Below, piece by piece: positions 1-18,141 of a stretch of DNA of 18,141 nt. The translations under genes and the position numbers were made by a program. Below the pieces are notes generated by a model. It was not told the origin of the DNA. It was given only the letters and a program-made list of their open reading frames with translations, and did no database searches. How positions within the stretch are numbered: position 1 is the first letter of the stretch; each line of letters opens with the position of its first letter. Source of the stretch: a virus; UHGV virus genome UHGV-0189264. The stretch is one strand, 5' to 3'.

Positions 1-412
1 CTTTGTGAATCGGGTAGGGCCAAAAAATGCATTACTTATCGGTGTTGTGATTATGGCGTTGCGTATCCTTTCCTGCGCACTGTTCGTTAACCCCTGGATT
101 ATTTCATTAGTGAAGCTGTTACATGCCATTGAGGTTCCACTTTGTGTCATATCCGTCTTCAAATACAGCGTGGCAAACTTTGATAAGCGCCTGTCGTCGA
201 CGATCTTTCTGATTGGTTTTCAAATTGCCAGTTCGCTTGGGATTGTGCTGCTTTCAACGCCGACTGGGATACTCTTTGACCACGCAGGCTACCAGACAGT
301 TTTCTTCGCAATTTCGGGTATTGTCTGCCTGATGTTGCTATTTGGCATTTTCTTCCTGAGTAAAAAACGCGAGCAAATAGTTATGGAAACGCCTGTACCT
401 TCAGCAATATAG
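1..412 (+). CDS. 3' portion of a polytopic membrane transporter gene (MFS-like), probably host flank; likely continues upstream of the window
   Basis: ORF 5..412 translates to consecutive hydrophobic helices (LLIGVVIMALRIL, IFLIGFQIASSLGIVLL, VFFAISGIVCLMLLFGIFFL) with short loops and a charged tail (SKKREQ), typical of the last transmembrane helices of a secondary transporter. The Met at position 5 is probably internal. Family named from composition only. Confidence 0.5.
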   Translation, partial: FVNRVGPKNALLIGVVIMALRILSCALFVNPWIISLVKLLHAIEVPLCVISVFKYSVANFDKRLSSTIFLIGFQIASSLGIVLLSTPTGILFDHAGYQTVFFAISGIVCLMLLFGIFFLSKKREQIVMETPVPSAI

Positions 413-491
413 ACGTAAACTTTTTCCGGTCGTTGTCGATATCTCCATATCCTTCAACCGGAAAATAATAATACTAAAATGCTTAGCCCTG

Positions 492-728
492 CTAATAATC
501 GCCTAATCCAAACACCTCATTCATGTTCTGGTACAGTCGCTCAAATGTACTCCGGATACACGGTTCGCTGATTTCCAGGACATTGTCGTCATTCAGCGAC
601 CTGTCCCGTGTATCACGGGCCTGCGAATTCATCAAGGAATGCATTGCGGAGTGAAGTATCGAGTCACGCCATATTTCGCTATCAGGATTCTGTGTGATGG
701 TTACATCGCCCGGCCCAAGGCTGTTTAG
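492..728 (-). pseudogene. Possible C-terminal remnant of a tyrosine integrase (int mostly deleted)
   Basis: Minus-strand open frame without a usable start, ending in ...AMHSLMNSQARDTRDRSLNDDNVLEISEPCIRSTFERLYQNMNEVFGLGDY. The MNSQARDTRDR stretch resembles the lambda Int C-terminal tail (MASQYRDDRGR, from memory). It lies downstream of an xis-like gene where int is expected, but there is room for only about 75 codons. Confidence 0.3.
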
Positions 729-941
729 TCATCAGCGCTTTCTGACAGTGCTGAGATTTCAACCTGTTGCAGTAAAAATGAGTAGATATAGGGCAAGTGT
801 GCTGTCAAACCCATCTTTTACGGGGTGAAGGTAGATTTCGTTTGAAGGGTATCTGGTGTCCCCTGCAGACATCTACTTGACGCGGCAGGGGATTGATTGG
901 AATGATGTTTTTTAGATGTGAGAAATATTTTACCCGCTATT

Positions 942-1142
942 TTACCCATTAGCGCGGCTTAAGAGCTTATTTTTGAATTCACAATGGTCACGATATAACC
1001 ATCGTGCTCGCCCGTGGATAACTTTGGCTTTAGGCAGGTCTCCGGACTTAATCCGGTCATAGATGAAGGTCTTACCGAAGCCAGTATCAGCCATGATGAA
1101 TTTCAAATCAACCAGTGAATCAGGTTGTAGTTCGTGTTGCAT
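942..1142 (-). CDS. AlpA/Xis-family excisionase or small HTH regulator
   Basis: 66 aa with LVDLKFIMADTGFGKTFIYDRIKSGDLP, matching the AlpA/excisionase helix-turn-helix pattern (T-G-x-x-x-x-x-I-Y). RBS GGAGA lies upstream of the ATG at 1142. Position is next to the prophage end. Confidence 0.6.
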   Translation of the reverse strand: MQHELQPDSLVDLKFIMADTGFGKTFIYDRIKSGDLPKAKVIHGRARWLYRDHCEFKNKLLSRANG

Positions 1143-1182
1143 GAGTGCTATCTCCGAATAGGGAATCGAACCTGCAAATCAG

Positions 1183-1208
1183 GCAATAAAAAGCCGCATT
1201 GATGCGGC
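1183..1208 (-). terminator. Intrinsic terminator on the minus strand
   Basis: Perfect hairpin GCCGCA-TTGA-TGCGGC (1193..1208) followed on the minus strand by TTTTTATT. Confidence 0.55.
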
Positions 1209-1276
1209 GATGATAGGTCTGGATATCTTGAGAAATGAACAGGCCTCATCGAGTGTGAGGCTGTGTTATTTCATGG

Positions 1277-1621
1277 TTAGTCCTTGCGTAGCTCGCTGAT
1301 TCTTCTGTAAGTTTTTGGTGCTTTGTTTCCGTGTATCTTCATTTCAGACTTCAACAGAGCAACGAGGGAATCCCATTCGTTGAGGATTCCTTTGAATGCC
1401 GGAACGCGCTTTGCAACCTTGTCGAATGAATCTCTGATTTCTGGAATCTGCTCAACAAGTGCAACGCATCGTCTGAAATCGGCTGCGTCATGTGGAGCAC
1501 CGAAGCCATGACCATAGATATTCTTTTTCAGGCCACATGCGATTGAGGCAAGAGTTGCGCTACTGATGCCGACATCGCCAGTTGATTGCCATTTCAAAAC
1601 CTTCATAGCCAAATCTGACAT
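1277..1621 (-). CDS. Hypothetical phage protein (114 aa)
   Basis: ORF with RBS GGAGA 7 nt upstream of the ATG at 1621; bracketed by hairpin terminators on both sides. No family recognised. Confidence 0.6.
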   Translation of the reverse strand: MSDLAMKVLKWQSTGDVGISSATLASIACGLKKNIYGHGFGAPHDAADFRRCVALVEQIPEIRDSFDKVAKRVPAFKGILNEWDSLVALLKSEMKIHGNKAPKTYRRISELRKD

Positions 1622-1633
1622 TTCTTGTCTCCA

Positions 1634-1658
1634 TAAAACAAAACTCGCCGTAGCGAGT
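1634..1658 (-). terminator. Intrinsic terminator on the minus strand
   Basis: Hairpin ACTCGC-CGTA-GCGAGT (1643..1658) followed on the minus strand by TTTTGTTTT. Confidence 0.5.
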
Positions 1659-1721
1659 TCATATAAAAGAAATCCCCGAGAGTGCGAGGATTGTTATTCA
1701 CCTTTAACGGCAAGTTGCAGG

Positions 1722-2213
1722 TTAGCCACGGTTAACCTCCTGCTTCGGTGCTGCTGGCATTTCACGCCAGTGCGTAACTGAGTGCGGATCCGGATATTCG
1801 GTGCCATCATCCCAGCGATTGCCATTCCACATTGCAGACCACATCTCACCGTCTTCATACATGACCATTACCGGAATTAACTTATCCGGCATCCGCTCAC
1901 TACAGCTTATCCAACCATCCGGAGTTACCGGCACTGGCTTGGCGGTATAAAGCGGTGTTATATCTGCCCGAAAATTACATGCTTTATGCAGCCGCACCCA
2001 CCGTTCGACTTCTGCTTTGTCAGAATACATACCAGTGAACGTGTTATATTCACGGTCAATTTGCGTGAATGTTACCTTCCACGCCACCGGCTCTGCTTCC
2101 AGCGATGCCAGTGCGATTTCATAAGCCCGACGCTCAATATTGTCTCGGACGTCCAGGCTGCCTATACGCTCTTTGATTTCTTTAATCAGTTCTTTGTCGG
2201 TAAAAGTAGTCAT
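1722..2213 (-). CDS. DUF551-family phage protein
   Basis: 163 aa; C-terminal region DGWISCSERMP...THWREMP resembles the DUF551 signature common in lambdoid ea regions. RBS AGGATAAGGA lies upstream. Confidence 0.65.
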   Translation of the reverse strand: MTTFTDKELIKEIKERIGSLDVRDNIERRAYEIALASLEAEPVAWKVTFTQIDREYNTFTGMYSDKAEVERWVRLHKACNFRADITPLYTAKPVPVTPDGWISCSERMPDKLIPVMVMYEDGEMWSAMWNGNRWDDGTEYPDPHSVTHWREMPAAPKQEVNRG

Positions 2214-2223
2214 GTGTTAGTCC

Positions 2224-2487
2224 TTATCCTGCTGTGCTTTCAACTGATGAGGGGAATAAAATCTTTTCATCAAATCCGGCATTCATATCATGGACAGCAA
2301 CACACCAATCCATCGACGAACGATTATCAAGAGCCTCCATGATTTCATCCATGCGGCGCAGGTCATACAGGTAAATGCTTTTATCGCCAATGGTGTAAAA
2401 ACCAATTTTTTTCGGTGATGGGCAGCGATCAAGAACGTCCTGTAATTCGTTCAACCATGCCCGTTCTTTTTTTGTTAAAGTTGCCAT
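2224..2487 (-). CDS. Hypothetical phage protein (87 aa, start at internal Met of the 101-aa ORF)
   Basis: Strong RBS AAGGAGAG 5 nt upstream of the ATG at 2487, which sits directly after the stop of the upstream gene. The longer ORF start at 2529 has no RBS. Confidence 0.55.
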   Translation of the reverse strand: MATLTKKERAWLNELQDVLDRCPSPKKIGFYTIGDKSIYLYDLRRMDEIMEALDNRSSMDWCVAVHDMNAGFDEKILFPSSVESTAG

Positions 2488-2488
2488 A

Positions 2489-2896
2489 TCACTCTCCTTT
2501 GATGCGAATGCCAGCGGCGCGGATTGCATCGATGACTTCAGAAACTTTGTATGCCATTACCGTTTGGTAATCATCGTGAAAATCTGTTCGATGAAGCATG
2601 CTGCTACGTTCTGGGAGCGATATTTCCCGTGCTTCCAGTTCTGCTATGCGCTTTTTTGCTGCTTCCAGCTCATCCAGTAATTCCAGCACGGTAGCCGGAT
2701 TAGCCTTGGCAACAAAATCACGGACTTGCTTACAATCAATCTCCGCAATGGGTTGATACGATGTGTAGCCATGCTGTCTTGTATAACTACCGTGACGAAT
2801 AACGAAAAAATCACCATTTATTTTTTTAGCCTGCCACTTATCTTCACCGGCTTTCTCTGCCGCTTCACGCAGTGCCTGATAGTCAATCTTGTTCAT
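2489..2896 (-). CDS. Ead/Ea22-like protein
   Basis: 135 aa with a coiled-coil segment PATVLELLDELEAAKKRIAELEAREI typical of Ea22-like proteins of lambdoid phages; tightly packed in the operon. Confidence 0.55.
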   Translation of the reverse strand: MNKIDYQALREAAEKAGEDKWQAKKINGDFFVIRHGSYTRQHGYTSYQPIAEIDCKQVRDFVAKANPATVLELLDELEAAKKRIAELEAREISLPERSSMLHRTDFHDDYQTVMAYKVSEVIDAIRAAGIRIKGE

Positions 2897-2897
2897 G

Positions 2898-3197
2898 TCA
2901 CATCACCCTGAATCCGTTGCATTTACGTAAGAAATCGCAGATATAGCCCTTCATTTTTTCATGCCAATCTCGATCATTCCCATTGCACCAACCATCAGGT
3001 GGAGTCCAGTTTTCTATCAGATCAGCCATTTTCTTTGCTTTCGCCGGAGTAGCTGTTGCGGTATCGCAGTAATGACGAGTGTCAACCAACGAATCCATAC
3101 CATCGATATCAAGTACGCAAAACCATGTGTGATTCGGCATTCCAACAGATGGTATTTGTTGCCCACGTCGACGTTTATCAATAAGACATACACTCAC
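2898..3197 (-). CDS. Hypothetical phage protein (99 aa, Cys/Trp-rich)
   Basis: ORF with ATGA stop-start overlap with the upstream gene; no family recognised. Confidence 0.5.
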
Positions 3198-3379
3198 TGC
3201 TTGCCTCCTTTACGCCACATCGCATTCAGATATTTGTTTTGATTTACTGACGGAAAAGAATTTCTCTTAAGCAATTCCTCTCTCGATGGCATTGGCTTTA
3301 CGCGTTGGCGAATAATCATTTCTGCCGGAAGAATGCCGGGATTGTATGCAAGTCCTCTCATGGTAAATTCCTCAGTCAT
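3194..3379 (-). CDS. Hypothetical small phage protein (61 aa, [15 protein letters not shown]...)
   Basis: Internal Met of ORF 3194..3514; its ATG at 3379..3377 overlaps the stop of the upstream gene by 8 nt (ATGACTGA). Confidence 0.45.
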
Positions 3380-3668
3380 TACTGATAGCGCCATAGCGTG
3401 AGCGGTAATTACGCAGGCGCGGGTCGATATATTCAGGGAAGTGGGTATATGTGGCTTTGCGGAATGGTCGGATTGATGTCTGGTAAATTCGCTCGCGTTC
3501 TTCTTTCTCTGCAAGCCATATACAGTGGCGAAATTCCTTTTCCTCTTTCGTTTCCTGCGGTAGAGACATTATTCGATCGTAGTTTTTTCTGAATTTATCC
3601 AGCACCTCCGATACGGAATTGCCGGAACAGCGGCGCGCGTCATCCGCACCATACAGAGGCGCTGGCAT
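3372..3668 (-). CDS. Hypothetical phage protein (98 aa)
   Basis: ORF with RBS AAGGA upstream of the ATG at 3668; no family recognised. Confidence 0.5.
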
Positions 3669-3691
3669 AATTAAATCCTTATTTTTCTAAA

Positions 3692-4075
3692 TCAGAATGG
3701 GATGGAATCGTCGTATACAGGAGTGTTCTGCTGGTTACTACTTTGCTGCTGCGGGCCATTTCCTGAAGCTGCAAATCCAATCTTTGCATTCAGTAATTCA
3801 AGAGTGATTGATTGACCATTTTGCCCCTGATAAACATCAACCCTGATGTTTTCTCCGGTAATTTCCACAATGCCACCTTCAACAAGAACACTACGGTAGT
3901 AATCCGCTTGCGCTCCCGGCTTGGCAAATACAACGGCGCTGTAGTTTGTCCATTCTTTCTTTTTTGTCTGGCGATCGTAATACTGAACGCCAGCACGGAT
4001 GTTGAATCCGATATTTTCCCCGGCCTGAAACTCTCTTGCGGGCTTGTTTAGTCTTACAGTAATCGAATGTGCCAT
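3692..4075 (-). CDS. Phage single-stranded DNA-binding protein (SSB-like, OB fold)
   Basis: 127 aa ending in a Gly/Gln-rich linker and the acidic tail PVYDDSIPF, like the SSB C-terminal DDDIPF tip; immediately downstream of erf with a TAATG overlap. Confidence 0.7.
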   Translation of the reverse strand: MAHSITVRLNKPAREFQAGENIGFNIRAGVQYYDRQTKKKEWTNYSAVVFAKPGAQADYYRSVLVEGGIVEITGENIRVDVYQGQNGQSITLELLNAKIGFAASGNGPQQQSSNQQNTPVYDDSIPF

Positions 4076-4710
4076 TAAGCAGCAGCTCCTTCTAATTCGT
4101 CTCGTCTGATGTTGTAAACGTCCTGCGCTTTGTGCTGCTCAGGTGTGCCTTCGAGCATCTTCCACGCTTTGGCGAACGCCTGTTTAAGCTCTTCTACGGT
4201 GTTTTTCTGCATTGCTGCGTCAGTGAATGCTTTTAGAACCTGTTCAGGTGTAGGTGATGGTTTTGATTGCTTTGCTACTGCGTTCTGCTGATGTTTATGC
4301 TCGTCTGTATCTGCATCTTTCGCATCATCAATGCCGAACAAACCATTGAGGCAATACTTGCGTGCATAAGAGCTTGTAGCTCCCGTAACTTGTGCAGAAT
4401 CCATTCCTTTCTTGCTTTCTTCCTCTCGTGCAAGAGCGGTTGACGTATGACTGTTTTCGCCATCGGTAATAGTTGCCGTGGCTTTCACGTAATACCGATC
4501 ACCAATCAACACAACTTCATCGCTGATTGATAAAAACAGACCATTCAGTAACGGCTTAACGCCTTCAAGAATATCTTCGCAGCTTCTGTATTTATATTTG
4601 CCGAATGAGTTGTACTGATTCTTTGGCGCGTTCAGATTCTCCTGAATAGCTGCCAGTCTTGCGTAAAATTCTTTGCTCATATGATTGTTCTCAGAATGGA
4701 CATGTCCCAA
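4075..4710 (-). CDS. erf: Erf-family single-strand annealing recombinase
   Basis: 211 aa with conserved Erf-like segments (FGKYKYRSCEDILE, GATSSYARKYCLNGLFGIDD). The true start may be the internal Met at 4680 (MSKEFYARL). Confidence 0.8.
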   Translation of the reverse strand: MGHVHSENNHMSKEFYARLAAIQENLNAPKNQYNSFGKYKYRSCEDILEGVKPLLNGLFLSISDEVVLIGDRYYVKATATITDGENSHTSTALAREEESKKGMDSAQVTGATSSYARKYCLNGLFGIDDAKDADTDEHKHQQNAVAKQSKPSPTPEQVLKAFTDAAMQKNTVEELKQAFAKAWKMLEGTPEQHKAQDVYNIRRDELEGAAA

Positions 4711-4862
4711 GGAAATAACGCTGATTTAATACTTCGACTCGGGACAAATTAAGACATACCCGCATTCCTTCGCGGTCGCCATTATGGCGATACCAGAGAG
4801 CTTTCTGCGTGTACATGCGTCTCTGTAACTTGCTCTCCTTCACTGTGGTTGCAAGTGACATG
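4693..4862 (-). CDS. Small ORF (56 aa, MSLATTVKESKLQRRMYTQKALWYRHNGDREGMRVCLNLSRVEVLNQRYFLGTCPF)
   Basis: Not in the ORF track (under 60 aa). Strong RBS AAGGAG 7 nt upstream of the ATG at 4862; lies between kil-like and erf. Confidence 0.3.
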
Positions 4863-4940
4863 AATATCTCCTTCGTTACCGATTAAATCTTTCATCTGAC
4901 GAATGAATTCTTCGTCTGACCAGTTATCTGTAAAACTCAT
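4782..4940 (-). CDS. Small acidic ORF (52 aa, MSFTDNWSDEEFIRQMKDLIGNEGDIH...), possible arf-like accessory gene
   Basis: ATG at 4940 overlaps the kil-like stop (ATGA). Overlaps the 4693..4862 ORF in another frame, so at most one of the two is likely to be fully functional. Confidence 0.3.
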   Translation of the reverse strand: MSFTDNWSDEEFIRQMKDLIGNEGDIHVTCNHSEGEQVTETHVHAESSLVSP

Positions 4941-5089
4941 TTCCTGCGATACCACGGAAGGTTGATAGCTGATTTCATCGCTTTATTTGCTTCAAGCCAC
5001 ATTTTTGAATCACCAATAAATCTGGCTATTACTGCTTTGTTCTGTGCAGCACGAAGCATCTGGTGATTGATGGCTATTTCATTGCGCAT
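4937..5089 (-). CDS. kil: Kil-like small protein (host division inhibitor family)
   Basis: 50 aa (MRNEIAINHQMLRAAQNKAVIARFIGDSKMWLEANKAMKSAINLPWYRRK). GGAGG RBS directly upstream. The segment ARFIGDSKMWLEA resembles lambda Kil as I recall it, and the gene follows a cIII-like gene as in lambda. Confidence 0.45.
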   Translation of the reverse strand: MRNEIAINHQMLRAAQNKAVIARFIGDSKMWLEANKAMKSAINLPWYRRK

Positions 5090-5208
5090 AACGCCTCCAG
5101 TTGTTTCTTTGCTGCTCTGATTAATTGTTTAACTCGGCGTGATAATTCAGATTCGTGCGGGTAGAAAGCGGACATGACGCCGCTACCCGCGAGCTGAAAG
5201 TGCATCAT
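5074..5208 (-). CDS. cIII-like small protein (possible FtsH inhibitor)
   Basis: Start moved to the internal Met at 5208 with RBS AAGGAG 6 nt upstream. The 44-aa product MMHFQLAGSGVMSAFYPHESELSRRVKQLIRAAKKQL... loosely resembles lambda cIII (AIAGW...SESLLERITRKLRDGWKRL), and the gene order matches. Confidence 0.4.
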   Translation of the reverse strand: MMHFQLAGSGVMSAFYPHESELSRRVKQLIRAAKKQLEALCAMK

Positions 5209-5283
5209 GGGTAACTCCTTATATTTGATTGCATAACGAAAATGCCTCTCGTGAAGCATTATTGGTATGCGGTAAAGCCGCGC

Positions 5284-5652
5284 TCAGGCGGCTTTGATAG
5301 TCATATCATCTGAATCAAATATTCCTGATGTATCGATATCGGTAATTCTTATTCCTTCGCTACCATCCATTGGAGGCCATCCTTCCTGACCATTTCCATC
5401 ATTCCAGTCGAACTCACACACAACACCATATGCATTTAAGTCTTTCGAAATTGCTATAAGCAGAACATGTTGCGCCAGCATGATTAATACAGCATTTAAT
5501 AAAGAGCCGTGTTTATTTAGTCGGTATTCAGAGTCTGACCAGAAATTATTAATCTGGTGAAGTTTTTCCTCTGTCATTACGTCATGGTCGATTTCAATTT
5601 CTATTGATGCTTTCCAGTCGTAATCAATGATGTATTTTTTGATGTTTGACAT
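5284..5652 (-). CDS. ea10: Ea10-like protein (122 aa)
   Basis: ORF with RBS GAGGAT; sequence MSNIKKYIIDYDWKASIEIEIDHDV... recalled as lambda Ea10; position downstream of ral in the PL operon fits. Confidence 0.55.
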   Translation of the reverse strand: MSNIKKYIIDYDWKASIEIEIDHDVMTEEKLHQINNFWSDSEYRLNKHGSLLNAVLIMLAQHVLLIAISKDLNAYGVVCEFDWNDGNGQEGWPPMDGSEGIRITDIDTSGIFDSDDMTIKAA

Positions 5653-5670
5653 CTGTTCATATCCTCACAG

Positions 5671-5698
5671 ATAAAAAATCGCCCTCACATTGGAGGGC
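5671..5698 (-). terminator. Intrinsic terminator on the minus strand (tL-type, between ral and ea10)
   Basis: Hairpin GCCCTC-ACATTG-GAGGGC (5681..5698) followed on the minus strand by GATTTTTTAT. Confidence 0.55.
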
Positions 5699-5834
5699 AA
5701 AGAAGATTTCCAATAATCAGAACAAGTCGGCTCCTGTTTAGTTACGAGCGACATTGCTCCGTGTATTCACTCATTGGAATGAATACACAGTGCAGTGTTT
5801 ATTCTGTTGTTTATGCCAAAAATAAAGGCTACCA

Positions 5835-6035
5835 TCAGGCAGCCTTGTTATTCTGTTTACCAAGTTCTCTGGCAATCATTGCCGTCGTTCGTATTGCCCA
5901 TTTATCGACATATTTCCCATCTTCCATTACAGGAAACATTTCTTCAGGCTTAACCATGCATTCCGATTGCAGCTTGCATCCATTGCATCGTTTGAATTGT
6001 CCACACCATTGATTCTTATCAATAGTCGTAGTCAT
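5835..6035 (-). CDS. ral: Ral restriction-alleviation protein
   Basis: 66 aa MTTTIDKNQWCGQFKRCNGCKLQSECMVKPEEMFPVMEDGKYVDKWAIRTTAMIARELGKQNNKAA, recognised as lambda Ral; RBS AGGA upstream. Confidence 0.8.
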   Translation of the reverse strand: MTTTIDKNQWCGQFKRCNGCKLQSECMVKPEEMFPVMEDGKYVDKWAIRTTAMIARELGKQNNKAA

Positions 6036-6105
6036 ACGGATAGTCCTGGTATTGTTCCATCACATCCTGCGGATGCTCTTCGAACTCTTCAAATTCTTCT
6101 TCCAT
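6019..6105 (-). CDS. Highly acidic micro-ORF (28 aa, MEEEFEEFEEHPQDVMEQYQDYPYDYDY)
   Basis: Not in the ORF track. RBS GAGGTGA about 6 nt upstream of the ATG at 6105; sits between N and ral and overlaps the ral start by 17 nt. Confidence 0.3.
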   Translation of the reverse strand: MEEEFEEFEEHPQDVMEQYQDYPYDYDY

Positions 6106-6113
6106 ATATCACC

Positions 6114-6440
6114 TCAAATAAGTGGTTTGCTGCCTAATTTCATTTTCTGGCGACCAACACAAGTCACCCCCATTTCACTGCGTGGCTTGCTGTACCATGT
6201 GCGCTGATTCTTGCGCTCAATACGTTGCAGGTTGCTTTCAATCTGTTCGTGGTATTCAGCCAGCACCGTAAGGTCTATCGGATTCAGTGCGCTTTCTACT
6301 CGTGATTTCGGTTTGCGATTCAGCGAGAGAATAGGGCGGTTAACTGGTTTTGCGCTTACCCCAACCAACAGGGGATTTGCTGCTTTCCATTGAGCCTGTT
6401 TCTCTGCGCGACGTTCGCGGCGGCGTGTTTGTGCATCCAT
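6114..6440 (-). CDS. N: Antiterminator N (lambda type)
   Basis: Internal Met of ORF 6114..6530 gives MDAQTRRRERRAEKQAQWKAANPLLVGVSAKPVNRPILSLNRKPKSRVESALNPIDLTVLAEYH..., the lambda N arginine-rich motif and body. RBS AGGAGAA upstream; nutL immediately upstream. Confidence 0.9.
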   Translation of the reverse strand: MDAQTRRRERRAEKQAQWKAANPLLVGVSAKPVNRPILSLNRKPKSRVESALNPIDLTVLAEYHEQIESNLQRIERKNQRTWYSKPRSEMGVTCVGRQKMKLGSKPLI

Positions 6441-6550
6441 CTGGATTCTCCTGTCAGTTAGCTTTGAGTAACGCGCCGTGATGCTTATCTCCACGGTTGC
6501 TGTCTTGCAGCTGCATTTCGCGCTACTCAAAGCTTTCTGCTTTGAATGCT

Positions 6551-6581
6551 GCCCTTCTTCAGGGCTTAATTTTTAAGAGCG
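6551..6581 (-). promoter_or_regulatory. nutL (boxA plus boxB) for N antitermination
   Basis: Minus-strand reading is CGCTCTTAAAAATTAAGCCCTGAAGAAGGGC: boxA CGCTCTTA followed by the boxB stem-loop GCCCTGAAGAAGGGC. Confidence 0.85.
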
Positions 6582-6625
6582 TCACCTTCATGGTGGTTAG
6601 TGCGTCCTGCTGATGGCTTAAAATT

Positions 6626-6693
6626 ACAAGAAAGATTGTATGTTGTAAACAAGAAATATTGTAAATGGAGGTGCAAAAAACAAACTCCATTGT
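6626..6693 (-). promoter_or_regulatory. OL operator cluster (434 type) with the PL promoter region
   Basis: Three 14-bp ACAA-N6-TTGT sites: ACAAGAAAGATTGT (6626..6639), ACAAGAAATATTGT (6649..6662), ACAAACTCCATTGT (6680..6693), upstream of nutL and N on the minus strand. Exact -35/-10 of PL not assigned. Confidence 0.8.
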
Positions 6694-6743
6694 TTTTAAA
6701 CGGAAAATAGTTTGTTTTTGGGTTACTGAGATTGAGGTGGGGA

Positions 6744-8096
<1,353 letters not shown>

Positions 8097-8104
8097 GACA
8101 TTCC

Positions 8105-8136
8105 CGCTCTTACACATCCCAGCCCTGAAAAAGGGC
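8105..8136 (+). promoter_or_regulatory. nutR (boxA plus boxB)
   Basis: boxA CGCTCTTA (8105..8112) followed by boxB hairpin GCCCTGAAAAAGGGC (8122..8136), just downstream of cro. Confidence 0.85.
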
Positions 8137-8212
8137 ATTACCAGAAACAAATCTCTATGGTTTTGCGTTTCTTTGCGAAGCCAACTCTATCTAATCATTA
8201 AGGAAATTATCT

Positions 8213-8494
8213 ATGGGTACTATTGCAACTAAAAGCAAGAAAGCGGCTCGCATCGAGTCAGCCTTGCTGAACAAACTGGCACTGATGGGGCAGAAGACAT
8301 TCGCTCGAGCAATGGGGGTTCCTGAATATCAGGTAAGCCGATGGAAGAATGGTTTCTTCTCGCAGGTAAGCATGATGCTGGCTGTTCTGGAATACGGAAT
8401 CGAAGACGATGAAATGGCTGAGCTGACTAAGCGGCTTGCCAATTACCTGACAAAAGAAAAAGCCCCGAAGAACGGCGAATTCTTCGAGGCCTGA
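8213..8494 (+). CDS. cII: CII-like transcriptional activator
   Basis: 93 aa with ARIESALLNKLALMGQKTFARAMGVPEYQVSRWKNGFFSQVSMMLAVLEYGIEDDEM, clearly related to lambda CII (RIESALLNKIAMLG...SQISRWKRDW...MLLAVLEWG). Confidence 0.85.
   Translation: MGTIATKSKKAARIESALLNKLALMGQKTFARAMGVPEYQVSRWKNGFFSQVSMMLAVLEYGIEDDEMAELTKRLANYLTKEKAPKNGEFFEA
8452..8486 (-). terminator. Minus-strand intrinsic terminator inside the 3' end of cII (oop-like antisense RNA terminator)
   Basis: Hairpin CGAAGAA-CGGCGAA-TTCTTCG (8466..8486) followed on the minus strand by GGGCTTTTTCTTTT; same relative position as lambda tO/oop. Confidence 0.45.
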
Positions 8495-8528
8495 TGTAGA
8501 AAGACTGGATCAATCCACAGGAGTAATT

Positions 8529-8690
8529 ATGACAAAACGTCGTAAGAAATACCAGGAAAAAGAAGAGATTCGACACCCTGATTCACCTGAGGGATTAGTG
8601 GTAGCCGCAGCAAATAACAGGGCGTTCGCAGAGCGCCTTGTTGGTGTTTACAGACTAGCCAAAGCAGGAGTGAAACATGGGCGTCGTTAA
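8529..8690 (+). CDS. Small basic ORF between cII and O (53 aa, [53 protein letters not shown])
   Basis: Not in the ORF track. RBS CAGGAG 6 nt upstream of the ATG at 8529; 3' end overlaps the O start. Confidence 0.35.
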   Translation: MTKRRKKYQEKEEIRHPDSPEGLVVAAANNRAFAERLVGVYRLAKAGVKHGRR

Positions 8691-9498
8691 GTTAGCTGAT
8701 TACAGGCCTCAACTGGAGGTCGTGGAGCATCGCGTGGCAGATACCGAAGATGGTTTCATGCGCGTTGCTAACGAGATTACCGACAGTCTGCTGATGGCTG
8801 ATTTAACCGTCCGGCAGATGAAGGTGATGCTCGCTATCATGCGCAAGACATACGGATTCAATAAGCCGATGGATCGACTCACAAACACGCAGATAGCAGC
8901 CATGACAGGTATTCATCACACTCATGTTTGCGCTGCCAAGCGCCAGCTTATTGAGCGTAAATTCCTCATTGCTGATGGCGTGAAAATCGGAGTGAACAAG
9001 GTGGTTTCTCAGTGGATTAGCCAGGACAGCTTAACATTAGCTAAAACAGCTAATAAAACATTAGCCAAGTCGGCTAATGGGTATAAGCCAAGTCAGCTAA
9101 ACACAAAAGACAATATACAAAAGACAATAAATACAAATACCCCCTTACCCCCTAGCGGGGGCGGCGATGGGCAGGTTAAACCTGAACGTCGCAAGGCAGA
9201 ACGAATCGACTACGAATCCTTCCTGAACGCCTACAACACCGAAGTCGGTGACAGACTTCCACACGCTGTTGCGGTCAACGAGAAACGAAAACGCCGCCTG
9301 AAGAAAATCATTCCGCAACTGAAAACGCCAAACGTGGACGGTTTCAGAGCGTATGTCAGGGCGTTTGTGCATCAGGCCAAGCCGTTTTACTTCGGAGACA
9401 ACGACACTGGCTGGACGGCAGATTTTGATTACCTGCTGAGGGAAGATTCGTTAACGGGAGTACGGGAAGGGAAGTTTGCAGACAGGGGGATTGCATGA
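8677..9498 (+). CDS. Replication initiator, lambda O / P22 gp18 family
   Basis: 273 aa; N-terminal region [38 protein letters not shown] resembles the lambda O N-terminal domain (ADLTKRQFKVLLAILRKTYGWNKPMDRITDSQL). Contains iterons internally; followed by a helicase gene with ATGA overlap. Confidence 0.8.
9016..9160. repeat. Replication origin: four 19-bp iterons, an AT-rich tract and a GC-rich palindrome inside the O-like gene
   Basis: Iterons ATTAGCCAGGACAGCTTAA (9016), ATTAGCTAAAACAGCTAAT (9036), ATTAGCCAAGTCGGCTAAT (9060), ATAAGCCAAGTCAGCTAAA (9083), then the A-rich tract ACACAAAAGACAATATACAAAAGACAATAAATACAAATAC and CCCCCTAGCGGGGG. This mirrors the ori-lambda layout. Confidence 0.65.
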
Positions 9499-10871
9499 GA
9501 CAGGATATCGAAGCGAGCGTTATCGGTGGCTTGCTGATTGGTGGATTAACACCAACCGCCAGCGACGTTCTGGCAACGCTGGAGCCGGAAGCGTTTTCAA
9601 TTCCGCTCTACCGGAAAGCCTTCGAGGTTATCCGCAAGCAGGCGAGAAACAGAAACCTAATCGACGCGCTGATGGTTGCCGAGGCGTGCGGAGAGGAGCA
9701 TTTCACGTCAATCCTGATGACCAGCAAAAACTGCCCGAGTGCCGCAAACCTGAAGGGATATGCCGGAATGGTCGCGGATAACTATCACCGCCGTCTGGTG
9801 CTGGAAATCATGGATGAAATGCGTGAACCAATTCAGAGCGGAACCATCGACGCATCGAGTCAGGCGATGGATGAGCTTGTAAAGCGTCTTTCAGCCATCA
9901 GAAAGCCCCGTGACGAGGTTAAACCGGTACGGTTAGGGGAAATCATCACCGACTACACTGACACGCTTGACAGGCGTCTGAGGAACGGAGAAGAGTCAGA
10001 TACCCTGAAGACCGGAATCGAAGAACTTGATGCCATCACCGGAGGGATGAACGCGGAAGACCTGGTGATAATCGCTGCTCGTCCTGGTATGGGGAAAACC
10101 GAACTGGCTCTGAAGATTGCCGAAGGCGTTGCAAGCCGCGTTATTCCTGGTTCTGACGTCCGGCGCGGGGTATTGATTTTCTCAATGGAAATGAGCGCAT
10201 TGCAGATTGCAGAGCGAAGCATCGCCAACGCCGGGAGGATGTCGGTTAGCGTGCTGCGAAATCCTGCATCGATGGATGACGAAGGCTGGGCGCGTGTTGC
10301 TAACGGCATGAGTCAGCTTGCAGATTTGGATGTATGGGTAGTCGATGCCTCGCGGTTATCGGTCGAAGAAATACGCTCAATCGCAGAACGGCACAAACAG
10401 GAAAATCCAAACCTGTCACTCATCATGGCGGATTATCTTGGCCTGATTGAGAAGCCGAAAGCAGACCGCAACGACCTCGCAATTGCTCACATCTCCGGAA
10501 GCCTGAAGGCGATGGCGAAAGACCTGAAAACGCCCGTTATCTCCCTGAGTCAGCTTTCGCGCGATGTTGAGAAGCGACCAAACAAACGCCCGACAAACGC
10601 AGATTTGCGTGATTCAGGAAGCATTGAACAGGACGCAGACTCAATCATCATGCTCTATCGGGAAGCTGTATATGACGAGAACAGTAGCGCCGCGCCATTT
10701 GCTGAAATCATTGTGACGAAAAACCGTTTTGGCTCACTTGGTACGGTTTACCAGCGGTTCTGCAACGGACACTTTGTTGCATGTGACCAGGATGAAGCCA
10801 GACAGATTTGCACAACATCAAATGCACCTGCTGCACGTGGCAGACGATATGCACAAGGGGCTGACGTATGA
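9495..10871 (+). CDS. Replicative DNA helicase, DnaB family (P22 gene 12-like)
   Basis: 458 aa; Walker A motif AARPGMGKT, and DnaB-like C-terminal RecA-fold motifs ([29 protein letters not shown]). Confidence 0.9.
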
Positions 10872-10948
10872 CCATCTACATCACTGAGCTTGTAACAGGC
10901 CTGCTGGTAATCGCAGGCCTTTTTATTTGGGGGAGAGGGAAGTCATGA
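10868..10948 (+). CDS. Hydrophobic micro-ORF (26 aa, [26 protein letters not shown])
   Basis: Not in the ORF track. ATGA overlap with the helicase stop at its start and with the ninB start at its end; predicted single transmembrane helix. Overlaps the tR2-like terminator, so it may be non-coding. Confidence 0.25.
10897..10929 (+). terminator. tR2-like intrinsic terminator between the helicase and the nin region
   Basis: Perfect 8-bp stem AGGCCTGC-TGGTAATC-GCAGGCCT followed by TTTTATTTG. Confidence 0.7.
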
Positions 10949-11385
10949 AAAAACTAACCTTTGAAATTCGATCTCCAGCACATCAGCAAAACGCTATTCA
11001 CGCGGTACAGCAAATTCTTCCAGACCCAACCAAACCAATCGTAGTAACCATTCAGGAGCGCAACCGCAGCTTAGACCAAAATCGGAAGCTTTGGGCTTGC
11101 CTTGGTGACGTTTCGCGTCAGGTTGAATGGCATGGTCGCTGGCTGGATGCAGAAAGCTGGAAGTGTGTGTTTACCGCAGCATTAAAGCAGCAGGACGTTG
11201 TTCCTAACCTTGCCGGGAATGGCTTTGTGGTAATAGGCCAGTCAACCAGCAGGATGCGTGTAAGCGAATTTGCGGAGCTATTAGAGCTTATACAGGCATT
11301 CGGTACAGAGCGTGGCGTTAAGTGGTCAGACGAAGCGCGACTGGCTCTGGAGTGGAAAGCGAGATGGGGAGACAGGGCTGCATGA
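10945..11385 (+). CDS. ninB: NinB (Orf-family recombination mediator)
   Basis: 146 aa starting [27 protein letters not shown]..., recognised as lambda NinB; RBS GAGGGAAG upstream. Confidence 0.85.
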   Translation: MKKLTFEIRSPAHQQNAIHAVQQILPDPTKPIVVTIQERNRSLDQNRKLWACLGDVSRQVEWHGRWLDAESWKCVFTAALKQQDVVPNLAGNGFVVIGQSTSRMRVSEFAELLELIQAFGTERGVKWSDEARLALEWKARWGDRAA

Positions 11386-12227
11386 TAAATGTCGTTAGTT
11401 TCTCCGGTGGCAGGACGTCAGCATATTTGCTCTGGCTAATGGAGCAAAAGCGACGGGCAGGTAAAGACGTGCATTACGTTTTCATGGATACAGGGGCAGA
11501 GCACCCTAAAACATATGAGTTCATCCGAAATATCGTCAGTAACTGGGAAATAGACTTACATTGCCTTCGTGTAATACCTAATCCAGAAATGGGGAAGGCC
11601 AGTAGTTATGAAGAGATAGGTGTCAATGATATTGGTCCAGATCTTATACCGTGGAAAAGGATGTTGAATAAATACGGACATCCATATATCGGCGGTGCGT
11701 TCTGTACCGACAGAATGAAGTCTGTTCCATTCACCAAATATTGTCAGGAAAAGTTTGGGAAAGGAAATTACATCACATGGCTTGGCATTCGCACAGATGA
11801 ACCAAACAGGATTAAAAGGGCTAATGGTTTTCGGTACCTGGCTGATATAAGCGATTTTGAAAAACAGGATGTGCTTGATTGGTGGAGTGAGCAGAAGTTT
11901 GATCTTGGCATACAGGAGCATCTTGGTAATTGTGTTTTCTGCATAAAAAAAAGTATGCAAAAGGTGGCGCTGGCAGCCATGGATGAGCCAGAACTTGCAG
12001 ATGCATTTATCAACATCCTTGATACAGAAATAAAAACAGGAAAGGAACCGGTTATGTATCGAGGGAATAATACACTTAAATCACTGATTGCCTTGTTTAG
12101 TGATATATCAAGAGATGAGTTAGCCTCAAGAATGACATCAATGCGACAGTATGATTCAGGTTCGTGTTCTGAATCATGTGAAGCATTTTCATGTCAGCTT
12201 GGATTTAATTTTGAGGATGTGGCATGA
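11382..12227 (+). CDS. NinC-like PAPS-reductase-family (PP-loop ATPase) protein
   Basis: 281 aa from the internal Met ([17 protein letters not shown]), with ATGA overlap to the ninB stop; PP-loop motif SFSGGRTS. Coding region is visibly more AT-rich than its neighbours. Confidence 0.75.
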
Positions 12228-12400
12228 GACGACAGCGACGAAGCATCACCGACATAATCTGTGAAAACTGCAAATACCTTCCAACGAAACGCTCCAGAAA
12301 TAAACGCAAGCCAATCCCAAAAGAATCTGACGTAAAAACCTTCAACTACACGGCTCACCTGTGGGATATCCGGTGGCTAAGACATCGTGCGAGGAAATGA
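12224..12400 (+). CDS. NinE-like small protein (58 aa, [58 protein letters not shown])
   Basis: Not in the ORF track; ATGA overlaps at both ends; basic, Cys-containing nin-region protein. Confidence 0.6.
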
Positions 12401-12762
12401 CAATGGATTATTCACAGTTAAGTGATTTTGAAATTAACGTGGCGGTATTCGAAGCCATTCATAACGGATCACCGGATTACAAAGAAGGTGAGAATGGCGA
12501 TATGGTGTTTGTCTCATTTGAGGGAGACATTGTAAACGGAGACGCAGTTGAAGTAGAAGTTGAGCGCGGTTCCTTTAACCCATGCGCAAACCCAGCAGAC
12601 GCATGGCCGATTATTGAAAAATACAGGATTAGCATTATCAATCTCGATGAAGACGAGTGGGGTGCACGCGGTGTGGCCTACTGTAAATCTAAGCGAGCTA
12701 TACATGAAAATCCCCTCCGCGCCGCCATGATTGTCTTTCTCATGATGCAGAGAATCCAATAA
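12397..12762 (+). CDS. NinX-like (DUF2591-like) protein
   Basis: 121 aa from the internal Met ([24 protein letters not shown]...); position in the nin operon. Confidence 0.55.
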
Positions 12763-12938
12763 TGCTTAGCCCATCCCAATCCATTCAATACCAGAAAGAA
12801 AGCGTCGAGCGAGCTTTAACGTGTGCTAACTGCGGTCAGAAGCTGCATGTACTGGAAGTTCACGTGTGTGAGCACTGTTGCGCAGAACTTATGAGTGATC
12901 CGAATAGCTCAATGTACGAGGAAGAAGATGATGGCTAA
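12762..12938 (+). CDS. ninF: NinF-like small Cys-rich protein
   Basis: 58 aa [58 protein letters not shown]; not in the ORF track. Confidence 0.7.
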
Positions 12939-13542
12939 ACCAGCGCGAAGACGATGTAAAAACGAAGAATGTCGGGAATGGTTTCACCCTGCATTCGCTA
13001 ATCAGTGGTGGTGCTCTCCAGAGTGTGGAACAAAGATAGCACTCGAACGACGAAGCAAAGAACGCGAAAAAGCGGAAAAAGCAGCAGAGAAGAAACGACG
13101 ACGAGAGGAGCAGAAACAGAAAGATAAACTTAAGATTCGAAAACTCGCCTTAAAGCCCCGCAGTTACTGGATTAAACAAGCCCAACAAGCCGTAAACGCC
13201 TTCATCAGAGAAAGAGACCGCGACTTACCATGTATCTCATGCGGAACGATCACGTCTGCTCAGTGGGATGCCGGACATTACCGGACAACTGCTGCGGCAC
13301 CTCAACTCCGATTTGATGAACGCAATATTCACAAGCAATGCGTGGTGTGCAACCAGCACAAAAGCGGAAATCTCGTTCCGTATCGCGTCGAACTGATTAG
13401 CCGTATCGGGCAGGAAGCAGTAGACGAAATCGAATCAAACCATAACCGCCATCGCTGGACTGTCGAAGAGTGCAAGGCGATCAAGGCAGAGTACCAACAG
13501 AAACTCAAAGACCTGCGAAATAGCAGAAGTGAGGCCGCATGA
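12928..13542 (+). CDS. ninG: NinG (Rap-like recombination-promoting nuclease)
   Basis: [63 protein letters not shown]...; Cys-rich N-terminus and basic region as in lambda NinG. Confidence 0.9.
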
Positions 13543-13745
13543 CGTTCTCAGTAAAAACCATTCCAGACATGCTCGTTGAAGCATACGGAAACCAGACAGA
13601 AGTAGCACGCAGACTGAAATGTAGTCGCGGTACGGTCAGAAAATACGTTGATGATAAAGACGGGAAAATGCACGCCATCGTCAACGACGTTCTCATGGTT
13701 CATCGCGGATGGAGTGAAAGAGATGCGCTATTACGAAAGAATTGA
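13539..13745 (+). CDS. ninH: NinH-like small DNA-binding protein
   Basis: 68 aa [58 protein letters not shown]; HTH-like segment. Confidence 0.8.
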
Positions 13746-14394
13746 TGGCAGCAAATACCGAAATATTTGGGTAGTTGGCGATCTGCACGGATGCTACACG
13801 AACCTGATGAAAAAACTGGAGACGATAGGATTCGACACCAAAAAAGACCTGCTTATCTCGGTTGGCGATTTGGTCGATCGCGGTACAGAGAACGTCGAAT
13901 GTCTGGAATTAATCACATTCCCCTGGTTCCGAGCTGTACGTGGAAACCATGAGCAAATGATGATTGATGGCTTATCAGATCGTGGAAACGTCAATCACTG
14001 GCTGCTTAATGGCGGTGGCTGGTTCTTCAATCTCGATTACGACAAAGAAATTCTGGCTAAAGCTCTTGCCCATAAAGCAGATGAACTTCCGTTAATCATT
14101 GAACTGGTGAGCAAAGGTAAAAAATATGTCATCTGCCACGCCGATTATCCTTGTGACGAATACGAGTTTGGAAAGCCAGTTGATCATCAGCAGGTAATCT
14201 GGAACCGCGAACGAATCAGCAACTCACAAGACGGGATCGTGAAAGAAATCAAAGGAGCGGACACGTTCATCTTTGGTCATACGCCAGCAGTGAAACCACT
14301 CAAGTTTGCCAACCAGATGTATATCGATACCGGCGCAGTGTTCTGCGGAAACCTCACATTGATTCAGGTACAGGGAGAAGGCGCATGGGCATAA
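13723..14394 (+). CDS. Serine/threonine protein phosphatase (lambda-PPase type, calcineurin-like metallophosphoesterase)
   Basis: PPP-family motifs present in the translation: GDLHG, GDLVDRG, RGNHE. Start moved to the internal Met ([23 protein letters not shown]). Confidence 0.9.
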
Positions 14395-14903
14395 GAGAAC
14401 TAAACCTCACCAAAGAGCAGCACGAGTGGCTGAATGGCTGGCTTGAACTGTGGGGCGCATGGGTTTATTCAGGTCGTCTGGAAAAGCGCATGAGCAGCGT
14501 AATAGCGAAGTTCATGGAGAGCGTAGAGCCGGGAAGAGTTATGACAAGGCCAATGTGCAATGATGATGATGGAATGTTGATTTCTCAGGTCGTCGATTCC
14601 GTCATGTACATTGACAAGAAAGCCTTTGGCATCCTCCTCAGCTACTACGCTCATGGTTCATCTAAGCGAGCAATTGCATCCTACTATCACGCGACTGCAA
14701 AGCCACGCAAGATGTGTGGACGTGGTGGCGATGGATGGAGAAAACCTTCACTGGCAACCTGTAGAAACGAAATTGACGACATCCTGAAAGCGTCGTTATT
14801 TGTTTTGTACCAACCAATGCAAAATGCTTTTAAAATGCGTAAACGTGTTGAGAAAGTTAAGCATGTTGCTGTTAAAAGCCTTGACATGCAATTATCCATT
14901 TAG
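14385..14903 (+). CDS. Q: Late-gene antiterminator Q (not the lambda Q type)
   Basis: 172 aa, located between the phosphatase and the S-R-Rz lysis genes; a candidate late promoter overlaps its 3' end. Family assigned by position and general resemblance to non-lambda Q proteins. Confidence 0.65.
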
Positions 14904-14910
14904 CCATAAT
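14881..14910 (+). promoter_or_regulatory. Candidate late promoter PR'
   Basis: TTGACA (14881..14886), 18-bp spacer, CATAAT (14905..14910), straddling the Q stop codon. Confidence 0.35.
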
Positions 14911-14923
14911 TAGAAGGTAAGCT

Positions 14924-14962
14924 GCCGTTAGTGACTCTTAAGTTGCAACGGTGGCTTTTTTT
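14924..14962 (+). terminator. tR'-like intrinsic terminator, target of Q antitermination
   Basis: GC stem CCGTT...AACGG with internal palindromes, followed by GGCTTTTTTTG, then GCACAACAGGTAAGAGC. Confidence 0.5.
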
Positions 14963-15500
14963 GTTTGCACAACAGGTAAGAGCATTGAACCCGCAGACCT
15001 CGCGGAATTGGTGAAAGGTGCCGCGCAGTGCTCTTATCGTTGTGGTGAATACGCAGGCTGATGCGTTAATCAGGTGAACGAGATACCCGCCGGTCCGTGA
15101 TATGGCACACCGTGCCGGTCATATCTGCCGCGGTTAGGTTTACGAGGATTTCGTAAAGCTGGTCTAGGGTGAAGCCGTGAAAGCGGAGGAAGTAAAACGA
15201 GGCGTCGGTACACGCCTATCGTCATTAAGTCGGAGTTCAGCACCGACCGCCACAACCCAAACTGAGCCGTAGCCACTGGCTATCCTGAATTCATCAGTGA
15301 TAGTTACGCTGCGGCCTTCTACACATGATCTTCGTGAAAGCGGGTGGCAAGAGGCTGCGCTAACAACCCCCTGCCGTTTTGCCCGTGCATATCGGTCACG
15401 AACAAATCTGATTACTAAACACAGTAGCCTGGATTTGTTCTATCAGTAATCGACCTTATTCCTAATTAAATAGAGCAAATCCCCTTATTGGGGGTAAGAC

Positions 15501-15824
15501 ATGAAGATGCCAGAAAAACATGACCTGTTAGCCGCCATTCTCGCGGCAAAGGAACAAGGCATCGGGGCAATCCTTGCGTTTGCAATGGCGTACCTTCGCG
15601 GCAGATATAATGGCGGTGCGTTTACAAAAACAGTAATCGACGCAACGATGTGCGCCATTATCGCCTGGTTCATTCGTGACCTTCTCGACTTCGCCGGACT
15701 AAGTAGCAATCTCGCTTATATAACGAGCGTGTTCATCGGCTACATCGGTACTGACTCGATTGGTTCGCTTATCAAACGCTTCGCTGCTAAAAAAGCCGGA
15801 GTAGAAGATGGTGGAAATCAATAA
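15501..15824 (+). CDS. S: Holin S (class I; dual-start holin/antiholin)
   Basis: 107 aa [62 protein letters not shown]...; Met-Lys-Met dual start; three transmembrane segments. Confidence 0.95.
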
Positions 15825-16284
15825 TCAACGTAAGGCGTTCCTTGATATGCTGGCGTGGTCAGAGGGAACTGATAACGGACGGCAGAAAACCAGAAATCAT
15901 GGTTATGACGTCATTGTAGGAGGAGAGCTATTCACTGATTACTCCGATCACCCTCGCAAACTTGTCACGCTAAATCCGAAACTCAAATCAACAGCCGCCG
16001 GGCGCTATCAGCTTCTTTCCCGTTGGTGGGATGCCTACCGCAAGCAGCTTGGCCTGAAAGACTTCTCTCCGAAAAGCCAGGACGCTGTGGCACTGCAGCA
16101 GATTAAGGAGCGTGGCGCTTTACCGATGATTGATCGCGGTGATATCCGTCAGGCAATCGACCGTTGCAGCAATATCTGGGCCTCACTGCCGGGCGCTGGT
16201 TATGGTCAGTTCGAGCATAAAGCTGACAGCCTGATTGCAAAATTCAAAGAAGCGGGCGGAACGGTCAGAGAGATTGAGGTATGA
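15808..16284 (+). CDS. R: Endolysin R (lytic transglycosylase)
   Basis: 158 aa [39 protein letters not shown]..., recognised as lambda R. Confidence 0.95.
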
Positions 16285-16739
16285 GCAGAGTAACCGCGAT
16301 TATCTCCGCTCTGGTTATCTGCATCATCGTTTGCCTGTCATGGGCTGTTAATCACTACCGTGATAACGCCATGACCTACAAAGAGCAGCGCGATAACAAG
16401 GCCAGTGAACTGGAGAAGGCGAACGCCACCATCGCTGACATGCGGAAGCGTCAACGTGATGTAGCAGAACTCGACGCAAGATACACAAAGGAGCTTGCTG
16501 ATGCTAACGCGACTATCGAAAGTCTCCGTGCTGATGTTTCTGCTGGGCGTAAGCGCCTGCAAGTCGCCGCCACCTGTGCAAAGTCAACGACCGGAGCCAG
16601 CGGCATGGGCGATGGAGAAAGCCCAGGACTTACAGCAGATGCTGAACTCAATTATTACCGTCTCCGAAGTGGGATCGACAAGATAACCGCGCAGGTTAAC
16701 TACCTGCAGGAATACATCAGGACGCAATGCCTTCGATGA
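16281..16739 (+). CDS. Rz: Spanin inner-membrane subunit Rz
   Basis: 152 aa with N-terminal transmembrane anchor [23 protein letters not shown] followed by a coiled-coil periplasmic domain. Confidence 0.9.
16495..16686 (+). CDS. Rz1: Spanin outer-membrane lipoprotein subunit Rz1 (embedded in Rz, +1 frame)
   Basis: Signal peptide with lipobox LLGVSAC followed by a proline-rich segment [15 protein letters not shown]; fully embedded in Rz. Confidence 0.7.
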
Positions 16740-16913
16740 TAGCGATAATTTTACTCATCATCCTTCACATTTGGCTCTGTAGGCAGGGTGGTGATCACTT
16801 CTGGAGTGAATCCAGATTAAACATCTCATTGCTGATGCTTGAAGTTGAGCATCTGGCGCGCGGTAAGGGGCTGCGTTGAGATAAGAGCCAGTTCATTACA
16901 AATACCAGGATTT

Positions 16914-16940
16914 AGCCTCGCATTCGCGGGGCTTTTTATA
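16914..16940 (+). terminator. Intrinsic terminator downstream of Rz
   Basis: Stem AGCCTCGC-ATTC-GCGGGGCT (with one G-U pair) followed by TTTTTATAT. Confidence 0.6.
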
Positions 16941-17081
16941 TCTGAATTTCACAGCGCATCTCACGCGCATATTAACGAGAGCCTTTCAGTAAGCGAGCCT
17001 GAGAATTGCCGTTATAGGTGGCGACCTCTCTCGGGCGGCTTTTCTGTGAGACAGGCTCACTTTCTAAAAGGTAAAGACGCT

Positions 17082-17579
17082 ATGAAAGCAATCACGCTTT
17101 TTAATACACCGATCCGTGTTGATGAATCAGGAATGATCTGCCTCACTGATATGTGGAAAGCCAGTGGTAAAAGTGAATCTGAATCGCCTTACCACTACCT
17201 GCGAAACAAGCAGACCAAAGAGTTCTTAGCCGAGCTGGAGAAAAACCACGAATCTGTGGTTTTTACTGAGCGCGGTGTACACGGTGGAACATATGGCGGG
17301 AAGTTTGTTGCATACGATTATGCGGCTTGGTTAAACCCCGGGTTCAAGTACGCGGCCTATAAAGTCCTCGATGACTACTTCACCGGAGAACTTCAGCATC
17401 GCAACAGCTTAAGTGCGCAGCTCAACATGAAATGTCATGAGTTTGACCAGAAGAAAGACATGGCGAGCTTCTGCGGACAAGGGCTGGCAGCATGGCGCTA
17501 TACGAAGCCAGTGTTGGTCGCTGAGATTAACTCCCTGGCTAACCAGCTGCAGATTACGATCCCCGGGCTTCCGGGATGA
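17082..17579 (+). CDS. KilA-N domain protein
   Basis: Start moved to the internal Met (MKAITLFNTPIRVDESGMICLTDMWKASGK...), downstream of the terminator and after RBS AAAGG. The N-terminal pattern fits the KilA-N/Bro-N DNA-binding domain. The 81 codons upstream in the ORF track run through the terminator. Confidence 0.65.
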   Translation: MKAITLFNTPIRVDESGMICLTDMWKASGKSESESPYHYLRNKQTKEFLAELEKNHESVVFTERGVHGGTYGGKFVAYDYAAWLNPGFKYAAYKVLDDYFTGELQHRNSLSAQLNMKCHEFDQKKDMASFCGQGLAAWRYTKPVLVAEINSLANQLQITIPGLPG

Positions 17580-17833
17580 GTGATCGTGTCATTGAATGCG
17601 CCTCCAGAGCGGGGCGCGACTTCTCAGAGTTCATGAAAGGCGAGAAGGGCATGATGGAAGCATTGGCCTCGGTGGATGAGTTTGGCGAGCAGCTGCGCCT
17701 CAACGGCTGTGTCAATCATCACTTTGTTAGCTACATGATGCGGAACTCGATCATGCAGGCATTCATGGACATGGCAAAAGCCGAGAGGAAAGAAGAGCGC
17801 CGGCGTAAGCGAGCGGAAGCAAAAGCGAAGTAG
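17576..17833 (+). CDS. Hypothetical protein (85 aa, basic C-terminal tail KAERKEERRRKRAEAKAK), coupled to the KilA-N gene
   Basis: ATGA stop-start overlap with the KilA-N gene; no family recognised. Confidence 0.5.
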   Translation: MSDRVIECASRAGRDFSEFMKGEKGMMEALASVDEFGEQLRLNGCVNHHFVSYMMRNSIMQAFMDMAKAERKEERRRKRAEAKAK

Positions 17834-18141
17834 CCATTACAAAGCCTATCTACGGGTGGGCTTGATAATGAAACCGGAGTTAATTTCTGGTCACTAATTA
17901 ACAGCAGTACCACGAAACAACCCAAGCCAGTAAGTGGGGAAATAACACTGGCAGCCACTGAAAGATGAACCTCCTGCCTTATGGCAAAAAAGATTCTTTG
18001 TGGTGGCGGACTGATGGAAAGACATCGGTTATTGCAGAGACCATTCAATGAGTGGTCTCGACAATGGCTTATACCCTACACGGGATAACTTAACTGATAT
18101 CCCTTTTAACGGATAAACGGAGCCAACAATGGCAGAGATTA

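What the first reader, a model, noticed from the sequence alone, without database searches (positions are those of the whole stretch)
6019..6105. Extremely acidic 28-codon micro-ORF between N and ral, where lambda carries sieB
Seen in sequence: an unannotated minus-strand ORF with a plausible RBS (GAGGTGA) encodes MEEEFEEFEEHPQDVMEQYQDYPYDYDY, in which about two thirds of residues are Asp, Glu or Tyr. It overlaps the ral start by 17 nt. Established knowledge: Ral modulates host type I restriction-modification, and highly acidic small proteins can act as DNA mimics. Inference: this could be an anti-restriction or anti-defence peptide co-expressed with N and ral. It could equally be a chance ORF in a short spacer.
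Basis: partly seen in the sequence, partly recalled or inferred. Interest (0 to 1): 0.5.

Follow-up and report, generated by a model that had tools for sequence, protein, structure and literature searches.

The report
Lambda orf28, a conserved acidic micro-protein
The 28-codon acidic ORF is real, but it is phage lambda's long-catalogued gene orf28; comparison with relatives shows the peptide itself is under selection, it usually sits with restriction-alleviation genes, and its function is still untested.

Summary
The ORF at 6019-6105 (minus strand) is exactly as described: 28 codons, a GAGGTGAT Shine-Dalgarno sequence and a 17-nt overlap with ral. It is not new. The peptide is 100% identical to lambda orf28 (lambdap47, NP_040623.1), which has the same length and the same overlap with ral, and it fits PHROG 16060 end to end. 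Lambda carries both sieB and orf28; this window only lacks sieB.

It is not a chance ORF. In relatives collected through Ral, 24 of 32 changes fall on codon position 3 and dN/dS is about 0.1-0.2. No other frame on either strand looks coding, all indels are whole codons, and a Shine-Dalgarno sequence persists where the flanks are unrelated. No conserved RNA structure explains this.

75 of 78 assessable divergent ral genes carry the peptide gene. It also survives under purifying selection where ral is deleted. In one such lineage it overlaps the stop codon of an unrelated Lar-family restriction-alleviation gene.

The invariant residues are the non-acidic ones (F8, H11, P12, M16, Y19, Q20, Y22). 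That suggests a specific peptide ligand rather than a generic DNA mimic. An anti-restriction role is plausible but rests only on gene neighbourhood. Verdict: already known gene, function open.

The parts
6019..6105 (-). orf28 coding sequence (28 codons plus TGA); peptide MEEEFEEFEEHPQDVMEQYQDYPYDYDY
   Evidence: Identical to lambda NP_040623.1. Fits phrog_16060 over positions 1-28 of 28, E 7e-19. Purifying selection in this frame only.
6108..6115 (-). Shine-Dalgarno sequence GAGGTGAT of orf28; it overlaps the N stop codon (6114-6116)
   Evidence: A Shine-Dalgarno-like element is kept in 29 distinct upstream contexts. Mean duplex energy with the anti-SD is -7.5 kcal/mol, against -2.3 for random 20-mers from the window.
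6114..6440 (-). N antiterminator gene (108 aa). It ends 8 nt before the orf28 ATG.
   Evidence: Pfam N36, E 1.5e-26; phrog_271.
5835..6035 (-). ral (66 aa). Its ATG lies inside orf28 codons 24-25, and the two genes share 17 nt.
   Evidence: Pfam PF11058 Ral, E 1.6e-48; phrog_1055.
6044..6047 (-). AGGA, the putative ral Shine-Dalgarno sequence. It sits in orf28 codons Q20-D21, 8 nt before the ral ATG.
   Evidence: Read from the sequence. It is a confound for conservation of the 3' part of orf28.
5815..5846 (-). Terminator-like hairpin (AAGGCTGCC...GGTAGCCTT followed by a T run) spanning the ral stop codon. Its 5' arm is the sequence that directly follows the peptide gene in ral-less relatives.
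   Evidence: junctions seen.
6551..6565 (-). nutL boxB hairpin GCCCTGAAGAAGGGC upstream of N. It marks the pL transcript that carries N, orf28 and ral.
   Evidence: Identification as lambda boxB is from established knowledge of lambda nutL.

Best explanation
This is lambda gene orf28. It is a genuine, translated small-protein gene of the early leftward (pL) operon. In the window it is chained between N and ral: the N stop lies inside the orf28 Shine-Dalgarno sequence, and the ral ATG lies 17 nt before the orf28 stop.

**Shown here:** the frame, a start codon with a Shine-Dalgarno sequence, and the peptide sequence are maintained by purifying selection across lambdoid and P22-like phages of Escherichia, Shigella, Salmonella, Providencia and Kluyvera. 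This holds even where ral has been deleted.

**Inferred:** the product is a roughly 3.6-kDa peptide of charge -12, probably disordered when free. It probably acts in trans by docking a conserved motif, F-[DE]-[DE]-H-P-x-D-x-M-x-x-Y-Q-[DE]-Y, onto a basic surface of a specific partner. The interchangeable acidic residues would provide electrostatic steering.

**Most likely pathway (inferred from gene neighbourhood only):** alleviation of type I restriction. The peptide could be a helper of Ral- or Lar-type proteins, or an independent inhibitor. The overlap with ral probably also couples the two translations so that both products are made together.

**My probabilities:** real coding gene about 0.95; trans-acting peptide about 0.75; restriction-related function about 0.35-0.4. 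The confidence given below is for the whole chain.
For: **Identity**
- 100% identical to lambda orf28, with the same 87-nt length and the same 17-nt overlap with ral.
- The exact peptide is AAA96576.1 / Q38269_LAMBD and was seen on 182 contigs.
- It fits phrog_16060 end to end.

**Coding selection**
- In the Ral-anchored set, changes in codons 2-22 fall 4/4/24 on codon positions 1/2/3 (P = 1.7e-6).
- Nei-Gojobori dN/dS is 0.09-0.22 for lambda-type, P22, BTP1, ST64T, Providencia and Kluyvera pairs where it could be computed.
- The other two sense frames and all three antisense frames either have pS below pN or contain 3-5 stops.
- All indels are whole codons.
- A Shine-Dalgarno sequence is kept in 29 different upstream contexts.

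**Not an RNA element**
- No Rfam match.
- The alignment consensus fold is only -2 kcal/mol.

**Independence from ral**
- In ral-less group A, outside the codons fixed by my search pattern, synonymous:non-synonymous counts are 7:1, 7:2 and 5:1 (per-pair P from 8.5e-6 to 3e-4).
- ral-less group B and ECP1 also keep the ORF.

**Link to restriction alleviation**
- 75 of 80 loci anchored on divergent Ral carry the ORF; two of the other five have no upstream DNA.
- In 9 of 9 group A loci the peptide's GTG overlaps the stop of a Lar-family gene (PF14354 at 30.4 bits, cutoff 28.6; phrog_599 at 6e-11).
- In ECP1 the next gene belongs to phrog_14587, annotated 'anti-restriction protein'.

**Motif**
- The invariant residues are non-acidic, while E and D interchange.

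**Literature**
- ral expressed without its native upstream region had 'little to no effect' on recombineering with unmethylated DNA (PMC9410887). This leaves room for a missing partner but does not show one.
Against: - **No experimental evidence.** I could obtain no direct evidence of translation or function. The lambda ribosome-profiling paper is not in the library.
- **Dispensable in the laboratory.** orf28 is non-essential by CRISPRi (PMC10695390).
- **No two-hybrid partner.** Neither orf28 nor ral gave any intraviral interaction (PMC3224144 supplement). This is a weak negative for a direct Orf28-Ral contact.
- **Group B stands alone.** These loci keep the peptide with neither Ral nor Lar nearby.
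- **The Lar link is a single lineage.** All nine contigs are related, so it counts as one evolutionary event.
- **Neighbourhood is weak evidence here.** The slot just after N is a general hot spot for accessory genes, with at least six different upstream neighbours.
- **Ral-anchored sampling cannot detect ral-less copies.** That inflates the apparent linkage.
- **A few copies are decayed.** Two loci have a 45-nt deletion and one has a nonsense codon.
- **Classical genetics assigns restriction alleviation to ral.** This is from my own knowledge of Zabeau 1980 and Loenen & Murray 1986, as cited in PMC12707154.
Confidence: 0.4

Rival explanations
1. A trans-acting host-takeover peptide whose target has nothing to do with restriction. 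Its neighbours in the pL operon hit FtsH (cIII), FtsZ (Kil) and RecBCD (Gam), so the target could be another host DNA- or RNA-binding protein, a protease, or another defence system. On this view the linkage to ral is only shared operon position and shared inheritance.
For: - The peptide is under purifying selection without ral.
- Group B has no Ral or Lar nearby.
- The slot after N holds many unrelated accessory genes.
- No two-hybrid link to Ral was found.
Against: - 75 of 78 assessable ral genes keep the physical overlap.
- Where ral is lost in group A, the peptide overlaps a second, unrelated restriction-alleviation gene.
- In ECP1 it precedes a third family annotated as anti-restriction.
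Confidence: 0.3
2. A purely cis-acting leader ORF. Only the act of translating it matters, because that opens or delivers ribosomes to the ral start site 17 nt before its stop. The peptide itself would be irrelevant.
For: - The ral ATG and its AGGA lie inside orf28.
- In the single-sequence fold, the orf28 start region pairs with the ral start region.
- In L175 and L183 a deletion removed the N-terminal half but left a short ORF with a GAGG still reading into ral.
Against: - dN/dS is 0.1-0.2 in codons 2-22, far from the ral start.
- An invariant non-acidic motif is conserved.
- The ORF persists under selection where ral is deleted.
- The stem joining the two start regions is not conserved.

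Coupling may still be a secondary role.
Confidence: 0.08
3. A regulatory leader peptide of the MgtL type. The acidic N-terminus MEEEFEEFEEHP would provoke intrinsic ribosome destabilization or EttA-sensitive pausing. How many ribosomes reach the ral start would then depend on Mg2+ or on the energy state of the cell.
For: - Residues 2-7 are 5/6 D/E/P. This is the window used by Chadani et al., in which only ten E. coli ORFs qualified and seven of eight tested aborted translation (bioRxiv 10.1101/2021.02.02.429294).
- EttA rescues ribosomes paused on acidic patterns within the first 30 residues (PMC11282234).
- The whole ORF is 28 residues long.
- A gene overlaps its 3' end.
Against: - The best-conserved residues are in the middle and C-terminal half and are not acidic. 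This model does not explain that.
- The N-terminal acidic run tolerates 2-3 codon deletions.
- Conserved bulky F or I at positions 5 and 8 should counteract destabilization, according to the same paper.
- ral-less copies are still maintained.
Confidence: 0.08
4. A miniature DNA mimic of the Ocr/ArdA kind. A polyanion would occupy the DNA-binding groove of restriction enzymes non-specifically.
For: - Net charge -12 over 28 residues; the most acidic ORF in the window.
- It neighbours ral.
Against: - It is 28 residues long, whereas to my knowledge the known mimics are folded proteins of roughly 110-170 residues.
- No similarity to any Pfam, NCBIfam or PDB entry.
- The acidic positions interchange and tolerate deletions, while F, H, P, M, Y and Q are invariant. 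A charge-pattern mimic predicts the opposite.
Confidence: 0.05
5. A chance ORF in a spacer, with no function.
For: - Short ORFs are abundant: 66 of at least 20 aa in 3.5 kb.
- Several annotation pipelines skip it.
Against: - Frame-specific purifying selection.
- Conserved start codon and Shine-Dalgarno sequence.
- Only whole-codon indels.
- Conserved from Escherichia to Providencia and Kluyvera.
Confidence: 0.01

Closest known systems
Bacteriophage lambda orf28 (lambdap47, NP_040623.1, AAA96576.1; PHROG 16060)
   Same: - Identical 28-residue peptide.
- Same 87-nt length.
- Same 17-nt overlap with ral.
- Same operon.
   Different: In lambda the sieB cassette separates N from orf28. In this window, as in HK544, N abuts orf28 directly. 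There is one synonymous difference (CCG versus CCT at Pro12).
T4 Stp, a phage-encoded peptide inhibitor of the type Ic restriction enzyme EcoprrI
   Same: It is a very small phage peptide that acts on a type I restriction-modification enzyme (PMC1484252). This shows that a peptide of this size can be a real anti-restriction effector.
   Different: - No homology was tested or is claimed.
- To my knowledge Stp is not acidic.
- Orf28 has no demonstrated target.
Ocr (T7) and ArdA DNA-mimic anti-restriction proteins
   Same: - Strongly negative charge.
- Early expression.
- Directed against type I restriction (PMC9410887).
   Different: - Those are folded proteins several times larger.
- Orf28 has 28 residues and no detectable sequence or structure relative.
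- Its conservation pattern points to a specific motif, not a charge array.
Ral (PF11058) and Lar (PF14354) restriction-alleviation proteins
   Same: These are the physically overlapping neighbours of the peptide gene. Ral overlaps its 3' end in most phages, and a Lar-like gene overlaps its 5' end in group A.
   Different: Orf28 belongs to neither family; it has no Pfam hit. UniProt Q38269 and GenBank J02459 label it 'Ral', which is a naming error.
MgtL-type N-terminal DE/P leader peptides (intrinsic ribosome destabilization)
   Same: - Short ORF.
- DE/P-rich right after Met (5 of 6 residues).
- A gene follows it.
   Different: - The peptide sequence beyond the acidic run is under selection.
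- Bulky residues are interspersed in the acidic run.
- No test of translation abortion was possible.

Membership tests
Lambda Orf28 / PHROG 16060 | Sequence identity to lambda NP_040623.1 | tested here: met
   28 of 28 residues identical. The exact sequence is found as AAA96576.1.
Lambda Orf28 / PHROG 16060 | Full-length match to the family profile | tested here: met
   phrog_16060, E 7.1e-19, residues 1-28 on profile positions 1-28 of 28.
Lambda Orf28 / PHROG 16060 | Synteny: in the pL operon downstream of N, with its stop 17 nt inside ral | tested here: met
DNA-mimic anti-restriction proteins (Ocr, ArdA) | High density of surface negative charge | tested here: met
   12 D/E in 28 residues, no K or R.
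DNA-mimic anti-restriction proteins (Ocr, ArdA) | A folded domain large enough to imitate a stretch of B-DNA, or sequence or fold similarity to a known mimic | tested here: not met
   28 residues. No Pfam, NCBIfam or PDB match, even with a family profile. No structure prediction was possible because the peptide is below the 30-aa limit.
DNA-mimic anti-restriction proteins (Ocr, ArdA) | Binds and inhibits a type I restriction-modification enzyme | not testable with these tools
   Needs biochemistry or genetics.
Ral family (PF11058) | Match to the Ral profile | tested here: not met
   The peptide has no Pfam hit, while the neighbouring gene scores 162.5 bits. The 'Ral' label on Q38269_LAMBD is a misnomer.
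Cis-acting translational-coupling leader ORF | Its stop codon lies at or just after the start of the downstream gene | tested here: met
   The ral ATG lies 17 nt before the orf28 stop.
Cis-acting translational-coupling leader ORF | The peptide sequence is itself free to vary (only translation matters) | tested here: not met
   dN/dS is 0.1-0.2, the motif is invariant, and the ORF is maintained without ral.
MgtL-type intrinsic ribosome destabilization leader | D/E/P enrichment in the six residues after the initiator Met | tested here: met
   EEEFEE is 5 of 6. The criterion comes from bioRxiv 10.1101/2021.02.02.429294, which gives no numerical threshold.
MgtL-type intrinsic ribosome destabilization leader | DE/P-dependent premature abortion of translation (Pth-sensitive peptidyl-tRNA, enhanced at low Mg2+) | not testable with these tools
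   Needs in vitro translation or reporter assays.
T4 Stp-like anti-restriction peptides | Phage-encoded peptide of about 30 residues or fewer | tested here: met
   28 residues.
T4 Stp-like anti-restriction peptides | Sequence relationship to Stp, or inhibition of a type I enzyme | not tested
   No Stp sequence was compared, and the activity cannot be tested here.

The most novel reading that the evidence does not exclude
Orf28 is the unrecognised second component of lambda-type restriction alleviation. On this reading, a 28-residue acidic peptide docks through its F-x-x-H-P...M-x-x-Y-Q-x-Y motif onto the type IA enzyme (for example the HsdM N-terminal domain that determines Ral sensitivity) or onto the small Cys-rich Ral and Lar proteins. 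Either way it is needed for, or strongly boosts, the switch to de novo methylation. This would explain why phages keep it physically overlapped with two unrelated restriction-alleviation genes, and why ral cloned alone performs poorly.
Probability: 0.2. Interest if true: 0.65.

Novelty: already known. Interest (0 to 1): 0.3.

Why it matters
The ORF itself is ordinary: lambda's orf28 has been in the databases since the genome was sequenced. Two things may be useful.

- **Annotation.** Comparative evidence shows clearly that this micro-gene encodes a selected peptide. Yet PGAP and many phage records omit it, and UniProt mislabels it 'Ral'. It could be annotated systematically.
- **A testable lead.** How Ral and Lar reprogram type IA restriction enzymes is still not understood mechanistically. 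A conserved peptide overlapped with both gene families is a cheap candidate partner to test. If it proved to be a cofactor or an independent inhibitor, it would be one of the smallest anti-restriction effectors known. It would also finally assign a function to one of the last unassigned early genes of lambda.

Tried and rejected
- **Protein-level searches with the peptide.** Structure prediction, the representative-protein search and the encoding-contig look-up all need at least 30 residues, so no model or complex prediction was possible.
- **Family and structure libraries.** Pfam, NCBIfam and the PDB gave no hit, either for single sequences or for a 21-member profile.
- **RNA explanations.** There is no Rfam hit at E up to 1 over the ORF. 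The window's own fold is only modestly stable (z = -2.2). Its stem pairing the two start regions is not conserved: the consensus fold of 21 sequences is -2 kcal/mol. Rejected.
- **Antisense gene.** A 56-aa plus-strand ORF (5967-6137) spans the micro-ORF. Its frame shows pS far below pN, so it is not coding. Rejected.
- **Longer database variants.** The 50-60 aa members are upstream read-throughs, where the TGA inside the Shine-Dalgarno sequence is mutated. They are not domain fusions.
- **Lar-anchored search.** It returned only the nine contigs already known, so it gave no independent replication of the Lar link. The group A arrangement has no counterpart among GenBank phage records.
- **Literature.** The lambda ribosome-profiling paper (Liu et al. 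2013, PNAS) could not be retrieved by PubMed or PMC id. No held paper contains the peptide sequence. Apart from strain lists, a CRISPRi table and an ORFeome table, I found nothing functional on orf28.
- **sieB flanked by a clean direct repeat.** This is only partly true. The leader next to orf28 resembles the 3' end of an N gene, but lambda's own N 3' end is different.

Full report
**1. The observation**

The minus-strand ORF at 6019-6105 is exactly as described.
- Its ATG is at 6105-6103 and its TGA at 6021-6019. The product is MEEEFEEFEEHPQDVMEQYQDYPYDYDY.
- Its Shine-Dalgarno sequence GAGGTGAT (6115-6108) is an 8-nt perfect complement to the 16S rRNA 3' end. It overlaps the stop codon of N (6116-6114).
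- Eight bases separate the N stop from the ATG.
- The last 17 nt of the ORF (6019-6035) are the first 17 nt of ral (5835-6035).
- The peptide has 12 acidic residues, 5 Tyr, 2 Phe and no Lys or Arg. It is the most acidic of the 261 ORFs of at least 25 aa in the window (43% D+E; the next has 21%).

Existence alone means little, because the surrounding 3.5 kb hold 66 ORFs of at least 20 aa.

**2. It is lambda orf28**

- A nucleotide search of annotated phage records hits lambda. NC_001416 annotates 'orf28' (lambdap47, NP_040623.1) at complement 34271-34357, overlapping ral (34087-34287) by 17 nt.
- Its translation is identical to the window's peptide. The DNA differs by one synonymous base in the ORF.
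- PHROGs holds a 28-position family, phrog_16060 (unknown function), that the peptide matches end to end at E = 7e-19.
- The exact sequence is AAA96576.1 / UniProt Q38269_LAMBD, seen on 182 contigs.
- Lambda has sieB between N and orf28. The window, like HK544, lacks sieB, so N abuts orf28.
- Annotation is inconsistent. SfI, ECP1 and UAB_Phi20 call the ORF. HK544, P22 and PGAP on an E. coli genome that is 100% identical over 5980-6140 do not.
- The block occurs in about 880-1580 of 5426 complete E. coli genomes.

**3. Is it a real coding gene?**

I collected relatives in two ways. One set was anchored on Ral, and so is unbiased with respect to the micro-ORF. The other used a degenerate DNA pattern for the divergent motif EHPDDDM.

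The first collection, before the divergent-Ral scan, held 33 distinct nucleotide versions and 22 peptide variants from 134 loci. These include Providencia (MEEDIEEFDEHPDDDMRQYQDYPYEYDY) and Kluyvera (a GTG-initiated 23-mer), where Ral is only 72% and 61% identical to the window's.

In the Ral-anchored set:
- The minimum number of changes in codons 2-22, which lie outside the ral overlap, is 4, 4 and 24 at codon positions 1, 2 and 3 (P = 1.7e-6).
- Nei-Gojobori dN/dS is 0.09-0.22 where it could be computed.
- The other two sense frames and the two open antisense frames give pS far below pN. The antisense frame that shares third positions has 3-5 stops. This also disposes of the 56-aa plus-strand ORF at 5967-6137.
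- All indels are whole codons.
- Upstream homology breaks off about 25 nt before the ATG. Even so, 29 different upstream contexts all keep a Shine-Dalgarno-like element. The mean duplex energy with the anti-SD is -7.5 kcal/mol, against -2.3 for random 20-mers from the window.

RNA-level explanations fail. There is no Rfam match, and 21 diverse sequences have essentially no consensus structure (-2 kcal/mol).

A chance ORF is excluded.

**4. Relationship to ral**

- Of 80 viral loci anchored on divergent Ral, 75 have the peptide gene ending over the ral start, and two have no upstream DNA in the locus.
- L175 and L183 carry a 45-nt deletion between AGG repeats that removes the Shine-Dalgarno sequence and codons 1-13. 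L220 has a nonsense codon at position 4.
- So linkage is near-universal, with the occasional decay expected for a dispensable prophage gene.
- The putative ral Shine-Dalgarno sequence (AGGA, 6047-6044) lies in orf28 codons 20-21. Some 3' conservation could therefore serve ral.

That confound is removed by the ral-less members.
- **Group A** (nine contigs; MGEDEFEEHPDDDMSQYQDYPFDYDY). The stop is followed directly by GGCTGCC, the 5' arm of the hairpin that spans the ral stop in the window (5846-5825). The ral ATG is gone.
- **Group B** (four contigs; MEEDFDEFDEHPDDDMSRYQDYED). It ends in the same way.
- Within group A, after excluding every codon constrained by my search patterns, synonymous:non-synonymous counts are 7:1, 7:2 and 5:1 (per-pair P from 8.5e-6 to 3e-4; the pairs are not independent).

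The peptide is therefore selected for itself and is not merely a ral leader.

**5. Neighbourhood**

- The upstream neighbour is highly variable. I found several N types, sieB on the other strand, an Sf6 gp36-like gene and an ECP1 gp59-like gene.
- In all nine group A loci, the peptide's GTG overlaps the stop of a 91-aa gene in the Lar restriction-alleviation family. This gene scores 30.4 bits on PF14354 (gathering cutoff 28.6) and E = 6e-11 on phrog_599. Lar is unrelated to Ral in sequence.
- A Lar-anchored scan returned only the same nine contigs, so this is one lineage and one evolutionary event.
- In ECP1 ral is internally deleted, orf28 is intact, and the next gene is in phrog_14587, annotated 'anti-restriction protein'.
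- Group B has no such neighbour.

**6. What the peptide looks like**

Across 21 variants the invariant positions are M1, E7, F8, H11, P12, D14, M16, Y19, Q20 and Y22. Acidic positions swap E and D freely, and the N-terminal acidic run tolerates deletions of 2-3 codons. This pattern fits a short linear binding motif embedded in a polyanion. It does not fit a charge-array DNA mimic. Nothing in Pfam, NCBIfam or the PDB resembles it.

**7. Literature**

- orf28 is listed as a non-essential hypothetical protein in a genome-wide CRISPRi study (PMC10695390).
- It was deleted together with ral in recombination strains (PMC2327257).
- It was included in the lambda ORFeome, but neither it nor ral entered the two-hybrid network (PMC3224144 supplement).
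- Ral is thought to accelerate first-strand methylation by type IA enzymes, and sensitivity to Ral maps to the HsdM N-terminal domain (PMC12707154).
- ral cloned alone upstream of gam had 'little to no effect' on recombineering with unmethylated DNA, unlike Ocr and ArdA (PMC9410887).
- A tiny phage peptide acting on a type I enzyme has a precedent in T4 Stp (PMC1484252).
- N-terminal DE/P-rich nascent chains destabilize ribosomes, and bulky residues counteract this (bioRxiv 10.1101/2021.02.02.429294). EttA rescues ribosomes paused on acidic patterns in the first 30 residues (PMC11282234). Orf28 residues 2-7 are 5/6 D/E/P.
- I could not obtain the lambda ribosome-profiling paper.

**8. Explanation and rivals**

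- **Best supported:** a genuine early small-protein gene whose product acts in trans through a specific motif. The overlap with ral also provides co-translation. The pathway is most likely restriction alleviation, but this rests on neighbourhood only (overall confidence 0.4).
- **Main rival (0.3):** the same kind of peptide with an unrelated host target.
- **Minor rivals:** a coupling-only leader (0.08), an MgtL-like regulatory leader (0.08), a generic DNA mimic (0.05) and a chance ORF (0.01).

**9. Verdict**

- The feature is already known as lambda orf28.

The added value is the demonstration of peptide-level selection, the ral-independent persistence and the Lar link. Together these make a cheap, specific experiment worthwhile. 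Interest 0.3.

Noticed in passing
L012-L027, L030, L032, L033, L035: Many 'genomes' of unrelated bacteria hold Ral loci 100% identical to the window's. Examples are Pseudoxanthomonas, Nocardioides, Shewanella, Paenibacillus and Chromatium. They sit on low-coverage contigs, several of about 48.4-48.5 kb, which is the size of the lambda genome. This looks like lambda DNA contaminating the assemblies.
   Followed up: no
H23, MW057783.1: The record 'Campylobacter phage CJLB-4' (48,361 bp) matches this lambda block as well as lambda itself does, and it carries the sieB, N and ral annotations. It is probably lambda mislabelled or a contaminant.
   Followed up: no
J02459.1 / UniProt Q38269_LAMBD: The original lambda record and its UniProt entry name the orf28 product 'Ral (restriction alleviation;66)'. 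The record therefore shows two 'ral' features. This is a naming error, since the peptide has no Ral-family match.
   Followed up: partly
L001 1797-1852 and L004 1442-1497 versus window 6095-6150: In lambda and P22, the roughly 25 nt between sieB and the orf28 start (CGCAATCCAC-TATTTRAGRTGA) resemble the N 3' end that abuts orf28 in the window (GCAAACCACTTATTTGAGGTGA). This suggests that N-orf28-ral is the ancestral layout. sieB, and other cassettes such as the Sf6 gp36-like and ECP1 gp59-like genes, would have been inserted later at this junction.
   Followed up: partly
L175 and L183, about 1440-1470: Two P22-like contigs share a 45-nt deletion between AGG repeats. It removes the orf28 Shine-Dalgarno sequence and codons 1-13, and it places a GAGG just before the internal Met16. 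A 13-residue remnant (MNKYQDYPYDYDY) may therefore still be translated into the ral start. These are natural alleles that could separate the N-terminal acidic half from the coupling function.
   Followed up: no
L034 about 1630-1660: The Kluyvera ral homologue appears frameshifted: WAIRPRQ* where WAIRTTAMIARE is expected. The upstream micro-ORF is intact. This could be a pseudogene or a sequencing error.
   Followed up: no
L010 (ECP1) 1201-1376: ECP1 has an internal deletion that leaves only the first 25 nt or so and the last 66 nt of ral. orf28 is intact and annotated (gp58). The next gene downstream (gp57) is in phrog_14587, annotated 'anti-restriction protein'.
   Followed up: partly
P0002-P0004, P0011: In some E. 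coli strains the in-frame TGA inside the orf28 Shine-Dalgarno sequence is mutated (to W or L). Gene callers then fuse an upstream ECP1 gp59-side reading frame to orf28, giving 50-60 aa 'hypothetical proteins'.
   Followed up: partly
window 6744-7220, minus strand: An ORF just downstream of the cI-like repressor gene (7145-7777) is in the position where lambda has rexAB. It contains a signal-peptide-like stretch ([20 protein letters not shown]...). It may be a secreted or lipoprotein moron expressed from the prophage.
   Followed up: no
window 5815-5846, minus strand: The terminator-like hairpin that contains the ral stop codon is also the right-hand junction in both ral-less lineages. ral thus seems to be gained or lost as a precise cassette between the orf28 stop and this hairpin.
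   Followed up: partly

Follow-up and report, generated by a model that had tools for sequence, protein, structure and literature searches.

A hydrophobic ORF of 26 codons lies on the plus strand at 10868..10948 of the window, by which we mean the whole 18,141-nt stretch of virus genome UHGV-0189264 that was analysed, and the same DNA carries a hairpin followed by a T-run. This arrangement raises the question of what the segment is: a gene whose product matters, an ORF for which the act of translation matters and the peptide does not, or a terminator whose open frame is incidental.

The ORF, the embedded terminator and their neighbours

The ORF is interlinked with its neighbours at both ends. 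Its ATG (10868-10870) overlaps the TGA of the helicase gene (10869-10871), and its TGA (10946-10948) overlaps the ninB ATG (10945-10947). An earlier note on this DNA had described these two ATGA overlaps, and its coordinates match the ORF list and the sequence. The interlinked chain goes on downstream, where the ninB stop and the start of the next gene, encoding a NinC-like protein with a PAPS-reductase domain (Pfam), again overlap as ATGA (11382-11385). No ren gene is present between the helicase gene and ninB in the window, just as in P22, because the replication module is of the P22 type. The absence of ren, to which the earlier note had drawn attention, therefore signifies only the type of module; in lambda, where the counterpart ORF starts at 40567, its ATG overlaps the stop codon of ren. 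Upstream of the helicase gene, the O/gene-18-like ORF at 8677..9498 contains a probable replication origin, consisting of four 18-nt iterons (ATTAGCCAAGTCGGCTAA-like, with a spacing of 20-24 nt) at 9016-9130, with an adjoining 14-nt tandem pair; a minus-strand terminator-like match at 9079-9059 is just one palindromic iteron.

Table 1 Features of the ninA locus, with coordinates in the window
Feature	Coordinates	Strand	Basis or description
DnaB-type replicative helicase, P22 gene 12 homologue, 458 aa	9495..10871	+	Pfam DnaB_C 9.5e-78, DnaB N-terminal domain, P22 annotation
SD-like AAGGGG, within the helicase 3′ end, 7 nt upstream of the ninA ATG	10855..10860	+	anti-SD duplex -6.8 kcal/mol
ninA, 26 codons	10868..10948	+	phrog_5907 E=1.4e-19; annotation of P22 and relatives
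ninA 5′ third, codons 1-10	10868..10896	+	sole part of ninA without an overlapping non-coding role; substitution test
ninA 5′ third, also the 25-26-nt spacer from upstream stop to hairpin	10868..10896	+	
tR2 hairpin AGGCCTGC-TGGTAATC-GCAGGCCT, ninA codons 10-18	10897..10920	+	8-bp stem, 6 G-C pairs, 8-nt loop
U-tract TTTTTATTT	10920..10928	+	sequence
ninB RBS, purine-rich GGGGGAGAGGGAAG, also ninA codons 21-25 (WGRGK)	10929..10942	+	sequence and spacing to ATG 10945
ninB, Orf-family recombination mediator	10945..11385	+	Pfam NinB 1.1e-54

The hairpin, which is followed by TTTTATTT, is the best terminator-like site within 9000..13000. It folds alone at -15.1 kcal/mol; the fold z-score of the 101-nt segment is unremarkable (-0.74). 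In an alignment with lambda 40567-40650, the window is base for base lambda tR2 from the hairpin through the ninB start, including the loop, the T-tract and the ninB RBS. Hence, what had been described as an 8-bp hairpin and T-run in the position of lambda tR2 is the sequence of tR2 itself, in the same slot of the rightward early operon.

Lambda tR2 stops unmodified RNA polymerase, and N-modified polymerase reads through it (PMC4824070; bioRxiv 10.64898/2026.05.29.728758). Given the sequence identity, termination at the tR2 of the window would likewise be N-sensitive. Lambda tR2 terminates at U7/U8, and is weakened even by stem-preserving changes at the GC bubble edge (bioRxiv 10.64898/2026.05.29.728758). 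Mapped by homology, U7/U8 correspond to 10926/10927, and termination would be expected there, in ninA codon 20. RNAs terminated at tR2 would therefore carry ninA without a stop codon, as non-stop mRNA.

The same pairing of ORF and terminator has been described in other phages. Megablast of 10780..11020 matched 410 phage records. For P22, record X78401 places ninA at 2346..2426 with 'terminator tR2' inside it at 2375..2406, and BK000583 places ninA at 34673..34753 with a lambda-like terminator at 34703..34728; NinA is also annotated in relatives, among them Sf101, UAB_Phi20, Bp96115 and PhiR12_2. Residues 1-26 of the peptide align to phrog_5907 (function unknown), a profile of 27 positions; no Pfam family matched the peptide, and no Rfam family matched the segment. 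Twenty-five of the 26 residues are identical to ORFs translated from the P22 and lambda sequences. P22 and lambda ninA share with the window the position after the replication genes, the ATGA overlaps and the embedded terminator, and differ from it only allelically; the window shares residue V9 with P22 and the C-terminal S with lambda. A DnaB-type helicase gene precedes the ORF in the window and in P22, whereas lambda has ren there. The name ninA also appears among the non-essential nin genes of lambda and P22, in publications that stress the ATGA overlaps of the nin region (PMC8022706, PMC3349717). Since the P22 records, the lambda ORF, phrog_5907 and the nin literature all give ninA, the ORF with its embedded terminator is already known as ninA/tR2, and its observation here is a rediscovery. 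In lambda the entire nin region is dispensable, as the nin5 deletion shows (PMC3349717). The function of the peptide itself, if it has one, is non-essential.

A cassette with a conserved start, frame and stop

We compared ~460 related copies from IMG/VR and metagenomes, anchored on the hairpin or on the 5′ part. BLAST alignments with phages that have different neighbours run from exactly 10868 to 10937-10947, delimiting a cassette of ~80 bp between mosaic junctions whose variable 3′ boundary is the ninB RBS region (10929..10942). Upstream, the cassette is joined at ATGA to seven dissimilar gene ends; downstream, it is joined to at least nine different genes via 7-8 junction sequences. The ninA ATG lies in an ATGA overlap in 220/229 hairpin-bearing copies, and the ninA stop is always -5 to +6 nt from the start of the next gene, across the at least nine downstream genes. 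Coupling on both sides, as claimed for this locus in the earlier note, is thus general. The frame is likewise preserved in relatives that keep the hairpin: it is intact and 24-31 codons long in 217 of the 220 copies that keep the start. Departures from this pattern consist of a W21stop in one copy, a frameshift in two, and an in-frame fusion with the following gene in two. The C-terminal tails of ninA change with each downstream module. Two loci from IMG/VR or metagenomes carry an in-frame fusion of ninA with a downstream hydrophobic protein (VADWQIPIIILAG…), an ORF of 100 aa in which two segments are hydrophobic.

An open frame of 26 codons is by itself not beyond chance, with a rough estimate of ~0.3 in random sequence, a point in favour of the segment being simply tR2, a spacer and the ninB RBS. 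Chance does not explain why start, SD, frame and stop placement are conserved over hundreds of copies in differing contexts; an ATG that is invariant in 220 copies and a stop that abuts the next start in 7-8 junction forms both argue against an incidental frame.

The 81-bp cassette is present in 1982 of 5426 complete E. coli genomes (37%), at 2883 places, all with ≥90% identity; there are up to five copies per genome, and 20 of the places are on plasmids. The allele of the window is 100% identical to that of E. coli strain 7/2 (NZ_CP023820.1). PGAP (RefSeq) usually annotates the flanking genes only and leaves the ninA ORF uncalled, as do many phage records, which fits a frame without meaning as well.

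A second allele of the cassette keeps the 5′ 30 nt of ninA and has a different 10-bp hairpin, GGGGCTATT-TACAC-AGTAGCCC, followed by T6ATT, with frame and distance unchanged. It was found in the first ~110 nt after the helicase/ren-type stop at L158, L159, L162, L167, L169, L181, L193 and L166; in the last of these, the stem changes are compensatory and a shift of 1 nt takes the frame into an ORF of 109 aa. The terminator sequence has been replaced while the position of the ORF has been kept, and the architecture of a terminator inside an ORF is therefore conserved. Retention of the 10 N-terminal codons together with a different terminator is not what we would expect if only the act of translation mattered.

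HK022-type phages have a third architecture, in which an insertion of ~690 bp lies between ninA codon 11 and the tR2 hairpin. The insertion encodes a homing-endonuclease-like protein of 203 aa (HNH_3 + AP2), and was found at 241-903 of L126 (HK022), at L010, L087 and L116, in phage PA28 (H99) and in E. coli strain 116 (H129). The endonuclease TAA ends 1 nt 5′ of an intact hairpin, and the 5′ part of ninA is fused to 23 new codons, again hydrophobic, to give a 34-aa ORF. We considered whether this ORF represents a hydrophobic peptide that persists without the hairpin; this was ruled out by the intact hairpin downstream of the insertion. Given that the insertion splits ninA and the hairpin stays, phages can do without intact ninA and it is the hairpin that they keep, as would be predicted if the terminator were all that counts. 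The conserved cassette seems to serve as a homing target.

The cassette and ninB are separable. Our NinB-anchored scan of species-representative genomes returned mostly lambda contamination, and is informative only for L141, L145, L146 and L149. At L145 and L146, which are Enterobacter and Pseudocitrobacter prophages (NinB 81% identity), there is no cassette upstream of ninB (1300-1530), and the cassette is therefore not obligatorily tied to ninB. In the same scan, near-identical lambda ninB was found on contigs of ~48.4 kb or on tiny low-coverage contigs (L127-L140, L143-L144, L147-L148 and L150-L154), in assemblies labelled Pseudomonas, Oceanobacillus, Bradyrhizobium, Shewanella, Nocardioides, Veillonella and others; lambda ninB in such species-representative genomes is almost certainly lambda DNA contamination.

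Evidence for translation of ninA

An SD-like motif was found in the -20 to -4 window in 7/7 upstream contexts, with anti-SD energies of -5.9 to -11.6 kcal/mol, whereas only ~8% of background positions in the same upstream genes were at or below -6 kcal/mol. Seven independent occurrences against this background are difficult to reconcile with a frame that is not meaningfully translated.

We then examined substitutions in the 26 nt that separate the ATG from the hairpin, using loci that were retrieved independently and leaving out the set retrieved with the 5′-anchored pattern, which allows third-position variation only. Eight of 12 substitutions were synonymous, as against 3.2 expected when the transition/transversion mix is considered (p=0.0013), a result that rests on 12 changes among closely related, recombining sequences. 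None of the 12 fell at a second codon position, and the four replacements were I>L, I>V, I>M and T>A. Read in either of the other frames, the same 26 nt gave no significant result, and third-position variation confined to the ninA frame argues against an incidental ORF. This pattern suggests that codons 1-10 are under purifying selection at the amino-acid level, with the protein-level signal confined to the N-terminal decapeptide. It also weighs against the reading in which the peptide is a mere by-product of translation, since that reading predicts no amino-acid constraint in codons 2-10, where the synonymous excess and the conservative replacements were found.

From the hairpin onward, by contrast, only 6/22 substitutions were synonymous, which is approximately the chance level. 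The coding signal is missing here because the codons double as terminator and ninB RBS. Consistent with this double use, the stem varies recurrently only by C>T, at cassette positions 33 and 51; these changes keep a G.U pair and are synonymous (GGC>GGT), and both codes are therefore satisfied. The tail varies freely (W21>L/C/stop, G>E/V/W and R>G/K). In the loop, L13Q is a common variant (13 copies). Protein-level constraint may therefore be absent from most of the peptide. As read from the sequence, the hydrophobic core mostly reflects the terminator: it follows from the GGCCTGC/GCAGGCC stem and the T-run in the ninA frame, a point in favour of an incidental frame. The caution voiced in the earlier note, that the GC-rich stem itself encodes the hydrophobic core, was justified.

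Published reporter assays also bear on translation. The NinA initiation site on a lambda tR2 fragment was described as 'not weak' (Li et al. 2016, PMC4824070). An active NinA start reduced expression of an upstream reporter to about half, which was attributed to non-stop decay, and mutation of the RBS or AUG restored the reporter (PMC4824070); such an effect would not be expected of a frame that is open by accident. Translation of NinA lowered tR2 efficiency by only ~10%, in a construct that was non-native and uncoupled (PMC4824070). In the same study (PMC4824070), tR2 was ~90% efficient when the upstream stop was 28 bp before it, and <10% efficient when a ribosome could come within 5 nt; the gap of 25-26 nt between the upstream stop and the hairpin in the window is near this 28-bp spacing. 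We conclude, from the conservation of the SD, the synonymous excess and the published effect of RBS and AUG mutations on the reporter, that ninA is probably translated.

The product would be a small hydrophobic peptide, which may be inserted in the membrane. The best 19-residue Kyte-Doolittle window scores 2.03 but includes E7, and the uncharged hydrophobic run of 14 residues (L8-W21) is short for a membrane span.

Readings of the cassette and comparison with known systems

The reading that we favour, and consider reasonably probable, is that the lambdoid ninA-tR2 cassette is one stretch of RNA with two readers, serving as a terminator for polymerase and as a 26-codon gene for ribosomes. Polymerase without a phage N-type antiterminator would stop at ~10926/10927, past the replication genes and ahead of the nin genes and the late activator, whereas N-modified polymerase would read through tR2. 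Ribosomes would initiate at 10868, using the SD in the helicase 3′ end and the ATGA stop/start overlap, and would translate across the hairpin to end on the TGA that overlaps the ninB ATG. On this reading ninA would be one link in the ATGA-interlinked chain of nin genes, possibly acting as a relay, and there would therefore be no untranslated gap from the replication genes to ninB. The residues would be determined in three ways: purifying selection would keep the first 10, the terminator would dictate residues 11-20, and the ninB RBS would fix residues 21-26. Several of the observations above sit less comfortably with this reading. Most of the peptide is perhaps unconstrained, given the chance-level proportion of synonymous changes from the hairpin on; HK022-type phages keep the hairpin with ninA split; two ninB homologues have no cassette upstream, and lambda can dispense with the whole nin region; and ninB has a strong RBS of its own, so that a relay may be unnecessary.

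A stronger claim for the peptide is that NinA is a functional micro-protein kept by selection although a terminator and an RBS lock two thirds of its codons, in which the decapeptide MTIYITEL(I/V)T would be a functional or targeting element and the helix encoded by the terminator would be a membrane anchor. We regard this as possible but tentative. In a more speculative variant, the non-stop ninA message made at tR2 would serve as a programmed substrate of tmRNA, so that N-independent termination would be coupled to decay of the mRNA of the replication genes. The tmRNA dependence of lambda-immP22 hybrids has been mapped to the P22 c1 gene. According to a 2010 paper, the molecular basis of that dependence had yet to be understood (PMC2862035). 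We found no evidence of a link between this dependence and ninA.

Rather unlikely, in our judgement, is the reading in which only the act of translation matters, through coupling, protection from Rho or RNase, or a fixed spacing between stop and hairpin, with the peptide a quickly degraded by-product. This would account for the conservation of start, stop and SD placement in all contexts, and for residues 11-26 being dictated by the terminator and the ninB RBS and varying freely where those permit; it would also accommodate C-terminal tails that differ with each downstream module, an ORF that is non-essential, and the tolerance of in-frame fusion to the next gene at two loci. However, the good RBS of ninB may leave little for a relay to do, and the constraint on the first codons is not explained.

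Given the comparative and reporter evidence described above, we think it doubtful that the segment is only a terminator, spacer and RBS with an untranslated open frame. The earlier note had offered a choice between a small peptide and a terminator whose sequence merely happens to be open. The terminator half of that choice was right, whereas its exclusiveness was not, as the segment is both at once: we conclude that a real terminator shares its DNA with a micro-ORF that is probably translated and that joins up the chain of nin genes.

We consider it very unlikely that translation of ninA tunes tR2 or the fate of the transcript, either by a ribosome that re-initiates at ATGA, trails the polymerase and masks the hairpin in the manner of an attenuator, or by ribosomes that stall on non-stop ninA mRNA and bring about tmRNA rescue and decay of the upstream message. 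Such regulation would suit a terminator that lies wholly within an ORF and whose U7/U8 ends fall in codon 20, and it would suit the halved reporter and the loss of tR2 efficiency caused by a nearby ribosome; against it, the effect of ninA translation on tR2 was slight, albeit in a construct without the native ATGA coupling, there are no regulatory codon runs, and N-type antitermination already accounts for read-through.

Three further models make predictions about the sequence itself. When the 3′ arm of the hairpin was blocked, the 5′ arm found no stable partner: the MFE changed from -37.3 to -24.2 kcal/mol with no competing helix, and hence no alternative antiterminator fold. A scan for the sigma-70 consensus found no promoter-like site near 10868 and none on the minus strand of 9000-13000. 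The lack of an antiterminator fold, of an Rfam family and of an independent or antisense promoter argues against attenuator, toxin-antitoxin and moron models. We rejected a type I toxin-antitoxin system for want of an Rfam match or, in the sigma-70 consensus scan, an antisense promoter. The 'membrane-active moron' of the earlier note was likewise rejected, as the cassette has no promoter of its own near 10868 and is a conserved backbone junction, found in more than a third of complete E. coli genomes, rather than a sporadic insertion.

As a discovery there is little new here, since publications on P22 and lambda, as well as GenBank, have carried the ORF, its name, the embedded tR2 and the ATGA chain for decades, and the NinA start site was already used in 2016 to study a terminator inside a coding region (PMC4824070). 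What the locus offers is a clean natural triple overlapping code, of peptide, terminator and downstream RBS, in a very widespread E. coli prophage segment. The comparative evidence, with an SD in each upstream context, a stop at every next start and a synonymous excess only in the unconstrained codons, argues for annotating ninA as a real gene.

Set beside known systems, ninA resembles the leader-peptide attenuators of pyrBI, trp and his in that a short ORF contains or precedes an intrinsic terminator and the position of the ribosome could affect the hairpin. It differs from them in having neither an antiterminator structure nor regulatory codon runs, and in that read-through is brought about by a protein antiterminator. 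Its predicted product is similar in size to type I toxins (Ibs, ShoB, TisB and Hok/Ldr; 19-50 aa) and, like them, would form one hydrophobic helix with a basic terminus; unlike these, ninA has no evident antisense promoter or RNA, and its hydrophobicity is largely forced by the terminator. A further likeness is to the interlinked chain of lambda ninR (Kroger and Hobom 1982, as cited in PMC8022706 and PMC4824070), with ATGA links before and after ninA and between ninB and the next gene. Within this chain, no link but ninA contains a strong intrinsic terminator, and no other has 3′ codons that form the RBS of the next gene.

Follow-up and report, generated by a model that had tools for sequence, protein, structure and literature searches.

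A conserved leader RNA pairs the SD of the KilA-N gene hkbK in the lysis-packaging interval of an HK620-like phage

In lambdoid phages, late transcription runs from pRʹ through the lysis genes into the head genes (PMC2629481), and between lysis and packaging lies a slot that several well-studied phages fill differently. Phage HK620 carries the gene pair hkbK/hkbL (HK620p38/p39) there, in the order Rz, terminator, KilA-N gene, 85-aa gene and the DUF2560 gene hkbM. In HK97 (gp73 plus HK97p61) and mEp234, the same hkbL and downstream region (~97% identity) follow a KilA-N gene, but the HK97 KilA-N protein has a P63C C-terminal domain where hkbK has ORF11CD3. In phi80 and P22 (ORF201), the slot after Rz, terminator and leader is held by rha. 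Many of the Rha proteins found behind such leaders share a C-terminal ORF11CD3 domain with hkbK; however, Rha has an N-terminal Phage_pRha domain in place of KilA-N, and no hkbL-like partner stands behind rha. According to a note in the phi80 record, Rha is inhibitory to phage growth in IHF-deficient hosts, a phenotype recorded for Rha only and reportedly described by Henthorn and Friedman in 1995. In epsilon34 the same slot, behind the same leader, holds gp68, a Bro-network protein with a GIY-YIG-like domain (T5orf172/MUG113), whose N-terminal ~57 residues are homologous to hkbL.

Control of such genes by mRNA structure has a described precedent. In the isrK-orf45-anrP region of Gifsy-1, an antirepressor-like gene follows a terminator, and the read-through mRNA is folded in such a way that it is translationally inactive; whether translation occurs depends on which of several alternative structures forms, with the downstream gene expressed by translational coupling (PMC4825925). 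The C4/IsrK systems (P1/P7 c4-icd-ant and Gifsy-1) thus share with the present locus the layout of a terminator followed by structured mRNA, as well as the coupling. They have no homology to the leader described here, at which neither a trans-acting small RNA nor a leader ORF is evident, and they lie after Q or in the immI region, whereas this cassette follows the lysis genes. The Rfam models C4 (RF01695), c4-a1b1 (RF03163) and isrK (RF01394) have no match in the window at the gathering score or at E<=5; all three match Gifsy-1 upstream of anrP, where the leader model R1 finds nothing. Several prophage small RNAs (Pas, AgvB and AsxR) and the lambda PreS/LPR RNAs were also considered and set aside, since the literature places them near Q/holin or within the early operon, away from this locus. 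Control by alternative or kinetic folding is familiar from the lambda cIII mRNA (Rfam Lambda_thermo), the MS2 maturation-gene leader and hok mRNA.

The window analysed here is the whole 18,141-nucleotide stretch of the virus genome UHGV-0189264, which is 98.6% identical in DNA to HK620 (NC_002730) over positions 16704-18141. On this sequence match the gene pair is hkbK/hkbL of an HK620-like (P22-like) phage, an accessory pair that is already annotated; HK620, as a close relative, has the same module with no difference of substance. The features of the region are as follows.

15501-15824: holin, lysis cassette, 5ʹ of the pair
15808-16284: endolysin, lysis cassette
16281-16739: Rz, lysis cassette
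16495-16686: Rz1, embedded in Rz
16727-16879, plus strand: conserved 50-codon ORF with a hydrophobic N-terminus, overlapping the end of Rz (phrog_11822, E 8.6e-38)
16914-16940, plus strand: intrinsic terminator, 8-bp stem (6 G-C), 4-nt loop, T5
16950-17084, plus strand: structured leader RNA of 135 nt, ending in the hkbK ATG (covariance model, covariation)
16954-16957 with 16965-16968, plus strand: leader hairpin P1
16976-16981 with 17028-17033, plus strand: leader helix A with Aʹ
16982-16989 with 17064-17071, plus strand: leader helix B, base of the long hairpin, including the SD AAGG at 17068-17071
16995-17001 with 17052-17058, plus strand: leader helix C
17002-17005 with 17042-17045 and 17008-17011 with 17036-17039, plus strand: leader helix D
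17082-17579, plus strand: hkbK, 165 aa, KilA-N plus ORF11CD3, ATG at 17082, stop at 17577-17579
17576-17833, plus strand: hkbL, 85 aa, its ATG overlapping the hkbK stop as ATGA
17834-18132, plus strand: conserved non-coding stretch, highly structured, separating hkbL from hkbM (folding)

Every feature described in the initial annotation was found where it had been placed, but the ORF at 16727-16879, between Rz and the terminator, had been missed; this ORF is near-identical to epsilon34 gp67 and is context outside the pair. The terminator reported behind the lysis cassette is a G+C-rich hairpin with an immediate T-run (AGCCTCGC-ATTC-GCGGGGCT followed by TTTTT, plus strand, 16914-16937; dG = -14.1 kcal/mol). 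The 141 nt between it and the hkbK ATG are more than plain spacer and hold a conserved structured element. The reported absence of bor agrees with the HK620 record (98.6% identical), which has no bor annotation, and the only long minus-strand ORF (17731-18048) matches no PHROG. Likewise, the description of the pair as a two-gene accessory module stands: the genes are coupled through ATGA, and they move as a mosaic unit with homology breaking at both flanks. Across 90 related loci, the breaks lie at ~17000 or 16914 on the left and at ~17870 on the right. These loci were found with hkbL as query, and a KilA-N gene precedes hkbL wherever the upstream ORF is readable; a scan of genome contigs gave only 7 loci. 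The slot itself is as variable as had been supposed, with Rha, T5orf172 or KilA-N+P63C genes in other phages, and its contents differ among phi80, P22, epsilon34, HK97 and HK620, the patchy presence expected of a moron in the Juhala/Hendrix sense.

What is new at this locus is the control region; hkbK and hkbL themselves are ordinary genes, annotated since the HK620 genome publication. The long hairpin of the leader pairs the SD of hkbK, and this pairing is a conserved RNA structure supported by covariation. The single-sequence fold gives a modest signal (MFE -48 kcal/mol; z -2.2). RNAalifold on a plain MAFFT alignment recovered just two helices because of misalignment, and covariance models were therefore used. 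Model R1 scores 140.6 bits on this leader, 143 bits on that of phi80 and 94 bits on that of P22, with 108 matches in 100 loci. In the model-fitted alignment, the nested structure has 95.4% of its cells paired, and double-sided (compensatory) changes occur in 22 of its 26 pairs; slid versions of the structure gave 3-8 such pairs and shuffles 0/500, a statistic that overstates independence because the prophages sampled are relatives, most of them from a single bacterial order. The structure-naive MAFFT alignment is 84.5% paired (33-51% when slid), with compensatory changes in 21 of 32 pairs (8-11 when slid). Helix B, at the base of the hairpin (columns 54-58 with 157-161), is 92.5% paired and has double-sided changes in all five of its pairs. 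Moreover, in the full-length MFEs of 35 of 42 leader types, half or more of the SD is paired. The leader is not coding: every mod-3 class is represented among its lengths, and in-frame stops occur in 86 of the 101 leaders. Conserved, covarying pairing that includes the SD is what defines an SD-sequestering cis-regulatory leader, and such a leader would be expected to lower hkbK translation.

The same terminator and leader precede Rha, KilA-N, T5orf172 and P22_AR_N/ANT genes in P22, phi80, HK97, epsilon34 and Stx phages. Among 38 representatives, the domains behind the leader are Rha (14), ORF11CD3 (12), KilA-N (11), T5orf172 (3), the P22-antirepressor-type P22_AR_N/ANT (2) and HNH (2). Of 5426 complete E. 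coli genomes, 953 (~18%) carry the cassette. The leader matches no family in Rfam 15, and a literature search with its own sequence strings returned nothing. In principle the 135 nt could act as DNA, either as a recombination linker for module exchange or as a protein-binding site (for IHF, for example), with RNA structure incidental. The clustering of mosaic homology breaks at its edges (16914 and 17000), the occurrence of identical leaders upstream of unrelated cargo genes, and the inhibitory effect of Rha in IHF-deficient hosts noted in the phi80 record all fit that idea. However, a DNA linker predicts conservation and not the pairing-keeping double substitutions seen here (22/26, or 21/32 structure-naive), and the excess of G-U over A-C pairs (133 GU/UG to 27 AC/CA) is a strand-specific signal expected only for plus-strand RNA. 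A purely DNA-level role is consequently very improbable, and the leader is best treated as an RNA element.

A further helix, A-Aʹ, is supported by covariation and links the 6 nt on the 5ʹ side of the hairpin base to the apical loop. The two segments are complementary over 5-9 bp in almost all of 60 sequence variants, the complementarity being achieved by no fewer than 12 distinct pairs of sequences, and each A segment binds its own Aʹ more stably (-10.2 kcal/mol) than permuted partners (-7.0 kcal/mol; 0/2000 permutations). Double-sided changes affect 6 of 6 pairs in the structure-naive alignment and 5 of 6 in the model-based alignment. The latter aligns A-Aʹ poorly (74.6% paired); the register varies among subfamilies, so part of the support for A-Aʹ comes from per-sequence duplex searches. 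In transcripts ending after Aʹ, A-Aʹ is part of the MFE in 29 of 42 types, against 0 of 42 for full-length transcripts. For the sequence in the window, the long hairpin has an energy of -46.7 kcal/mol, versus -34.6 kcal/mol with A-Aʹ forced. Because A abuts B with a linker of 0-2 nt in most leader variants, A-Aʹ and the basal helix B probably cannot coexist. By analogy with lambda cIII, the MS2 leader and hok, the leader may adopt mutually exclusive folds, one of which hides the SD, with the nascent fold differing from the one at equilibrium; it has no sequence or structure homology to these RNAs (no Rfam match).

A static role has also to be weighed, in which the ~28-bp imperfect hairpin does not gate translation but divides the lysis part of the late mRNA from the downstream part, either as a target of RNase III or by stabilising the mRNA. 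A-Aʹ would then belong to one fixed pseudoknotted fold; if hkbK translation were affected at all, this would be a secondary effect, and after cleavage it might even be an activating one. RNase III sites do occur in phage leaders, including those of lambda N, lambda cIII and the T7 early mRNAs, and the hairpin is long, imperfect and conserved by compensatory changes. Furthermore, the leader sits at the boundary of gene blocks behind a terminator, and of 104 distinct leaders elsewhere, 93 have a terminator hairpin with a T-run in the 75 nt preceding them. The late mRNA may be rich in RNA structure here, as suggested by the stretch 3ʹ of hkbL: 17834-18132 folds at an MFE of -101.2 kcal/mol against -69.9 +/- 5.0 kcal/mol (z -6.3). 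That stretch occurs as mosaic pieces in 211 phage records and travels with hkbL in HK97 and mEp234, but its sequences are 93-98% identical, too little variation for covariation. Against a static role, the basal helix is placed precisely on the SD, and the ATG is invariant in position, 9-13 nt after the hairpin base and SD in 27 diverse sequences. In addition, the leader travels with particular cargo (mostly Bro-network) and not with the lysis genes, accompanying it even into the tail-gene region of a Klebsiella phage, and, with A abutting B in most variants, A-Aʹ and B-Bʹ are unlikely on steric grounds to share a single fold. On balance a static element is unlikely, and gating of translation is preferred.

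The initial annotation had suggested an independently expressed moron, a reading that the control region does not favour. A consensus scan of the plus strand, which may miss a weak or non-sigma-70 promoter, found no sigma-70-like promoter in 16941-17081, and the 45 aligned leaders contain no conserved -35/-10 hexamers, the segment from the terminator to P1 being variable or absent. Downstream, 17834-18141 holds no terminator-like site on the plus strand, the hairpin at 17835-17870 lacking a T-run; transcription would therefore continue past hkbL into hkbM and the terminase genes. With no sigma-70-like promoter found before it and no terminator after it, the pair is probably not a self-contained moron; a place within the Q-antiterminated late operon is more likely. 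In the HK620 record, pRʹ, qut and tQ are annotated upstream. The SD-sequestering leader likewise points to tightly controlled late-operon expression and not to expression in the lysogen. A classical moron would have its own promoter in 16941-17081, be insulated from late transcription by the terminator, and be expressed from the prophage to help the lysogen, through BstA-like KilA-N abortive infection or exclusion or through host interaction. An upstream terminator is typical of morons, the slot is variable, and BstA defence proteins contain KilA-N domains (PMC8585504). The suggestion of a defence-related pair finds little to build on: hkbK has only a weak, KilA-N-level match over ~30 residues to the PADLOC candidate PDC-S22 (E 6.8e-9), and hkbL has no PADLOC match. 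Nor does hkbK resemble a BstA-type protein, since its C-terminal domain is ORF11CD3 and its gene lies in the late operon, whereas bstA of BTP1 is said to lie beside the repressor locus. As the conserved part of the region is, moreover, a base-paired RNA that buries the SD, a classical moron is distinctly improbable here, and late-operon expression under the leader remains the preferred account.

The product of hkbK is, from its domains, a predicted DNA-binding protein of the Bro network. Identification of a KilA-N gene was upheld by domain search (Pfam PF04383, residues 7-101, E 6.6e-16, 58.5 bits where the gathering score is 23.8), the match spanning profile positions 6-106 of 107. The remainder of the protein is ORF11CD3 (PF10549, residues 109-161, E 2.4e-13, 50.5 bits against 25, profile positions 1-54 of 54), a domain listed in the Bro/KilA/Rha domain-shuffling network, which includes antirepressors (PMC10111431). 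Antirepressors such as P22 Ant, Gifsy GfoA/GfhA and P1 Ant bind a phage repressor and inactivate it. The proposal of an anti-repressor-like regulator can be retained to the extent that the domains of hkbK place it in this network; however, only distant PHROG matches are labelled anti-repressor (E 3e-4 to 6e-4), and a Pfam search found no ANT, AntA or P22_AR domain. The protein belongs to phrog_129, 'transcriptional regulator'. An AF2 model (pLDDT 80.5) has an N-terminal alpha/beta domain, with a beta-hairpin plus helices, followed by helices at 86-131 and 134-156. The fold looked for in a KilA-N protein is an APSES-like alpha/beta DNA-binding one; Foldseek against the PDB gave no match at E<0.1, the Swi6 N-terminal domain appearing only at E 1.8. 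For both hkbK and hkbL, sequence searches of the PDB gave no meaningful match and NCBIfam no match.

The partner gene is coupled and basic-tailed, as described: its ATG overlaps the hkbK stop, and the protein ends in ...KAERKEERRRKRAEAKAK. hkbL belongs to phrog_875 (E 3.2e-54), has no Pfam family by domain search, and carries the conserved motifs ECASRAGRDFSEF and GCVNHHFV. Among 1.84 billion proteins it has only 20 representatives. Its AF2 model (pLDDT 92.5) consists of helices at 3-20, 26-42 and 48-84, the last a long basic C-terminal helix, and a fold search returned generic helical bundles only. The protein resembles the N-terminal domain of certain T5orf172 proteins (hhalign 96.3% for P0133 and 94.5% for epsilon34 gp68), so that a domain standing alone here is fused to T5orf172 in other phages. 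Unlike gp68, hkbL has no T5orf172 domain, ends in a basic helix and has a separate KilA-N protein as its mate. Another type of T5orf172 protein (P0135) has the same slot and leader, and its N-terminal domain is not detectably hkbL-like (13%). Two candidate features of hkbL were discarded. An apparent 123-aa ORF11CD3-hkbL fusion (P0001) is a frameshifted gene call and not a natural fusion, and a putative Cys/His metal site (C8, C45, H48, H49) was dropped, since the distant homologues P0122, P0133 and epsilon34 gp68 do not retain C8.

Taken as a whole, the locus is best explained, and on present evidence probably correctly, as a four-part cassette in the late operon, made up of the terminator, the 135-nt leader, hkbK and the coupled hkbL. 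Presumably lacking a promoter of its own, the cassette would be transcribed only by Q-modified RNA polymerase that comes from pRʹ and passes the terminator during late lytic growth, while the terminator would exclude unmodified transcription. In the finished transcript the long hairpin, through a basal helix pairing CCUUUCAG with CUAAAAGG, buries the hkbK SD, which would keep hkbK translation low. A-Aʹ, the predicted fold of the nascent transcript, would most likely provide a transient or regulated 'open' state, whether as a kinetic window, as a pseudoknot with C and D, or as a state favoured by a trans-acting factor such as RNase III. hkbL has no good SD, and together with the ATGA overlap this suggests that it is made by translational coupling to hkbK. 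The products would be non-essential Bro-network proteins: hkbK would bind DNA and carry a hairpin of helices at its C-terminus, and hkbL would be a small helical putative partner whose domain is fused elsewhere to the GIY-YIG-like T5orf172 module. Judging by domain names, the most likely role of the pair in lytic growth is to regulate DNA functions of the host, of a prophage or of a competitor, in the manner of an antirepressor or of Rha. P1 KilA and Rha are known to be toxic, and strict gating would suit the toxicity of these relatives.

A covarying RNA that has no Rfam 15 family thus fronts antirepressor-like genes in the model phages P22, phi80, HK97 and HK620 and in Shiga-toxin phages. As a tentative proposal, somewhat less secure than the cassette itself, the 135-nt element may represent a new family of cis-regulatory RNAs that are bistable or pseudoknotted. 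Together with the terminator, it would be a transferable 'expression lock' in lambdoid phages for Bro-network genes that may be toxic (Rha, KilA-N, Ant-like, T5orf172); both antitermination and the open A-Aʹ state would be required before a late transcript yields the product. Since the rha genes of phi80 and P22 lie behind this leader, such a lock would also offer a way into the mechanism of the Rha/IHF phenotype of these two phages. If the leader does gate translation, the annotated rha start codons in P22 and phi80 would need correction, and the biology of Rha and KilA-N proteins would become testable by unlocking the leader and seeking a phenotype. It would then define a control cassette that can be reused for accessory genes with toxic products and, beside C4/IsrK, provide a second, non-homologous RNA solution for silencing antirepressor-like genes.

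The 141 nt that separate the terminator behind the lysis genes from the start of the KilA-N gene hkbK are a conserved structured element and no plain spacer. The genes around this element are long annotated rather than new, and the records examined give them no tested function. Window positions 16700-18141 are 98.6% identical to positions 17751-19246 of coliphage HK620 (Lederbergvirus, P22-like), whose record annotation places hkbK, hkbL, hkbM, hkbN and the terminase genes, in that order, after S, R and Rz, and pR', the qut site and the terminator tQ all upstream of S. There, hkbK is labelled 'KilA-N domain-containing protein', hkbL hypothetical and hkbM DUF2560. In the window, holin, endolysin, Rz and Rz1 likewise lie 5ʹ of the hkbK/hkbL pair. 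The sequence features of the initial annotation are all present; what it overlooked is a 50-codon ORF and the structured nature of the 141 nt.

16727-16879: conserved 50-codon ORF with a hydrophobic N-terminus (phrog_11822), near-identical to epsilon34 gp67
16914-16937, plus strand: terminator hairpin after Rz, AGCCTCGC-ATTC-GCGGGGCT then TTTTT (sequence scan), dG -14.1 kcal/mol
16950-17084, plus strand: leader, a conserved structured RNA
17082-17579, plus strand: hkbK, 165 aa from its ATG
17576-17833, plus strand: hkbL, 85 codons, its ATGA overlapping the hkbK stop, C-terminal end KAERKEERRRKRAEAKAK
17834-18132: non-coding hkbL-hkbM gap, 299 nt

The 50-codon ORF overlaps the end of Rz, sits 5ʹ of the terminator and is unannotated in HK620. 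The absence of the minus-strand bor gene that lambda carries here is borne out, as the HK620 counterpart annotates none and the sole long minus-strand ORF has no PHROG match.

Pfam assigns hkbK residues 7-101 to a KilA-N domain, at 58.5 bits (cut-off 23.8), and residues 109-161 to an ORF11CD3 domain, at 50.5 bits (cut-off 25), and hkbK matches phrog_129, 'transcriptional regulator'. Its predicted model (pLDDT 80.5) opens with an alpha/beta domain and continues as a long helical hairpin (helices 86-131 and 134-156); Foldseek returned no significant PDB match for the model. Homologues are confined to Enterobacterales and their phages. An ORF that begins at a TTG at 16839 gives hkbK a spurious N-terminal extension, and many database calls of its homologues (213-217 aa) bear a similar one. 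The partner hkbL has no Pfam or NCBIfam family and is assigned to phrog_875. Its family is very small: clustering at 90% identity leaves 138 groups, none below 64% identity to the query and every named source Enterobacterales; a profile search of 1.84 billion representatives gave only 20 proteins, and invariant residues are confined to the motifs ECASRAGRDFSEF and GCVNHHFV. In the Oceanisphaera protein P0133, an hkbL-like N-terminal domain (hhalign 96%) is fused to a T5orf172/MUG113 GIY-YIG-like domain, and epsilon34 gp68 shares this architecture (hhalign 94.5%), so hkbL is the stand-alone form of a domain fused to T5orf172 elsewhere. The Bro/KilA domain-shuffling network counts T5orf172 among its recognised modules (PMC10111431). 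Two short stretches in the 3ʹ part of hkbK (17437-17475) recur imperfectly, as direct repeats, in the middle of hkbL (17676-17697), over 17 and 15 nt at 82-87% identity; they are possibly due to chance or a trace of common ancestry of the ORF11CD3 region and hkbL.

The pair behaves as a mosaic accessory module. An hkbL query found 90 loci, a biased sample in which 80 carry a 100% identical hkbL. Wherever the upstream ORF is readable, a KilA-N protein lies directly 5ʹ of hkbL, either of the hkbK type (KilA-N+ORF11CD3, 165 aa) or of the HK97 gp73 type (KilA-N+P63C, 242-251 aa), and in three loci checked by coordinates the two ORFs overlap or stand apart by no more than 4 nt. On the left, homology to the window ends abruptly at ~17000 in 59 loci and at 16914 in 16; on the right, it does so at ~17870 in 48 and at 18026 in 17, and elsewhere on that side it continues. 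In HK97 and mEp234, hkbL and the next 300 nt are ~97% identical to the window and the KilA-N gene is different. This identity sets in at 17591, 15 nt past the start of hkbL, and extends to the end of the window, with unrelated sequence upstream, which places a recombination junction at the very start of hkbL; the junction joins hkbL to a KilA-N gene of the P63C type. In an Oceanisphaera prophage (L092, 5001-6488) and a Klebsiella phage (L004, 1743-4868), hkbL-like, T5orf172 and KilA-N+P63C genes lie amid tail genes, outside the Rz slot and adjoining an Arc/Arc/Bro-N (immI-like) region, a neighbourhood that ties the module to antirepressor-type immunity regions.

The gap downstream of hkbL is also structured, folding at -101.2 kcal/mol against -69.9 +/- 5.0 for shuffled sequences (z -6.3), and matches no Rfam family. 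Mosaic pieces of it are conserved across 211 phage records, among them HK022, HK97, Sf6, epsilon34 and P22 (3ʹ of rha); the 14 full-length copies compared are 93-98% identical, too little variation for covariation. The gap's first hairpin (17835-17870) stops exactly on the most frequent mosaic boundary.

Two unrelated proteins from the same slot, P0138 and P0139, share the spurious N-terminal extension of the long ORF in the window, and the upstream regions were therefore aligned. The alignment showed the terminator and the next ~140 nt to be conserved ahead of different genes: hkbK in the window and HK620, gp73 in HK97, T5orf172 genes in Salmonella prophages, E. coli prophages and epsilon34, and rha in phi80, HK106, HK639 and P22. 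In a Klebsiella phage, the leader, a KilA-N gene and hkbL lie within the tail/immI-like region, which indicates that the leader moves with its cargo, the gene directly behind it, and not with Rz. Among 38 representative downstream proteins, Pfam families are Phage_pRha (14 proteins), ORF11CD3 (12), KilA-N (11), T5orf172/MUG113 (3), P22_AR_N and ANT of the P22-antirepressor type (2), HNH_3 (2) and P63C (2). The majority of the Pfam-classifiable cargo thus belongs to the Bro network, the domain-shuffling Bro/KilA/Rha proteins that include antirepressors. Of 104 distinct leaders, 93 have a strict terminator hairpin with a T-run no more than 75 nt 5ʹ of them, and imperfect upstream terminators precede several others. 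A total of 168 phage records contain this leader subtype. So do 953 of the 5426 complete E. coli genomes, where it sits beside genes whose annotation reads Rha family, GIY-YIG nuclease or KilA-N.

Some phages possess two copies, each ahead of a different gene (L218, 1156-1293 and 2522-2660; L217, 1836-1970 and 3430-3547). In phi80 the copies precede rha and an N15 gp59-like ORF; in an Stx2a phage, one precedes a P22_AR_N/ANT-class gene, classed by its N-terminal sequence, and the other a Rha-type gene. Shorter variants (115-118 nt) are without the apical E hairpin, and further loci with doubled or short leaders are L059, L041, L050, L053, L079, L220 and L232. The annotated rha start of P22 (L340, position 1576) falls inside the leader (1505-1647), 69 nt 5ʹ of the invariant SD-ATG, and that of phi80 (L217, position 1932) inside the leader at 1836-1970, 36 nt 5ʹ of it; both annotated N-termini are probably too long.

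Across 45 unique leaders the architecture is, 5ʹ to 3ʹ, the terminator, a small hairpin P1 (GCGC-loop-GCGC), a hairpin of ~95 nt whose basal helix pairs CCUUUCAG with CUAAAAGG, Shine-Dalgarno (SD) included, and the ATG 9-13 nt past that helix. R1, a covariance model built on the nested helices, gave 108 matches in 100 loci. Standard pairs make up 95.4% of cells in its alignment, and changes on both sides occur at 22 of 26 pairs; sliding the 3ʹ partners 1-3 columns reduces this to 33-50% of cells and 3-8 pairs, and none of 500 shuffles attained the observed pairing values. Because this alignment was fitted to the model, the count was redone on a plain MAFFT alignment of 27 diverse leaders, where 84.5% of cells are paired (33-51% slid) and 21 of 32 pairs show double-sided changes (8-11 slid). 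The excess of G-U over A-C (133 versus 27) assigns the structure to plus-strand RNA. All three mod-3 classes are represented among leader lengths, and in-frame stops interrupt 86 of 101 leaders, so the leader is no coding extension. No Rfam 15 family matched the leader at gathering score or E<=5. No description of it turned up in the searchable literature; an older one may exist in papers beyond that search.

A second helix crosses helices B, C and D of the long hairpin. Segment A (CGAGAG, 16976-16981), the 6 nt directly 5ʹ of the hairpin base, complements Aʹ (CUCUCG, 17028-17033) in the apical loop, and the complementarity is preserved across sequence variants (CCCGAG/CUCGGG, CACAGAA/UUCUGUG, CCAAGAG/CUCUUGG, CGUCGA/UCGACG, CACCGA/UCGGUG, CCCAGAG/CUCUGGG, GAAAG/CUUUC, CGAUA/UAUCG and others). 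Nearly all 60 distinct A/loop combinations can form a duplex of 5-9 bp. A pairs with its own loop at -10.2 kcal/mol, compared with -7.0 +/- 0.3 for permuted partners (0 of 2000 permutations). Double-sided changes occur at six of six pairs in the MAFFT alignment and five of six in the other alignment-based count; only 67-75% of cells are paired in these alignments because the register varies by subfamily in a way they do not resolve. Since A abuts B in most variants, A-Aʹ and helix B, which buries the SD, would be mutually exclusive. A-Aʹ is present in the MFE structure of 29 of 42 leader types when the transcript is cut after Aʹ and in none at full length, where at least half of the SD is paired in 35 of 42; the window leader folds at -46.7 kcal/mol as the long hairpin versus -34.6 with A-Aʹ forced. 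These predictions support sequential folding, in which A-Aʹ would form early and the long hairpin in the full transcript. A-Aʹ may exist transiently as a kinetic state, may belong to a pseudoknot with C and D in which the SD is free, or may be selected by a factor; nested-structure folding does not distinguish these roles.

Sequence scans found no sigma-70-like promoter on the plus strand between terminator and ATG and no terminator 3ʹ of hkbL, and 45 aligned leaders hold no conserved hexamers. The module differs from a moron in two of three defining features, with neither a promoter nor a terminator of its own apparent in these scans, and the architecture of BstA is absent from it. The interpretation in the initial annotation, an accessory pair with a possible antirepressor-like or defence-related role, was reasonable but held only in part; its description of known genes stands.

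In lambdoid phages, the Q-dependent late transcript runs from pR' through the lysis genes into the head genes (PMC2629481). The sequence features, domains, mosaic behaviour, conserved base pairing, and cargo and terminator association are observed. The simplest reading of the module is a cassette embedded in such a transcript. The terminator would stop unmodified polymerase and let Q-modified polymerase pass, the leader would keep hkbK translation low or make it conditional, perhaps by switching between its states, and hkbL would be made through coupling to hkbK. The products are probably a DNA-binding Bro-network regulator and a small helical partner that may interact. Tight gating would suit the toxicity of relatives such as P1 KilA and, in IHF-deficient hosts, Rha, which the phi80 record notes as inhibitory in these hosts.

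Mechanistic analogues of such a leader are lambda cIII, the MS2 maturation-gene leader and hok mRNA. Functionally, the closest analogue is the C4/IsrK type of regulation that acts on antirepressor genes. The Gifsy-1 mRNA made when transcription passes the isrK terminator is translationally inactive and has alternative structures, and anrP expression relies on coupling (PMC4825925). The Rfam models isrK, C4 and c4-a1b1 match Gifsy-1 5ʹ of anrP and have no match in the window, and R1 has none 5ʹ of Gifsy-1 anrP; the leader is not homologous to the C4/IsrK RNAs. What the analysis adds to these long-annotated genes is the leader itself, a candidate SD-sequestering cis-regulatory element without a homologous family in Rfam 15.
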